A DNA stretch of 64,000 nucleotides from a virus (IMGVR_UViG_3300020365_000010:1-64000); one strand, 5' to 3'; positions 1-64,000 are shown, counted from the stretch's first letter. Program-made: numbers and translations. Notes: generated by a model not told the origin, from the sequence alone.

Positions 1-66
1 TGGACTGGTATAGATAGTTTGCCACGTCCTTATGACTATTACAAGAGAAAGTTGTATGCAGATTGA
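1..66 (+). CDS. 3' end of upstream gene (partial), probably a tandem halogenase paralog
   Basis: Frame 1 reads WTGIDSLPRPYDYYKRKLYAD-stop (TGA 64-66). This resembles the C-terminus of the next gene (WVDQQPSHYQYLLENIYG). Confidence 0.55.
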   Translation, partial: WTGIDSLPRPYDYYKRKLYAD

Positions 67-1660
67 ATCTATTGTTATTGTTGGAGGTGGTAGCAGTGGT
101 TGGATGTCTGCTGCACTATTATCCAAATCATTTCCTGATATTGAAATTGCATTGATTGAATCTCCTCACACAAAACCAATTGGTGTTGGAGAATCTACAC
201 TAGGTCACTTCAATCGATTCCTCAGACGTATGGAATTGGAAGATAAAGATTGGATGCCACGTTGTAATGCAACATATAAAACATCCATTGCATTTAAGAA
301 TTTTAGGGACGGTAAAGGAGAGAGATTTCAGTATCCATTTGGTGGACTAGAAGAGACACCAATTGAATACTATGAGTTGCAATGTCAGTATGGTCAGGAA
401 GAGTATCCACCTGAAGAGTTTGCAAACTTTGTCAATACCAACACATATCTTGCAGATAGATGTAAGGTTGTAGAGGAGATACCAGGGTCAAACTTTAACT
501 TTAAGGATGATACTGCATATCATTTAGATGCTGATTTGTTTGGGCAATATCTAAGAGATGAGCATTGTATTCCTAACGGTGTTGTACATCTCAAGGGTGA
601 CATTGAGAATGTAGTTAAGAGACCTGATGGGTCTGTTGAGTCTATTATTACCAGTGATGGTGGTATTCTCAGTGCTGATCTATTCATTGATTGCACAGGG
701 TTTAAGTCACTGTTACTTGAGCAACATATGGGATCGGAGTTTATCCCATTCAATGATTATCTGTTTAATGATAGAGCACTAGCAACAGTGGTGCCTTATA
801 TCAATAGACATGATGATATGGAGACATATACTGACTGTGTTGCGATGAATGCTGGGTGGGTTTGGAATATCCCACTGTGGCATCGTATTGGCACAGGATA
901 TGTTTACAGCAGCAAATATATCTCAGATGAAGAAGCAGAGCGTGAGTATCGTGAGTGGTTAAGTGACAGATATTCGCCCGAAATTGCCCAAACTGCCCAT
1001 TTACGCCCGATACGAATCAGGCATGGTAAGAGAAAAGAAGCGTGGGTCAAGAATGTTATCGGTATTGGATTGTCATATGGTTTCTTAGAACCTCTGGAAT
1101 CTACTGGTCTGATGACTACACACGAGAATCTAATCTACCTCGTGGATACTATTGCTAGACGTGATAGATATGTTGGTAGATGGGATATCAACGCATACAA
1201 TGTGAAGGTGAATAATACTATTGAAGTGATGAAGAATTTCGTATCACTTCACTATGCAATCAGCATGAGATCTGATAACAAATACTGGATGGATTGCACT
1301 AACAACATTGTATTTGAGATTGATCCTAACTCTTCAGATTCAACCAAGTCTGCCATGAGTGGCGTTATTGCACTCATGACAAAACCTGAAGATGCATACT
1401 TCAACCCAGTGGATCTTGATGGTCTATTGTATATTGTATCTGGTCTTGGATTCAGACCTATCACTGAGGATCTCTACAAGGAGAAACTAAAAGAAAATCC
1501 TGACAGGGAAAGTATAGTTATCCGTAAGCATGAAGAGTATCAGCAAAAGAAACAATCTGTGCTAGAATGGGTTGACCAGCAACCATCACATTATCAATAC
1601 TTGTTGGAGAATATCTATGGGACTGATGAATATGTTCACGAAGAAAAAGAAGTGGATTAG
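56..1660 (+). CDS. prnA: Flavin-dependent (tryptophan halogenase family) halogenase
   Basis: GGGSSG FAD motif, IGVGEST, catalytic-Lys motif ATYKTSIAF, WVWNIP (WxWxIP) and FLEPLESTG. ATG 56 is preferred over 32 because it puts the FAD motif at the N-terminus. Confidence 0.92.
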   Translation: MQIESIVIVGGGSSGWMSAALLSKSFPDIEIALIESPHTKPIGVGESTLGHFNRFLRRMELEDKDWMPRCNATYKTSIAFKNFRDGKGERFQYPFGGLEETPIEYYELQCQYGQEEYPPEEFANFVNTNTYLADRCKVVEEIPGSNFNFKDDTAYHLDADLFGQYLRDEHCIPNGVVHLKGDIENVVKRPDGSVESIITSDGGILSADLFIDCTGFKSLLLEQHMGSEFIPFNDYLFNDRALATVVPYINRHDDMETYTDCVAMNAGWVWNIPLWHRIGTGYVYSSKYISDEEAEREYREWLSDRYSPEIAQTAHLRPIRIRHGKRKEAWVKNVIGIGLSYGFLEPLESTGLMTTHENLIYLVDTIARRDRYVGRWDINAYNVKVNNTIEVMKNFVSLHYAISMRSDNKYWMDCTNNIVFEIDPNSSDSTKSAMSGVIALMTKPEDAYFNPVDLDGLLYIVSGLGFRPITEDLYKEKLKENPDRESIVIRKHEEYQQKKQSVLEWVDQQPSHYQYLLENIYGTDEYVHEEKEVD

Positions 1661-2498
1661 ATTCTACTCCGTAGATCCTGGTGTTGCTACACTTCACCCA
1701 TTATATCCTGCACGAAAGTTACAGCGTAAGTGGAGGACTGATGCACTTAAGGACATGAATACTTCTGAGCGTAGATGTCCATACCTGAAACTTAAGAATG
1801 CTTGGACACGAGCATCTAATGAATTGCGAGGTATTCAAGGTGATGTGCCAGCAAATGTTGCACATGCAGTGACATGTCCAGCAATTGCAAATATCATGGA
1901 TTCAGGTTACATTCTGCCATGTCCTGGTGATATTATGATCAGGACTGATGGTAGTGGTGTAAACTTTGAATGGATGTCTCAAGTATTATTTGGACCCGCA
2001 AAAAGGTTTGTTAAGGCACATGCACCAGAGCAAACTGAAGGTTTCAGACAACTTGTGGATCAACAAAAAGATGTGCTTGATTGGACTATCAAATTAGAAT
2101 TACCTTGGCGGGTGCAAGCACATCCAGATATTGTATTCATTCAAATGCCTATCGCATATCATGATGAGGATAGATTCTCACCTCCACTTGGTATTGTTGA
2201 TCCATCATATTCATATGAGATTAACTTACAACTCTTCTGGCATAAGATTGAGGAGGGTGAATATCTAATTAAAGCAGGCACTCCACTATGTCAATGGGTG
2301 CCAGTGCATAGAGATTTCCTACGAATGAAAGGGTGGGATGTTGTTATTGAAGAGGCAAATGCTGATGACTTTGAAAACAATGAGTTGATGGAATACCAGA
2401 AGCATAGGCATTTCATGGAGTTTCAAACACTCAGAGATAGGATCAAAACACACAAACTGATCTTGTCGCTAAATAAAAACATCAAGAGGTTTATGTAA
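1617..2498 (+). CDS. Conserved hypothetical protein (CP-x-I-x-N-x-M-x-x-GY-x-L-P type, possibly DUF6065-like)
   Basis: Long ORF; GGAGA 6 nt before ATG 1617; motif TCPAIANIMDSGYILP. Confidence 0.7.
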   Translation: MGLMNMFTKKKKWIRFYSVDPGVATLHPLYPARKLQRKWRTDALKDMNTSERRCPYLKLKNAWTRASNELRGIQGDVPANVAHAVTCPAIANIMDSGYILPCPGDIMIRTDGSGVNFEWMSQVLFGPAKRFVKAHAPEQTEGFRQLVDQQKDVLDWTIKLELPWRVQAHPDIVFIQMPIAYHDEDRFSPPLGIVDPSYSYEINLQLFWHKIEEGEYLIKAGTPLCQWVPVHRDFLRMKGWDVVIEEANADDFENNELMEYQKHRHFMEFQTLRDRIKTHKLILSLNKNIKRFM

Positions 2499-2499
2499 C

Positions 2500-2859
2500 A
2501 TGTCTGAGCAAACAGTAACTGAAGTTGATTTGACTGAAGAGGCAGGAGTGCCATCACAAGAGAGACTTGATGCACTCAATGATGAGAATTCAATCCCCGA
2601 AGGTACACTTATCTCCTTCGATCAACTGGTGATGAATTTCCTTCAGCAGCATGAAGATGCCAAAGAAGATTATAAGAAACTTCAAGAGGCATTGGATAAC
2701 ATGCACTACACTTCTACGATCACAAAGATCTCACTAGAAGAATTGCAGTTGAAGAAAGATCATATCAATAAACTCACTGGTGCTATTGAAGCAATGGCAT
2801 TGTATAAGAAGTATGTTGATCCTGAAGTAACAGATAAGGACTTTGTGTTTGAAGAATGA
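2500..2859 (+). CDS. Hypothetical acidic coiled-coil protein
   Basis: 119-aa ORF tightly coupled to both neighbours. Confidence 0.75.
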   Translation: MSEQTVTEVDLTEEAGVPSQERLDALNDENSIPEGTLISFDQLVMNFLQQHEDAKEDYKKLQEALDNMHYTSTITKISLEELQLKKDHINKLTGAIEAMALYKKYVDPEVTDKDFVFEE

Positions 2860-3491
2860 ATACACAATTGTTATTCCCCACACCTCTCTGGACTCAGAAA
2901 GATTGTGGGGTTGATAGGCAACCAATCATTGATTTTGTCCACTATGTGCAAAAAGAAGACCCAGATGGTCGCCGTGCCAGTAATGCTGGAGGTTGGCAAT
3001 CGTGGGACTTCGTTGATCATGTAATGCTAGACAATCCTCTCAAACCATTGAGAGATAAGATTCTAGAGTGTGCATACTATGCAGCAGATCAATGGGGGTT
3101 TCAACAGTATTCTCTTAAGATTCTAAACCTGTGGATAAATGTCAACAAGAAAGGACATTTTAACCACATGCACACACATGCAGGGTCAATACTTTCTGGA
3201 GTATACTATCTAAGAATCCCCTCATGTTGCTGTGGTAATATCACATTTCATCAGGACTTTAACCAAGGTATGATGAAAGAATCGTGGGGATGTGCTGCTA
3301 ATTTTAGTAGATATGAAGACATGAATGAGATTGAGCATGATGAGTATCCTGCTGAAGATACCATGCTATTGTTTCCATCATGGTTGCCTCATAGTGTGAG
3401 TGCATCATCATCAGGAGATGAGAGAATCTCTATCTCATTTAATATCGCTGCCTTCTCAGATCATTATCATGAAGTATATCCAACTAGATAA
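2856..3491 (+). CDS. Putative 2OG-Fe(II) oxygenase (TIGR02466-like)
   Basis: LWINVN..HMHTHAGSILSGVYY and LLFPSWLPHSV..RISISFN. Confidence 0.88.
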   Translation: MNTQLLFPTPLWTQKDCGVDRQPIIDFVHYVQKEDPDGRRASNAGGWQSWDFVDHVMLDNPLKPLRDKILECAYYAADQWGFQQYSLKILNLWINVNKKGHFNHMHTHAGSILSGVYYLRIPSCCCGNITFHQDFNQGMMKESWGCAANFSRYEDMNEIEHDEYPAEDTMLLFPSWLPHSVSASSSGDERISISFNIAAFSDHYHEVYPTR

Positions 3492-4131
3492 TTTCCTGTC
3501 TCCGACTATATTCAAACGCCTTCAGTTAATGACAGGTGGTGAGAATGGATTCCCCTGGTATTTCTTATCCAAAGATGTGGCATATTCCACAGATGGGTAT
3601 CAATTCGGTAACATGGATATTCTTGATATTGCACCAGAGCAGAAGACAGTAGGATTCACTCATGTGCTGCTAGATCAAGGTGGGATTGAATCACCTTGGT
3701 TAGTACATTTCCAACCATTGTTAGATTGTATGCAAGATGCAATTGGTCATGACATTAACTTCTTGAGAGTTAGACTTGCATTACAATTAGCAAACGGAAA
3801 GGATAGTCACAACGCTGCACATACTGACTGGGAGAATGATCATTATGCTGCATTATTCTATTTGAATAATTCATCAGGTGACACAGTATTCTTTGATCAG
3901 TATGATGATCCTAATGAAGGTACTGTTGACGAGAGATGGTATAGAGGTAGGACACAGGAATATACTGAGCGACACAGAGTCACACCTGAAGAGAATAAAC
4001 TCTTCATCTTTGATGGGCATCAGTATCATTCATCATCCAATCCAGTAGATAATCCTTACAGGATAATTTGTAACTTTAATTTCACATGTGACCATGATAT
4101 CTTCGATCATCAACAAACTCAAATCCTGTAG
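3469..4131 (+). CDS. 2OG-Fe(II) oxygenase superfamily protein
   Basis: AHTDW (HxD), LFYLNNSSGDTVFF, IFDGHQYHSS, RIICNFN. ATG 3469 is the likely start. Confidence 0.85.
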   Translation: MKYIQLDNFLSPTIFKRLQLMTGGENGFPWYFLSKDVAYSTDGYQFGNMDILDIAPEQKTVGFTHVLLDQGGIESPWLVHFQPLLDCMQDAIGHDINFLRVRLALQLANGKDSHNAAHTDWENDHYAALFYLNNSSGDTVFFDQYDDPNEGTVDERWYRGRTQEYTERHRVTPEENKLFIFDGHQYHSSSNPVDNPYRIICNFNFTCDHDIFDHQQTQIL

Positions 4132-4801
4132 AGATTGGACACTAGATGACACACCATATTTGTGGCGTGGAATTGTTGATAATCCATCAGTATTTGTGAC
4201 ATGGAAAGAGGTAGAAGAGTGCCTTAATAATCCTCAATTCTATGATCTTCAATTTATTGATCATAATGGCAGAAATGTGCCCATTCCTGCCTATCGTCGC
4301 CCCTGGACGCATGAATTCACTCCAGAGGTAAAAGATGTCATTGATCAGTTTAATCATGGTCACACAGTTATTATCAATAACTTTGAATACATGCGTGGTA
4401 AGCAAGAGTTATTGAATTGGGTTGAGACATACTTTGCCAACATTCGTGCAGCGTTTCATGTATACTGTGGTGCTGAAACATCACGCTCATTTAATATCCA
4501 TGAGGATGATGCACATAACTTTATTGTGCAGATTGATGGTGAGACACAATGGACAGTGTATAATCACAGGAAGTCAGAGTTAGTCACCAATCATCCACCT
4601 GATAACATTGACCATGATAATCTTGAGGTGTTGATTGACACAACCCTGTTGCCTGGTGATATACTATACATCCCCAAACATTACTATCATAGAGCACAAC
4701 CAAGAGGCAAGAGATTGTCCCTAAGTATTCCTATGGTGTGCCCAGAGTTTGCTGGTCCTGAGATGAAATTCCAAGACAGAAAGTATTATGAAATCACTTA
4801 A
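4094..4801 (+). CDS. JmjC/cupin-4 family oxygenase
   Basis: FNIHEDDAHNFIVQIDGETQW and LLPGDILYIPKHYYHRA..RLSLSIP. Confidence 0.87.
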   Translation: MISSIINKLKSCRDWTLDDTPYLWRGIVDNPSVFVTWKEVEECLNNPQFYDLQFIDHNGRNVPIPAYRRPWTHEFTPEVKDVIDQFNHGHTVIINNFEYMRGKQELLNWVETYFANIRAAFHVYCGAETSRSFNIHEDDAHNFIVQIDGETQWTVYNHRKSELVTNHPPDNIDHDNLEVLIDTTLLPGDILYIPKHYYHRAQPRGKRLSLSIPMVCPEFAGPEMKFQDRKYYEIT

Positions 4802-5402
4802 TCCTTTCCCTATTATTCACAAAGCACACTATGATTTCGATTGGAAGACAATCAAACCATCTGTGCAGGGATATATCCAAGCAGCACAAGAGCACATCCA
4901 AGAGTTTAATCTAGACACACCAGAAAAGGATGGTGGTATAACAACTGTGCCCATCAGTAAGAGTCATCATCCACCACATGTGTGGGATTGTTTTGAGGAC
5001 TTTAGACCGTGGTTATATGAGAGAGTGAATAGAGTCTGGGAAGAATGGAAGTTGCAACCAATGGATAAACATCTCTCAGATTCATGGTTAAACTGTCATC
5101 CACCTGGAGCATATACCTCTGAGCATCATCATCAGAATGTCACAGTTGCTGTTGCATGTTATCTACATGTGCCTAAGAATAGTGGCAGACTGATGGTAAA
5201 GAATCCATTCTATCCTTATCGCTTAGGTGATCCTCTCCACCATGCATATTATGATGAGGGTATGGATTGGGAATACATTGATGTTACATCTGGAGATGTC
5301 CTATTCTTCCCTGGTTGGTTGACACATAAGACCGAGAGAAACTATAGTGAGAAGGACAGATATATTATGTCAATGAATATCATGGGAAGATATGTCAATT
5401 AA
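4788..5402 (+). CDS. Putative 2OG-Fe(II) oxygenase (TIGR02466-like)
   Basis: SWLNCHPPGAYTSEHHH, VACYLHVP, GDVLFFPGWLTHKT..RYIMSMN. Confidence 0.87.
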   Translation: MKSLNPFPIIHKAHYDFDWKTIKPSVQGYIQAAQEHIQEFNLDTPEKDGGITTVPISKSHHPPHVWDCFEDFRPWLYERVNRVWEEWKLQPMDKHLSDSWLNCHPPGAYTSEHHHQNVTVAVACYLHVPKNSGRLMVKNPFYPYRLGDPLHHAYYDEGMDWEYIDVTSGDVLFFPGWLTHKTERNYSEKDRYIMSMNIMGRYVN

Positions 5403-6099
5403 AGTATATGATACTAATGTGGTGAATTGGGATGTGTATGACACAATCATGCACCTTCCATATACATTTACTCGCACAGATGTGCCACCAGCAGAGGGTC
5501 AACCTGATGTAGATGCTAGAGGATTATATTGGACACATCAATTATATAATTATTGTCCGATTGAAGATCCTGATTACTATCAGAATGCAGGATTAGATGG
5601 TAGTGATCATCCCATCTACAAGGATATTCTGACATACTTAGAAGCAACCATTAAAGATATGCCACCTAGAGATAATCTCTACTCGGCATATATTAACGTG
5701 CTTCGTGCTCATGATTGCCCAGGTATTCACTGTGATGCTCCATACTTTGTGGATGACAATCAGACTGTGATTGTATATCTTAATCCTGGTTGGGATGCTA
5801 ACTGGGGTGGTGAAACTATATTCTTTGATGATGATCTAGATGCTCGCAAGTTAGTGCAACCTAGACCTGGACGTGTTGTTATGTTTGATGGTAGAATTCC
5901 ACACACTGGCAGACCACCAACGCCCAAGTTTGCTCACAATAGATATATTTTGTCGCTAAAGTATATGGATAGAGAGACGCGACGAAAGTTATTTGTTGAT
6001 CATGAGATGAATAACATGCCTCCAGTATTTGACAAGGGGATCGCAGGTTTTGATCCCCTGACAGTTAAAGAAATCTGGAGAAACATTGCGCCAATCTGA
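5392..6099 (+). CDS. 2OG-Fe(II) oxygenase (prolyl-hydroxylase-like)
   Basis: GIHCD (HxD), VYLNPGWDANWGGET, PRPGRVVMFDGRIPHTG. Confidence 0.88.
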   Translation: MSIKVYDTNVVNWDVYDTIMHLPYTFTRTDVPPAEGQPDVDARGLYWTHQLYNYCPIEDPDYYQNAGLDGSDHPIYKDILTYLEATIKDMPPRDNLYSAYINVLRAHDCPGIHCDAPYFVDDNQTVIVYLNPGWDANWGGETIFFDDDLDARKLVQPRPGRVVMFDGRIPHTGRPPTPKFAHNRYILSLKYMDRETRRKLFVDHEMNNMPPVFDKGIAGFDPLTVKEIWRNIAPI

Positions 6100-6122
6100 T
6101 AACCCGTTAAGATTAAATAGTT

Positions 6123-6308
6123 ATGTCACTCCGTAGGAGACTAGGGACCATGTTACTTCAAAGTGCGATCCTCACTCGTGAGGAGAAGAATCTGGTTAGA
6201 CGTGCAATCTTTCTACTCCAGAAGGATTGTTATAATCGATATGGAGAACTACCAGAGCAACAACGAGAGTTAATTGATGATATTGCAGAGAAACTGCACC
6301 TAAGATAG
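6123..6308 (+). CDS. Hypothetical protein
   Basis: 61-aa ORF filling the gap, preceded by an ATTAAATA late-promoter-like sequence (6112-6119). Confidence 0.65.
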   Translation: MSLRRRLGTMLLQSAILTREEKNLVRRAIFLLQKDCYNRYGELPEQQRELIDDIAEKLHLR

Positions 6309-6309
6309 T

Positions 6310-6936
6310 ATGGAATTGTTACCGTTATTTTCTACCCCCGTCTACATTGATTTTTGCGATCTTGAGACGGGGATTCTTATATCTGCTGAAAACACACACT
6401 TCAATAATCCATGTAAAGGTGACCCAACATATGGTAACAATGGGTCAATATCTACCAACACAATGTGGTTAGAATCTGTCCCTGATTTGAAGCGACAAGT
6501 TGAAGCACACATGGCAGAATATGTGTTTGGTGCATTAGGTGCTAGCAGAGAGTCAGTATACTTAGAGCACCAATCATCATGGGTAAATCTACATCACGAG
6601 GGTGATCGTGCTGCATCACATGTGCATGTCAACAGCATGTTTAGTGGTGTGTTGTATCTTAACGTGCCTGATAATAGTGGTGAGATTATATTCCACATGC
6701 CATCAATGTTTCCAACGTATGCAACTAACACTGTAAATCTGGACATCGTTGATCCTAGTATCTACAGCATGAGAGAGTTTCCTATTCAACCTGAGCAGGG
6801 TATGATTATCATCTTCCCCTCACATTTGCCACATTATGTAACAGCGAATAGGACACCATTACATAGATACAGTGTCGCTTTTAACTATTTTGTTAAAGGT
6901 GAAGTTGGATCCCAAGAATCTAGGTTGACACTATGA
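6310..6936 (+). CDS. Putative 2OG-Fe(II) oxygenase (TIGR02466-like)
   Basis: SWVNLH..SHVHVNSMFSGVLYL, IIIFPSHLPHYV..RYSVAFNYF. Confidence 0.88.
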   Translation: MELLPLFSTPVYIDFCDLETGILISAENTHFNNPCKGDPTYGNNGSISTNTMWLESVPDLKRQVEAHMAEYVFGALGASRESVYLEHQSSWVNLHHEGDRAASHVHVNSMFSGVLYLNVPDNSGEIIFHMPSMFPTYATNTVNLDIVDPSIYSMREFPIQPEQGMIIIFPSHLPHYVTANRTPLHRYSVAFNYFVKGEVGSQESRLTL

Positions 6937-7280
6937 CCACACCGCTGCTAATCTCTGAGAGCATCCCACTGGAGTGTAAAAAGATCTTGGAAACACTAGA
7001 GATTGGACGGCGAGTTAAGTATCACGATACAGAAGGATATATCTCCTTCATTTGTGATGAGTATCTAAACATTTGCTTCAAAGAGAAACCTAATGGACCT
7101 GGATCTGCTCGACCATATGAGCAATGCCAACTGCTAGTGTTTAAGGAATACTGGGAAGATTTGTTGGTTGATGATACTCACATGCACGATGTTGTGCTGT
7201 ATAAAGGTAAAGTAAACGATCACCCTGGCAATGAGATGCTGCCCCATGTGGTCACGCCGATGGATGTGGCAATCCACTAA
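6933..7280 (+). CDS. Hypothetical protein
   Basis: 115-aa ORF with ATGA overlap; stop lies inside the first promoter cassette. Confidence 0.7.
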   Translation: MTTPLLISESIPLECKKILETLEIGRRVKYHDTEGYISFICDEYLNICFKEKPNGPGSARPYEQCQLLVFKEYWEDLLVDDTHMHDVVLYKGKVNDHPGNEMLPHVVTPMDVAIH

Positions 7281-7347
7281 CTGTCCACTGATTTGACAGC
7301 ACCGCACGGTTGTCTGTATATTAAAAGGGTCAAAGCAACGCGATCCA
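7266..7347 (+). promoter_or_regulatory. Early promoter cassette copy 1 (operator-like inverted motif + sigma70 promoter)
   Basis: GTGGCA-ATCCACTAAC-TGTCCAC (7266-7288), TTGACA 7293, TATATT 7317, GTCAAAG leader. Confidence 0.75.
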
Positions 7348-7953
7348 ATGACCTCCAACGCCGCTCTCGCTGACGCCCTCTTCCGCATGGTGCCTAACGC
7401 CCTGTCGCTGACCACACAGCGCCTTCAGAAGGGTCTGAGCATCATGTCTGGCGGTCGTTTCACCGATCTCGATGAGTATTTCGGTGATACAACTGTCGAT
7501 AAAACTAAACTCCTTGCCAACGTTTTCAACCCTGCATTGCAGGACACTGCTGAAAAGTGTGGTGTTGATTACATCACCGAGGAAACTACTGGTTATGATG
7601 CTATTCTTCTCGATGAAAAGATCGAGAATAAACTGACACTGACCAAGACCACATCTTCCTTCGCTACTGGTAACAACCACAGCAAGACTAAGGTCGATAA
7701 AGTCTTCGTTGTCAAAGCATCTCAGGTGGGTAACATCTTCCCATCTGTATTTGCTGCCGTTATTGATCTTTCTCTTGCCACTAATCCTGAGACTGGTTGG
7801 GATGATAAGGTGACAAAGACTGGCAAGAATAACAACGGATTCTCCACACTTCGTGTCCACAATGATGATTTGCACTGCATCACTGTGATCTATGGTAAAG
7901 TGCGTAAAGCAGACAAGTTTATCCACACCGTCTATGAAACTCTCGCTGAATGA
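7348..7953 (+). CDS. Putative PD-(D/E)xK nuclease (restriction endonuclease-like)
   Basis: GYD-x8-ENK arrangement (D84, E93, K95); overlaps the downstream methyltransferase. The ORF is solid but the function is inferred. Confidence 0.5.
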   Translation: MTSNAALADALFRMVPNALSLTTQRLQKGLSIMSGGRFTDLDEYFGDTTVDKTKLLANVFNPALQDTAEKCGVDYITEETTGYDAILLDEKIENKLTLTKTTSSFATGNNHSKTKVDKVFVVKASQVGNIFPSVFAAVIDLSLATNPETGWDDKVTKTGKNNNGFSTLRVHNDDLHCITVIYGKVRKADKFIHTVYETLAE

Positions 7954-8773
7954 TACTCACCACATGAATTGCATCGATGGGATGCAACTCATGGATGCAG
8001 AGTCTGTGGATCTGGTTGTTACCTCTCCACCATATGATGACCTCCGCACATACAATGACTCCAGTAAATGGGATCACAATGTATTCAAACAGGTTGCAGA
8101 TGAGATCTCTCGTGTGCTCAAACCTGGCGGAGTTATCATGTGGAATGTTAATGATGCCACGGTAAAAGGTAGTGAAACTGGTAGTAGTTTTCGGCAGTGC
8201 CTTTACTTTATGGATGCTCATGGTTTGCGTCTTCATGACACCATGATTTACGAAAAGACAGGCACAGCGTTTGCATCTGGTCCCAATAGTGTGAGATATA
8301 CTCAAATCTTTGAGTATTGCTTTATTCTGTCCAAAGGTAAACCTAAGACCATCAATCTTATTCAAGACAAGAAGAATAAGTGGGCAGGATATACTTCTTT
8401 CGGCAATGCTAAGACTCGAAAGAAAGATGGCACGATGCACGATCCTGGACGAAAGTCTAATGAGATCAGAGAATGGGGAGTCAGGACTAACATTTGGAAG
8501 ATCAAGAATAGTGGTGGTTTTGGTCAATCATCCAAGGCAAGTTACAAGCATCCTGCAACTATGCCTGAAGAATTAGCACGAGGTCATGTAATCACATGGT
8601 CTAATGAGAATGATCTTATTCTTGATCCTTTTATGGGTGCTGGCACTACTGCCCAGGTCTGCCTAGAGGAGAATCGTAATTTTATTGGTTTTGAGATTGA
8701 TGATACATATCATCAGATGTGTGTCGATCGCATCAAACCAATGCAGGACAATTTACTCACTAGGTTATGCTGA
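7934..8773 (+). CDS. N4-cytosine/N6-adenine DNA methyltransferase, beta class
   Basis: VDLVVTSPPY (motif IV) precedes ILDPFMGAGTT (motif I); also HPATMP and FIGFEID. SPPY favours m4C. Confidence 0.93.
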   Translation: MKLSLNDTHHMNCIDGMQLMDAESVDLVVTSPPYDDLRTYNDSSKWDHNVFKQVADEISRVLKPGGVIMWNVNDATVKGSETGSSFRQCLYFMDAHGLRLHDTMIYEKTGTAFASGPNSVRYTQIFEYCFILSKGKPKTINLIQDKKNKWAGYTSFGNAKTRKKDGTMHDPGRKSNEIREWGVRTNIWKIKNSGGFGQSSKASYKHPATMPEELARGHVITWSNENDLILDPFMGAGTTAQVCLEENRNFIGFEIDDTYHQMCVDRIKPMQDNLLTRLC

Positions 8774-8970
8774 GAAACAAAGCACAAGTAACACCCAAGA
8801 CAGCAAAAGCACAGGAGATTTATGCTAATTATCTCAACAGTGATCCTGTGGTAACTGTTGAGCATAAGAGGGAAGATCGCTGGTTTTTCTCATGCCCAAA
8901 GAATCCAGATTTCTGGTTTTGGGTAGATGTCCCATACGACAATGATTGGAGTTATCATGAGTTATCCTGA
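8767..8970 (+). CDS. Hypothetical protein
   Basis: 67-aa ORF overlapping the MTase stop. Confidence 0.65.
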   Translation: MLRNKAQVTPKTAKAQEIYANYLNSDPVVTVEHKREDRWFFSCPKNPDFWFWVDVPYDNDWSYHELS

Positions 8971-9157
8971 GACATTTACATGCACATCCACTGCCCCATA
9001 TGACCGTCATTGGTATAAAGTATGGTGCAAGGATAATTCCGTCAAAGTATTACAATCATATGCAGAAGTGTATGATGCTTGGTGGAATTTCAAAGAATAC
9101 ATTTCACACGTTGAGGTTATCGATGTCAAATCCAAAGGTGGAAAAGGTTTCAAGTGA
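8957..9157 (+). CDS. Hypothetical protein
   Basis: ORF from ATG 8957 (MSYPETF). Confidence 0.65.
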   Translation: MSYPETFTCTSTAPYDRHWYKVWCKDNSVKVLQSYAEVYDAWWNFKEYISHVEVIDVKSKGGKGFK

Positions 9158-9320
9158 AGATTCACTCCAAATTATTGAGAATGATGATGGCACATTTACT
9201 CTAGAGTGGGATCCAAACGATCCAAGATGGAGTATGTTTAATGATATTCCTGAAGAGGAATTGTCTGCTATGATTACAAACGGATTGAAAGATTATCTGG
9301 AGGCAACAGAAGATGAGTGA
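9123..9320 (+). CDS. Hypothetical acidic protein
   Basis: ORF from ATG 9123 (MSNPKVEKV...LEWDPNDPRW). Confidence 0.6.
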   Translation: MSNPKVEKVSSEDSLQIIENDDGTFTLEWDPNDPRWSMFNDIPEEELSAMITNGLKDYLEATEDE

Positions 9321-9504
9321 AGGAGATGATGCAAGGAAAGCATTAGAAAAACTCCAACAATCTATGGATGAAATGAATACTAAAGTATTTCACAATGGTG
9401 ATGACTTGAAAGACAATATCATCACGAGATTGAATCAATCTCAGGAGATTGTGGACATTTTGAATAAAGCGAGAGATGCACAAAAACGTCAAGGTAATCG
9501 ATAA
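9313..9504 (+). CDS. Hypothetical coiled-coil protein
   Basis: 63-aa ORF coupled to neighbours. Confidence 0.6.
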   Translation: MSEGDDARKALEKLQQSMDEMNTKVFHNGDDLKDNIITRLNQSQEIVDILNKARDAQKRQGNR

Positions 9505-10018
9505 TTACTTCCCAGATTGGATGGTGAAGCGTATAAGTCACGAGTTGGAAGTAATGCCCGTGACTTATACTAACTCACCATATCGTGACTTCGAACGTGC
9601 TAGATTCTTTGGATCATCTCTCATGGAGTATGATGAATTCAAAGATATTAAACCTTGGTGGTTTGTTGAGTATTTCAATCAATGTGTATACAATGACATT
9701 GAAACTAGCACTGTTGGTCATTGCTGCCGTGTGCTCCTTAATGCTCAATTACCTGGCATGAATGGTTGCAACCATTGTGATGCTGACACTGATGAATATC
9801 TCACGATTATATACATGGGACATGGACAATCTGGTGATACAGTGTTTGTCGATCCTGCTGACAATGAGATGGAGAGAGTATCATTTAAGGAAGGAAGATT
9901 AGTGATATTTCCATCACATATCTGGCACCGTGGCGAGGCACCGTCTCACGGTTATCGGGTGAGTCTCGGGGCAGTCTATCCTGTTGTGCCAATCGACGCC
10001 CTGTCCACTAACGGTTGA
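9476..10018 (+). CDS. 2OG-Fe(II) oxygenase superfamily protein
   Basis: NHCD (HxD), YMGHGQSGDTVF, GRLVIFPSHIWHRG..RVSL. Confidence 0.85.
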   Translation: MHKNVKVIDNYFPDWMVKRISHELEVMPVTYTNSPYRDFERARFFGSSLMEYDEFKDIKPWWFVEYFNQCVYNDIETSTVGHCCRVLLNAQLPGMNGCNHCDADTDEYLTIIYMGHGQSGDTVFVDPADNEMERVSFKEGRLVIFPSHIWHRGEAPSHGYRVSLGAVYPVVPIDALSTNG

Positions 10019-10066
10019 TCAGTGTCCGTTCTCGTGTATTCTATAGAAGTCAAAGGGATTCACGCC
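9986..10066 (+). promoter_or_regulatory. Early promoter cassette copy 2
   Basis: GTGCCA-ATCGACGCCC-TGTCCAC (9986-10008), AACGG/CCGTT stem, TATTCT at 10037, GTCAAAG leader. Confidence 0.7.
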
Positions 10067-10252
10067 ATGCGGACCACTAAAGCAGCAGCACTCCAACAGT
10101 TTCGCTACAACTGGAAAGTGTCAACTAAGGGCACGAAGTGGGAGACTGATAGCATTGCAAAGTCTGAAGCATGGGGTAACTTCACTGATCAACTTTGCAA
10201 GGAAGGTTACATCACTCTCAAACAATACGAGTCCTGGTCTAACCCTTTCTGA
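10067..10252 (+). CDS. Hypothetical early protein
   Basis: ATG 10067 downstream of the cassette. Confidence 0.7.
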   Translation: MRTTKAAALQQFRYNWKVSTKGTKWETDSIAKSEAWGNFTDQLCKEGYITLKQYESWSNPF

Positions 10253-10271
10253 TCATCCTTAATTAACAACA

Positions 10272-10511
10272 ATGACTGACTTTATCTGCGCCTACTTTGG
10301 TAAAGATTGGACCATTACTGCCCGTGGGTTTGAGTCTGCTAAGCAAGCAGAATCACATGGCAAGTTTATGATGCCAATCCCTGGATGTTTCGGTTTCGCT
10401 GTTATTTCAGAAGACCCAGATGCCTGGATTGTTTTTGATCAATTCAGCATGTTATCTGGCAAAGAGACTGTAACTCGCGACGATTTCAAAAACTTCACTG
10501 TTTCTTTCTGA
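10272..10511 (+). CDS. Hypothetical early protein
   Basis: 79-aa ORF. Confidence 0.7.
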   Translation: MTDFICAYFGKDWTITARGFESAKQAESHGKFMMPIPGCFGFAVISEDPDAWIVFDQFSMLSGKETVTRDDFKNFTVSF

Positions 10512-10678
10512 TGATTACTTCCAAGGCACAAATGATCAACGTCATGAAACAATGTGATGGCGCTGATACTCTCTCACGAGAGGAAAAGTTTCAGGTATTT
10601 GTGAGAGTCTGCGACAATATGTTGGAAGACGGTAGAATCACAAAGGCAAACCACACTAAATGGACAAATATGTGGTGA
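10511..10678 (+). CDS. Hypothetical early protein (not in ORF track)
   Basis: TGATG-coupled 55-aa ORF MITSKAQMINVMKQ...WTNMW; its stop is supplied by the cassette GTGA. Confidence 0.7.
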   Translation: MITSKAQMINVMKQCDGADTLSREEKFQVFVRVCDNMLEDGRITKANHTKWTNMW

Positions 10679-10753
10679 CAGTCGCCAAACCGTCTCACAG
10701 CGCCTTCTAGGTGCCTCTCCGTGCCCTATACTGACTTCAGTCAAGCGAATCCA
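10675..10753 (+). promoter_or_regulatory. Early promoter cassette copy 3
   Basis: GTGACA-GTCGCCAAAC-CGTCTCAC, GCGCCT/AGGTGC stem, TATACT at 10727, GTCAAG leader. Confidence 0.62.
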
Positions 10754-11005
10754 ATGCAACTCACTGCACAAGGCGGAAACATGGTTGTTGACTTCTATCC
10801 CGTCAAGTTTGCTGATGGGACTGTCAACAACCGTCACATGCTCAAAGTTGTAACTTTCATGGGCAAATCACAGTCCATGCGTTACATCAACAAGAAAGAT
10901 ATGAATCAAGAGATTGATTCTCGTGTCAATGCTTATAATTACGAAGTGACCGATATTCACACTGATTATCAACTCTTTAACTCTGCACTTTGCGCCGCTT
11001 GCTGA
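10754..11005 (+). CDS. Hypothetical early protein
   Basis: ATG 10754 (MQLTAQGG) after the promoter. Confidence 0.72.
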   Translation: MQLTAQGGNMVVDFYPVKFADGTVNNRHMLKVVTFMGKSQSMRYINKKDMNQEIDSRVNAYNYEVTDIHTDYQLFNSALCAAC

Positions 11006-11313
11006 TGCCTTTCCCTACTCTCTTTTCCATCGCTAAATCTACCTTGTCTCCTCAACAGTTGCAAACACTCAAAGAGAATTATTGTGACATGATTCTTGAT
11101 AACATGGACATGGATGATCTCATGGTTATGTGTTACGATCTCTTGCTTGATAATTATGAGAAACTCAATGAAGCAGAGGTAAAAGCAGAGATTCTTGATC
11201 TTTATGATCAGGAGACGTTAGATAGACTCATGCCTAAAGTTTCACCCTCTCAGGCACAAGAAGATCTCTATTCACAAGTTGTTGCATACAACGAGAATTA
11301 CGACGATCTCTGA
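11005..11313 (+). CDS. Hypothetical acidic protein
   Basis: TGATG-coupled ORF (MPFPTLF...). Confidence 0.68.
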   Translation: MPFPTLFSIAKSTLSPQQLQTLKENYCDMILDNMDMDDLMVMCYDLLLDNYEKLNEAEVKAEILDLYDQETLDRLMPKVSPSQAQEDLYSQVVAYNENYDDL

Positions 11314-11360
11314 TAGTATAATTACTCACAACTCTCCCCAATTCTTTTCATCATCTCATC

Positions 11361-11558
11361 ATGGATTACGACATCAACGAGAAAGAAACCTCCATCGATA
11401 ACATGGGCGATTCTTTACTCATTGCTCTGGAGAATGCTGTGAATAATGATAACTACGCCAATGCAGATGCTATTATGTCTGAATGGATTGTTGACGGTGT
11501 TGATCCTGTCGATGGAAATTATGAGTTTATCTTTATCCCTAATTTCACTCTCCAATGA
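11361..11558 (+). CDS. Hypothetical acidic protein
   Basis: 65-aa ORF. Confidence 0.65.
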   Translation: MDYDINEKETSIDNMGDSLLIALENAVNNDNYANADAIMSEWIVDGVDPVDGNYEFIFIPNFTLQ

Positions 11559-11734
11559 TGACAAAAGCAGAGAAAATCTTCCTAGCATTGCATCAAGTTG
11601 ACGGCATAGAAGCACTCGTCAAAGATCTAGACTATCAGCAGTATTTGACTGAAAAATGTATCAAATTGCGGTGCGAATTGAAGCGTCAACTATCACTAAT
11701 CAAGGCAGGCGACGACGCGGTGTTCGATCGGTAA
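11555..11734 (+). CDS. Hypothetical protein (not in ORF track)
   Basis: ATGA-coupled 59-aa ORF MMTKAEKIFLALHQ...AVFDR. Confidence 0.62.
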   Translation: MMTKAEKIFLALHQVDGIEALVKDLDYQQYLTEKCIKLRCELKRQLSLIKAGDDAVFDR

Positions 11735-11803
11735 GGTGTCCACCCCTGCCCTGATTCGGGCAGGATCCGTGCTTATAATGGTTGCATACCAAACAAAGCG
11801 ACA
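11720..11803 (+). promoter_or_regulatory. Early promoter cassette copy 4
   Basis: GTGTTCG-ATCGGTAAGG-TGTCCAC, perfect 7-bp stem CCTGCCC/GGGCAGG (11745-11764), TATAAT at 11774. Confidence 0.72.
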
Positions 11804-11992
11804 ATGCTTCTCACTGATTCCAAGTTCATCGACGCTCTCCGTCAACTGCCTCAATTCTTGTCTGAGACTGATGCTGACGTAGATATGGCATACGATTGGG
11901 TGTGTGAAATGTCACAACCTTTTGCACACGATGGTGCTGCATTCTCTTTCTTTTATGATGTTTATTGCGAGACCTTTGATCAGATGGCATAA
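11804..11992 (+). CDS. Hypothetical early protein
   Basis: 62-aa ORF directly after the cassette. Confidence 0.7.
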   Translation: MLLTDSKFIDALRQLPQFLSETDADVDMAYDWVCEMSQPFAHDGAAFSFFYDVYCETFDQMA

Positions 11993-12372
11993 TGCCTAAA
12001 TTCGATTCTCACTACTATTCTATCATCAAACAAATGCAAACTATCGACATTGATTACACCAAACGCCTTGATTCTTCAGCATATTGTGAAGATATCTGGA
12101 TTGAAGAAGATAGCATCTGGGTTGGCGAAAGGCGTCTCGCTGCTTTCACTATCACGGAAGATTATTCCAACGATGAAGGCAAATATCGTGTAAATTGCCG
12201 TCGCCAGATGACACTTGCTGATGGCGCACTATCTTACATCTACCCACGAATTGCTGGGTTTGATACTGTTGCTGAGTGCAAAGAATTCATCGTTGATTAT
12301 ATCAACGACCCTGTGTCTCAAGCAATCTTTAACGACCAACATCGTAAGTGCCTGGAGGTCCTATGCGCCTGA
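11992..12372 (+). CDS. Hypothetical early protein
   Basis: TAATG-coupled 126-aa ORF. Confidence 0.72.
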   Translation: MPKFDSHYYSIIKQMQTIDIDYTKRLDSSAYCEDIWIEEDSIWVGERRLAAFTITEDYSNDEGKYRVNCRRQMTLADGALSYIYPRIAGFDTVAECKEFIVDYINDPVSQAIFNDQHRKCLEVLCA

Positions 12373-12524
12373 TTCTTGCTGCTATTGTTATCATCATCGG
12401 CACCACAATTGGTGTCAACGCTATCAACGCTGTCTCAAACATGCAAGACGCTAAGATGACACGTTTCTGCAAATCTGCTCCCATTGGTGCTGGTTACGAT
12501 GAAATGTGTCGCGACTATCGTTAA
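12363..12524 (+). CDS. Small putative membrane/secreted protein (not in ORF track)
   Basis: 53-aa ORF MRLILAAIVIIIGTTIGV... with a hydrophobic N-terminus and a C-terminal Cys pair. Confidence 0.68.
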   Translation: MRLILAAIVIIIGTTIGVNAINAVSNMQDAKMTRFCKSAPIGAGYDEMCRDYR

Positions 12525-12525
12525 T

Positions 12526-12610
12526 GTGACAATCCACTAACCTGCACACCCTGCATCGCGATCCGTCGCGGTGTGGGGTTATAATCTTATCAACGACAAA
12601 CAAACGCACT
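12526..12610 (+). promoter_or_regulatory. Early promoter cassette copy 5
   Basis: GTGACA-ATCCACTAAC-CTGCACAC (spacer identical to copy 1), CGCGA/TCGCG stem extended by wobble pairs, TATAAT at 12580. Confidence 0.7.
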
Positions 12611-13849
12611 TTGATCACACTTCGCCCGCATCAGACTCGCGCCCTCGCTGCAATGAGCGCCGCTGATCATGGTCAAATTATTGTGCCAACTGGTGGTGGC
12701 AAAACTATCATCATGATCGAGCATTGTCGCCAACTGCTTAACAACGGTCCCCGCACCATTGTTGTTGTTGCTCCGCGCATTCTTCTCGCTAATCAACTCA
12801 GCGAAGAATTCTTGCAGTTTATTCCAACAACGTGGACACATGTAGCGCACTGCCACAGTGGTGAAACGCATCACTTCAGCACCACTAACAGCGACAAACT
12901 TGCTCTCTTCAATGATACTGCGCGGGCAGCAAATGAGTCCTGCATTATCTTCACTACCTACCACAGTCTGCGCCGTGTTGTTGATAGTGGCATCGACGTT
13001 GATGCTATCTATTTTGATGAAGCACACAATGCTTGCACTAAACATTTCTTTGTAAGTGTTGCTGCTATGAGTATGGTTGCAGTGCAAAAGTATTTCTTCA
13101 CAGCAACACCTCGCGTCAGCAATAAGCATGACCGTGGTATGAATAACCGTGAGATCTTCGGTCCCGTTCTTGAGAATGTCCCTGCTCCTGAGTTGATTCA
13201 AGGCGGTCACATTCTTCCCCCTACGATTGTCCCTTTCGAGACAGATCACGTCGTAGATAAGAAGAATCCTCACATGGTCCACAGTAACACTGTGCAGGAT
13301 ATTATTGATCAACTCGATGAGACTGACGCTGCAAAAGTGTTGGTTGCTGTGCCATCTTCGCGTGTGCTTGGTAACATCCTGGGTCACACAGATATTCTCT
13401 CTGAGTTGTCTGATCGTGGTTATGATGTGTTGCACGTCACCAGCAAGTTTGGTGCTTATGTAAACAAAACCAAAGTGTCGCGTGAGGTATTCTTTGACAC
13501 GCTGACTGCATGGGGTAAGGATAAGCAACGCAAATTTGTATTGTTTCACTATTCCATTTTGTCTGAAGGTATCAACGTGCCTGGTCTCACTCATTGCATC
13601 ATGCTCCGCAATCTTAACGTAGTTGAGATGGCACAAACGATCGGCAGAGTTATCCGTCTCGATAAGGACGACGCTGCTAAATTGCAGAGCGGTGAGATTC
13701 AACCACAGCAGTGGAGTTTGTATAACAAACCCACAGGATTTGTGACTGTCCCCGTTCATCGTAACTATGGCAAAGCAGTTATTAAGCGTTTGCAGCGTAT
13801 CACGGATGAAATCTTTGTAAAGGGCATCCCTGCCACCGCTCTCGTGTGA
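12611..13849 (+). CDS. Superfamily II DEAH helicase (ResIII-like)
   Basis: LRPHQ, PTGGGKT, DEAH, FTAT, LSEGINVP, QTIGRVIR; TTG start. Confidence 0.92.
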   Translation: MITLRPHQTRALAAMSAADHGQIIVPTGGGKTIIMIEHCRQLLNNGPRTIVVVAPRILLANQLSEEFLQFIPTTWTHVAHCHSGETHHFSTTNSDKLALFNDTARAANESCIIFTTYHSLRRVVDSGIDVDAIYFDEAHNACTKHFFVSVAAMSMVAVQKYFFTATPRVSNKHDRGMNNREIFGPVLENVPAPELIQGGHILPPTIVPFETDHVVDKKNPHMVHSNTVQDIIDQLDETDAAKVLVAVPSSRVLGNILGHTDILSELSDRGYDVLHVTSKFGAYVNKTKVSREVFFDTLTAWGKDKQRKFVLFHYSILSEGINVPGLTHCIMLRNLNVVEMAQTIGRVIRLDKDDAAKLQSGEIQPQQWSLYNKPTGFVTVPVHRNYGKAVIKRLQRITDEIFVKGIPATALV

Positions 13850-13902
13850 CGATCGGCGCGGTGTCCACTATCACCGCACAGCACCCCAAAATCGTGTATC
13901 TT
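13846..13902 (+). promoter_or_regulatory. Early promoter cassette copy 6
   Basis: GTGACG-ATCGGCGCGG-TGTCCAC (13846-13868), TATCTT at 13897 with the same 28-nt spacing as copies 1-3. Confidence 0.68.
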
Positions 13903-13960
13903 AAGGACATGGAGGGGCACACAACGACCGCCCCCCACAATCACTTCACTCTCAACTCTC

Positions 13961-14311
13961 ATGCGTAAGATCGAAAAGCAAATGTGCGCCGCTGTCCAAG
14001 GTAACAAGGACTGGCAGTCTGGCAACACTTCTGTGCATTTTGACGCTGAATCTGGCGTCTCTGTTGTGCGTCTCCACGGCAACAAGATCGCTGAGATTGA
14101 TGACACCTCCATGACGATTTTCGATGGTGGTTGGCAGACTGTCACCACAAAATCTCGTCTGAATGCACTTTGCGAAGAATTCTGCATCGCTGGCGAAGGT
14201 GTTTTCCAAAAGAATTATCAGTGGTTTGTGCGTAAGTTTGTTGGTCAATCTTCCATCACTGGTAAAGTCTTCAACGTCGATGATTTCACCAACGGTTACA
14301 CCTTCGCCTGA
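13961..14311 (+). CDS. Hypothetical early protein
   Basis: 116-aa ORF MRKIEKQM..LHGNKIA..GGWQTVTTKSRLNAL. Confidence 0.8.
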   Translation: MRKIEKQMCAAVQGNKDWQSGNTSVHFDAESGVSVVRLHGNKIAEIDDTSMTIFDGGWQTVTTKSRLNALCEEFCIAGEGVFQKNYQWFVRKFVGQSSITGKVFNVDDFTNGYTFA

Positions 14312-14313
14312 TC

Positions 14314-14502
14314 ATGTTTGCATCACTCTCTAAGAAAAGATCCAAATCCAATCTTCTCACAATTCACATGCGATTTCTTCTCTTAGTTGTTATCGGCGTC
14401 CTGATTTACAATAGCAACGACGCCCGCTTCTTTATCTCAGATCAACTCAACAATGCTTCTGAGATGATCCGCCCTGATGCACAATTTAACTTCCGTTATT
14501 GA
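14314..14502 (+). CDS. Small putative membrane protein
   Basis: Hydrophobic stretch RFLLLVVIGVLIY; the start may be the internal Met. Confidence 0.6.
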   Translation: MFASLSKKRSKSNLLTIHMRFLLLVVIGVLIYNSNDARFFISDQLNNASEMIRPDAQFNFRY

Positions 14503-14702
14503 TCATGAATCGTTACTGCATTGAAGTCGATCGAATCGAACCTAATGGCAGCATTTATCACCTTGTCCAATATAGAGAATTGAAACCCACTAAATCACTC
14601 AAAGCACACAAACTTCAACTCAACAAACTAACAACAAAGATTGAAGAAGAATTGCACTATTATCAAGTCCCATTTGAGCGATTTTCTGTGTCTATGGTAT
14701 AA
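14499..14702 (+). CDS. Hypothetical protein
   Basis: 67-aa ORF overlapping the previous stop. Confidence 0.62.
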   Translation: MIMNRYCIEVDRIEPNGSIYHLVQYRELKPTKSLKAHKLQLNKLTTKIEEELHYYQVPFERFSVSMV

Positions 14703-14703
14703 T
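14674..14703 (+). promoter_or_regulatory. sigma70-like promoter with extended -10
   Basis: TTGAGC-18-TATAAT with TG-n immediately upstream, 27 nt before ATG 14731. Confidence 0.6.
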
Positions 14704-14730
14704 AAGTAATAAGCACACTCATTAACAACA

Positions 14731-15360
14731 ATGTCTGATCTTTCCCCTAGTCTCACTGATAAAATTCAACATGAGACTTACGGATTATTTCCACTCCCTG
14801 TCACCAAATATACCAACCCTGATCATGACAAACACAAGGAAGATATTCTTAAGTGGATGTCACAACAAGAGTTAAAAGAGAAGCATGGTAGAGAAGCAAT
14901 CTGCCACAACATCACACAGGTAGGTGATAACAATGAATGCCTAACTGCATTGCCTTGGATTGCTGAAACTCTCATCACTGCTGTTAATCAACACAACACA
15001 AATGCACACCTGTTTAACACTAACTTCGCTATCCAAGATAGTTACTTAGAGATCGCAGATGTGCAAGCAATCTATGCACCACATGAGCACTCTAATTGTT
15101 TATTTTCTCTCACCTACTTCGTCAACTTTAACCCAGACCAACATTGTCCCATTAAGTGGAGACGAAACGTTGCCTCTAATTTCTATCCAGTCATGCAATT
15201 TGATTCCACAGGTTTCACACCTTACAACATGACCGAAGCAACATTCAACATTAAAGAGGGAGATATTATTATTCACCCCTCAAACATTACACATGGATTT
15301 GATGCTAACCCTACTGGCAATAGAATCACACTCACAGCACAAATCGTCCCAGTAGCATGA
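14731..15360 (+). CDS. Putative 2OG-Fe(II) oxygenase (TIGR02466-like)
   Basis: APHEHSNCLFSLTYF, GDIIIHPSNITHG..RITL. Confidence 0.82.
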   Translation: MSDLSPSLTDKIQHETYGLFPLPVTKYTNPDHDKHKEDILKWMSQQELKEKHGREAICHNITQVGDNNECLTALPWIAETLITAVNQHNTNAHLFNTNFAIQDSYLEIADVQAIYAPHEHSNCLFSLTYFVNFNPDQHCPIKWRRNVASNFYPVMQFDSTGFTPYNMTEATFNIKEGDIIIHPSNITHGFDANPTGNRITLTAQIVPVA

Positions 15361-15367
15361 CACTTAC

Positions 15368-15449
15368 TTATTCCACAGTTATTAACAAGTTTTCCACAAC
15401 ATTGCGCGTTTCTGTGGAATAAATTAAATGTCTAATTAAATATACTTTT
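15368..15449. other. Cluster of DnaA-box-like sites plus AT-rich tract (candidate origin)
   Basis: TATTCCACA 15369, TTATTAACA 15379, TTTTCCACA 15390, inverted TGTGGAATA 15413, followed by an AT-rich run. Confidence 0.5.
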
Positions 15450-15465
15450 GTGCTCTAAATGCCCT

Positions 15466-15473
15466 TATAAATA
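15466..15473 (+). promoter_or_regulatory. T4-type late promoter consensus
   Basis: Exact TATAAATA in an intergenic region. Confidence 0.5.
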
Positions 15474-15528
15474 TGCACACAAATCGTTGCCTCGGACTGT
15501 AACACATAAGGGCAAGGATTGCAAACAC

Positions 15529-15557
15529 TTGACAACACCTCCGAGATCCTCTACAAT
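15529..15557 (+). promoter_or_regulatory. Canonical sigma70 promoter
   Basis: TTGACA-17-TACAAT, 22 nt upstream of ATG 15580. Confidence 0.8.
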
Positions 15558-15579
15558 TCACTCAAGTCAACAAATCACA

Positions 15580-15753
15580 ATGGGACGGACTTACAAACGA
15601 AACGACCTCCACAACTCTCGTAGACCGAAAAGTATCAGAGAGAAACGTCAATTTAACGGTAGCAAAAAGACTACCAATTATGACAGTTATTCTGAGGACT
15701 ATTCCACCCGCTACGATAACAACAACACCAAGGAGGATTACACCCGTGAATGA
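15580..15753 (+). CDS. Small basic hypothetical protein
   Basis: MGRTYKRNDLHNSRRPKSIREKRQ...; the start is placed by the promoter. Confidence 0.68.
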   Translation: MGRTYKRNDLHNSRRPKSIREKRQFNGSKKTTNYDSYSEDYSTRYDNNNTKEDYTRE

Positions 15754-15859
15754 GATCGACACCGATTGGATTGATGACATGCTCGCTGAGGATTGCCCCG
15801 AGTATGATGACCTAACTGAAGAAACACTTAGTGACACCTACCTGGGAGAATACCAATGA
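15746..15859 (+). CDS. Very small acidic protein
   Basis: GTG-start 37-aa ORF MNEIDTDWIDDML... coupled by ATGA to the next ORF. Confidence 0.45.
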   Translation: MNEIDTDWIDDMLAEDCPEYDDLTEETLSDTYLGEYQ

Positions 15860-16020
15860 AGACTATTCAACTCGCCACACATCCCCCAGTAAATATCAAG
15901 ATCTGGGAGAAGAGTAGGAAATACTTTTGGGCATACGATTACGATGGTTGTCCTAAGTATGGTCCATTCAAATCACAGCAGCAAGCACACACCGACGCAG
16001 TTGCATTCTCTGAAGCATGA
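15856..16020 (+). CDS. Hypothetical protein (not in ORF track)
   Basis: 54-aa ORF MKTIQLATHPPV...GPFKSQQQA, ATGA-coupled on both sides. Confidence 0.62.
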   Translation: MKTIQLATHPPVNIKIWEKSRKYFWAYDYDGCPKYGPFKSQQQAHTDAVAFSEA

Positions 16021-16238
16021 GTGACACTTACGGAGCAAAGATTGCCTCTATTCCTGATAGTCTAGAGGCATACCTTGACTTATACGATGAGGGACAATTA
16101 CCACCCGATGAGCAAGTCAAACTAGCACAGAGTTTGATTGACTTAGACCTTGACGATTATCTCACACAGTATCAACCACTATGTGATTATTTCATCGCTG
16201 AGGGTCTATGTTATGATGTAGAGGTAGGCGACACTTAG
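16017..16238 (+). CDS. Hypothetical acidic protein
   Basis: 73-aa ORF. Confidence 0.7.
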   Translation: MSDTYGAKIASIPDSLEAYLDLYDEGQLPPDEQVKLAQSLIDLDLDDYLTQYQPLCDYFIAEGLCYDVEVGDT

Positions 16239-16363
16239 GACAGTGTTTTGCGTCATGTTGTTGATGCCGCCGAAGGCGGTATATAAAAAAGGTATACTTC
16301 CCTAACCTACAACAGTATCCTATCGCCTTCGAGATACTATTCATATTAAAAAATTTTTCCAGG

Positions 16364-16825
16364 ATGAAAATACGCCCCACAAGATTTCCAAGATACGAGG
16401 TAAGTGACACTGGAGAAGTGTATAGAGATGGAGAGTATCTCAAAGCACATCCCAGGGGTAAACTTACGAAGGTTAATGATTCCCGCTATATGGCGGTGAA
16501 TATTCAAACATTGGATGAGGAAAGCGGTAAGAAGCGATATAGCAAAGAATATGTGCATCGCCTAGTTGCCGAAGCATTCATACCAAATCCAAATAATCTT
16601 TCTGATGTGGATCACATTGATTGTAATAAAAGCAATAACCATGTGAGTAATCTCCGATGGGTTTCACGGGAGGAAAACATGGCAAGGAATCGAAAACCGA
16701 AAGGGACGATACGCAAACGCAAAAGTTATTATATATCTGATGGAGAGGGAAATTGGACCTTGATTCCAAAGGAAGACCACGCCAAGTATGGTATCACTAA
16801 TGAAACTAAGAAAACCAGTGACTGA
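16364..16825 (+). mobile_element. Freestanding HNH homing endonuclease (NUMOD4 + HNH_3)
   Basis: YEVSDTGEV (NUMOD4-like); YVHRLVAEAFIPNP..DVDHIDCNKSNNHVSNLRWVS. Confidence 0.9.
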
Positions 16826-16955
16826 TTATATTGCTCCTAAGGTAACTACAACTCCTTGGGAGCAATTTCAATATATCGCTATAACACTCTCAGAGACCCT
16901 CAGGATCGCCTGTAGCAGCGTCCTACAACGTATTAGGAGACTTAGTAAGGTATGA
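16800..16955 (+). CDS. Hypothetical protein (not in ORF track)
   Basis: 51-aa ORF MKLRKPVTDYIAP..., ATGA-coupled to NlpC/P60. Confidence 0.5.
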   Translation: MKLRKPVTDYIAPKVTTTPWEQFQYIAITLSETLRIACSSVLQRIRRLSKV

Positions 16956-17464
16956 CTACTAATTCAATGACAAGAGGCGAGAAGTATCTTGCTTTAGTAG
17001 AAGAGTATAAAGATCTTCTAGATATTCCATGGACTGGAAGGAGACTCTACGGATGCTACGAGATCATTCGTAAGTATATGAAATGGAAGCATGATTTGGA
17101 TATGATCGACTTCAATGCTCGTGGAGTAATTCGATTTACTGATGAGGCAATTGAAGAGAGCAATGGTGTGTGGGTCTTCCGTAGTGAGTGGGGAGATGAG
17201 TTAGTGCAATGGGATGACTTGCAAGTAGATGACATCCTAGTCCTCAGATTGTATACCACACCCCTGGGCGGGACGTATTCTGCAGACACAAAGAGTCGTA
17301 TCCCTAACCATGGTGGTGTGTATCTGGGCGATGGATTCATGTTGCACCATCCTTACAATGATGTCTCACAGATTGCAGATCTTTACAATCCTGCGTTTGC
17401 TGTTTATCAGCAGGCATGTGTTGGCGCTCTGAGGCGTAGTGAAATAACCTCTGAGACTACATAA
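16952..17464 (+). CDS. NlpC/P60 family peptidase
   Basis: IPWTG..YGCY (catalytic Cys), PNHGGVYLGDGFMLHH (His, His). Confidence 0.82.
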   Translation: MTTNSMTRGEKYLALVEEYKDLLDIPWTGRRLYGCYEIIRKYMKWKHDLDMIDFNARGVIRFTDEAIEESNGVWVFRSEWGDELVQWDDLQVDDILVLRLYTTPLGGTYSADTKSRIPNHGGVYLGDGFMLHHPYNDVSQIADLYNPAFAVYQQACVGALRRSEITSETT

Positions 17465-17489
17465 AGTAAAACTGAATACCATAACGGTT

Positions 17490-17654
17490 ATGAGCAAGAG
17501 GTATGTGCTAGAAGTAGAAGTAGATGAGCATGGGGAATGTTTTATCACACTCCCCGATGAGATGCTTGAAGAGACTGGATGGGATGTAGGGACTGAGTTA
17601 GATTGGTCTGAGGAGATTGATGGATCTATTATCCTCAAAGAGATACTTGAGTAA
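17490..17654 (+). CDS. AbrB/MazE/SpoVT-like DNA-binding protein (not in ORF track)
   Basis: 54 aa, ITLPDEMLEETGWDVGTELDWSEEIDGSIIL, matching the swapped-hairpin pattern I-x-L-P-x-x-x-x-x-x-x-G-W/L-x-x-G-x-x-L. Confidence 0.7.
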   Translation: MSKRYVLEVEVDEHGECFITLPDEMLEETGWDVGTELDWSEEIDGSIILKEILE

Positions 17655-17684
17655 AAAAATCGTAAAAACCGCGTGGACCTTAAA

Positions 17685-17951
17685 ATGACTAATAGTAATG
17701 AAAATTCCGTCCCACAATTTGAAAGTGACGCAGAGTATTTTGCGTGGGCATTTGAGCAGATTAGTAAGAGCATCAAGAATCTTGCGGATCGTCAAGCGAT
17801 CCTAGAGCAAGCAATTCAAAAGATGCCGCCACCTGGCGCGGATATGGTGAAGTATAAGATTCCAGGTAATGAAGAATACAGTAATCTCAAGGAGTTACTG
17901 GATAATATCTTTGACCGACTAAATACGATTGAAACCGTTAACGGTATATAA
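17685..17951 (+). CDS. Hypothetical protein
   Basis: ATG 17685; TAATG-coupled to the next gene. Confidence 0.72.
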   Translation: MTNSNENSVPQFESDAEYFAWAFEQISKSIKNLADRQAILEQAIQKMPPPGADMVKYKIPGNEEYSNLKELLDNIFDRLNTIETVNGI

Positions 17952-20900
17952 TGGCAGCGTATGTTGAGGAGACTTCTAGGAGTTACCCCAATCCAATATC
18001 ATCTCAAGAGATGGCGACTACTTTTAAGCGACCATCGTCTGGAAAGTATCGCTCTCATGAATCTGCCCCAGGGGTAGGCACAGGCACCGATTATCAAATC
18101 ACCTTCCAAGGTGCGGGTCCTGGGTCATTTCCTCTGGGGAGAGATATTGTACACTATATCGGTGATATCGATCCTCAATGCGTAGGCAACTGTGATGGAG
18201 ATCGTCAAGCGATCTATCGTTTCTGGAGAAGTAATAAAAGAGATCATAAGTATGCAATCACACCCCAACTTCAGAAGAAGGACATGGGTGTTGAGAATGA
18301 AGACTGGGAGAAGGCAGCAGGTGGTTACAGACCCGAGCCTAAGAATGGCAAACCTGTATTCTATTTGCTGCGAGAGCAACTAGACAATACTGTCCCTGTC
18401 AAACTATTCTATTCATACTGGCCTGATAATACATTGCTACACGCTGGGTCTGGTAACCCAGGTGGTATCACAATAGGCAATGGTAAGGGCAAGTATATGG
18501 ACCTGGGTATCATTGGGTATGCCTATGCCTCTCAGGAGAGCGGCACAGTGCCTCTGTATCATTACCGCTATGGTAGCTACGGTGCAAGCAAAGGTAAAGA
18601 CATTGATGACTTCTATACTATCGACCCCTCTCAAGAAGTTGACCTAGGAGGCGGTCCTATACCCCCTAGGAAACCGCGAGAGGGGCGTTGGCAGTATCAG
18701 GGTATCGAATGCTATGTTTATAGTGGAGAGGATCCTAATGCTCCCAAGAGGACATACAGAGACATTGGTAAGATAGGTCCTACTGGTCAGTGTATCAATA
18801 AGCGTAGTTGGTATGCATGGCCTGCTGACGATCAACCATTTAACTGGAGAGTTTATAACAGAGGTGGATATCCTGGTGGTTATCCTAACGGTCCTGCTGG
18901 TGCGACTCCTGGTGTGTTGGGATTTGGTAATCCAGACAACGTAGAGTTGCTTAGTGAAGATGCAAACTTTGAATGGGCATACGGACTCAACGGTGCAATC
19001 AAAGGAGCAGTGCCACGCTTCCTAGGATTTGAGGATAGTTATGACTCACAGTTTTACTATTATCTCTACGACACATCATATCCTTGGAATGGTCCGATCT
19101 TTGGTATTCAGTATGCGCTGAATGATATTCCTTGCTGTCCTAATACTACATGTAATGATGAGAATAGTGAGAGACCTAGACCCTGTTGTATTCCTAACGA
19201 CCACCACTACTCTCATTTCTATGAGATCCGTGAAGATTCTTGGGAAACAACCAAGACACGCATGAGTATCAATGACATCAGCACCAATGGTGTGAAAGAG
19301 TCATTCCAATGTATTGATACTGATAGTCGTCGTATCCTCTTCCGCTATACATCTACCAGTGGTAGTTTCAAGCGAGGAGAGACTCTCAATGGTTGGATCA
19401 TCGGATCCGTAGTTTACTACGGAGATGAGTTGAAGTGTGGACTGATTGAGCTCAATGCTGGCGCAGTAGGTAGCAAATTCTCATATAACCAAACAATCAC
19501 TTCTGCAGATGGCGGCACTGCTGTAGTCCTTGCTGGATATGGTATCCCCAACAAAGGAGCGTTTGCGGGCGTTTATGAATTCCCTAAGCGGATCTCCTAC
19601 TATGAAGTGGAGATTAACCCTAAGGCACTCATCCCTACACGCACACTTGACCTAGCAGAAGCGGAAGCAGTAGTCGATAACAACGGATCGATTACAGAAG
19701 TGATCATGATTGCGGGCGGTAAGGGTTATAAGAATCCAACTGTTGAGGCAATCAACCCCAGAGTCATGGATTCCTACTCCGCTGGTGACTTGTCTAAGTT
19801 TATGCAAGACGGTGTTGTCAAGGGTGATGAGGCAAATATCAGTAATTCATTCCTAACTCCCGACACTTCAAACATTATTGATAATAATGTCCGCGATACC
19901 TTTGAATCTCTTGGTGTGCAGAATGGTGAGATACCCTATGCTACAGATAAGAATGCGGAAAAAATGAAACTCAAGAAAGCAATCTTGGAGATTTCCGAGA
20001 TTACTGAAGATGGGGAGATCATGTCTATCCGTGTTGTTGATGGTGGTGCGGGATATAACCAAGCAGAGCCTCCAACAGTGATGATTGTTGAGCCTGAAAC
20101 GTTTGAATATAAGTCTCCTGAGATTCTGGATGACACGCCAGAGAATACTAGAGACAGAATAACTGACTTGGGTGCAACTTTTGCTAGTAAGTTTGTGGGT
20201 GCTATGGACGCTGAAAGTCATCAGCGCCTCAGTGGATTCATGCAAGGGTCATTTGTTACTGCAACAGCGGGTCCAAAGACATCAGTCGTGGATACTTACC
20301 TCAGAGTCCCTGATAGAGAAGAGGGTGATGAGACAAAGTATTGCTTTGATATTCCACAAAAGTGTATCAGCATTCCTGTTTACGGTCAGTTGTCTTCAGT
20401 CCCCGCTAATTGGGAGTCGTTGTTTACATATACTCAAGCAAATCCTGGTGTTGCCGAATGGTATAACACCAACAGTGGTATTGTTTCTGACGGATTCCGC
20501 AAAGGTGATGCACTACTTGATAACCTGAGTAGTGTCTATGGTGCGTTTGGCGGATCAAACTGTATTGTTTCAGGTCAACCTAAACTCTATAACATCAGAA
20601 GATGGTTTGATATGCCCTGTGCATACCTGGCATCTGGTGGAGGAGAGCAAAAGGCATTTGGTTACTTGGTTTACAAGTATACTGCATCGGAGCAACAGGA
20701 AGCATCATTCCGTGTTTCGATGGAAGTTGAAGGAAAGGTCATAGGATCTATGGGATCCGACTTCATGGATTACTTGGATACCTTCCCCAAACCAAGGATT
20801 ACACCAGCAAGAAAAGTTTCAGGTGGTTACAAGACATGGAGTTGTAGGACTGGCGGTGTTGATGGTAGATGCTATCGCGATCCATCAAACCCTAGTGACA

Positions 20901-21694
20901 TCATCTTTGTGCCTGTGGGTCTGGATGAGAATACATTTGATTACAACCGCAATGGATATTCAGAGTATCAGCAGTTTGCACTTTGGTTAGGAGACAACCT
21001 AACTGGTGGTGGACTGACTTCTGGTAGCACATCGTGGTCATGGGTCGATGATGAGACAACTACAACCACAAATCCTGACGGATCAACGTCATCATCTACC
21101 ACAAGTTACGGTGGCACTACTTCATCTGGATATACTGCATTCACTGTGGACTGTAGTCCTGACCCTGGTAGCACTAATGTGCCTAACCATGATTGTTGGG
21201 ATAAGTATGTGCGTGCCACAGGAGCGCCCTCAGACGCCCCTCTCAACGTTTACTGTGCATATGACAATCAGGGTAACGGACTTCCTGGAGAGCGTTTCTG
21301 GGAGATCACAGGACCCGCTAACGGGACGCAACCTGATGGATATACAACACCAACTGGACCAACAAATCCATTCTGCTCTCAATGCACAGGATCGTCTTTG
21401 TATCCTTCATGGTCCATTGTCTTTGGTGGTGGTCCTCCTGCTTGTGGTCTAGATGATGTGAATGACGCATCTATTGCTATTGACCCTCAGCGTATTTACG
21501 ATCATGGTGATGGTGTAGGTAAGGTTATGCAGATGGGATCGTATGATGGCACCATGCAAGTCAGAAACTGGTTGACTGGTGGCACTATTGCTCTAAGTAG
21601 GACCATCAGGAATTTGGGTAATCCATATTTCGATGAGTGTGATGGCCTAAATGCTTGGAATGCAGGAAACCGTATTAACGACGATATTGTTTAA
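17951..21694 (+). CDS. Large putative virion structural protein (N-terminal DUF5648-like repeats, GGxGY repeats, Cys-rich segments)
   Basis: 1247 aa; AIYRFW..RDHKY, VPLYHY..DDFYT..YQGIECYVY; GGKGY/GGAGY; directly upstream of the PAAR gene. Confidence 0.7.
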   Translation: MAAYVEETSRSYPNPISSQEMATTFKRPSSGKYRSHESAPGVGTGTDYQITFQGAGPGSFPLGRDIVHYIGDIDPQCVGNCDGDRQAIYRFWRSNKRDHKYAITPQLQKKDMGVENEDWEKAAGGYRPEPKNGKPVFYLLREQLDNTVPVKLFYSYWPDNTLLHAGSGNPGGITIGNGKGKYMDLGIIGYAYASQESGTVPLYHYRYGSYGASKGKDIDDFYTIDPSQEVDLGGGPIPPRKPREGRWQYQGIECYVYSGEDPNAPKRTYRDIGKIGPTGQCINKRSWYAWPADDQPFNWRVYNRGGYPGGYPNGPAGATPGVLGFGNPDNVELLSEDANFEWAYGLNGAIKGAVPRFLGFEDSYDSQFYYYLYDTSYPWNGPIFGIQYALNDIPCCPNTTCNDENSERPRPCCIPNDHHYSHFYEIREDSWETTKTRMSINDISTNGVKESFQCIDTDSRRILFRYTSTSGSFKRGETLNGWIIGSVVYYGDELKCGLIELNAGAVGSKFSYNQTITSADGGTAVVLAGYGIPNKGAFAGVYEFPKRISYYEVEINPKALIPTRTLDLAEAEAVVDNNGSITEVIMIAGGKGYKNPTVEAINPRVMDSYSAGDLSKFMQDGVVKGDEANISNSFLTPDTSNIIDNNVRDTFESLGVQNGEIPYATDKNAEKMKLKKAILEISEITEDGEIMSIRVVDGGAGYNQAEPPTVMIVEPETFEYKSPEILDDTPENTRDRITDLGATFASKFVGAMDAESHQRLSGFMQGSFVTATAGPKTSVVDTYLRVPDREEGDETKYCFDIPQKCISIPVYGQLSSVPANWESLFTYTQANPGVAEWYNTNSGIVSDGFRKGDALLDNLSSVYGAFGGSNCIVSGQPKLYNIRRWFDMPCAYLASGGGEQKAFGYLVYKYTASEQQEASFRVSMEVEGKVIGSMGSDFMDYLDTFPKPRITPARKVSGGYKTWSCRTGGVDGRCYRDPSNPSDIIFVPVGLDENTFDYNRNGYSEYQQFALWLGDNLTGGGLTSGSTSWSWVDDETTTTTNPDGSTSSSTTSYGGTTSSGYTAFTVDCSPDPGSTNVPNHDCWDKYVRATGAPSDAPLNVYCAYDNQGNGLPGERFWEITGPANGTQPDGYTTPTGPTNPFCSQCTGSSLYPSWSIVFGGGPPACGLDDVNDASIAIDPQRIYDHGDGVGKVMQMGSYDGTMQVRNWLTGGTIALSRTIRNLGNPYFDECDGLNAWNAGNRINDDIV

Positions 21695-21696
21695 CT

Positions 21697-22230
21697 ATGG
21701 CATATGGATTTCTAAAACCTGTTGCATCACTGAATGGTCTTCCATGCTCTGGACATGGACTTTGTATACCATCCACCATTCACTCTGTACAGGCGTGTGG
21801 CACCCCTCCAATCCCCTACAGCATCGTTATTAAGAATTTTACATGCTGGTGGCCCCCTTTGCCCCTAATTCCGTTGACAGCGATCAACCCATTTAGGGCA
21901 ACTGTGCTGGTAAACATGATTCCGATCATGTTGATGGGTGATGTTTTCATCAATCACCCTGCAGTTTGCTCGAATATCATCATTTACCTGTGCCCTTGTG
22001 GCAAAGCAATCTGTGCAATCCCAACTCCTATCCCATGTAGTCCCCTAACTATTGAAGATATGGGTGTTATTGGACACCCAAGAGTCGTTATGGCAACAAC
22101 TTTGACAGTCTTTGCACTGAAATTGCCTGTTGCACGCATCCTAGACCCCCTCGGAGTCGGATTTCCTGGTTTCTCTTACCCCTGCTCGTCGGTTGTTGCC
22201 TTTGGACACCCCACTGTGCTTGCCTCATGA
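21697..22230 (+). CDS. PAAR-like spike-tip protein (gp5.4-like), Cys-rich
   Basis: TVLVNMIPIMLMGD..HP; LPVARILDPL..CSSVVAFGHPTVL. Confidence 0.72.
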   Translation: MAYGFLKPVASLNGLPCSGHGLCIPSTIHSVQACGTPPIPYSIVIKNFTCWWPPLPLIPLTAINPFRATVLVNMIPIMLMGDVFINHPAVCSNIIIYLCPCGKAICAIPTPIPCSPLTIEDMGVIGHPRVVMATTLTVFALKLPVARILDPLGVGFPGFSYPCSSVVAFGHPTVLAS

Positions 22231-22247
22231 AGCAAATCTGCTATAAT
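22220..22247 (+). promoter_or_regulatory. sigma70-like promoter with extended -10
   Basis: TTGCCT-16-TATAAT with TG-C-TATAAT; GGAGA before ATG 22271. Confidence 0.6.
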
Positions 22248-22270
22248 TAGTAGGTCCACAACGGAGAAAA

Positions 22271-22420
22271 ATGGCAACTCGAAGCAAAGTCGGTATCTCA
22301 GGCACCAATTTCATGCCTGGTAAACCCAAAGCAACTCGACAAGGATCATCTAAAAACACAAAGTATGCCGCGACATCACGAAACAAGGCGAAGAAGAGAT
22401 ACCGTGGTCAAGGACGATAA
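22271..22420 (+). CDS. Small highly basic protein (C-terminal KKRYRGQGR; not in ORF track)
   Basis: 49-aa ORF with SD-like GGAGA; K/R-rich and without acidic residues. Confidence 0.8.
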   Translation: MATRSKVGISGTNFMPGKPKATRQGSSKNTKYAATSRNKAKKRYRGQGR

Positions 22421-22421
22421 G

Positions 22422-22571
22422 GTGAAGACCACGCCCGAGCTGGTAAATGAAGCAAACAACGGACTTTATCATGCAACAATGAATCTCCCACATGCAGCAA
22501 AGCACTGTGGCATGACAGAAAGGGAGATGAAAATGACATTTAGAGAATTCCTTAAATATCAGGAGCAATAA
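22422..22571 (+). CDS. Small hypothetical protein (possible HTH)
   Basis: GTG start after the previous stop; MNLPHAAKHCGMTEREMK. Confidence 0.65.
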   Translation: MKTTPELVNEANNGLYHATMNLPHAAKHCGMTEREMKMTFREFLKYQEQ

Positions 22572-22574
22572 ATT

Positions 22575-23084
22575 ATGAGAGATCTCCTCTTCATCAGTCA
22601 GGATAAGGAAATGGCACTCATCCAAGAGCTGATTTACAAGCTTAGGATGGCAAAACTTGACATTCACCCGTCCAAAACCTGTTTTCTTTGTGTCTCCCCT
22701 GACTATTCAAGCATCGTTGCTCAACATTTGAGTCATGGTTTGTCTATTGATGGGGAGATTTTTCATATTGAGGCAGTAAATGTCAACTTTCCAGACGAAA
22801 GTCCTAAAAAATATCAGATAGATTTCAGTCTTAACTATGCAGAGTGGGTCTTAGAATGGGACAACTTTGTGCTTATCGAAGCAGGAGTGATCCGAGGCGG
22901 CACTTACACCTGGATTACCAAGGCAATGGAAGAGTTTTCAGACAAGAATTACCATACTGTCGCACTTGCTGAGAATATCGGAAGTAAATATGCCTCTGAT
23001 TTTGTTGGAATGTATTATGACGACAGTAAAGAAGACTTACATTACTGGTGGGAGCGCCCAAACAACCACTGGGAATGGCAATAA
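22575..23084 (+). CDS. Phosphoribosyltransferase-fold-like protein
   Basis: FVLIEAGVIRGGT resembles the PRPP-binding loop (hhhhDDhhxTGxT); terminal HYWWE. Confidence 0.45.
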   Translation: MRDLLFISQDKEMALIQELIYKLRMAKLDIHPSKTCFLCVSPDYSSIVAQHLSHGLSIDGEIFHIEAVNVNFPDESPKKYQIDFSLNYAEWVLEWDNFVLIEAGVIRGGTYTWITKAMEEFSDKNYHTVALAENIGSKYASDFVGMYYDDSKEDLHYWWERPNNHWEWQ

Positions 23085-23087
23085 ATA
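23080..23087 (+). promoter_or_regulatory. T4-type late promoter
   Basis: AATAAATA overlapping the stop, upstream of the gp25 operon. Confidence 0.55.
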
Positions 23088-23115
23088 ACCTTATGCACTA
23101 TGCAGGAGACTAACA

Positions 23116-23304
23116 ATGGCTAACAACCCAGTACCTGACCAGGGACAAGATTTCCTGAAGTCTGGGATGACGCTAATAACTGATCCTAGAAGTGATAAAT
23201 ATCTCAACATGGCGCGTAAGCGCCACTCCGATCCACCCAAAGATCGGAATTCAAAATGGTGCGGTGGTAAAAATGGGTTTGACGACTATGTAGAAAGGAT
23301 GTAA
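23116..23304 (+). CDS. Hypothetical protein
   Basis: GGAG SD, 62 aa, TAATG-coupled to gp25. Confidence 0.72.
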   Translation: MANNPVPDQGQDFLKSGMTLITDPRSDKYLNMARKRHSDPPKDRNSKWCGGKNGFDDYVERM

Positions 23305-23717
23305 TGGCATCTTACAGATTCAGATCCGAGAAATACGTCAGTAGAGGATACAAAGACTTGTCTGTTTCATTCAAGTCTAACCCCTCTACTGGCGATTTTG
23401 GCATAGTTAAGAATGAAAATGCGATTAAGCAGGCAGTAAGAAATCTTTTATTGACTGATCTTGGTGAAAGACCCTTCCAACCCAACATTGGATCACGAAT
23501 TAAGGGTCTTTTGTTTGAGCCTTGGGATGTTTTCAGTGCAGATGAGATCAAAGGTGAGATTAAAAACTGCTTGAGTCGTCTAGAACCTAGAATTCAAGTC
23601 ACAAAAGTGACTCTTACTGATGAACCAGATATAAATGCTATTGCAGTTGAGCTTGATTATACCATTGTTGGTGAAACTGTTGTCCAAACTATCGAGTTTC
23701 TCTTAGAGAAGGCATAA
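23304..23717 (+). CDS. gp25: Baseplate wedge subunit / sheath initiator gp25
   Basis: YKDLSVSF, AIKQAVRNLLLTDLGERPFQPNIGS, LEPRI. Confidence 0.92.
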   Translation: MASYRFRSEKYVSRGYKDLSVSFKSNPSTGDFGIVKNENAIKQAVRNLLLTDLGERPFQPNIGSRIKGLLFEPWDVFSADEIKGEIKNCLSRLEPRIQVTKVTLTDEPDINAIAVELDYTIVGETVVQTIEFLLEKA

Positions 23718-23718
23718 A

Positions 23719-25833
23719 ATGTCAGCAATTCCTTCACAACTTACGTCTCTGGACTTCTTTGAGATCAAAGAATCCATTAAATCCTACCTCAGGACTCGGA
23801 AAGAGTTTTCGGATTACGATTTTGAGGGAAGTAGCGCATCGTACCTGATCGATATCCTCGCTTATAACACATATTATACAGCATTCAACGCTAATATGGC
23901 GCTGAATGAGTCATTTCTCGAAACTGCAACCGTCAGAGACAACATTGTCCGCATTGCAAAGCAGTTAAATTACACTCCTAGGTCAATTAAAGCGCCTAAA
24001 GCGTGTATTAAGATCGAAGCACAGACAGAGATCGCTCTAAATGGCACTACATTTCCCGAATTTGCGACTTTGAAGAAGGGAGATGTGTTTGTTGCGGAGA
24101 ATGCACTCGATTCTTTCACATTTACACTCACAAGAGACATCACAGTCCCCGTAAATTCCTCAACTGGACTGGCAACTTTCGATGATGTCGTCATTTATCA
24201 AGGAAATCTGCTCTCATACAACTATACAGTTGATTATACGAAGCAACAAGAGTTTTTGATCCCTGCAGAAAACGTAGATACGGGTCTTCTCAGTGTTGAC
24301 ATCTCTCCAAACGCACAATCTTCGGAAACTGACACCTACAGTCTCGTAAATAACGCGACTGCATTGACAGAAACCTCCAGAATCTACTATTTGGAGGAAA
24401 CAGATGACCTCAGATACCGTTTGATCTTCGGTGATGGCGTTTTGGGGCGCAAATTGATTGATGGTGAATACATCAGACTGGAATATGTGCAAACTGATGG
24501 TGTAGCAGCAAACGGATCGAAGTCATTTAGCTTCATCGGCAACATTATTGACTCTGATGGGCGCGTTTTGCCTACAGCAGGCATGATGCTGCATGTCAAG
24601 GAGTCAGCACAGCAAGGCGAAGATCGCGAAACAGGTCTAAGCATCAAATTTAGAGCACCTAGAGCGTATGCAACGCAAAACCGTGCTGTGACCGAGAATG
24701 ATTATGAGCATATCGTTTCTGAAGTGTATCCTCAAGCAGCATCGGTGACTGCATATGGCGGAGAGAGACTTTCTCCACCAATTTACGGTAAAGTCTTTAT
24801 CGCTATCCGTCCTAAGACAGGCACAAAGCTCAATGCGAGCACAAAAGCGAAAATCAAGAATGATCTGAAGAAGTTTGCGGTTGCATCAATCGAGCCTGTC
24901 ATCGTTGATCCCACTTCTTACTACATTATTCCAAAATCTTACGTTTACTACGACGGAAACGCAACTTCCAATACTGGATCGCAACTTGGCACCAAAGTGT
25001 TGCAGTCAATTGACCAATTTAACAAAGCAGGTCAAACAAACCGCTTCAATAACCGTATTGATGGATCTAAGTTTGGTGCTGTGATCGATAACAGCGATAC
25101 ATCCATTGCTGGTAGCGTAACTCAGATTACTTTGGGTCAAAATCTGGATCAATTCACTTGGGGTAACGTATTTACCCAATGTTTGGACTTTGGTAACAGA
25201 ATTTACGATCCTTCATCCTATGCTGGCGACGAGCCTAAGAATGGAGACGGCACAGACCCCGATGGCAACGTCGGTGGCACAAAATGTGACCCTTCATTCT
25301 CTGTGGTCAAGTCTGGCACATTCTATGCAACTGGTTATACCGAAGATTTGGTAAACCTTGCACTTGACGAATCAACTGGCGCTCAGATCATCACTCCTGC
25401 GTTTAACTCCAACGTTGCAACTGAAGTCCTGGTCCCTGTCAACATCAGAGACGATGGTAAGGGCAACTTGATGCTGGTTACTAAGCGTGATGAGACAGAA
25501 TTGATTCTCAACCCAACCGTTGGCACGGTTGACTACGGATCTGGCAAAGTTTGCGTTGGACCTCTGGCAATTTCGGATACTCCCGACAATATCGAAAGAC
25601 TTCCAATTCAGGTCGTGCCCTACAGTGGATCTATTGACATTCCACCTGGCGTTGACCCCACAATCTTTAATCCTGCGGTTAATCCAATCGACTTTACGAT
25701 TAACACAATCCCTGTCCCCACCTTCGATCCCAACAACTTCTCGGGATACAACTTCGGTCCTACAGGGGGTATAAATATCATTGATTACCCAATGGATTCT
25801 TTCGAGTATCCAGTGCCAGACGGTTGTTTCTGA
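23719..25833 (+). CDS. gp6: Baseplate wedge subunit gp6
   Basis: LDFFEIKESIKSYL..FSDYDFEGS..LIDILAYNT, ESFLETATVRDNIV..AKQLNY, QNRAVTENDY. Confidence 0.93.
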   Translation: MSAIPSQLTSLDFFEIKESIKSYLRTRKEFSDYDFEGSSASYLIDILAYNTYYTAFNANMALNESFLETATVRDNIVRIAKQLNYTPRSIKAPKACIKIEAQTEIALNGTTFPEFATLKKGDVFVAENALDSFTFTLTRDITVPVNSSTGLATFDDVVIYQGNLLSYNYTVDYTKQQEFLIPAENVDTGLLSVDISPNAQSSETDTYSLVNNATALTETSRIYYLEETDDLRYRLIFGDGVLGRKLIDGEYIRLEYVQTDGVAANGSKSFSFIGNIIDSDGRVLPTAGMMLHVKESAQQGEDRETGLSIKFRAPRAYATQNRAVTENDYEHIVSEVYPQAASVTAYGGERLSPPIYGKVFIAIRPKTGTKLNASTKAKIKNDLKKFAVASIEPVIVDPTSYYIIPKSYVYYDGNATSNTGSQLGTKVLQSIDQFNKAGQTNRFNNRIDGSKFGAVIDNSDTSIAGSVTQITLGQNLDQFTWGNVFTQCLDFGNRIYDPSSYAGDEPKNGDGTDPDGNVGGTKCDPSFSVVKSGTFYATGYTEDLVNLALDESTGAQIITPAFNSNVATEVLVPVNIRDDGKGNLMLVTKRDETELILNPTVGTVDYGSGKVCVGPLAISDTPDNIERLPIQVVPYSGSIDIPPGVDPTIFNPAVNPIDFTINTIPVPTFDPNNFSGYNFGPTGGINIIDYPMDSFEYPVPDGCF
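25770..25777 (+). promoter_or_regulatory. T4-type late promoter
   Basis: Exact TATAAATA, 61 nt upstream of the gp7 start. Confidence 0.7.
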
Positions 25834-25838
25834 GATAG

Positions 25839-28800
25839 ATGCAAAACAAAAACATTAACGTATCTGATCGCGTCGAAGGTCAACTACCTGAGTTTATCAG
25901 GGAAGAAGATCAGCAGTTTGTCAACTTTCTCTTCGAGTATTACAAGTCTCAGGAGAAAACAGGCAGACCGTATGATATCCTCAATAACCTTCTCAATTAT
26001 CTCGACTTAGACGAGTATAATACAGAGCAGCTTTCTAGCAGCACACAACTGCTTTCTAATGTAGGTCTTTCTGAAGACAAACTGGAAGTAGAATCGATTG
26101 ATGGTTTCTTGGATCAGAATGGATCCATCATGATCGATAATGAAGTCATGTATTACGAGTCTGTGACTCGTGGTCCTGATGCTATTATCACTCCTGGCGT
26201 ATCTATCGCTCAGTTTGATAAGAAGAAACAACAACTGGAAAATCCTTTTACACTGTTCGATGGTGTAAGGACATCTTTCCCCCTGAGTTTCCTTGGCACT
26301 CCCACTTCACCCCCAAGTGCTGAGCATCTCCTTGTAATCACTTACAACTACTTCAATATCCCTGGGGTTGACTACTACCTTGAGGGAGATGAGATTCGTT
26401 TCACCAATCCACCCCGTGAAAGGACTGGTGTTGACAATTCAGACTTTACTCAGATCATTTATCTGGTTGGTTATGCAAACCAACCTATTTTGACGTTGGA
26501 TGCTGTCCCCTATACCGAGTGGGAAGGTGGACATGAGTATCCAATGCGTCTCAATACTCAGGCATACCGCCCAACGTCGGAAATTGGTCTGATTATTCAT
26601 AAGAATGGCAGACTGCTGAAACCTTACGAAGATTATTCAATCTTTGAAGATACTCTTATCTTTGATTCAGTGTTGGGTGCTGCTGATGTCATCCATATTA
26701 GATCTGTTGAATATATTGCACCTGCATATGGATCTGGTGCTGATGCTATTGTCCAGGTAGCAGAAAGTGGTGCTATCTCTCGTCTGATCCCCAAGTCAGG
26801 TGGTAGTGGTTATCGTTTGGACTTTAATCCAAAAGTTGCCGTCATCTCAAAAACGGGTGAAGGTGCAACTGCCAAGTCTCTGATTGGCGGTATCAAAGAT
26901 ATTCGTCTTATTGATGGTGGTCAGGGTTATTCTTCATACAACCCACCTATTCCCATCATCGCTGAGCCTGTAAATAGCAGCGGCAGTAATGCTGTTCTGT
27001 CTCTGACTGTTGATGACGTTACAGGACAAGTTGATTCTATTACCATCGAGAATTCTGGTAGTGGATATGACTTCATCCCTGCTATTACATTTAGAAACCC
27101 CAGTGGTGCTGAAATTGGACAACCTCAGATTGACTCCGAGGGTAGATTGGTTGCCAATAGCATTGCTGTAACTGAAATGGGTTTTGGATACTCAAATCCT
27201 CCCATTGTATACATTGATCCTGCTCCCGAAGATGGTATCAACGCTGCAGCAGTTTCTAGAATCAACCAAGACGGTCAGGTCTACGAAATCCTGATCACAA
27301 ATAGAGGTAGAGGGTATCTTACCCCTCCTAGAGTCCGTATTATCCAACCTGTGGGCGCACAGGTGCTTGACGTGACCGTTGCATCGGGATCTGTCACTAA
27401 TATCGAGATGTTGACGGGTGGAAAGGGTTATACCGACGCTCCTTCAGTTTATATTGTTGATGATCGCAAAGATGCTTACGGTGAGCCTATTGGCGGCACA
27501 GGAGCAGAAGCAATTGCAACGATCTTCAATGGTGAGATCACTGACATCAACGTTGTCAACTTTGGCGAAGGATATTCGAGCGAATTCCCACCTAAGATCT
27601 ACATTGCTGAGCCCAAGTCTGCTAGAGCATCTGTAGATGTTGGATATGATGAAGTCACAGGTTTTGACATCATTGAGCGTGGTGCAGGTTACTCACCTTC
27701 GGCATTCTTGGGTGTTTCTCGTGGTGTATCTGGTCCTGTTGGATATGATCAACTCCACAACGAAATCTATGCTGGTGAGTCTGCTCTGAGGCAGTCCACA
27801 CACCCTGAGGGGTCTGTTGTAACTAATTTGGACTCTCTCTTCCTGAGAGAAGTCTTTGATAAGTTTAGAAGACAATTCCTGCCCACTATTGATGTTGACT
27901 TTGCTAAGGTCAACCCTGTCCAGGTCATTAAGACCATTAAAGACTTCTATATCTCAAAAGGCACCGAGCTCGCTACTCAGTATCTGTTTAAGATCCTGTT
28001 TGGTGAAGAAATCTCTATCTTCTATCCTAAAGATGAGATTATCAGTCCTTCCCATGCAACTTGGGTGGTTGACACTGTGTTGCGTGCTGAGTTGCTCGAA
28101 GGCGACCCAAGTAATCTGATTGACTCTCAGTTGAATCAGTATGCTGACCCTGTTGACCAGAATATCAAGGCAGCATCTGCTCTGATTGAAAATGTCATCA
28201 CTATTATTGAAGGAACTGACACAATCTACGAATTGGCAATCTCAGAAGAGACTCTGAGTGGCGAATTCAAGATTCCTTATAAAACTACCTTGGTAGAGCC
28301 TCTGACTACTGATGGTCAGATCATTACTGTTGACTCTACTATCGGATGGCCAGAAAGAAACGGCACAATCCGTATTAACGACCAGGAAGAGGTCCAGTAT
28401 AAGGAAAAATCACTCAACCAGTTTATTGAATGCACCAGAAGCAAAAATGGTGTTGTTGAGGACTGGGATCCTGGCACTGTGGTCCAATCTGACATCTTTG
28501 TGTATGTCAACAGAGGCACAGACCAAGAATGTAAGATGCGTGTCTTGGGTATTGCTGAAGCAGGCACTACCGTCCTGGATGACACTGGATCTTACTACAT
28601 TCAGGGTGACAAACTGAAAGTTGCTAACCTGGGATCGACAGCACTCGATGAGAGACTGTCTTCTTGGTTGTATAACGTCAAGAAACTCATTCAAGTTGAT
28701 CGCATTGAGTCTGGTGGTGTTAATAACCAGACTGCAACTGTTTATTGTAATAATCCTCACGGTCTGCTGGTTTCTGATCAGGTGACGATCTATGGTGCAA

Positions 28801-31800
28801 ACCCCGTTGTGTATAACGGCACCTTTACCGTCACATCTCGTATTGACCCCCTGACCTTCTCATATCAACTGAATACACCTACCGATATTATCCCTCAAGG
28901 TAATATCCTGTTGTCAGTTGACCTCAATAGAGGTAAGTCAGATCAAGCATCTATTGATAAAGTTGTAAGTGAGTTTACGACTAACATCCAAAACTCCTTC
29001 TTTAATGATGAGTATGTGTATGTGGCAGCATCTGGTCTGCCCAACTACAAGATCGGTCCCTTTACAGGATCGGCACTGATTCCTGGCAACCAGCGTAAAC
29101 TGCTGAGATTCCCTAGAGATGTCCAGACTATTTCCGAACGTCAGAATGTTGCTGCGAATTCACCAATTGGTGCATGGATCAATGGTGTCTCTATCTGGTC
29201 ATATAAGTCTTCTGAGTATGTCCAATTTGGACCTCTGACTGGTATCGCAGTAACTAACAAAGGTGAAAACTATGATGCTGGTAACAAACCTGCCCTAGAG
29301 ATTACTGGTGGCGGTGGTAGTGGTGCTGCTGGCGAAGTTGTTGTTAATGGTAGTCTGACATCATTTACTGTTACTAACCAAGGTAGTGGTTATACCGAGT
29401 CTCCTCTGGTTTCTATCGTTGGTGGCGGTGGTAGTGGTGCAACTGCACAAGCAGTTATCACTGGCGGTCGTGTTACTAGAATTCTGGTTGAGCAGCAAGG
29501 TAGTGGTTATGATTCGCAACCTAGTGTTGCTATTACTGGTGGTGGTGGACAAGGTGCAACAGCAGTTGCTAACGTCCGTGGTCCTATCTCTGGTGTTAAT
29601 ATCACTAACTTTGGCACAGGATATACTTCAGATCCTGAGGTCAGAGTCAACTCTGGTGAAGGTGCTTTGGCACAACCCATTGTGATCAATGGTCGTATTG
29701 TTTCTATCGCTATTATTAACTCTGGTAGTGGATATACCACACCACCTAATGTAATCATCAATGGTGATGGTTTTGGTGCTATTGGTCAAGCAACTATCGG
29801 CACAACTGGTGAAGATAAAGGTCGTGTGCTGTCTGTGACTATCACAAACAGAGGTGTTGGTTATACTCAAGGTAATACTACTGTTAGATTGGAAGCTATT
29901 GGTGAAAGAGCAACTTTCACTCCCGAAGTCTTCAAGTGGAATAGAAACCTTCAGTATGATCTTGTCAATAAGTATGACTTTGCAAGAGGTTATGTCTTCA
30001 CTGGTTATAACAACCAGTTTGGTGGTGAGTATGCTCACCTGAGTGATCCTAAAGAGTTGCGTTATGTGGTTGGTGACAACGTATTCCTTGATCCTGTAAC
30101 CCAGCAATTCAAAGAGCTTGAAACCAACTTCAGACACTCACCTATCATCGGTTGGGCGTTTGATGGTAACCCCATTTATGGTCCTTATGGTTATATTGAT
30201 CCCACTGACCAAAACAGTGGAATCAGAAGACTGCGTACTTCTTATAAACTGAAAGATAACGTAGTTTACGATGAGTCAACCAATCCAAACCCAGCTCGTG
30301 TAGATGGTCCTGCAATTGCAACTTACCCTGCTGGATCGTTTGTAGCAGACTACACCTATGACTTCCAGTCTGGTGACCTTGACAACTATAACGGACGTTT
30401 CTGTAAGACACCTGAATACCCCGATGGCACTTACGCATATTTTATCACAATTGATGCGTCAGAATCTGGTGTTGCAGAATTCCCATACATTATTGGACCT
30501 CAATTTAACTCACTGCCCGATAACTGGAATTTCGATCAAGCAGCAACACAGGAAAACATTCCTGCTGACGTTGTAAGATATAGAGATCCCTATGTTGACG
30601 TTGATATCGACATTGATCGTCAACCTAACCAAGAAGCAGATGTCCTGACGACTGAAGTTGAAGGATATCCCATCATCTTTGAGATCCAAGATAGCAACAA
30701 TGATGGTCTGATTGATGCTCTGGAGCAGCAAGAGATCCTTGAGATGTCTGAAGAGGCAACTCTGCAGATCTATGACTACTTCCCTCAGGTTTCTGAAGAA
30801 TCTAGAGTTGACATCGAAGTTGAGACAACTACTCAGTTTGAGAATGCTCAGATTGATGGTTTCGTGATTGAAAACCCTGGTGAGTCTTATCAGGTTAATG
30901 ATACTGTCTTCTTCGACAATGAAGGCACTGGTGGATTCGGTGCATCTGCAATTATCGACTCTGTTAAGGGTCAGAATATCCTTGGTTATACCAAGGAGAT
31001 GATTGGTGATCGTCCTTACGGCGTTATTACTACTGATATCGAGCACGAGTTGCGTCCTCAAGACGTTATCATCGTCAACTCACGCCCCATTACTGACAAT
31101 ACCAATAAGTCATTCAAAGTTAAGGTTGTTGCTGGTATTGAGCGTATTCGTGTCCTGCAAGAAGGTATTGGATACAACGCTGACATTCCTCCTACCTTTG
31201 AATTGATTACAACTCAAGGTCAGGATGGTGTGCTGCGTCTGAATCTCCAGAATACTGGTCAAGTCCAGACTGCAGACATCATTAACTCTGGTAATGGATA
31301 TGATCCTGAGAATCCTCCTCAGATTCGTGTTTCGCATCCTCAGCAGTTTAAGAAGACTCGTTATTGGATTACTGACTATCTGGAAGCAGCAGGTAGAATC
31401 ACCATTAACGATATGGTCCAGTCTTCTACTCGCTATACCTATGTTTGCGGTAGCATTACTGAGCCTGATGCCGATCAAGCAGCATTCCTTGCCAAGTTTG
31501 ATGACCTGGGTCAGTTGATCTGGGATCGCACCCTCATTCCTCAGAATGCTAACCAGAAGCGTGCTGAATTCATGAGAATGACTCTTGATGAGTCACAAGA
31601 AAACGACCTCATTTATGTAACAGGCCAAACATACCAACCTGACGCCGATACCTTTAACCCTGACATCTGGATGGGTCTGTATGAGTCTGGTTTCGATAAT
31701 GCTGCTGCCCCCGCAGGTATTCTGAAGTGGCAGAGAGCAATTGGTGGTATCTCTGGTAGCACAAGACGTGATTATGTTACTTCTATCCGTCTTGACCAAG

Positions 31801-34800
31801 AGAAGCAGATCTATCTTGCTGGTTATACCGATTCTAACTCACCTGATCCTTATGATATGTGGGTTATCCAGTGTAACCCCGAAGGTGACCTCGTAGAGAA
31901 GCGTAAGATTGCTTCTGAGGATGGATCTGAGAAGATTAGTCAGATTGAGTGGATTTCTAACGATCGTTTCCTGTTTATCGGTGAAAACGAAGAAAACAAC
32001 GACTGCATCTTCGGTGTATTCTTCTACGATGGTGCAAACATCGAGATTGACTACATTCGCCAGATCCCTGTGGTTGGTGGATACGTCAGAGACCCAGAAA
32101 TGGCATTTGACGAGTATGGTGATGCTGTTATTGTCTGGAATGTTTACAATAACGCTGCTGCTAAGTATGACAAGATCCAAGTCAGCAAATTCCCTTATGC
32201 AAGTGCAAATACTGGTTGGGAATGGACTAAGACTCTGACTGTCAGTGGCGATTTCCGCTCAATCAAGCACGCTGGTGTTTCTGTTGATGTATTTGGCAAT
32301 TATACTGTTGTTGCCGACGTTGATGCTTCTGAAAACGAAAGATATGCTCTGATTGAGTATATGAAGTATGACGGCACCATCATTACCGAAACTAAGGTTG
32401 CTGATCCTGGAAATATCGGTTTCCAAGCGAAAAGACACGTTGTTGACAACTCTGGTGACTGCATTATTGGTGCAGACCGTCGTCAGAGCGATCAACTTGC
32501 TGCATTCCGCTTTAATGACCCCAATAATAGTCTTGACTTCACTAAGCAAGACACTGCAACTATTGTTTACTCAGATCCTGGAAATACTTCTAACGATACC
32601 TCGATTTATCGTTTTGGTAGCGGATCTCTGAAACTTCAGGCACCTGCACCTGTTGCTTACACTGGTTTCAACCAAGAAACTCAAGAATGGAGTTTCAGAG
32701 CATGGTTTGCAATGAATAGCACTGCACATGGCACAAACCATGAGCCTGTCCTGTTTGATATCAATCCTACCGCTGGTAACCCCATCAGAGTGTCGATTGA
32801 TGGTGATACAACGTCTCCTAACTATGAGCGTGTCATTCTTTATGTAAATAACGTCCAAGCAGCAACTTCTACCACTGTTGCTAACTGGACAGCGTTTGCT
32901 GGCACCTCTTGGGTCCATGTGACTTTCCAAAAGCGTGAAGAGTCCTTGGGTCTGTATCGTTATGAAGTATTCTTGAATGGAGTCCAACAGATCTCCTATC
33001 AGTCTACAGATGACATCTATTTTGATGATCTGTCACTTGCAGGTCCTCAAACTGCTCCTGGTGCTTCAAACTGCTTCATTGGTAACATTGATGATCTGGT
33101 TATTGATGATTTTGCTCCATATGAAGGTGGATCTTATACAGTCCCAACTTCCGAGATTGCAATCACCACTTCCTTCTCAGATGTAACTCTTGTTAAGTTT
33201 GACAGACTTCATACTAATGAAGGTAACACATATACACTGACAAACGTCAGAAATCATGGATCTATTGCATTTACTGATGCAGAGACCCTTACAGTGTGGT
33301 ATACACTCAATATGCCCGCTCTGAGTGCCTGGGAGGTCGGTCCTGGCGGTTTGCAGATCCTCGACATGTCTCAGACCTTCTCTACGCTGAATCCTGGCAC
33401 TTATACCTTCAGCAGCCAAAGAGACTCTTATGCATCTAAGACATCTACAATTCCTTCACCTCTCGGCAAGAAATTCCTGATTGAAGCGGATGTTGTCAAT
33501 AAATTCTACATGCGTGATGCATTGTATCAGAAGATTGACAATGTGCTTGACTTTACTTTCAATCAAGACGTAAAACTCACCAAAGGGTCGATTCTACAAC
33601 AATTCAACGAGGCTGGTGTAACCCAGGCATATGGCACGATTGTAAACGTCCCCGCAGGCACTTTGGAGAATCCTGGTGTCGGCACTACTTATGAAGTCGG
33701 TAAAATCTTCGGCACCTTCAATAATACTGATAGATTCCGCACAACTGCTGGAGATGTCAATGAAATTGCTGGTGAATACTTCGATAGCGAAGAACCTGAG
33801 TCACCTTGGCAAGCAGCAACAGCATACGTTGCACAAGACCGAGTTTACTATCAGAAGCGTATTTATGAAGCACAGGGGTCAGGCACCTCTGGCACAATCC
33901 CTCCAACCCACGGTGCTGGTGTTGTAAGCGATGGTGTTATCAACTGGGCATTTATTGACGATGCAGGTAAGTTTGATGTTGATCTGACTCAACATCCCTA
34001 TCCTCGTCCTCAATACATCGGTAATGACATGCCCGAGTGGCTGCCTCATCGTTTGTATGCTGTTGGACAGAAAGTTTGGTATCGTCTCAACGTTTATGAG
34101 GTAGCACCTAGCGGTGGTGGTGTTACTACGACCACACCTCCTACTCATACCACTGGTGACGTTTCTGACGGCACTGTGACCTGGAGATTCGTAGAAACCA
34201 GAGAAGCGATCAGTCAATACGCTCGTTTCATGGAATATGACCTGGGCAATCACTATCAGGTCAGAATCGAAGAAATTCACCCTGGATCTCAGTATATTGT
34301 CGGTGACGTTGTTTCTCTTAGAGAAAACAATATTGAGTTGGCAGAAGATGAAAAGAGTGTCAAGATCGTAGGATTTGCTTCAGTTAAGAAGATTCGCGTC
34401 ACTGCTCAACTTGAGAAAGACATTATTCGCACTGCATCTGCTCGCACCGAGTTTGTGTATTGCACATCGAATTCACCTCACTTCTACAATGTGGGTGACA
34501 TTATCTACACTGAAGGTTTCCAAGGCACACAATTCAACGGATCTTTCTTCATTGATCAAGTCCTTGGCACCAGAGAGTTTACATTTGCTATTCGTGACCT
34601 TGCAAGTGCTAATCCAACCTTCAATCAAAATGCTATTGCAAGTGTCAACATCTATGCTAAGCATCCCACTCTGGTATTCACTAGAGATCACCAATACATC
34701 TTTGACCTGAGTGACACTTCTAACTTCGGTTATTATCTGTCATTCTCTCAGGATAACCAGTATAAACTGGAATACTCCTTTAATAACATTGTTAGAGAAG

Positions 34801-37800
34801 GCACTCCTGGTATCAACGCAACAGGGTCAAATGCTCCCTTTGTGAAATTCTCAGTGTTGGGTGATGTGACAAACATCTCCTACTACTTCGATCCTTCACG
34901 CACAGGTGATGATTCTCCTGTGGGCAGCAACTCCTTCATTGATGTCATCAAGACACCTTATGATGGTAGATTTACCGTCAGTGAAGTTGTTACTGACTTC
35001 CAATTCAAATTCCCCCTGCTCAAAGAGCCTGAGAAGAATTCTGCTGAGGTAATTACTGACGAGTTTGATAAACCATACTCTTTCTATTCAACGACTTCTA
35101 CCAGAGCAATTGGTCCTATCAACACCATCAAACTGGTGTCTCCTGGTGGTTTCTATCAGAAACTGCCTATCATTAACGATATTGCATCTTTCCGTCAAAT
35201 TGAGAAGATCATCATCAATGATGGTGGCACGGAATATGCACCTGGCATCTACTATGACGTGGCTATCGATGGTGATGGTGAAGGTGCAAAAGCAACCGTT
35301 ACTGTTGAGTTGGACGACGAAGTTGGATCTGGCACCATTAGCAACATTAGTGTTGCTGACCCTGGTAAAGGATATACCACTGCAACTATCGACATTGATG
35401 CTATTCCTGGCATCCTCGGTGCAACTCTTGCTGGATCTGGTGCATCAGCATCAGTCATCATTCCTGCAGAAGGCACTGGTGCATCAGTCTTCCTGACTGG
35501 TAGAAATATCGGTAAGATCAAGAGACTGAAGAATAATGAATTTGGTTTCGGTTACTCTCATGACTACACTCTGAGACCTGAAATCACATTCCCAGTCAAC
35601 CTGCAACTCTTCAATACTTCTATCCTGTCTGAGATCAAGATCACAGATCCTGGTAGTGGTTATACCTCAACTCCTGCTGTCGTCATCGAAGGTGGTGGTG
35701 GCACAGGTGCTGAGGCAGTAGCAGTTGTCAAAAACAACCGTCTGAGTGAAATTCAGATCAAGAATCCTGGTGCTGGTTACTCATCCGAGCCTACAGTCAC
35801 CCTGAAGTCTGAGTTTAACTACGTTGTCAACCTTGACCTCAACTATCTGCAGTTTAACTTCCCTCATGGCATCACCACTGGTGCTGCTATCCAATTCCGC
35901 TCTGACGATGTTGGTAGCACTGTGGGTGAGTTGCCTAAGCCCAGTAGCGCAGGTTTGACCACCTTGGTTGAAGGTCAGATCTACTATGCAATTGCTGGTA
36001 ATGAAAGTGGTCTGGAAAATGACCAGATTAGATTTGGTCTGACACCTCAGTCTGCTGCAGCAGGTGATTACATCACCTTCTTGACTCAGGGTAGTGGTCG
36101 TCAGGTGCTTCTGACCGAAGTCTTTGGTGGTAAAGCAGAAGCAATCGTTGAGACCTCTCGCTTCCTGGAAGGTGAGACGGTATTCCAAGGTCCTAACGTT
36201 GAGCAAGCAACTGCAACTGGCACAGTTTCAACTAACACTGGTTGGCAGATTGGTCCTAAGATTCTTAAGATCGTTGACTATGATGGCGACTGGTTGGCAG
36301 GTGAAAAAGTCACAGGCACCATCTCTAAGGCATCTGGTCTGATTGATAACCTGAGCATTGCTCGTGGTGTGCTGAATATCGGATCTTTGACCAAGACTCC
36401 TGGTAGATTTATCGATGACGTTGGTAAGCCTTCTGAGATTGTCCAGAAGATTCAAGACTCCTTCTTCTATCAAAACTTCTCTTACGTCATTAAGTCTGAG
36501 ACTCCTATCTCTAACTGGAAAACTCAGGTCCTGGAGAATAACCACGCTGCTGGTTTCGCACTCTTCGGTCAACTGCAACTGACTGGTGGTAAGGACGTGT
36601 CTGGTCGTAAGATCGGCACCGAATTCACCAAGCAGGTGAATATCAACAACTACAGTAACGTCAACCAGATCACCTCTTTCGGTGCAGCACAACCTATCTA
36701 CACCGACTTCAATAATACTGAGGTGCTCTTCCGTAAGAAGCGTCTTACCTCTTCTGAGGAAATTCTGACTTCTATCGTTAAGAAACTGGATAACGTTTCT
36801 GACAGATTCAACGGTATCGACAAGCAATTCCCCATCACAGTTGAGGGTGAGCAAGTTATCGTTAACCAGAATCAGTTGATGATCACCATCAACGGTGTGA
36901 TTCAGGCACCTGGCGATTCCTATCAGGTGGTTGGTGGTAACCTCGTATTCTCTGAGGCACCCAGACCTGCATCTAAGGTCAACTACAGAATTATCGAAGT
37001 TACACCTACTCCAATTTACAGAATCAATCTGTATTCTGGTCAGGCAGGTATTCCTAACTACGGTATCTTCCCCACCCTGGGTCAGCAGATCCAAGGCGAA
37101 AACTCTGATGCATTTGCAACTGTTATTGACTCTGGCACCAACCACTTGGATGTTATTAACATCACTGGCGGTCCTTTCGAGTTGAATGAAGAGATTGTCC
37201 GTGGCACTCTCTTCTCTGCACTGGTCCAATCCGTTGATCTGCTCAATACTGACACCATCTTCCAATTCGGTGAGTCGATTACAAACCTGGAAGGTGACAC
37301 TGCGATCATCGAAGAGACTAACCTTGTTGATGGTGTTATCAGCGATCGTCTGGTTGTTAGTAAGACTTCTGGCACCGCCAAGTATGAAACTGGTATCTTT
37401 GACCTGAAACTGAATGAGTTTATCTATTCTGCTAAGTCTAAGATTGCTGGTCAGATTACATTCATCTCACCTTATGTTGATCCTGTAACTTCCGATATCG
37501 TTACTGAGTTGGAGATCAACCCTGGATCCACATTCTACGGTCTGCTGTTTGAGCGTCTGGTTAGCATTACTAATCCTAACGTTATTCTGGATGATATCTC
37601 TAAGTCTTCTATCACTCCTACTGAGTTGTATAACGATGAAGAGCGTATCAATGCTGACTTCCTCGATTTTGAAGAAGTCAGAAGCACTGAAGTTACTTAC
37701 ACTGATCTGACTGGTGGCACTATTGCTGAAGGCGATGTCATCAAGAATAGAAGAGTTTTCTATGGCAACCCAACCTCTGCATATCATGGCACTGCAGGCA

Positions 37801-40800
37801 ATAGATTCTATGATGCTGCAACTCGTATCAGAGAGAATAAGCAGCAACTGATTGATTGGGGCGATGCTGAGATCGTCGTTGAGCATCCTGACTTCTACTA
37901 TCCTGGAGACATCCAGACAAATGAGTGGAGTAGATTTGCTGATGCACATCGCTTCATCCAGAAGAATAGACAATACATCGCTGCTAAGGCATACGATGAT
38001 ATGAAGGCACAATTCCCTTCATTCACCGATCCCAATCCCGCTAAGTGTAAGCGTGACATGGAGATCTTCATGGAGTCTCTGGGTGCTGACATCTATCGCG
38101 GTGGTAACGTCTACATCCGCAAATTTACCCAACAGTATTTCGATAGTACTGGTGCTCTAGTTTATGTGGATGGCGAGACACTTGAAACTCGTTTTGCATA
38201 TGAGAAAGTCAAGGATTATGTCCTGCTTGCTATCACCAATAACCTGAGTGGTCAGTATACTGCTCTCCATGGTCCTGACGCTGGCACTGTATATGATGCA
38301 TATCAAGATCTGACCATCACTGCTGACCAATCACCTAACGATGACTACGGCACTGCTGGTAGCAACACCGACAACACCGATCCTGACGGTTGCTCTGATG
38401 TCCAAGATGCTCTGACAACTCTGTGGGAGATTGTTGATGAGGCACTGACAAATGGCACTCTGTCTGAGTTGCCCGATGAGCAAGTTGGCACTTACTCTCC
38501 TGGTCAGGTCAAGTGTCGTCGTGACGCTGGTCTGTTTGTCGATGCTCTGGCAAATGACGTTGCACAAGGTGGCAACTTCAACATTGTAGAATTCACCAAG
38601 TCATACTTTGATGGTGCTGGTGTCCCTCTGACGAATGGTCTGGTTGGCGAGACTGCTGAGTCAATCACTGTCTTCAATAAGATCCGTGACCTGGCATACA
38701 GAGCAATCAACAACCTGCTGTATGACAAGGATCTTGAGATTCTCTACGATCCTCTGACCTATGGTGGCACTGCTCCTGGTCAACTGTATGATGCAAACTA
38801 TGCAAATGGTAACAACCAGGATATCAACAACTGTGCTGATGTCCGTGCTTACATTGCAACCCTGACAGATATTGCTACTGTTGCAATTGCTGCTGGTAAC
38901 CTCAATAACGTCAACGCTCTGGCATCTGTCAGCGACGGCACATATGTTGACGGTGAGACAATCCGCACAGCGAAGATTGCATATGACGATAAGTCTTCTG
39001 GTCTGTTTGTCCTCGGTCAGCAAATCCGAGGCGTTACCTCAGGTGCAGTCTTTGAAGCCGTTGGCGTCAACTCTGGTCTGAAGTGGATCTTTGCTGGTCC
39101 TATCACAGGCACTCTGCAAGAAGGTGAGTTGCTTACCAACTCAACTCTGGCAAATCAGGGTAACGTTGTCCAAACCAAGGTCAACAAGTATTTCAGACTC
39201 GATGGGCAAAAGGCACTTTCCTTCCCACAAGCAGGTTATCTGGTTGCTGCAGATTCTTACGATTATGCATTCGGCACTGCAGATGACTTCACTATCGAAG
39301 GTTGGTGGGCAGCTGCAGGAGTAACTGGCACACAAACTCTGGTTGACTTGCGTCGTAACGATGTAAACGTTGGTCTGCGCCTGGTAATGGATGGCAGCAC
39401 CCTCAGAGTTTACAACGGCACTACTCAGTTGATCTCTGGTGGCACTATCACTGCAACTCTCTGGCAGCATATTGCTCTGGTGAGAAACAACAATGTCCTC
39501 CAGTTGTATGTGGATGGCACTCAGGTTGGCAGCAACTATGTTGATACCAATGACTACCTGTATACCAAGGTAACTATCGGTGCTGACTTCAACGCAGCAA
39601 CTGGATACACTGGTTTCCTTGATAACTTCTTTATCAACAACAAGCAAGGTCTGTATACTCAGTCCTTCATCCCTGCCACACAGGTTGATTACACTAATGA
39701 CAACATTGTCTTGGGTCTTAATGGTGAGGGCGACTTCATCTGCTCCACGACTGAGACATTTGCAACCTTCACTGGATCTCGCACCTCGTCGGCAACTGCT
39801 AAGGTCATTGACTACGAAACTAAGTCTCTGATCATCAAGGATGTTGATCTGGGTAGAGCAGAGCAAAGAAGATGTGCAGACATCATTGAATTGAATGATG
39901 CATGGATTGCTGAAGAGGCAGTCGGAATGATGAAGGCACAATTCCCCGACTTCATCATGCCTGGTGATGATCCTGCTAACAACTCTTACGGTGGCACAAA
40001 CTACTGTCTGCGTGATACCAAGGATTACATCATTGGTGCATTGATTAAGGACCTCAGAGAAGGTGGTAACTATCACACTCTGTATACCGCTCGCACATAC
40101 CTGGAAGCATCAGGAAAACTGAAGCACGTTGGTAATGAGATTCTGCAGACCCTTTACACATGGGATGTGGTTGGTGACATCATCAACACTGTAATTACAA
40201 CCACAAGTCTGGATCTGACAGGAGCTTACAGTGAGAAACTGAGAATTCCTAACAACTTCTCCTCACCTGCGTCACAATCAGTCCAAGATGAAATTCGTGC
40301 TCTGATTGATGATCTCCTGCAAGTCCTTGCACCAACCCGTAATGGATTCAAGGATTCTGGTGTCCTCATCTGGAAAAACCGCGATTACATCGCAGAAGAA
40401 GTTGTTGGTTACCTCAATGACAAGTATACCAAGGACATTGATGGCACAGAGACCAACTTCCTCATCATGCCTGGTGCAGGTAGCTCTGGATGTATTGATG
40501 ACATCAAGAATTATATTCTCCCTGGTATTATCGGTGACCTTGTTACAGGGGGCACTTACAACACCAAGGCAGTAATCGACAACTATCTTGACTCTCAGGA
40601 TAATATCCTGCACGTTGAGCATGAGTTGAATCCCATGCTGGACGCCTTTGCATACGCTAAATTCCTGTGCTTGAAAGCAGCAAACAACATGCTGGTTTCT
40701 CCTAATACCACAGTTGCTGAATTGGGTGTGCCCGCTTGGGTCCAAAATGGCGATTACTACGAGCCTCTCTATACCACCAGATCAGCATATCGCGATGACA

Positions 40801-43800
40801 CTATCACTATTGACACTCAAGGATGGCCTCAAACTGGAGTTGCTAACTGGAGTAACTACTATGATGCATGGAGACTGATCAAGGGTAATCAGAAGTTGAT
40901 TGCTAAGGAAGCAGTGGCAATCATGAATGATCTGTCCAAGTATCAGACATTCGAGATCCCTGGTGGTGCTGTCAACTGTGAAGATGACATTGAGGACATG
41001 ATTGATGCCGTCCTGCACGATTTGCTCCATAATTGCAACAAAGAAATTTGGGAAGCAGCGGAGCTCTACATCGAGCCTGAGGACAATTCACTCAAGCATA
41101 TTGAAAGTGAGTGGGAAGCATCTGTAACCACTTACAAGATTGTTAGAGACCTTTGCACTCTGGCAATGCGTAATGCACTTGGTAGAGATTACATCGAAGG
41201 AAATGGTCCTGGATCGACTTCTGTCCAATCCTACGAGCAGAATCCATTCGAGATCATGTATCGCGATACCGCAGATGCTATCGACGCTAACATTCGTCTG
41301 ATTGCTGAAAACGCTGTCTACGACGGTATGCAGCAATATCCTTCATTGAATATCAACGGTGGTATTCGTGGCGGTCAGGAATTTGATGTTGTAACTGCAA
41401 CTTACGACCCTGCAAACGGCGTTTCGGTCATCAACCTTGGTGCTGGTCATGGACTGGTTACTGGAAACAGAATCACAATCCAACCCGAGTCTATCGGTTT
41501 CACCTGCACTCTGGATCAAAACAGTGCTACCAAATACTATCCCCGTAAGGGCGATGGCAACTATAACGCATCTATTGCAATTACTGCACATACCTCAGAT
41601 ACAATCACGGTAAACGTGGGTGCATCTGGTGTTGATGGTCAGTATGCTCACACCTTCGTCACCGCTAAGAAAGGTGCTGTGGTCTCCAATGGTTACATCG
41701 ATTGTGTCCATGACACAACTGATATCCTGAAGTCACTGGTCTTCAACTTGAAGTATGGTGGCGAAAACTGGATGCAGTATGCTGCTGAATTCTATGTCAA
41801 CACTGCAAATACTATTCAGCACCTGAGTGGTGTTACAACAGAGTCTATCTGGATTCTGGAGAGAGCACGCGACCTGGCGAAGCGTGCAATGAGAGATCAA
41901 CTGATCACTAACAATGCTGGATGGAGTGCAGGACAGCGTTACTACGACGCTACGCCTCAACCCACCAACCAATTGAGAAATGTTGATCCTGTCAGTGGCG
42001 TTGATATTACTACGTTTAACAACATCTCTACTAGAGATTGGGCATTCCGCACAGTTAGCATCAGCACCAACCCTGCAGTTGGTGTGACGCCTACTGAAGA
42101 TGCTGTATTTGAATTTGATGCCGTCCTGCCTAGCAGCGGTCTGACAGACTTTACTTTCCTGTCATTTGGTAATAACTCTTCCCAGGGTCTGTATCTTGGA
42201 TTCCGTGACAACCAAACTTATCTGAGACTGCGTGCTGGTAACTCCGACACTACTGTTGCAGGTGGTGCTTCACATAGCGATACTGGTCTGGCATTGGTTG
42301 ACGTGCCTGTTGCTGACCTGATTGCTGATGGTTACTTCGATGATAATCGTCACCAGATTACTATTGAGATCCGTGTTGGTGGTAACCAGATCCTTGGCGC
42401 TGGTCGTGTGAGAATCTGGATTGATGGTAATCAAATTGGAGAAGGTCAGACCCCTGGTAATACTTCTACGGGTCTTGGTGAAGCAGCAGGTATCTGGTGT
42501 GCAGATAACAACAATGGCACTTACGGTGGTGGTTATGCTGCTGCTTCTGTGCCCGCTGGTGAGAATAACACAACTGCACCTCTCTCACCCTATGCTCCTA
42601 GTGATCTGATCTACTACAGAAATCGTCAGGTTGATCCTGGTTTCACTGGCACTGAGACTTCAGAAATCGAAGCAAGAATCGATACTCTGATGCAGGTTGT
42701 TACTAATGCAATCTCCAATCCTGGTAACGTTGCAAACAATTCCTACAGTCTGCCTTATATCTGGCCTATCAAGTATACGCCCGAGAAGGCATATAGAGAT
42801 CTGACAGTCGGATATGACTTCGCTAATGGTGGTCAAGATCAAGATGGTTTCTGGAATCAGACATGCCCCAATGTCGCATCCGCTATTGATACACTGTTTG
42901 ACATTGTTATCAATACCATCACAGAAGCTGCTGTCAATAGCAACAACTACTTGACTGGTGTGCCTAAGACTCTGCCCCCAACTAACAATACAGAATATCA
43001 AGCAGGCACTTGCCATAACGAGCAATCTGCTATCGACACTCTGTTTGATATCATGATTGATACTCTTGGTGGTGGCACTAATAATGAGAAGCATGTTGCA
43101 AATATGCTGCTCTTCAACCACCAGGCAATTGCACAAAGAGTAATTGATCAAACTACTGCAAACTATGCATCCACAAACGTAGATATCTCCTTCGCGGATG
43201 CTGTCTTGCGTGCGGTTAGATATGACATGGTTACTGGCGGTAATGCTGGATCATTCCGTCTCGCTCAGACATGGTTTGATGGTGAAGGTAACTTCATCGC
43301 CTTCCAAGATACAACTAGATCTCACCTGATCTATGCTCTGACACGTTGTCGTGAGTATATCAAGAGTGCTCTGTATCTCCTGGATGAAGATCCAGGTTGG
43401 GCAGGATATCCCACCTTCGCAGGTGATGATGGACAACGCTTTGAGTGGTTCCAGGAAGCAGCAGAGTTTATTATTGACTCCTCCCTCAACCCTCTGGAAT
43501 ATGCTCTCGAATTGAGCAAATTCCCAACTGAAGCAAGCGTGACCTTCGTGGCATCTACGGATGCACAAAACATGAAGACCTCGCACGAAATGGGTATTGA
43601 TTACAATACTGATCCTGCTCTGGTCTTGCTGACACCTGTTGTGGAAGTGGGTTATGAGCGTGCTGAGTATCGCATCAGAATCAACCGTCCAAACCAATTC
43701 CGTCGTGGTGATGTCCTGCAGTATATCCCTGCATCCCAGACCTCCCTGGAAGGACTTTCTGGTCAACCCTTCTTCTATTGCATCACTGCTACTGCAACAT

Positions 43801-46376
43801 GGTTTGAGATTGGTGCTCACTACATCCATGACGGTCGCTTTAAGAAACTTGAGGTTGATCTCACCAATTCTGGTCAACAGATCTTCGCAGTCACAAGACG
43901 TAGCGGCATCAATCGTGCAACTACTGTCTTCCCCGAAGATCCTTCAGAGACCCCAATCCAGGGTGGATTTAATCCCGCTGACGTGCTCGTGGGATCCACC
44001 TCAGAAGCAACTTCTGAAGTTGGTAGAGTCCAGTTTAATGAAGCAAACATCTTCAAGGTGTTTGAATACTATCCCCTCACCAACGTCTCTTCTGTCCTGG
44101 GTGTATATGACCAATTCATCAATGGAGAGCAAGTTGTTGTCCAAGGTGCTACCGCCAACAGCGGATATGTGCTCCAGACAACTCCCGCAAATAACGATGG
44201 TGAGTCATTTGTAAAACTTCTCAATCGCGCAGGTGTTATTAACCCTGGTGATGTAATTGAAGGTGTTGATAGTGGTGCTACTGCAACTATCGGCACTGTT
44301 GAAGATAGATTCCTGCTCGACGTGACCTTGGGTGACTTCGCTACGGGTGAATGGTTCTTCTCCAAGAATTCCTCTTACGAGGGTTACATGGATACCTACA
44401 TCAACAAGGCAGGATCTCTCACGGGTAACACTGGTGGTCGTATCACGATCGATGTTGAAACCATCTCTAATGCTTGGAATGCTGGTGATGTTATCTACGG
44501 TAACGTCACAGACTACATCTTGGAAGTCAAGGGTCTCTCTGGCACCCAGATTCAACTTAACCAGTATGTCCACGGCGTTGCAACTTATCAGATTGACCTG
44601 GGAGTTGCAATCACGGACACAGGTGTCTCAGATACCTTCCGCGTGGGTGATGAGGTATCCTTGTTACAAGGTACCACAGAGAAGAATCCTGGTTTCCGTG
44701 CAACTGTAACTCAATACATCGATGGCACCAACGTTGATCCTAGCGATCCTACCTATGGCATCCATCGCCTGTTTATCACCAACTTGCAACCCGTGGGTAT
44801 TGGTGCTGACATCACTGAGTTGACTAATCCCGCCAACAACATTGGTAAGATTGATATCGGATCCAACTTCCCAACAATCTACGCTAACGTCGTTAACGTA
44901 ACTACAACCACATATTCTGCCTACGGACGTGTTGCTTCAATCGTGCAGCAAGGTATCACGGCAACTATCTGGTTGGAGAATGTAGTTGGCGAATTCATCG
45001 ACAACATGTCTCTCCAGTCCGACTACGGATGGGGCGGTGGTGTTTCCAAGGCACGCACACTGGAAGGTCGCGTTGAGCGTTACTTCCGTGGATTCGACGG
45101 CACTCAAACTCAGTTTGATCTCACAATCTCCAATGGTGAAGCATACTTCCCCGATCCCGCAGGTCACCTGCTTGTCTGGGTCAACGGTGTGCTGCAACCT
45201 CCTGGTGGTAACAACTCCTACGTTGCATTCTCCGATAAGATCAACTTCTCCGAGCCACCTGATATCGGATCTGAGTTTATTGGTTACTACGTTGGTAAAC
45301 TCCGTCAACTGGATGATATCAGCTTTGAGTTTGACTCCTTGAGATCTTCCTTCAACCTGAAGCGTGACGGTCTCTTCTACTCACTGACGCTGACTGAGGG
45401 TGTTTCCTCTAACGTGATTCGCCCAGAAAACAATATCATTGTTTCGCTCAACGGTATTATCCAAGAGCCTGGTGTTGCATATGAGATCGTTGGTTCTAGA
45501 ATCATCTTCGCTGAAGTGCCTCGCGCAGGCGCGACATTCGTTGGATTCTCCTACATTGGTAGTGACGCTGACGTGATTGCAGCAACTGTGGTGCCTCCCA
45601 TCGAGACTGGTGACAGACTCTTCATTGAGGGTGAGGAATTCGGTCGTGAGGTCGCTCTGATTGAATCTTCCAACTCACTGATCACGTTTGAATACACAGG
45701 ATCTGTTAAGGGTCGTAACGCACAAGCACTTGCAAACATCACTTCTGGTGAAGTTACAAATGCTCTGCTCACCTCCCCTGGTGACGGTTATACCAGCATC
45801 CCCAACGTGGACGTTATCTCTTCCACTGGTTTCGACGCACGCATCAGAGCACTGATGGGTGTTGCAAGAATCGATGTGAAGGACTCTGGTGTTAACTACT
45901 CTTCTGCGGCAGTTGCAGTTGATAACGAGGTCCCTGATGACTTCACCTCACCCGAAGGCACACCCGTCAATGGCGGTTTTGATGTCCTCGCGGGCGAAGG
46001 TAGCGAATACACTGGCGGCACAACTGTCACGCCTGGTGCAATCGCAATCGCTCAGGATCCTGTCAATGTCACGGTTAACCAGGGCACTACTGCATCCTTC
46101 ACGGTTGTGGCAACGGTCTCTAATGATCAGACCCTCAACTACCAGTGGCAGAAGAAGGAGTATGGCACTCAGACTTGGCTCAACATCATTGGTGCTAACC
46201 AAGCAACATACAACACTGCGAATACTGTCCAATCTGATGATGGTGATGAATACCGCGTTGCTATCACGGCAGCGGGTGCAACACCTGTCTACTCATTGTC
46301 CGCAATCCTGAGCGTCCAGACTGGTGCTACTGTGATCAGTAACTTCAGTCCCGTCCAGATCTTCGACGACAACTAA
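25839..46376 (+). CDS. gp7: Giant baseplate wedge initiator gp7-like protein (6845 aa), multidomain
   Basis: Position between gp6 and gp8; N-terminal QLPEFI..FVNFLFEYYKSQE and IKDFYISKGT..YLFKILFGE motifs; HAAGFALFG; GGxGY repeats, YHYH-like, propeller, LamG, CBM-like, helical repeats and a C-terminal Ig domain. Confidence 0.85.
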   Translation: MQNKNINVSDRVEGQLPEFIREEDQQFVNFLFEYYKSQEKTGRPYDILNNLLNYLDLDEYNTEQLSSSTQLLSNVGLSEDKLEVESIDGFLDQNGSIMIDNEVMYYESVTRGPDAIITPGVSIAQFDKKKQQLENPFTLFDGVRTSFPLSFLGTPTSPPSAEHLLVITYNYFNIPGVDYYLEGDEIRFTNPPRERTGVDNSDFTQIIYLVGYANQPILTLDAVPYTEWEGGHEYPMRLNTQAYRPTSEIGLIIHKNGRLLKPYEDYSIFEDTLIFDSVLGAADVIHIRSVEYIAPAYGSGADAIVQVAESGAISRLIPKSGGSGYRLDFNPKVAVISKTGEGATAKSLIGGIKDIRLIDGGQGYSSYNPPIPIIAEPVNSSGSNAVLSLTVDDVTGQVDSITIENSGSGYDFIPAITFRNPSGAEIGQPQIDSEGRLVANSIAVTEMGFGYSNPPIVYIDPAPEDGINAAAVSRINQDGQVYEILITNRGRGYLTPPRVRIIQPVGAQVLDVTVASGSVTNIEMLTGGKGYTDAPSVYIVDDRKDAYGEPIGGTGAEAIATIFNGEITDINVVNFGEGYSSEFPPKIYIAEPKSARASVDVGYDEVTGFDIIERGAGYSPSAFLGVSRGVSGPVGYDQLHNEIYAGESALRQSTHPEGSVVTNLDSLFLREVFDKFRRQFLPTIDVDFAKVNPVQVIKTIKDFYISKGTELATQYLFKILFGEEISIFYPKDEIISPSHATWVVDTVLRAELLEGDPSNLIDSQLNQYADPVDQNIKAASALIENVITIIEGTDTIYELAISEETLSGEFKIPYKTTLVEPLTTDGQIITVDSTIGWPERNGTIRINDQEEVQYKEKSLNQFIECTRSKNGVVEDWDPGTVVQSDIFVYVNRGTDQECKMRVLGIAEAGTTVLDDTGSYYIQGDKLKVANLGSTALDERLSSWLYNVKKLIQVDRIESGGVNNQTATVYCNNPHGLLVSDQVTIYGANPVVYNGTFTVTSRIDPLTFSYQLNTPTDIIPQGNILLSVDLNRGKSDQASIDKVVSEFTTNIQNSFFNDEYVYVAASGLPNYKIGPFTGSALIPGNQRKLLRFPRDVQTISERQNVAANSPIGAWINGVSIWSYKSSEYVQFGPLTGIAVTNKGENYDAGNKPALEITGGGGSGAAGEVVVNGSLTSFTVTNQGSGYTESPLVSIVGGGGSGATAQAVITGGRVTRILVEQQGSGYDSQPSVAITGGGGQGATAVANVRGPISGVNITNFGTGYTSDPEVRVNSGEGALAQPIVINGRIVSIAIINSGSGYTTPPNVIINGDGFGAIGQATIGTTGEDKGRVLSVTITNRGVGYTQGNTTVRLEAIGERATFTPEVFKWNRNLQYDLVNKYDFARGYVFTGYNNQFGGEYAHLSDPKELRYVVGDNVFLDPVTQQFKELETNFRHSPIIGWAFDGNPIYGPYGYIDPTDQNSGIRRLRTSYKLKDNVVYDESTNPNPARVDGPAIATYPAGSFVADYTYDFQSGDLDNYNGRFCKTPEYPDGTYAYFITIDASESGVAEFPYIIGPQFNSLPDNWNFDQAATQENIPADVVRYRDPYVDVDIDIDRQPNQEADVLTTEVEGYPIIFEIQDSNNDGLIDALEQQEILEMSEEATLQIYDYFPQVSEESRVDIEVETTTQFENAQIDGFVIENPGESYQVNDTVFFDNEGTGGFGASAIIDSVKGQNILGYTKEMIGDRPYGVITTDIEHELRPQDVIIVNSRPITDNTNKSFKVKVVAGIERIRVLQEGIGYNADIPPTFELITTQGQDGVLRLNLQNTGQVQTADIINSGNGYDPENPPQIRVSHPQQFKKTRYWITDYLEAAGRITINDMVQSSTRYTYVCGSITEPDADQAAFLAKFDDLGQLIWDRTLIPQNANQKRAEFMRMTLDESQENDLIYVTGQTYQPDADTFNPDIWMGLYESGFDNAAAPAGILKWQRAIGGISGSTRRDYVTSIRLDQEKQIYLAGYTDSNSPDPYDMWVIQCNPEGDLVEKRKIASEDGSEKISQIEWISNDRFLFIGENEENNDCIFGVFFYDGANIEIDYIRQIPVVGGYVRDPEMAFDEYGDAVIVWNVYNNAAAKYDKIQVSKFPYASANTGWEWTKTLTVSGDFRSIKHAGVSVDVFGNYTVVADVDASENERYALIEYMKYDGTIITETKVADPGNIGFQAKRHVVDNSGDCIIGADRRQSDQLAAFRFNDPNNSLDFTKQDTATIVYSDPGNTSNDTSIYRFGSGSLKLQAPAPVAYTGFNQETQEWSFRAWFAMNSTAHGTNHEPVLFDINPTAGNPIRVSIDGDTTSPNYERVILYVNNVQAATSTTVANWTAFAGTSWVHVTFQKREESLGLYRYEVFLNGVQQISYQSTDDIYFDDLSLAGPQTAPGASNCFIGNIDDLVIDDFAPYEGGSYTVPTSEIAITTSFSDVTLVKFDRLHTNEGNTYTLTNVRNHGSIAFTDAETLTVWYTLNMPALSAWEVGPGGLQILDMSQTFSTLNPGTYTFSSQRDSYASKTSTIPSPLGKKFLIEADVVNKFYMRDALYQKIDNVLDFTFNQDVKLTKGSILQQFNEAGVTQAYGTIVNVPAGTLENPGVGTTYEVGKIFGTFNNTDRFRTTAGDVNEIAGEYFDSEEPESPWQAATAYVAQDRVYYQKRIYEAQGSGTSGTIPPTHGAGVVSDGVINWAFIDDAGKFDVDLTQHPYPRPQYIGNDMPEWLPHRLYAVGQKVWYRLNVYEVAPSGGGVTTTTPPTHTTGDVSDGTVTWRFVETREAISQYARFMEYDLGNHYQVRIEEIHPGSQYIVGDVVSLRENNIELAEDEKSVKIVGFASVKKIRVTAQLEKDIIRTASARTEFVYCTSNSPHFYNVGDIIYTEGFQGTQFNGSFFIDQVLGTREFTFAIRDLASANPTFNQNAIASVNIYAKHPTLVFTRDHQYIFDLSDTSNFGYYLSFSQDNQYKLEYSFNNIVREGTPGINATGSNAPFVKFSVLGDVTNISYYFDPSRTGDDSPVGSNSFIDVIKTPYDGRFTVSEVVTDFQFKFPLLKEPEKNSAEVITDEFDKPYSFYSTTSTRAIGPINTIKLVSPGGFYQKLPIINDIASFRQIEKIIINDGGTEYAPGIYYDVAIDGDGEGAKATVTVELDDEVGSGTISNISVADPGKGYTTATIDIDAIPGILGATLAGSGASASVIIPAEGTGASVFLTGRNIGKIKRLKNNEFGFGYSHDYTLRPEITFPVNLQLFNTSILSEIKITDPGSGYTSTPAVVIEGGGGTGAEAVAVVKNNRLSEIQIKNPGAGYSSEPTVTLKSEFNYVVNLDLNYLQFNFPHGITTGAAIQFRSDDVGSTVGELPKPSSAGLTTLVEGQIYYAIAGNESGLENDQIRFGLTPQSAAAGDYITFLTQGSGRQVLLTEVFGGKAEAIVETSRFLEGETVFQGPNVEQATATGTVSTNTGWQIGPKILKIVDYDGDWLAGEKVTGTISKASGLIDNLSIARGVLNIGSLTKTPGRFIDDVGKPSEIVQKIQDSFFYQNFSYVIKSETPISNWKTQVLENNHAAGFALFGQLQLTGGKDVSGRKIGTEFTKQVNINNYSNVNQITSFGAAQPIYTDFNNTEVLFRKKRLTSSEEILTSIVKKLDNVSDRFNGIDKQFPITVEGEQVIVNQNQLMITINGVIQAPGDSYQVVGGNLVFSEAPRPASKVNYRIIEVTPTPIYRINLYSGQAGIPNYGIFPTLGQQIQGENSDAFATVIDSGTNHLDVINITGGPFELNEEIVRGTLFSALVQSVDLLNTDTIFQFGESITNLEGDTAIIEETNLVDGVISDRLVVSKTSGTAKYETGIFDLKLNEFIYSAKSKIAGQITFISPYVDPVTSDIVTELEINPGSTFYGLLFERLVSITNPNVILDDISKSSITPTELYNDEERINADFLDFEEVRSTEVTYTDLTGGTIAEGDVIKNRRVFYGNPTSAYHGTAGNRFYDAATRIRENKQQLIDWGDAEIVVEHPDFYYPGDIQTNEWSRFADAHRFIQKNRQYIAAKAYDDMKAQFPSFTDPNPAKCKRDMEIFMESLGADIYRGGNVYIRKFTQQYFDSTGALVYVDGETLETRFAYEKVKDYVLLAITNNLSGQYTALHGPDAGTVYDAYQDLTITADQSPNDDYGTAGSNTDNTDPDGCSDVQDALTTLWEIVDEALTNGTLSELPDEQVGTYSPGQVKCRRDAGLFVDALANDVAQGGNFNIVEFTKSYFDGAGVPLTNGLVGETAESITVFNKIRDLAYRAINNLLYDKDLEILYDPLTYGGTAPGQLYDANYANGNNQDINNCADVRAYIATLTDIATVAIAAGNLNNVNALASVSDGTYVDGETIRTAKIAYDDKSSGLFVLGQQIRGVTSGAVFEAVGVNSGLKWIFAGPITGTLQEGELLTNSTLANQGNVVQTKVNKYFRLDGQKALSFPQAGYLVAADSYDYAFGTADDFTIEGWWAAAGVTGTQTLVDLRRNDVNVGLRLVMDGSTLRVYNGTTQLISGGTITATLWQHIALVRNNNVLQLYVDGTQVGSNYVDTNDYLYTKVTIGADFNAATGYTGFLDNFFINNKQGLYTQSFIPATQVDYTNDNIVLGLNGEGDFICSTTETFATFTGSRTSSATAKVIDYETKSLIIKDVDLGRAEQRRCADIIELNDAWIAEEAVGMMKAQFPDFIMPGDDPANNSYGGTNYCLRDTKDYIIGALIKDLREGGNYHTLYTARTYLEASGKLKHVGNEILQTLYTWDVVGDIINTVITTTSLDLTGAYSEKLRIPNNFSSPASQSVQDEIRALIDDLLQVLAPTRNGFKDSGVLIWKNRDYIAEEVVGYLNDKYTKDIDGTETNFLIMPGAGSSGCIDDIKNYILPGIIGDLVTGGTYNTKAVIDNYLDSQDNILHVEHELNPMLDAFAYAKFLCLKAANNMLVSPNTTVAELGVPAWVQNGDYYEPLYTTRSAYRDDTITIDTQGWPQTGVANWSNYYDAWRLIKGNQKLIAKEAVAIMNDLSKYQTFEIPGGAVNCEDDIEDMIDAVLHDLLHNCNKEIWEAAELYIEPEDNSLKHIESEWEASVTTYKIVRDLCTLAMRNALGRDYIEGNGPGSTSVQSYEQNPFEIMYRDTADAIDANIRLIAENAVYDGMQQYPSLNINGGIRGGQEFDVVTATYDPANGVSVINLGAGHGLVTGNRITIQPESIGFTCTLDQNSATKYYPRKGDGNYNASIAITAHTSDTITVNVGASGVDGQYAHTFVTAKKGAVVSNGYIDCVHDTTDILKSLVFNLKYGGENWMQYAAEFYVNTANTIQHLSGVTTESIWILERARDLAKRAMRDQLITNNAGWSAGQRYYDATPQPTNQLRNVDPVSGVDITTFNNISTRDWAFRTVSISTNPAVGVTPTEDAVFEFDAVLPSSGLTDFTFLSFGNNSSQGLYLGFRDNQTYLRLRAGNSDTTVAGGASHSDTGLALVDVPVADLIADGYFDDNRHQITIEIRVGGNQILGAGRVRIWIDGNQIGEGQTPGNTSTGLGEAAGIWCADNNNGTYGGGYAAASVPAGENNTTAPLSPYAPSDLIYYRNRQVDPGFTGTETSEIEARIDTLMQVVTNAISNPGNVANNSYSLPYIWPIKYTPEKAYRDLTVGYDFANGGQDQDGFWNQTCPNVASAIDTLFDIVINTITEAAVNSNNYLTGVPKTLPPTNNTEYQAGTCHNEQSAIDTLFDIMIDTLGGGTNNEKHVANMLLFNHQAIAQRVIDQTTANYASTNVDISFADAVLRAVRYDMVTGGNAGSFRLAQTWFDGEGNFIAFQDTTRSHLIYALTRCREYIKSALYLLDEDPGWAGYPTFAGDDGQRFEWFQEAAEFIIDSSLNPLEYALELSKFPTEASVTFVASTDAQNMKTSHEMGIDYNTDPALVLLTPVVEVGYERAEYRIRINRPNQFRRGDVLQYIPASQTSLEGLSGQPFFYCITATATWFEIGAHYIHDGRFKKLEVDLTNSGQQIFAVTRRSGINRATTVFPEDPSETPIQGGFNPADVLVGSTSEATSEVGRVQFNEANIFKVFEYYPLTNVSSVLGVYDQFINGEQVVVQGATANSGYVLQTTPANNDGESFVKLLNRAGVINPGDVIEGVDSGATATIGTVEDRFLLDVTLGDFATGEWFFSKNSSYEGYMDTYINKAGSLTGNTGGRITIDVETISNAWNAGDVIYGNVTDYILEVKGLSGTQIQLNQYVHGVATYQIDLGVAITDTGVSDTFRVGDEVSLLQGTTEKNPGFRATVTQYIDGTNVDPSDPTYGIHRLFITNLQPVGIGADITELTNPANNIGKIDIGSNFPTIYANVVNVTTTTYSAYGRVASIVQQGITATIWLENVVGEFIDNMSLQSDYGWGGGVSKARTLEGRVERYFRGFDGTQTQFDLTISNGEAYFPDPAGHLLVWVNGVLQPPGGNNSYVAFSDKINFSEPPDIGSEFIGYYVGKLRQLDDISFEFDSLRSSFNLKRDGLFYSLTLTEGVSSNVIRPENNIIVSLNGIIQEPGVAYEIVGSRIIFAEVPRAGATFVGFSYIGSDADVIAATVVPPIETGDRLFIEGEEFGREVALIESSNSLITFEYTGSVKGRNAQALANITSGEVTNALLTSPGDGYTSIPNVDVISSTGFDARIRALMGVARIDVKDSGVNYSSAAVAVDNEVPDDFTSPEGTPVNGGFDVLAGEGSEYTGGTTVTPGAIAIAQDPVNVTVNQGTTASFTVVATVSNDQTLNYQWQKKEYGTQTWLNIIGANQATYNTANTVQSDDGDEYRVAITAAGATPVYSLSAILSVQTGATVISNFSPVQIFDDN
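37803..43510 (+). repeat. Array of about 7 alpha-helical phycobiliprotein-like protein repeats within gp7
   Basis: Recurring helices R-F-x-D-A..I..N..x-I-A..A, C-x-(R/D/H)-D..D..GG(N), G-E..ES....R-D-L-A..A and C-x-x-V..A-I-x-T-L-F-D-I. Confidence 0.75.
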
Positions 46377-46379
46377 ATA
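46373..46379 (+). promoter_or_regulatory. Late-promoter-like CTAAATA
   Basis: Overlaps the gp7 stop, 13 nt before the next ATG. Confidence 0.55.
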
Positions 46380-46392
46380 AAAGTAAAAAGCG

Positions 46393-47988
46393 ATGACTGC
46401 AACCGCCAGTTATGACCAAGCCACAAACATCCTCACGGTGGCGGCAGATGGACTGCCCAACCCCGTGGGGTATGGCACGTTCCCGAATGACAATAATCCC
46501 AACTCAGTAACTGAGCAGGATTTTGATCACGACTTCTTTTATCGTGGCGGCACGTTTGGTATCAGTCGCACCTTTGATAGTAATGCATGGGTCCAAGATG
46601 GATTCATCAGATCTATTTCATTGTCATTGAATGACAATAGTTTGTTTGGCACTGATAACGAGATTCGTGTTGGTGACCATCTCATGTTTACCTTCAGTGA
46701 TGGTATCAAGAGAAAATTTGTTTATAAAGGCACCTCATTTACTTCAATTGAAGATGAGTGTTGGTTAGCATCTGATGATCGTCTTGACCTCATTATGAGG
46801 ACTCAAGAAGCAGGCACGACTGGCACCTATGAATACTATGATCAGAGAAATGCTCGCCTAGAGACACCTCTGGGTATGATTGGTGTTGCTGCTAATGGTG
46901 TAGCATTCTTTAATCCTAGTGCTGGTGGCGGTGGTCAACCTCCTATTGGATTTAATTGGAATGCACACTTTGACCCAGACATCGTAAACTTCGGTCCTGA
47001 TAATTGCGGTGGTCACCCTGAGCAGTCGGGACAATATCACTATCACGATAGTCACTTTATCGATTGCTGGAAGGCAAATTCAGCAATGGCAGGTTATAAC
47101 GACTATTACGGTAGCACACAGTTTAATGGTGACAACATCAGACACCCTGATGGTCACTCCAAAATGCTCGGCATTGCTTTTGATGGATTCCCTATCTACG
47201 GTCCTTTCAGTTATAACGACCCCTGGAATAATCTAAGTGGTGTCACAAATATGACCTCATCTTATGGTATTAAAGATAATGAGGCACCAGGGAGACCTGA
47301 GTATGGTAATGACTCCGACAACCCTCCTGCAGGGGCACTGATACAGGACTGGGAGTATGTAGAGGGCACGGGATCACTTGACTACCATAACGGTAGATTT
47401 TGTGTAACACCTGAGTTTCCTAATGGCACATATGCCTATTTTATTTCTACAGATGCATCTGATGCAGATGTCCCCACATTCCCATATTTGATGGGATTTA
47501 CACCCAGAGAAACTCTGGATACAACCTTCACTATTGAGACTGTAATCCCCGATCCTGGCGAGGGTGGTGGCGGTGGTGGTGGCGCTCCTGTGCTTCCTAC
47601 ATTGCAGTTTACTCTGCAACCTCAGAATGCAACCCAGAATGTTGGAGAGACTGCAACCTTTACAGTTGCTGCTCAGATCCTTCCAGAAAACGGACCTATC
47701 TCCTATCAGTGGTATCGATCTACTGATGGTGGATTTGCGTTTGCTGCAATCACTGGTGCAACAGGCACTAGCTATTCAGTGACCGCTTTGGCATATATGA
47801 CTGGTTACAAATACCGTTGTCGTATTAGAGGACCAGTCCCACAAAATAATGCAGAAAACTCACCTCTCGATTCTAACTCTGTCACTCTGACAGTTACTGG
47901 ATCTGGTGGTGGTGGAGATCTTGATAACCGCTTCGATAGCACTACTAGCACAATGGACTCCACAATCCAAACCTTCGACGGCACCTAA
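46393..47988 (+). CDS. YHYH-domain virion protein with C-terminal Ig-like domain
   Basis: IGVAANGV, CGGHP..GQYHYH, GHSKMLGIAFDGFPIYGP, LDYHNGRFCVTPEFPNGTYAYF; FTLQPQN..ATFTV..YQWY..YRCRI. Confidence 0.85.
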   Translation: MTATASYDQATNILTVAADGLPNPVGYGTFPNDNNPNSVTEQDFDHDFFYRGGTFGISRTFDSNAWVQDGFIRSISLSLNDNSLFGTDNEIRVGDHLMFTFSDGIKRKFVYKGTSFTSIEDECWLASDDRLDLIMRTQEAGTTGTYEYYDQRNARLETPLGMIGVAANGVAFFNPSAGGGGQPPIGFNWNAHFDPDIVNFGPDNCGGHPEQSGQYHYHDSHFIDCWKANSAMAGYNDYYGSTQFNGDNIRHPDGHSKMLGIAFDGFPIYGPFSYNDPWNNLSGVTNMTSSYGIKDNEAPGRPEYGNDSDNPPAGALIQDWEYVEGTGSLDYHNGRFCVTPEFPNGTYAYFISTDASDADVPTFPYLMGFTPRETLDTTFTIETVIPDPGEGGGGGGGAPVLPTLQFTLQPQNATQNVGETATFTVAAQILPENGPISYQWYRSTDGGFAFAAITGATGTSYSVTALAYMTGYKYRCRIRGPVPQNNAENSPLDSNSVTLTVTGSGGGGDLDNRFDSTTSTMDSTIQTFDGT

Positions 47989-47991
47989 ATA
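47985..47991 (+). promoter_or_regulatory. Late-promoter-like CTAAATA
   Basis: Overlaps the stop, upstream of ATG 48015. Confidence 0.55.
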
Positions 47992-48014
47992 ACACTGTAA
48001 AAGAGTAACCATCC

Positions 48015-49493
48015 ATGGCCAAGCAAAACCTTAGTATTGGTAACACCGCTAATGACGGATTGGGCGATAGTCTCCGTGATGGTGCTATCAAACTCAACAG
48101 CGTCATTGACGAAATCTATACCGCTCTTGGTAACGATACCAACCTCCAGGTAAACGTAGGGACTCCTGCAGATGGACAGGTATTGCGATGGAATGGATCC
48201 GCTTTTGCTGAAGCACACTATGATTCATTGACAGCGAATCTGAATGTCAAGACATTCCAAATCACATCAGAATCAAATGGTGATGTCGTAATTCAACCTA
48301 ACGGCACAGGTAAGATTAAGTTATGGGGTGGCGGCACTGGTGATGCTTTAACTTATATTGATGGCACCAGTGGTAAGTTGATGTATTCAAACCATGTGGA
48401 TGCCTTAACAGATCTGCCCGATGCTGCTACTCATCATGGCATGTTTATCCATGTCCATAATGAAGCACATGGTTACTTTGCACACTCTGGTGCTTGGACA
48501 CAACTCCTAGATACAGGATCATCCATCGGTGATATGGATGATGTTGACCTTACAGTTGGCGGTGGTCCTTCTGATGGTCAAGTCCTGAAGTGGAGCACAG
48601 CTAACAGCAAATGGGAGCCCGCTAATGACCTCAATGGTGGTGGCGGTGGTGGTGGCACCACACAAAACTTGTTTGAAACTATCAATGCGGATAGTGGATC
48701 AACAACTGCTTCAGCAGCAACTGATACTCTGACTATTGCTGGCGGCACAAATATTCAGACATCGATCACTGGAGATACAGTCACCATTAACATGAGTGGC
48801 ACTCTGGGAGATCCTGATCAAAATCTTTTCTCTGTAATTGGATCTGACAGTGGAAGTAAAACTGCGAATAGCACTGCTACTACTATTAACTTCGTTGGTG
48901 GCACTGGAGTTAGCACTGCTATCAATGGCGATAACCTCACTATTACAAACGACGCCCCTAACGTAGTCCAAGAAGTTTATCGCACAATCAGTGGCGATAC
49001 TGGATCTACTACAGCAGCACTGTCTACCTCAACGTTGAGCATTGTTGGTGATACTGGCGTATCCACAACTGTCACCTCAAACACGGTAACCATTGGTGTT
49101 ACAGGTCTTCTCCCCACAGCAAACTCCAACGAGGTGCTCATTTATGATTCAAATGATGGTTGGGTAACACAAGAATCTGCTGGTGTTGGTTTTGATATTG
49201 CAGGTGGCACGGTCAGTGGTTATGTGCTTACTGGTGGTGGTTACAACAATACCAGTGGTAACCCAACAATTTATGTCTATCGTGGATTTACATACAGATT
49301 CAATAACCTGACTGGCAGTGGACACCCATTTGCAATCCGTCAGTCTGCAGGTGGATCTGCAGTGACAGGCATTGCTGGATCACAAAATGGAATCCAGTAT
49401 TGGACAGTGCCAATGACACTGAGTGCTGGCACGACATATGTGTATCAATGCACTCTGCACTCTGGAATGGTCGGTAACATTGTAGTGGTCTAA
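48015..49493 (+). CDS. Baseplate-attached fibre with T4 gp9/gp10-type N-terminus and C-terminal cupredoxin-like domain
   Basis: MAKQNLSIGNTANDGLGDSLRDGAIKLNSVIDEIY; DGQVLRW/DGQVLKW fibre repeats; GHPF...YQCTLHSGMVG. Confidence 0.8.
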   Translation: MAKQNLSIGNTANDGLGDSLRDGAIKLNSVIDEIYTALGNDTNLQVNVGTPADGQVLRWNGSAFAEAHYDSLTANLNVKTFQITSESNGDVVIQPNGTGKIKLWGGGTGDALTYIDGTSGKLMYSNHVDALTDLPDAATHHGMFIHVHNEAHGYFAHSGAWTQLLDTGSSIGDMDDVDLTVGGGPSDGQVLKWSTANSKWEPANDLNGGGGGGGTTQNLFETINADSGSTTASAATDTLTIAGGTNIQTSITGDTVTINMSGTLGDPDQNLFSVIGSDSGSKTANSTATTINFVGGTGVSTAINGDNLTITNDAPNVVQEVYRTISGDTGSTTAALSTSTLSIVGDTGVSTTVTSNTVTIGVTGLLPTANSNEVLIYDSNDGWVTQESAGVGFDIAGGTVSGYVLTGGGYNNTSGNPTIYVYRGFTYRFNNLTGSGHPFAIRQSAGGSAVTGIAGSQNGIQYWTVPMTLSAGTTYVYQCTLHSGMVGNIVVV

Positions 49494-49496
49494 TAG

Positions 49497-51371
49497 ATGA
49501 CAAGGACAGTCCCTGGAAGTGGCGCAGTAATTAACCCTATCTTCAATAGTATTTTTGGAGTTAGGGAAGTTTACGTTGAGAATGGAGGATCTGGGTATGA
49601 CCCGAATGATCCCCCTAGACTCCGTATTACTAATAGTGGCACGCCAATTCGCGAAGCAGTCCTAAGACCAGTTATTGAAGGAGATAATGGCGAAATTACT
49701 GCTGTAGAAATCCTCGATCCTGGTGAGGGATACGATCCTCTTCGCTTAGAAATTACTGATGAGGGATCAGATGGTCATGCTACTGGTAACGTCTTCCTGA
49801 AAGAAGATGGATCTGGTGGCATTGACTTTATTCAGATCACTGTCCCAGGTGATGGTTATTTTGATACCTCTGCAGAGATCAAAGGTGGTGGTGGATCTGG
49901 ATCTCAGTTAGTCCCCGTTACAGGTCTCATCACAGGTCTGACTATTGAGAATCAAGGTCAGAATTATACAGAAGAAGATGTCAACATCGTTATCTCTGGT
50001 GGCGGTGGTCAAGGTGCTACTGGTGTTGCATCAGTTAACAGATTTGGTCGTGTTACCAGTGTCCAGTTAACAAATCAAGGTGAATTCTTTGAGACACCTC
50101 CTCTGATTCAAATTATTGGTGGTGGTGGATCTGGTGCTACTGCTGAAGCATTTATTGATCTTGGTGTTATTACAAACATTGATCTGCTATCTGGTGGTGG
50201 AGGATATGTAAATGATCCTCAAGTCATCTTTACCAGAGATACTGATCTTGTTAGAGAAGCAAGAAACAGACAATCACTCAACTCTGTCCTGTATAACCTG
50301 ACAGGTCTATTGACTAATGTTTCTGCTAATGCAGAAACAATTAACGTTGAGACTACTGATGCATATCCAGGATCTGGAAAACTGCTGATTGGTAGAGAGG
50401 TTATTCGTTATACAGGCAAAACTTCTACTTCTTTCACTGGTTGTGATAGGGGTGTCAATTTCAGATTTGACCAAAAAGTTATCCTCGATGGACTTCAGGA
50501 TGATCCCAATACAGGTCTTACTAACTATCAATTCCAGGTTACTGACAAAGTTAGACGTGTTGTAGAAAACTCTAACAACCGAGTTGCAGTTGTTTATGAC
50601 TGGATTAGAGATGAAAGAGCACTGTATGTAACCTTTGAGATTGACGAGCTAGCATTTATTGATGCAGGTAGATCAGGTGAGAAAGCAAAGATTGTGGCAT
50701 TCGTTGCTGGATCTGCAGCATCATCAGGGACAGGTCAAGAACCTCACACATTGATTGAGGTAGAGGGCGAGGATATTGTTGCATTTACAAGTCCACTGTC
50801 GTTGATTCTCAATCGTCGATTTGAAGACGACGATGAGTCATATACTGATGAGAATGATGTTGTCCAGTATGGCGATGGCATTCCCGACTTGATTAACACC
50901 GCCACGGAATTTGAAAATCAAATCAATCTTGACGGTGGTATTGCATCATCTAAATATGGTATTGAGGAGACTATTGGTGGTCAAAACACCACTCTCTTCC
51001 AAGTGGGTGATCAGGTATATGACGGTAGTCCTCAACAGTTGGTTGCAACTATTCAGACTGCAGGTTTGCTTGGTGACGGTGAAGCACACCAGTCAACAGG
51101 TAGTATTGTTATCGAATATATCAATAACCTGATTAGTTTCCAACCTGGAGAAACAATTCAAGGTTTGACAAGTGGTATTACAGCAACTCTAGTTGCTTCC
51201 ACCACAGGACCAAAGACAGGTCAATTTACACTGTCAATTTCTGACATCGTTGATAACGATCCTACATATAAGTGGGCAGTCGGTGAAACTCTGCAGGGTA
51301 GTCTCAGCTCTGCAACTGCAACGATTAAGACTGTTGAATATACAAAGTATGTAAGAAACGAGGACGAATAA
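49497..51371 (+). CDS. Putative baseplate structural protein (GGxGY repeats)
   Basis: 624 aa; GGSGY, PGEGY, GGGGY repeats; F-x-x-GE-x-I-x-G-x-x-SG-x-TA modules. Confidence 0.78.
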   Translation: MTRTVPGSGAVINPIFNSIFGVREVYVENGGSGYDPNDPPRLRITNSGTPIREAVLRPVIEGDNGEITAVEILDPGEGYDPLRLEITDEGSDGHATGNVFLKEDGSGGIDFIQITVPGDGYFDTSAEIKGGGGSGSQLVPVTGLITGLTIENQGQNYTEEDVNIVISGGGGQGATGVASVNRFGRVTSVQLTNQGEFFETPPLIQIIGGGGSGATAEAFIDLGVITNIDLLSGGGGYVNDPQVIFTRDTDLVREARNRQSLNSVLYNLTGLLTNVSANAETINVETTDAYPGSGKLLIGREVIRYTGKTSTSFTGCDRGVNFRFDQKVILDGLQDDPNTGLTNYQFQVTDKVRRVVENSNNRVAVVYDWIRDERALYVTFEIDELAFIDAGRSGEKAKIVAFVAGSAASSGTGQEPHTLIEVEGEDIVAFTSPLSLILNRRFEDDDESYTDENDVVQYGDGIPDLINTATEFENQINLDGGIASSKYGIEETIGGQNTTLFQVGDQVYDGSPQQLVATIQTAGLLGDGEAHQSTGSIVIEYINNLISFQPGETIQGLTSGITATLVASTTGPKTGQFTLSISDIVDNDPTYKWAVGETLQGSLSSATATIKTVEYTKYVRNEDE

Positions 51372-51375
51372 GTCC

Positions 51376-51383
51376 CATAAATA
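51376..51383 (+). promoter_or_regulatory. T4-type late promoter
   Basis: CATAAATA in the gap upstream of gp8. Confidence 0.65.
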
Positions 51384-51405
51384 AAAAGAAGGCAATTTCC
51401 TTAAA

Positions 51406-52941
51406 ATGGCGCTACTTACCGACCAGTTTAGAATCTTTACTGCCGAAAGGTTTAGAAAGTCTTTGGAGGGTCCCGACCCTACTCAGTCCGACCTTGATGC
51501 TGGTAGTGATAGAGATCGACTGTATGTTTTCATCGGTCGTCCTCAGGCATGGGACAATGAGAATGCACCCCCAGACCCCGTGGATTCATTCCAGGAGTTT
51601 GCGGATGACTATTCCGATATGATCTCCATGAAGAGGGTGCTGGCGAATGATACTATTCAGGTTATTAGACGCACCGACTGGATTCCTCCTGAGCAAACCA
51701 CTGGTGGCTTGGGTTATGTTTATGACATGTATCGTCATGACTATAGCTCAACTAAGACCGCATCTTCTGGTGCTACCAAACTTTATGATGCAGACTTTTA
51801 CGTTGTTAACTCATCGTATCAGGTATATAAGTGCATTTATAACGGAACATCCCCTAGTGATCCTAACGGTAAGCCTTCTACTGTTGAGCCTACGGGTACT
51901 TCAACTTCTATTATTACCACTGCTGACGGTTATCGTTGGAAGTATATGTATACGATCCCTGTGGGTCAGGTGCTGAAATTCTTCTCCAATGAATACATGC
52001 CTGTGCTGAGTGACACCGCTGTGGTGTCTGACGCAATCGGTGGTGAGATCGATACTGTTATTATCGCATCCTCTGGTGCTGGTTATAACAACGGCACTTA
52101 TGAAAACGTGCCCATCAAAGGCGATGGCGTTGGTGGTCGTGTTTCTCTGGTTGTTGACGGTGGTCGAATTGTCTCGGCAACAGTGACTTCGGGTGGTAGC
52201 GGTTACACCTTCGGTAAGGTGGTGATCGATGAGGTCAACGGTATCGGTGCTGGCACAGGCACAGGTGGTAACGTTGAAGTGGTTGTGCCTCCTACTAAGG
52301 GTCACGGTGCAGATCCTGCTACCGAGCTTGGTGGTTTCCGAGTCATGATCAACACCAAGTTTACCTACGCTGAAGGTAGTGGTGACTTCCCAACTGATAA
52401 CGACTACCGTCGTATCGGTCTTGTCATCAACCCTAACAAGTATGGCACGCAAGAATTGACTGCTGATCTTACGTTGTCTGCAACGAAAGCAGTTATCTTT
52501 GCACCTTCCTTTACTGGTAACTTCCAGACTGACGAAATTATCACACAGTCTCGCACAATTGGTGGTCAGCAAGTGACTGCTCGTGGTCGTGTGATTTCCT
52601 GGAATAGCACCACAAAGGTCCTTAAGTATTACCAGAATAGGATTGATGGTATCTTCCCAGAATTTACTGGTAACTTGATTGAGTTTGAAGGTGGTAACCC
52701 TGTGGTGGGTGCTACATCAGGTGCGTCCGCTGACCCTGATATCAACTTCCCCATCGTTTCTGGTGCGTCAACTCGTATCATCAACAACACTGAATATGAC
52801 CTTGGTATGGCGTTTACCAACGGTTATGCAAAACCTGAGGTCCAACCTAACAGTGGAGAAGTTATCTACATAGATAACAGAGGCGCGATTACTCGTGCTG
52901 GAGACCAAATCGAAGACATCAAAATCGTAATCGAGTTCTAA
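51406..52941 (+). CDS. gp8: Baseplate wedge subunit gp8
   Basis: LYVFIGRPQAW, YDMYRHDY, FYVVNSSYQVYKCIYN, ADGYRWKYMYTI, SGEVIYIDNR..EDIKIVIEF. Confidence 0.92.
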   Translation: MALLTDQFRIFTAERFRKSLEGPDPTQSDLDAGSDRDRLYVFIGRPQAWDNENAPPDPVDSFQEFADDYSDMISMKRVLANDTIQVIRRTDWIPPEQTTGGLGYVYDMYRHDYSSTKTASSGATKLYDADFYVVNSSYQVYKCIYNGTSPSDPNGKPSTVEPTGTSTSIITTADGYRWKYMYTIPVGQVLKFFSNEYMPVLSDTAVVSDAIGGEIDTVIIASSGAGYNNGTYENVPIKGDGVGGRVSLVVDGGRIVSATVTSGGSGYTFGKVVIDEVNGIGAGTGTGGNVEVVVPPTKGHGADPATELGGFRVMINTKFTYAEGSGDFPTDNDYRRIGLVINPNKYGTQELTADLTLSATKAVIFAPSFTGNFQTDEIITQSRTIGGQQVTARGRVISWNSTTKVLKYYQNRIDGIFPEFTGNLIEFEGGNPVVGATSGASADPDINFPIVSGASTRIINNTEYDLGMAFTNGYAKPEVQPNSGEVIYIDNRGAITRAGDQIEDIKIVIEF

Positions 52942-52942
52942 G

Positions 52943-55900
52943 ATGCCCCAGAATACTAACCTTAACATCTCTCCTTATTTCGACGATTTCGATAAGGATA
53001 AGAACTTCTACCGAGTGCTATTCAGACCTGGGTATCCTATTCAGGCGCGTGAGATTACGACACTGCAGTCTATCCTGCAGAATCAGATTGAGTCGATTGG
53101 TCAGCACTTCTTCAAAGAAGGTGCAATGGTCATCCCTGGTCAGGTCGGTTATGACTTGAATGTCCAGGCGGTTATCCTGCAACAATCCTTCTTGGGTGTC
53201 GATGTCGAAACTTACAGGACTCAACTTCAGGGGCAAATCATTGAGGGTCTGACGACAGGTATTAAGGCAAAGGTCCTTTACTCCATTCCCGCTGCAGAAT
53301 CTGAGCGTGGTTATGTCACTCTATACGTTAAGTATATTGAGTCTGGTGATACTGTTTCCGAAGCATCTATCACTACCTTCCAAGCTAACGAGCAGTTGAT
53401 TGCTGAGAATGAAATTACTTTCGGCACAACGCTGATTGAAGTTGGATCTCCTTTTGGTCAGTTGCTGCCTGTTGAATCAACTTCTGTTGCTTCGACTGCA
53501 TACATCAATGCTGGTGTTTACTTCATTAGAGGGCACTTTGTTGATGTCCCCTCCATGTATCTGATCCTGGAGCAATATGATAACAATCCTTCCTATCGTG
53601 TTGGTCTGGAAGTTAGTGAATCTATTGTTACTCCAGAAGACGATCCATCACTGAATGATAACGCAGCAGGCACATCTAACTATGCTGCACCTGGATCTCA
53701 CAGATTCAGAATCAGGACTCAACTCGTTAAGAAACCAATTAACGACGAGACTGATAAAAACTTCATCGAATTGCTGCGTATCAACAATAGTAAGGTTGAG
53801 CAATTCGTTACTGCAACTGCATACTCCGAGCTGGAGAGATCTCTGGCACGTCGCACCTATGAAGAGTCTGGAGACTATGTTGTAGATACCTTCACCATTA
53901 AGGCAAGAGAGTGTCTGGATGATGGTTTCAACAATGGTGTGTATCGTCCTGGTGAGACCACCGCTCAAGGTAACATTGCATCAGATGAGCTGATTACATA
54001 TGAGATCTCTCCTGGTAGAGCATATGTAAGAGGATACAGGACAGAATTCCTGGTGCCTCAGTATATTGATGCACCTAAACCTCGTGACTATGAAGGCGTC
54101 CAAAACGGTATTATCTCATTCCGTTTGGGTAACTTCGTTAAAGTATACGATGTATATGGATGGCCAGATCTGACTGGTGAGGGTGTTACCTCAGCATACC
54201 AGACTCTGGAAATGTACGATGACTGGACTCTGAATTCTGCTAACACTACAACTGGCAGAATGATTGGTCGTTGTCGTGCAGTCCAAATTCAAAAGGACAC
54301 AGACACTACTTATGATCTGTGGATCTTTGATGCTCAGATGTTTACTGCTATCAACTTTGCTGCAGGTAACAACTCTGTGACTGTTGGTGACGTGCTGAAA
54401 GGTCGCACCTCCAATGCTCGTGGTTTCGTTGCTGACGCTGGTAGTGGCAACTGGTGTCAACTGGAGCAAGTCTCTGGCACCTTTGTGAATGGTGAGGTTA
54501 TTGAAAGAGATGGTCGTGTTATCGGCACTCTGGAAGCAGCACATACATTCAACCTGACTGATACTAGATCCTGCTATGGCAGAAATAGCACTAACCAAAT
54601 TACATTTGGTGCTAACTGGTTGCTGAATGACCAGGCGGAGATTGAAGCATCTACAGTAACTATTGATTCTGGTAATAACCAGATCGAAGGTTTCCGCACC
54701 AAGTTTGTGCAAGACCTGCGTCCTGGTGACGTTGTGACTGCAACTAACTCCACTTCAGAAGGTGAGAATTCTATCAGAATTGAGAGAGTTGATCCTCAGT
54801 ATATTAAGACCATTACAGGTAATGCTTATACTGGAGCATCTAATGTCATCTTCAATGATCTAGATCAAACTGTCAGAATTGATAATAGTCTTGCCAAGGG
54901 CACTGTCCCTAACGGTGAATATGGCACTTTGGTGAGAATGCGTCCTTTCGTATTCCAGAAAGACTACCAGAATGGTGAGCTCACGATTGATACTCCTCGT
55001 ATTTCGATGAGATCGATCTCTGACGAATCATTCTTTGTCTTCCGCACCTTCAACAACAAGACTGTGGTGTCTGGTGGTGTTACTGTTTCACTGCCTGAAT
55101 CCGAGCAGTTTGCATCTCTCGATGATGAAAACTATATGCTCACTATCTTGGGTGAGTCTGGATCTGCATATAGCGTGGGTCAAAACCTCAACATCGATGC
55201 TCTGAATGATGCAGGCACACTGACAGTTACCTTCGGTGCTGATCGTCAGTCTGTGACCATTGATGGTCTGACTGGTGTCAATACTGTCAAACTGACAGCA
55301 CTGATCTCCAAGAATATCGTCTCGAAGAAGATTAAAACCGCCGCTAAGATGCGTGCGATGAAGGTCATCAGGACTCGTAACAATAACGACCAACAGAAGT
55401 ATGGTCTTGCTTACGGTAACCTGTATGGCACCAGAATCGAAGACGAAGAGATTTCGTTTGCATTGAATGATGTTTACAAAATCCACGCTGTATACGAGTC
55501 TGAAAATGACAACGATGCAGAGCCCCCTTACCTCACTCTTACTGAATCTACCTTCTTCGACAACGGCTCTGTTGTTGTGGGTCGCACCTCAGGTGCTAGG
55601 GGACGTGTAATTCAGTTTATCAACAGCACACTCCGTCTCTACGTCGTCCAACTCAACGAAGTCCCATTCCTCCCTGGTGAGACTATCGATGGTGTTGATG
55701 ACGATAACACTCCTCTGACTGCTATCATCGATGACGCTGAAGGATCAGTGTTTAAGGGTAGTAAGGTTGTCACAACTCAGTATGAGTTGGAGCCTGGTCA
55801 GAAAGCACACTTCTATGATGTGTGTAAGATGCTGAGACTGCCTCAGTATACTCCTCCGATCCGCAAACTGCTGGTAATCTTTGACTACTTTGTCCATGAA

Positions 55901-58900
55901 TCATCGGGCGATTACTTTGCATCTCAGTCCTATACAGGTATTGGTTACAAAGAGATTCCCAAGTATAAACTGGACGGATCGATTAACTTCCTGAAAGACC
56001 AGATTGACTTCCGTCCTGGTGTTGGTGAGTTGGCATCTGGTGCTGGCACCATCACTAACGAATTCTATGTGAATTGTGCTTCACTTGACTTCGGTGCTCG
56101 TCAGTTTGATACCTCTGGTGGCTCTGGTGGATCTACCATCTTTGATATTCCTAAGGTGGCAACTGAGATCCGCATGGACTACACCTACTATCTGCCTCGT
56201 GCAGACAAGATCTTCCTGACTCATGAAAATGAGTTGAGAATCGCAAGAGGTGTATCTTCTGAGGATCAACCACCCCCAGACAATATCCAAAACGCAATGC
56301 TCTTGGCACAGCTTGAGTGTCGTGCATATGTGTATGACGTTGAGCGTGATGTCCTGATCTATCCTGAGATCATCCGTCGCTATACCATGAAGGATATTGG
56401 CGATCTGGAGACCAGACTGTCACACGTTGAGTATTACACCTCACTGTCCCTGCTGGAGACACAGGCAGAGAATACTAAGACATACGATGACAATGGTTTC
56501 GACCGTCTGAAGAATGGTTACGTTGTAGATGACTTCACTGATCACACTATCGGTGACGTGCTCAACGTTGATTACAAGTGCTCAATGGACTTCAAAGAGG
56601 GTCACCTCCGTCCTGCACACTATACAACTAACGTCCCTCTGCAACTGAATGCACCTTCGTCTTCTAACGTTGTAAGGACAACTGGCAACATGGTGCTGCT
56701 GCCTTATGAAGATCTGGCAATCGTCACCCAACCATATGCTTCTAGGACAGAGAATGTAAACCCATTCAACGTGTTTACTTTCATTGGTCGTATTGACCTG
56801 ACTCCTGCATCTGACGACTGGGTTGATATTAAGCGTCTGCCTGCTCGTGTTGAAAACGTTGAAGGTGACTTCTCTGCTGTTGCTAGAGACCTTCAGATTG
56901 ACCAGAATGGTTTTGCTCCCATCCAGTGGGGTGGTTGGCGCACAAACTGGACTGGTGAGTCCTTGGTATCTACCACACAATTCAGAAACAGATCTGGTAG
57001 TTTCGCTGCTGGTGGTCGTCGTCTGGGTCGTCTGGGTCACGGTCAGGGTCGTCAGCCCATCTTTGTCCACGAGAGACGCACATGGCGTGTTGTTAACAAC
57101 CAGGCACGTCAAGGTATCAGGACTCGTGTTACTCCCAAGATTGATCGTAAGTCACTTGGTGATAGCGTCCTGTCACAAACAGCAATCCCCTGGATTAGAT
57201 CTCGTAACGTGTCCTTTAACGTGGACCGTATGAAGCCTCGCACAAGAATCTATGCATTCTTCGATGGCGTCAACGTTACTGGTTATATCACACCTAAAGT
57301 TATCGAGTTGGTCAAGTCTTCGACTGCTGATCCTCGCTCTAATGAAACTCCTTTCGTTGAGGGTGAGACTGTTGTCGGTCAAAACTCTGGTTGCCGCTTT
57401 AAGGTTGCCCCTGCAAATGATGCATATAAGACCGACCCTTACGGTGTTGGTGAAGCAACTCTTGCAGAGTCCTATGCATCTACTACACCATTCCTCAATA
57501 TCGACACCCAAGTGTTGGCAGAAACTGTCAACCCCAATTTCTTTGGTAACTTCCAAACTGGTGAGGTGTTGATTGGTCAGACCTCTGGTGCTCGTGCAGT
57601 TGTGAAGGATCGTCGTCTCCTGACTGACAACATCGGTAACTTCCGTGGATCCTTCTTTATTCCTAACCCTGGTAACGACTCCAACCCCCGTTGGGCAACT
57701 GGCACCAGGACCTTTAGATTCACTACATCACCCACTAATAGTAGAGCAAATGATGAGGTGACCTCATCTGCAGATACTACTTACAGTGCAACTGGCACCC
57801 TGAGGACTGTCAGAGAGAATATCCTGGCAATCCGTAATGCTGAGATTGTAAGAGACACTGTTAATGATGCTCGCACGGTTATCACGACCAGGACTGAAAC
57901 ACGTCAGATTGGTTGGTATGACCCCCTGGCACAATCCTTTATTGTTGACGAGGAAGGTGGTGTATTCCTGACTGGTATTGATATCTTCTTCAAGACTAAG
58001 GATGCCAACATTCCTATCTCGATGCAGATCAGGACCATGGAGAATGGTTATCCTACCAAGGACATCCTGCCCTTCTCTGATACCACTATCGATCCCGATC
58101 AGGTAGAGCTGTCTGATAACGCAGCAGTGCCTACCAGATTCACCTTCAGATCACCTGTTTATATCAAGCAGTCTACTGAATACTGCTTCGTGCTTCTGTC
58201 AGACTCCAACGAATATAACGTTTGGATCTCCAGAATGGGTGACATCGATGTCTCTGGCACAAGGACGATCTCTGAGCAACCTTACGCTGGTGTGCTCTTC
58301 AAGTCACAAAACGCATCTACCTGGACTGCTGACCAGTATGAGGATTGTAAGTTTACAATCTATCGTGCGGAATTTACAGCAAGTCTTGGCACTGCAATCT
58401 TTAATAATGCAGACCTGGGTAAAGGTAACGGTGGTATTCACAACCTGATTGAGAATCCTATTCTCACCATCAAACCCAAGCAAACTCTGTTGCTGCCTGC
58501 AGGTCAGAATTATAACTTCACTATCGGTGCAAGAGTGTTGCAGTCACCTTCAGGTGCAAGCGGCACGATTACTGAGTTTGATGCAGTTTCTGATCCCGAG
58601 CGTGTCACTATTACCGATATTGACGGTCAATTCTCAGCAGGTTTCCTTGATGCTAATGGAGTGCCTTTCCAAGGTCTCGCATCATCTCAGTCTGTTGGCA
58701 CATTTGTCTTGTCGGCAATTTACAACGGCACATTTGAAGTTGGAGATACTGTAACTGGATCTACTTCTGGATCAACAGGCACAGTTACTTCTTATGATTC
58801 AGGCACCAATACCCTGCTTCTTAACTATCTGTCATATGAATTTGATGCATCAGATACCCTGACAAATGCTAGTGGCACATCGGCAACGATTACCTCTATC

Positions 58901-60259
58901 GCATATTCAGGTGACTCTTATAACGCATATCCAACTCAGGCACCTAGTTACTCAGCCGATGATCAGGAAGTTGCAGTCTTCCATAGAAACCATGGTATGC
59001 ACCAACGCACTAACAATGTAGAAATTGAAGGTGTGACATCTGAAGTGCCTCCAACAACTCTGACTTCTTCTCTGTCAGCAGGCACTACTTCTATTCAGGT
59101 GCAGGATGGATCGCAATTCCATACCATCGTTGGTGGCACAAATATCGGCAACCTGAATCCTGGTTATCTCAAGATCAATGATGAGATCATCCAATACTCC
59201 AGTATCTCCACTAATGGTCAGGTGATTACTGTTGCAACTGGTGGTAGAGGTGCTGGTGGCACTGCTGATGTAACTCATGAATCTGGATCTGTTGTCGAAT
59301 GTTACAACCTTGATGGTATTCCTCTGACACAAATCAACAAAGTCCACGACAAGATTGAGTGTCCTTGGATCGACTCTTACATGATTAGCACCGACTTTGT
59401 TGCAACTAACGGTATCAGAGGTGGTGGCACAGGAGTGTTTGCTTCACAGAATGTCCAGTTTGAGTGTCTGACTCCTACCATCTCCACGATGGTGCTTCCA
59501 GAAACCGAGATTACTGCTCGTGTAAATACTACTACAGCAACGTCAGTTGGTGAAGGTGGTGGTGAAGGTGGATCTGCACCTCGCGACCAAGCATCCTTCA
59601 TTAACAATGGTCAATATCTTGACGTTGTGCTCAATGAGGAGAATCATTTCACCACTCCTCAGATGGTCGCATCTAAGATCAATGAGCAAAACAAACTGGA
59701 TGGTAACAAGTCACTGACAATGGCATTGCAGTTGACAACTGAGAAATCTTCTCTGTCTCCTTGTATTGACCTTGACAGACTGTCCTTGATTACTACAACT
59801 AACAGAGTCAACTGGTGGCCAGGTGGTCCTGCTCCTTATGGTCAGCAGTCCGCTATCGACCGCACACAGGATGTTTCCACTCTGCCTAACGGCGATCAAA
59901 ACGACGCTGTGTATATCACACGTCTCGCACGTCTGGGTAGTGAAGCAAGATCTCTGAAGGTTGACTTCCAGATCACACGTCACCCTGCTACTGAAGTCCG
60001 CGTTTACTATCGTGCATTCAAGGCAGGCGACACCGCTGATCCTAATACCCTTGGTTGGGAATTGGTTGGCGAACCTCTGACAACTCAGAATCAACAGTAT
60101 GACTCAACTCCTACAGATGAATATCTGTGGAAGGATTATGCATACGAGAAGAAGGGTCTTACCTTCAACGCATTCCAGTTGAAGATCGTCATGAGATCTA
60201 AGAATCAAGCGAGAGTCCCACTTATTGCTGATCTGAGAGCAATCGCTCTAGCTACTTAA
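52943..60259 (+). CDS. Large virion structural protein (DUF4815 / VrlC-like), 2438 aa
   Basis: NLNISPYFDDFD..FYRVLFRPGYPIQAREIT; LARRTYEESGDY; RLKNGYVVDDF; YDPLAQSF; GVLFKSQNASTW. Confidence 0.85.
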   Translation: MPQNTNLNISPYFDDFDKDKNFYRVLFRPGYPIQAREITTLQSILQNQIESIGQHFFKEGAMVIPGQVGYDLNVQAVILQQSFLGVDVETYRTQLQGQIIEGLTTGIKAKVLYSIPAAESERGYVTLYVKYIESGDTVSEASITTFQANEQLIAENEITFGTTLIEVGSPFGQLLPVESTSVASTAYINAGVYFIRGHFVDVPSMYLILEQYDNNPSYRVGLEVSESIVTPEDDPSLNDNAAGTSNYAAPGSHRFRIRTQLVKKPINDETDKNFIELLRINNSKVEQFVTATAYSELERSLARRTYEESGDYVVDTFTIKARECLDDGFNNGVYRPGETTAQGNIASDELITYEISPGRAYVRGYRTEFLVPQYIDAPKPRDYEGVQNGIISFRLGNFVKVYDVYGWPDLTGEGVTSAYQTLEMYDDWTLNSANTTTGRMIGRCRAVQIQKDTDTTYDLWIFDAQMFTAINFAAGNNSVTVGDVLKGRTSNARGFVADAGSGNWCQLEQVSGTFVNGEVIERDGRVIGTLEAAHTFNLTDTRSCYGRNSTNQITFGANWLLNDQAEIEASTVTIDSGNNQIEGFRTKFVQDLRPGDVVTATNSTSEGENSIRIERVDPQYIKTITGNAYTGASNVIFNDLDQTVRIDNSLAKGTVPNGEYGTLVRMRPFVFQKDYQNGELTIDTPRISMRSISDESFFVFRTFNNKTVVSGGVTVSLPESEQFASLDDENYMLTILGESGSAYSVGQNLNIDALNDAGTLTVTFGADRQSVTIDGLTGVNTVKLTALISKNIVSKKIKTAAKMRAMKVIRTRNNNDQQKYGLAYGNLYGTRIEDEEISFALNDVYKIHAVYESENDNDAEPPYLTLTESTFFDNGSVVVGRTSGARGRVIQFINSTLRLYVVQLNEVPFLPGETIDGVDDDNTPLTAIIDDAEGSVFKGSKVVTTQYELEPGQKAHFYDVCKMLRLPQYTPPIRKLLVIFDYFVHESSGDYFASQSYTGIGYKEIPKYKLDGSINFLKDQIDFRPGVGELASGAGTITNEFYVNCASLDFGARQFDTSGGSGGSTIFDIPKVATEIRMDYTYYLPRADKIFLTHENELRIARGVSSEDQPPPDNIQNAMLLAQLECRAYVYDVERDVLIYPEIIRRYTMKDIGDLETRLSHVEYYTSLSLLETQAENTKTYDDNGFDRLKNGYVVDDFTDHTIGDVLNVDYKCSMDFKEGHLRPAHYTTNVPLQLNAPSSSNVVRTTGNMVLLPYEDLAIVTQPYASRTENVNPFNVFTFIGRIDLTPASDDWVDIKRLPARVENVEGDFSAVARDLQIDQNGFAPIQWGGWRTNWTGESLVSTTQFRNRSGSFAAGGRRLGRLGHGQGRQPIFVHERRTWRVVNNQARQGIRTRVTPKIDRKSLGDSVLSQTAIPWIRSRNVSFNVDRMKPRTRIYAFFDGVNVTGYITPKVIELVKSSTADPRSNETPFVEGETVVGQNSGCRFKVAPANDAYKTDPYGVGEATLAESYASTTPFLNIDTQVLAETVNPNFFGNFQTGEVLIGQTSGARAVVKDRRLLTDNIGNFRGSFFIPNPGNDSNPRWATGTRTFRFTTSPTNSRANDEVTSSADTTYSATGTLRTVRENILAIRNAEIVRDTVNDARTVITTRTETRQIGWYDPLAQSFIVDEEGGVFLTGIDIFFKTKDANIPISMQIRTMENGYPTKDILPFSDTTIDPDQVELSDNAAVPTRFTFRSPVYIKQSTEYCFVLLSDSNEYNVWISRMGDIDVSGTRTISEQPYAGVLFKSQNASTWTADQYEDCKFTIYRAEFTASLGTAIFNNADLGKGNGGIHNLIENPILTIKPKQTLLLPAGQNYNFTIGARVLQSPSGASGTITEFDAVSDPERVTITDIDGQFSAGFLDANGVPFQGLASSQSVGTFVLSAIYNGTFEVGDTVTGSTSGSTGTVTSYDSGTNTLLLNYLSYEFDASDTLTNASGTSATITSIAYSGDSYNAYPTQAPSYSADDQEVAVFHRNHGMHQRTNNVEIEGVTSEVPPTTLTSSLSAGTTSIQVQDGSQFHTIVGGTNIGNLNPGYLKINDEIIQYSSISTNGQVITVATGGRGAGGTADVTHESGSVVECYNLDGIPLTQINKVHDKIECPWIDSYMISTDFVATNGIRGGGTGVFASQNVQFECLTPTISTMVLPETEITARVNTTTATSVGEGGGEGGSAPRDQASFINNGQYLDVVLNEENHFTTPQMVASKINEQNKLDGNKSLTMALQLTTEKSSLSPCIDLDRLSLITTTNRVNWWPGGPAPYGQQSAIDRTQDVSTLPNGDQNDAVYITRLARLGSEARSLKVDFQITRHPATEVRVYYRAFKAGDTADPNTLGWELVGEPLTTQNQQYDSTPTDEYLWKDYAYEKKGLTFNAFQLKIVMRSKNQARVPLIADLRAIALAT

Positions 60260-60311
60260 AGCTAGTTTGTTTCAACCCTTACATGGTTGATTATAATTAT
60301 TATTAGTTACT

Positions 60312-60581
60312 ATGTCAAGTCCAAATAAGAAGACTGATCACATCGAAACTTACCGCCCAGACCTTATCCCTGTTGAGGGTAAGGACGGGTGGTTTAGGGA
60401 TCCTGATTCAAATGCAATTGTCAACTGTAATAAAACGCAGTATGATGATTACATGGCTGCATATCGCAAACGCCAGAGGAAGGATGAGAAGTTTGAGGCT
60501 TTACAAAGCGATGTGGATGGTCTAAAATCTGACTTGTCAGAAATCAAATCGTTACTGAAATCATTAGTTAAAGGAGACTGA
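60312..60581 (+). CDS. Conserved hypothetical protein with C-terminal coiled coil
   Basis: VEGKDGWFRDPDSNAIVN..DDYMA..LSEIKSLLKSL. Confidence 0.78.
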   Translation: MSSPNKKTDHIETYRPDLIPVEGKDGWFRDPDSNAIVNCNKTQYDDYMAAYRKRQRKDEKFEALQSDVDGLKSDLSEIKSLLKSLVKGD

Positions 60582-60583
60582 AA

Positions 60584-60799
60584 ATGCCTGCTGACGTGAC
60601 CGAGACTGCTTCCCAAGAGGAGCTGCTTGAGCAATTCCAAACCCGTTATCAAAACCTGCTTCGTGAAAACCAAGATCTTTCTAAGAAGATCAAGGACAAC
60701 GAAGCGACTGCCCTGAAACTTCTTGGTGCTATTGAAACCCTTGAGTATCTTGCACCCAAAGATGAAGAGGCGGAAGAAGAAACTCCTGCTGCGGAGTAA
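60584..60799 (+). CDS. Small coiled-coil protein
   Basis: GGAG SD, 71 aa, LKLLGAIETLEYL. Confidence 0.75.
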   Translation: MPADVTETASQEELLEQFQTRYQNLLRENQDLSKKIKDNEATALKLLGAIETLEYLAPKDEEAEEETPAAE

Positions 60800-60808
60800 A
60801 GATGCAGC

Positions 60809-60829
60809 ACCCCCGCAAGGGGGTTTTTT
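60809..60829 (+). terminator. Rho-independent terminator
   Basis: ACCCCC-GCAA-GGGGGT (GNRA loop) followed by TTTTT. Confidence 0.88.
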
Positions 60830-60834
60830 AATGG

Positions 60835-60842
60835 CATAAATA
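60835..60842 (+). promoter_or_regulatory. T4-type late promoter
   Basis: CATAAATA right after the terminator, upstream of the tail fibre gene. Confidence 0.68.
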
Positions 60843-60884
60843 AACAAGAAAGACCTTTGTCTGTTGCTAGGATCCTTATAAACA

Positions 60885-63800
60885 ATGGCAAATAGAATCC
60901 AACTTAGACGTGACGGTGCTCAGCAGTGGGCAAACGTCAACCCTATCCTTGCTCAAGGCGAGCTTGGTATCGAAATTGATACCTCGCGTCTTAAGATCGG
61001 GGATGGTGTTACAGCGTGGAACTCTCTCAAGTATGAGAGACCGCTTGAAACAGAATCAAATACCGCTAACACCCTGGTTAAACGGGATGCTGACGGTAAC
61101 TTTGAAGCAGGTGCCATTACTGCTTCACTGATTGGTAACGCTGCAACTGCTACCCGTCTGGCAAACGCTCGCCAGATCCAACTGGGTGGTGACATGTCTG
61201 GTAGCGGCACGTTTGATGGATCCTCAAACCTGACCATTACTGCAGAATTGAATTATGTGGTGGCACTGCCCCACTACGATCCTACTGACCTAGACGCAAC
61301 AGGCACCTATACTCGTATTACGGTTGACTCCCGTGGTCGTATTGTTGACGCTGACTCTCCTTCATCCCTGTCAGCGTATGGCATTTCAGACGCACAACCT
61401 CTGGATAGTGATCTGACCTCCCTGGCAAGTATGACAGGTTTCGGTCTGATTTCTCGTCAGGCTGAAGGCACTCTGGTTAACCGCACCGTCACTGGTGGTA
61501 GTGGTCGTATCATCGTCCAGAATGGTAACGGTCAGTCTTCTAACCCATTTATTGACCTGGCAGATACCACGGTTGTGGTGGGTAAGTATAACCCCATTAC
61601 AGCACAAGACCCTCTGGTCGATCCTCTGGTCAGTGCTACAACTGGTGAAGAGACCGTCAATACAGTCAACCTTCAAGTTGACAGATATGGTCGTCTGGTC
61701 TACGCTAATACCTCACCTATCGCTACAGCAAGGGAGGGCGCGAAAGCTGGCACATCTTTCACCACTTACGATAACGCTACTGCGTATCCTAGATTCAGCA
61801 AGATTATTGCATCTAATGGCAGAGTATATCAGGCTGCTATTCGGGGGATCCCAGCAGGACTCGGCGAACCTTCACACAACACCCAGCAAGGCGATACAGA
61901 CGATCAGGGTGGATGGAGAGACCTGGGTACTGATGGAGTCGAGCAAAAGGGTGTTGCGAGTTTCGACCAGGAAGACTTTGACGTAGACGCAAACGGTCAC
62001 GTCACAATTAGTGAGAATGCAATTGAGAATTCTCAGATGCAATCTCATGGTCTGTTGATGTTTACTGACCAAAATGCAACAGAAACATTTGAGCTCGACC
62101 GCGAGCGCACGACTGATAATGCTTATCATGGCATTACCACCATTAACCACGTTAATGTTAATAACAGGACAGGGAGTAGCGTATTCCGTGTCACTGGTTA
62201 CGATACTGCTGAGTATCCTTTCCAGCCTGGCATTCTGGACCAGGGCAATCCCTATCCTTCTGTTAATGCTGACGACCCTAATGGTAACGGTGATGCAAAC
62301 TGGGGATCGATTTACACTGGTCTTATTGACATTAACCTCGATACTACCATTGCTGGTAACATTACTCTTGATGTTACAAAAACCAACCAGTTTATTAAGC
62401 GAACGTCGGGTAATGTAGATTTCCACCTCGAAGTAAACGAGGCGGCAGATCGCAACATGAATATCACCGCCAACAATGCTGATGCTGGCGGCACTGCAAA
62501 TATCAATATCACTGCTGACAATGAGATCACGATCTCCAGCACTGACGCTGCATACTTTGTTAACGTAGAGGACTATAGATTCCAATACAACGTTCTGAGC
62601 ACCCGTGACGCTACGATGGTGCTCGATCCAGGGGACGATGATGCAGCGACGGGTCTTGTGAGAGTCCGTGGTGACCTGCAGGTAGATGGCACCACAACCA
62701 CTGTAAACTCAGTGGTCATGACTGTCCAAGACCCGATCATCACCCTGGGTGGTGAGGATACTCTTACAGTTGATGACAATAAGGATCGCGGTATTGAGTT
62801 TAGATATTATGATACCCAAGAGAGATTCGGATTCTATGGTTGGGACGAAGATTACGCGGACGCTAACATTTGGTCTGGCACTGGCGGGTATCGCTTCCTC
62901 TACAACGCGACTAACTCAAGCGAAGTTTATTCTGGCACTGACGCTGCTGTCATTGCTGGTAACCTCCGACTGACCACCAATACAGATTCCACTTGGAAGA
63001 CACCCACAACAGGCACCCTGGTGGTGACTGGTGGTGCAGGTATCTCTGCCAACCTCAACGTTGGTGGCACTACCTACATCCAAGGTAATACTGAGATTGA
63101 CGGCACTGTTGACATCGATGCCAACTTCGCAGTCAGGACTGCTGGTCATGTAGACAAAGTTACCATCGAAAGTGCTACAGGTAACACTGTTATCGAAGGC
63201 ACCCTGGATGTCCAACTTGAGACAGAAATTACTGACAACCTGATTGTCCGTGCTGACAATAAAGAATTCCTGATCAAGAATGATGCAGGTGTAACTAAGT
63301 TTGTTGTTGACACTGACAATGGTAACAGCGTCATCAGTGGCACTGTTAATATCATTGGTGCAACTGACATCGACGATACCCTCAATGTAGATGGTAACGT
63401 CACTCTGAATGCTGACTTCGACCTGGATGGCACAGCAACCTTCCACGACACTATCCACATGGATACTGGTGCGAAGGAGTTTAAGATCTCTAACGGCGGT
63501 GCTCAGAAATTCCAAGTTTCGTCTACCAACGGTAACACTGACATCGAAGGTAGTTTGAATGTTGGTGGTTTCAATACCTTCGAGCGCACCAACAACATCG
63601 CAGTTGATGCGACCACCTCAGAATCTGACATTACCTTGGCAACCGATGGTGCTATCACCGTTGCTGGTGGTGTCAACATCGAGAAGGATGTAAGGATCGG
63701 TGGTGACCTCTACATGGACGACCGCATTGTCGTCAAGGATGCTGGCACTGCCCGCACCCGTCCTTCCCTGATGAATAACCTCGATGTCCTGTATCGTCAG

Positions 63801-64000
63801 GTCATCGGTGGCACTGCAGCACATAACGCAACCTTCGCTACTGATACAGGTGCAAACCTGAGAGTGACTGGTGGTGTTGGTATTGCACAAGATCTGCACG
63901 TTGGTGACGACTTCTACATCGGTAAACTCAACACTAACGATACGGTTGAATTCAGTGTCCTGGGTGAGTCTGGTTTCACAACCATCGGTCGTGTGGGTCA
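60885..64000 (+). CDS. Tail fibre protein (partial, runs off window; not in ORF track)
   Basis: MANRIQLRRDGAQQWANVNPILAQGELGIEIDTSRLKIGDG (Mtd_N/hyaluronidase N-terminal type); repeated L-x-V-x-GG-x-x-I..L-x-VG motifs; still in frame at 63960. Confidence 0.88.
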   Translation, partial: MANRIQLRRDGAQQWANVNPILAQGELGIEIDTSRLKIGDGVTAWNSLKYERPLETESNTANTLVKRDADGNFEAGAITASLIGNAATATRLANARQIQLGGDMSGSGTFDGSSNLTITAELNYVVALPHYDPTDLDATGTYTRITVDSRGRIVDADSPSSLSAYGISDAQPLDSDLTSLASMTGFGLISRQAEGTLVNRTVTGGSGRIIVQNGNGQSSNPFIDLADTTVVVGKYNPITAQDPLVDPLVSATTGEETVNTVNLQVDRYGRLVYANTSPIATAREGAKAGTSFTTYDNATAYPRFSKIIASNGRVYQAAIRGIPAGLGEPSHNTQQGDTDDQGGWRDLGTDGVEQKGVASFDQEDFDVDANGHVTISENAIENSQMQSHGLLMFTDQNATETFELDRERTTDNAYHGITTINHVNVNNRTGSSVFRVTGYDTAEYPFQPGILDQGNPYPSVNADDPNGNGDANWGSIYTGLIDINLDTTIAGNITLDVTKTNQFIKRTSGNVDFHLEVNEAADRNMNITANNADAGGTANINITADNEITISSTDAAYFVNVEDYRFQYNVLSTRDATMVLDPGDDDAATGLVRVRGDLQVDGTTTTVNSVVMTVQDPIITLGGEDTLTVDDNKDRGIEFRYYDTQERFGFYGWDEDYADANIWSGTGGYRFLYNATNSSEVYSGTDAAVIAGNLRLTTNTDSTWKTPTTGTLVVTGGAGISANLNVGGTTYIQGNTEIDGTVDIDANFAVRTAGHVDKVTIESATGNTVIEGTLDVQLETEITDNLIVRADNKEFLIKNDAGVTKFVVDTDNGNSVISGTVNIIGATDIDDTLNVDGNVTLNADFDLDGTATFHDTIHMDTGAKEFKISNGGAQKFQVSSTNGNTDIEGSLNVGGFNTFERTNNIAVDATTSESDITLATDGAITVAGGVNIEKDVRIGGDLYMDDRIVVKDAGTARTRPSLMNNLDVLYRQVIGGTAAHNATFATDTGANLRVTGGVGIAQDLHVGDDFYIGKLNTNDTVEFSVLGESGFTTIGRVG

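Follow-up and report, generated by a model that had tools for sequence, protein, structure and literature searches.

Phycobiliprotein-related domains with conserved bilin-attachment cysteines in the giant baseplate protein of a cyanomyovirus

The phycobiliproteins, the light-harvesting pigment proteins of the cyanophage host, and the antenna protein ApcE are the closest described relatives of the domains discussed here. ApcE attaches its own bilin without a lyase, a precedent for autocatalytic loading. On the phage side, the nearest counterpart is gp7 of phage T4, a protein of ~1030 aa. T-type bilin lyases serve the Cys at beta-153/165 (PMC10452541), and the role of the cpeT and bilin-synthesis genes carried by phages has been described as unresolved and as a mystery (PMC3037559). 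Further, P-HM1, P-HM2 and S-PM2 require light for adsorption, a requirement that does not depend on photosynthesis by the host, and P-SSM2 adsorbs in the dark; light-sensitive host receptors or tail fibres have been invoked, with no named candidate (PMC6628666). Our search of the literature returned no paper describing phycobiliprotein-like domains in a cyanophage baseplate protein, and none that reports colour or fluorescence of cyanophage particles.

The window analysed here is a stretch of viral DNA of 64,000 nucleotides (IMGVR_UViG_3300020365_000010:1-64000), in which the array at 37800-43511 lies inside a single very long open reading frame (Table 1). The virus is a marine cyanomyovirus of the Kyanoviridae. 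Gene order places the reading frame at the position of T4 gp7, and the same order is found in S-WAM1, whose homologue is annotated as baseplate wedge initiator; homologues of the protein carry either this name or that of gp7. Among PHROG families, phrog_701 and phrog_2885, annotated as virion structural or baseplate wedge proteins, give strong matches to the protein; the Pfam family Baseplate_wedge (PF23786) scores 15.7 bits, short of its cut-off of 27. A YHYH domain and a lectin-like Laminin_G_3 domain are also present in the protein.

Table 1. Coordinates of the array, its inserts and the flanking baseplate genes in the window
Feature	Coordinates	Strand	Description
gp6 homologue	23719-25833		phrog_219
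Array-bearing reading frame	25839-46376	+	6845 aa
Half repeat R0	37800-37907	+	A-B helical hairpin only, without Cys site; HMM positions 2-37
Repeat 1	37926-38435	+	full domain; HMM positions 1-161, 145 bits; site Cys codon 38046 (KCKRD); second Cys 38391, capping last helix
Repeat 2	38427-38873	+	own first helix absent; HMM positions 17-160; site Cys 38514 (KCRRD); second Cys 38832
Concanavalin A-like lectin domain (Laminin_G_3)	39276-39635	+	between repeats 2 and 3; PF13385, E 4e-14
Repeat 3	39867-40316	+	HMM match; site Cys 40005 (YCLRD)
Repeat 4	40341-40823	+	HMM positions 2-134; site Cys 40491 (GCIDD), Asp replacing Arg86
Repeat 5	40848-41288	+	HMM positions 1-149; site Cys 40977 (NCEDD), Asp replacing Arg86
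Repeat 6 (split)	41259-42032	+	two HMM pieces, positions 4-37 and 26-150; A-B helices 41259-41360, remainder 41658-42032 with site Cys 41703 (DCVHD)
Insert inside repeat 6	41361-41657	+	~99 aa, beta-rich; weak DUF7243 match
Spacer between repeats 6 and 7	42033-42848	+	~270 aa
Two orphan Cys-capped helices	42864-43058	+	Cys codons 42864 and 43011; resemble last helix of repeats 1 and 2
Repeat 7 (degenerate)	43077-43511	+	HMM positions 6-107, 48 bits
gp8 homologue	51406-52941		phrog_438

Iterated HMM searches resolved the array into seven repeats of ~150 aa, which align with one another, and one N-terminal half-repeat. This stretch of 1903 aa contains 18 of the 29 Cys of the whole protein. The half-repeat has a weak PF00502 match of its own (37797-37913) and forms helices 2-15 and 17-31 of a three-part structural model (pTM 0.87), in which the final helix of repeat 1 continues unbroken into repeat 2, 20 residues long in all (202-221). 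Repeats 5 and 6 likewise share a helix, the last of the one being the first of the other, and their HMM matches overlap. Repeat 3 carries a phycobiliprotein-like PGxxxxNSYGG loop ahead of its site Cys, has no Cys ahead of its last helix and gives the strongest PF00502 match of any single repeat (profile positions 33-84). The residue two places after the site Cys is Arg in repeats 1-3, and Asp or His in repeats 4-6. The orphan helices fit the consensus C-x-D-V-x-x-x-I-x-T-L of HMM positions 147-160, and the spacer before them had no significant match among Pfam families. All the Cys codons of Table 1 had been quoted, together with their motifs, in the initial annotation and were located exactly where it had placed them. 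Its description of a seventh copy devoid of the Cys is borne out as well: site Cys, Arg and Asp are gone from repeat 7, and the GGN motif is retained. In correction of that annotation, the region contains, besides the repeats, parts that are not phycobiliprotein-like: the lectin-like domain, the insert within repeat 6 and the long spacer.

The seven domains are true relatives of phycobiliproteins. PF00502 scores 26.7 bits against the whole protein (E 6e-6; cut-off 22.2 bits) and only ~15 bits against single repeats, which is under the cut-off, and a precomputed PF00502 match is present in most of the homologous giant proteins. When a profile of 146 copies was compared with 177,635 PDB sequences, the best 60 matches were all phycobiliproteins (top E 1.5e-5). 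In its alignments the repeat Cys, Arg and Asp fall in register with Cys82/84, Arg86 and Asp87, and the repeat GG aligns with the phycobiliprotein E-F turn. The Cys-to-GG spacing is the same as in CpcA, aligned without gaps, as the initial annotation had proposed for phycocyanin alpha. Profile-profile comparison with hhalign gave P values of 5e-7 against 60 CpcB sequences and 7e-8 against 59 CpcA sequences. The similarity is confined to phycobiliprotein residues ~35-103, where ~65 residues align collinearly, loop length included; identity is ~15%, and a profile of the C-terminal half had no match in the PDB.

Structural models agree with the profiles. The AlphaFold2 model of repeat 1 (pLDDT 92.7) superimposes on phycoerythrin beta (5aqd_M) with a VIA Z score of 15.2 and an rmsd of 2.1 Å over 137 residues. 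Phycobiliproteins or ApcE make up its eight best VIA matches, and no other globin exceeds a Z of 10.7. The three-part model gives a Z of 15.6 to phycoerythrin beta, and the alignments of both models span 137-147 residues at 2.1-2.4 Å. The matches listed by Foldseek are all phycobiliproteins or close homologues, one of them titled bacterial fluorescent protein, with weak E values (best 5.6e-3). Each domain is equivalent to the beta subunit of a phycobiliprotein from helix A to helix H, minus the X-Y hairpin: the globin-like core helices A, B, E, F, G and H are present in the models, the repeat begins at helix A, and the sequence and structure alignments begin at phycobiliprotein residue 29-38, the N-terminal X-Y helical hairpin being absent. 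The claim of tandem phycobiliprotein-like domains with conserved bilin-attachment Cys is supported in agreement by the profile searches, by the hhalign comparisons and by both models, which are confident, and the models give a globin-type fold rather than some other helical bundle. The further likeness suggested for the later helices, namely the G helix and a Cys-capped last helix, is supported by fold and helix register only, the sequence similarity not being significant.

The attachment site is conserved well beyond the window. The family comprises 1540 representative clusters at 50% identity. Among 512 non-redundant copies, the Cys is present in 97.7% and the Asp in 99.4%, and position +2 is Arg (79%) or Asp (18%), against a column identity among copies of only ~22%. 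The second Cys occurs in 245 of the 253 copies that possess the last helix. Of the 233 copies lacking that helix, 229 retain the first Cys; since it is thus present with or without the second, its retention cannot be put down to a disulfide between the two. At the end of both structural alignments, the second Cys falls on residue 165 of the 184-aa phycoerythrin beta; CpeB of marine Synechococcus has Cys165 followed by 19 residues. Invariant across the family are also Asn14, GGN, Tyr73, Glu88 and Asn109, and a family-specific polar Asp57. Asn14, GGN, Tyr73, Glu88 and Asn109 are not known as residues of the phycobiliprotein bilin pocket, and their invariance may reflect a different constraint.

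Based on these observations, we consider that the domains may be pigmented, with a bilin on the conserved Cys of most copies; we put the probability of this reading at roughly 45%. A host phycobiliprotein gene would have been captured anciently and then amplified within the baseplate and fibre proteins of cyanophages. In the infected cell, most copies would receive phycoerythrobilin or phycocyanobilin, joined by a thioether to the equivalent of Cys82/84 and held by the invariant Asp and the usual Arg, as in phycobiliproteins. Repeats 1 and 2 could bear a second bilin on the Cys that caps their last helix, the equivalent of beta-Cys153/165 and a T-type lyase site. Attachment might be autocatalytic, as in ApcE, or aided by the phage CpeT, and a pigmented baseplate could couple light to adsorption or triggering.

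The most serious competitor, and one with a real chance of being correct, is that the domains are unpigmented structural modules. The captured fold would be reused as a stiff helical unit from which a very long baseplate or fibre protein is built, and the conserved Cys, Asp and GGN would be needed for folding, for binding a metal or for contacts between subunits once the baseplate is assembled. The helices that run continuously between neighbouring domains and the rigidity of the three-part model are what such a role would lead one to expect, and so is a copy number, resembling that of a spacer array, of 3 to ~36 matched stretches per protein among relatives. Half-domains and split domains are common in the family, and repeat 7 has been retained despite the loss of its site. 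Further, the most conserved family residues are not those known to line the bilin pocket, Arg86 is often replaced by Asp, which (like His) would not suit a bilin propionate, and reports of pigment were lacking in the literature searched. However, it is hard to explain on structural grounds alone why a Cys without a conserved partner should be kept so nearly universally in oxic seawater by copies this divergent. The retained residues are, moreover, exactly the triad that holds the bilin in the parent family, and the second Cys sits at the other attachment site of beta subunits.

It is improbable, in our view, that the pocket has instead been retooled for another ligand, be it a small molecule, a metal or a host-surface structure recognised together with the lectin-like domains. 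The Laminin_G_3 and YHYH domains of the same protein fit with receptor recognition, sensor globins, which bind varied ligands, are the next-best structural matches (Z ~8-10.7), and the invariant polar Asn14, Asp57, Glu88 and Asn109, specific to the family, suggest a new binding surface. Yet none of the results indicates a specific ligand, sensor globins match clearly less well than phycobiliproteins do, and the triad fits the chemistry of bilin rather than haem, the consensus lacking a conserved His where globins have the proximal one. Finally, chance or convergent resemblance of an unrelated helical bundle that has a short C-x-R-D motif in common would sit with the low single-repeat scores, the weak Foldseek E values and the frequency of middling Z scores among helical models, but it is contradicted by the profile search, the hhalign P values, the collinear alignment, the three-part model and VIA Z scores that exceed those of all non-phycobiliprotein globins by 2-5 units, and can hardly be entertained.

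A more far-reaching proposal, unlikely when taken as a whole, is that the arrays form a bilin-bearing photoreceptor in the baseplate and fibres of most marine cyanomyoviruses, loaded in the infected cell with the aid of the phage's CpeT, and that the state set by light gates adsorption.

For the reading of pigmented domains itself there is circumstantial evidence on both sides. Among 18 complete cyanomyovirus genomes, 15 encode the domain together with the lyase gene cpeT, the other three encode neither, and no genome is discordant. As the three double negatives form one clade (support 99/99), this co-occurrence counts as a single event. The cpeT gene belongs to the structural module that extends from gp5 to the fibres; in all records where this could be assessed (15 of 15), a second fibre gene with an array lies 0.4-2.2 kb downstream of it. 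The lyase gene lies within a tRNA-rich variable island adjoining gp5, and its adjacency to the array genes may be positional only. In P-HM2, cpeT is transcribed with the middle genes and the array genes are late (PMC5082946 supplement). In the lineage of the window itself, a short and divergent cpeT is located far away from the gp7 gene. The bilin genes anticipated by the initial annotation were not found: no ho1, pebS/pcyA or cpeT is present in the 76-kb record, which is only 43% complete. Arrays are present in the light-dependent P-HM1, P-HM2 and S-PM2, and the dark-adsorbing P-SSM2 has no such domain, though it encodes pebS and ho1.

A phage protein with phycobiliprotein attachment sites is a candidate substrate for the products of the phage cpeT and bilin-synthesis genes, and its domains are a candidate for the light-sensitive adsorption factor of cyanomyoviruses; the photoreceptor proposal, if true, would explain both light-dependent adsorption and the carriage of these genes. 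Pigment carriage and light sensing by a virus particle thereby become testable. Should pigment be bound, this would be, as far as is known, the first virus particle with a light-absorbing prosthetic group, and a new kind of host-gene capture, into a structural protein rather than as a metabolic gene. Should it not, the arrays would still show clearly that an antenna fold of the host has been recruited to build a virion.

Compared with known systems, the repeats most resemble the phycobiliprotein beta subunits CpeB and CpcB (PF00502), with which they share the globin-like helices, the equivalents of Cys82/84, Arg86 and Asp87 and a second Cys at the place of beta-Cys153/165. They differ in being tandem, helix-sharing copies embedded in a virion protein, in a long G-H loop that bears a small beta hairpin, and in the missing X-Y hairpin, without which the usual alpha-beta pairing is absent. 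Being part of a baseplate protein, they would not be expected to form (alpha-beta)3 discs or phycobilisome rods. The bilin-binding domain of ApcE (4xxi_A; Z 12.8-13.2) is similar in that a phycobiliprotein domain with a loop insertion and no separate partner subunit lies inside a large multidomain protein; ApcE, however, has one such domain and is part of an intracellular antenna, whereas seven are found here in a protein of an extracellular particle. The phage T-type lyase CpeT (PF06206) co-occurs with the domain across the complete genomes tested, and the equivalent of its type of target site, beta-153/165 Cys, is retained in repeats 1 and 2. Like T4 gp7, the protein is encoded between gp6 and gp8 homologues, but it is ~6.6 times longer, and additions account for most of it, namely the YHYH and lectin-like domains and the array of phycobiliprotein-like repeats.

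Seven copies and one half copy of a ~150-aa domain are arrayed in the giant baseplate protein, as delimited by an iterated HMM over ~150 related viral loci that were gathered using two smaller homologues as queries. All motifs and Cys codons of the tandem phycobiliprotein-like repeats proposed in the initial annotation were found in place, and the array it described is confirmed. Six copies align directly with one another, and 18 of the 29 Cys of the giant protein fall in the 1903-aa array stretch. A Laminin_G_3 domain sits between copies 2 and 3, a ~270-aa stretch that matches no Pfam family separates copies 6 and 7, and two orphan Cys-capped helices stand before copy 7. Compared with the seven copies here, the relatives P0112 and P0113 have 34-36 matched stretches in one ~6000-aa protein.

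Baseplate module genes of the window and elements of the giant protein, with the motif at the bilin-site Cys
Feature	Window position	Giant-protein residues	Site motif	Remark
gp6 homologue	23719-25833			
Giant ORF	25839-46376 (+)			6845 aa; after gp6 homologue
YHYH domain, PF14240	30015-30458			E 4.6e-28; N-terminal third of giant protein
Half copy		3988-4023		
Copy 1		4030-4199	C-x-R-D	
Copy 2		4197-4345	C-x-R-D	
Copy 3		4677-4826	C-x-R-D	
Copy 4		4835-4995	C-x-D-D	
Copy 5		5004-5150	C-x-D-D	
Copy 6, split		5141-5174 + 5274-5398	C-x-H-D	~99-aa insert separates pieces
Copy 7, degenerate		~5747-5891	site lost	no Cys
gp8	51406-52941			after giant ORF
gp10-position protein				2438 aa; beyond gp8
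Further large structural protein	60885-63998			matches phrog_697; runs off window end

The source record of the window is a 76-kb IMG/VR virus record (~43% complete), and the window carries a T4-like baseplate module. Synechococcus phage S-WAM1 has the same gene order, with the giant gene annotated as baseplate wedge initiator, and its counterpart of the further large structural protein bears the label "YadA domain-containing structural protein". By gp6 phylogeny, the window clusters with P-RSM6, S-SZBM1, P-TIM40 and S-WAM1 (support 100/99). The YHYH domain recurs in nearly all homologues of the giant protein. Minus-strand ORFs of 155-345 aa inside the giant gene (36228-37265, 39141-40076 and others) come from a mechanical ORF list only and carry no coding evidence.

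That the array domains are true relatives of phycobiliproteins, in homology as in fold, can be regarded as secure. The Pfam phycobilisome family PF00502 scores 26.7 bits against the whole giant protein (cut-off 22.2) and only ~15 bits against single copies, over profile positions 33-84; a precomputed match is present in most homologous giant proteins. When 146 diverse copies were combined into a profile (A2; mean column identity 22%) and searched against all PDB sequences, 163 matches were obtained at E <= 10, the best 60 of which are all phycobiliproteins (best E 1.5e-5). The aligned region, ungapped after the Cys, covers residues ~35-103; in it the repeat Cys corresponds to Cys82/84, the Arg to Arg86, the Asp to Asp87 and the GG to the E-F turn. 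Further, hhalign comparison of A2 with alignments built from cyanobacterial cpcB and cpcA loci, retrieved by a short degenerate pattern, gave probabilities of 86% for CpcB (P 5e-7) and 92% for CpcA (P 7e-8); the global alignment of the C-terminal half was unreliable and was left unused. A profile of that half found no match in the PDB, so the parallels drawn in the initial annotation for the G and H helices find no backing in sequence statistics.

Structure prediction leads to the same family. AlphaFold2 on A2 modelled copy 1 as six helices with a long G-H loop (pLDDT 92.7, pTM 0.89). The PDB matches listed by Foldseek for this model were phycobiliproteins or close homologues throughout, predominantly beta subunits (TM 0.52-0.66), one being titled bacterial fluorescent protein; the E-values were weak, the best being 5.6e-3. 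An independent structural scan of 48,161 chains gave phycoerythrin beta as the top match (5aqd_M; Z 15.2, rmsd 2.1 A over 137 residues, chain residues 32-179), followed by allophycocyanin, ApcE and phycoerythrin alpha, with photocobilins, RsbR and sensor globins at Z <= 10.7. A 364-residue model of the half copy with copies 1 and 2, from a 50-row alignment, reached pLDDT 86.8 and pTM 0.87; in it the last helix of copy 1 continues unbroken as a helix of copy 2, and copy 1 matches phycoerythrin beta up to the last residue of the chain, 184 (Z 15.6, 147 residues). Based on these matches, the modelled domain is a phycobiliprotein core lacking the X-Y hairpin, rather than the non-globin helical bundle that would have spoken against the proposal.

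The bilin site is strongly conserved. Of the 512 non-redundant copies covering it, 500 have the first Cys and 509 the Asp at +3; at +2, 406 have Arg and 91 have Asp. Of the 253 copies having the last helix, 245 carry a second Cys that caps it directly. By the end points of both structural alignments this second Cys falls on residue 165 of the 184-aa phycoerythrin beta, and in CpeB from the retrieved marine Synechococcus loci Cys165 is followed by exactly 19 residues; the second Cys thus probably occupies the Cys165 position, a correspondence drawn from register and not from residue-level alignment. Of the 233 copies without a last-helix match, 229 retain the first Cys, so a disulfide with the second is not what maintains it. 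The copies contain no further conserved Cys, and the helix-A Asp aligned with beta-Asp39 does not co-vary with the second Cys, being kept regardless.

Pigmentation of the array domains, i.e. attachment of bilin, is given a probability of roughly 45%. Set beside these conserved residues are the Asp and His variants of the site in copies 4-6 of the window and its loss in copy 7, and unpigmented structural reuse of the phycobiliprotein fold is a serious contender. A role for the domains with another ligand or as a receptor is improbable.

By tblastn, 362 phage records contain the domain; one is labelled just Marine, and the others belong to phages of Synechococcus or Prochlorococcus or to cyanophages. 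Scanning 1.84 billion representative proteins gave 1540 with E <= 0.001 (553 with E <= 1e-30); the best 150 of the 1540 are all large (730-7903 aa) and contain as many as 36 matched stretches apiece. A profile search restricted to proteins of 63-307 aa returned gene fragments only, and neither the domain as a separate protein nor any cellular phycobiliprotein. The virion proteins that bear arrays are of two kinds, the gp7-position giant seen here and a ~3400-4100-aa fibre-type protein adjoining gp12; S-PM2 has both, and P-HM2 carries arrays in gp7 and a tail fibre protein. No published description of phycobiliprotein-like domains in these proteins was found in the literature searched; the Pfam match was already latent in databases.

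Phage bilin enzymes and a lyase had been envisaged as chromophore suppliers. No gene for haem oxygenase, bilin reductase or the T-type bilin lyase (cpeT) was found in the 76-kb record, itself only ~43% complete. Of 16 larger viral records, 15 have cpeT on the strand of the fibre-type array gene and 0.4-2.2 kb upstream of it; the remaining one is truncated at this point. This position holds in related records but not in the lineage of the window, where cpeT is short, divergent and 40-110 kb from the gp7 gene. Two forms of phage CpeT are present in related genomes. The canonical form (open frame ~174-192 aa, E 1e-34 to 1e-44) adjoins the fibre-type array gene; the short divergent form (~134-224 aa, E 8e-4 to 6e-11), usually matched in two halves, occurs in genomes with arrays elsewhere, whether in a distant tail-fibre gene or the gp7-position giant. 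A variable island rich in tRNA genes, beside gp5, houses cpeT. In P-HM2, cpeT is classed as middle and the array genes as late. The CpeT of P-HM1 reportedly binds phycoerythrobilin, its natural substrate reportedly not having been established in the biochemical study of this protein. A predicted complex of phage CpeT with repeat 1 scored 0.02 and was counted neither way.

Across 18 complete genomes, cpeT and the domain are both present in 15 and both absent in three (P-SSM2, S-SM2 and S-SSM7), with no discordant case. This co-occurrence, which taken by itself would look like strong support, counts for less because the gp6 tree unites the three genomes lacking both in a single clade (support 99/99), so the association rests on a single evolutionary contrast. 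The presence of cpeT agrees with the published table except for Syn1, which is listed there without a CpeT-like cluster (PMC3037559). Syn1 (GU071105) encodes a canonical 187-aa CpeT at 19950-20462 (Pfam, E 1.5e-35), with the first phycobiliprotein-like repeat of a 4026-aa array gene following ~1 kb downstream. The full photoreceptor-plus-CpeT scenario is considered unlikely.

Two observations concern S-PM2 locus L284 (NC_006820 161500-178500). A 2OG-Fe(II) oxygenase gene (S-PM2p220, locus positions 3808-4389) separates cpeT from the array-bearing fibre gene. Further, 16 tRNA features of the RefSeq record are located within the giant fibre CDS, whose own locus tag is in tRNA style. ARAGORN predicts no tRNA within that CDS and nine at 1883-3803 of the locus, flanking cpeT, so the tRNA coordinates of the record look shifted.

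Light dependence of adsorption differs among cyanophages. In the dark, adsorption fails for P-HM1 and P-HM2 but takes place for P-SSM2, where light enhances it; S-PM2 requires light for adsorption but not host photosynthesis. Light-sensitive receptors or tail fibres were suggested by those authors (PMC6628666; PMC2984593). Sequence searches found arrays in P-HM1, P-HM2 and S-PM2 and none in P-SSM2; with just four phages compared, of which two are near-identical, this parallel between the array and the need for light is suggestive only.
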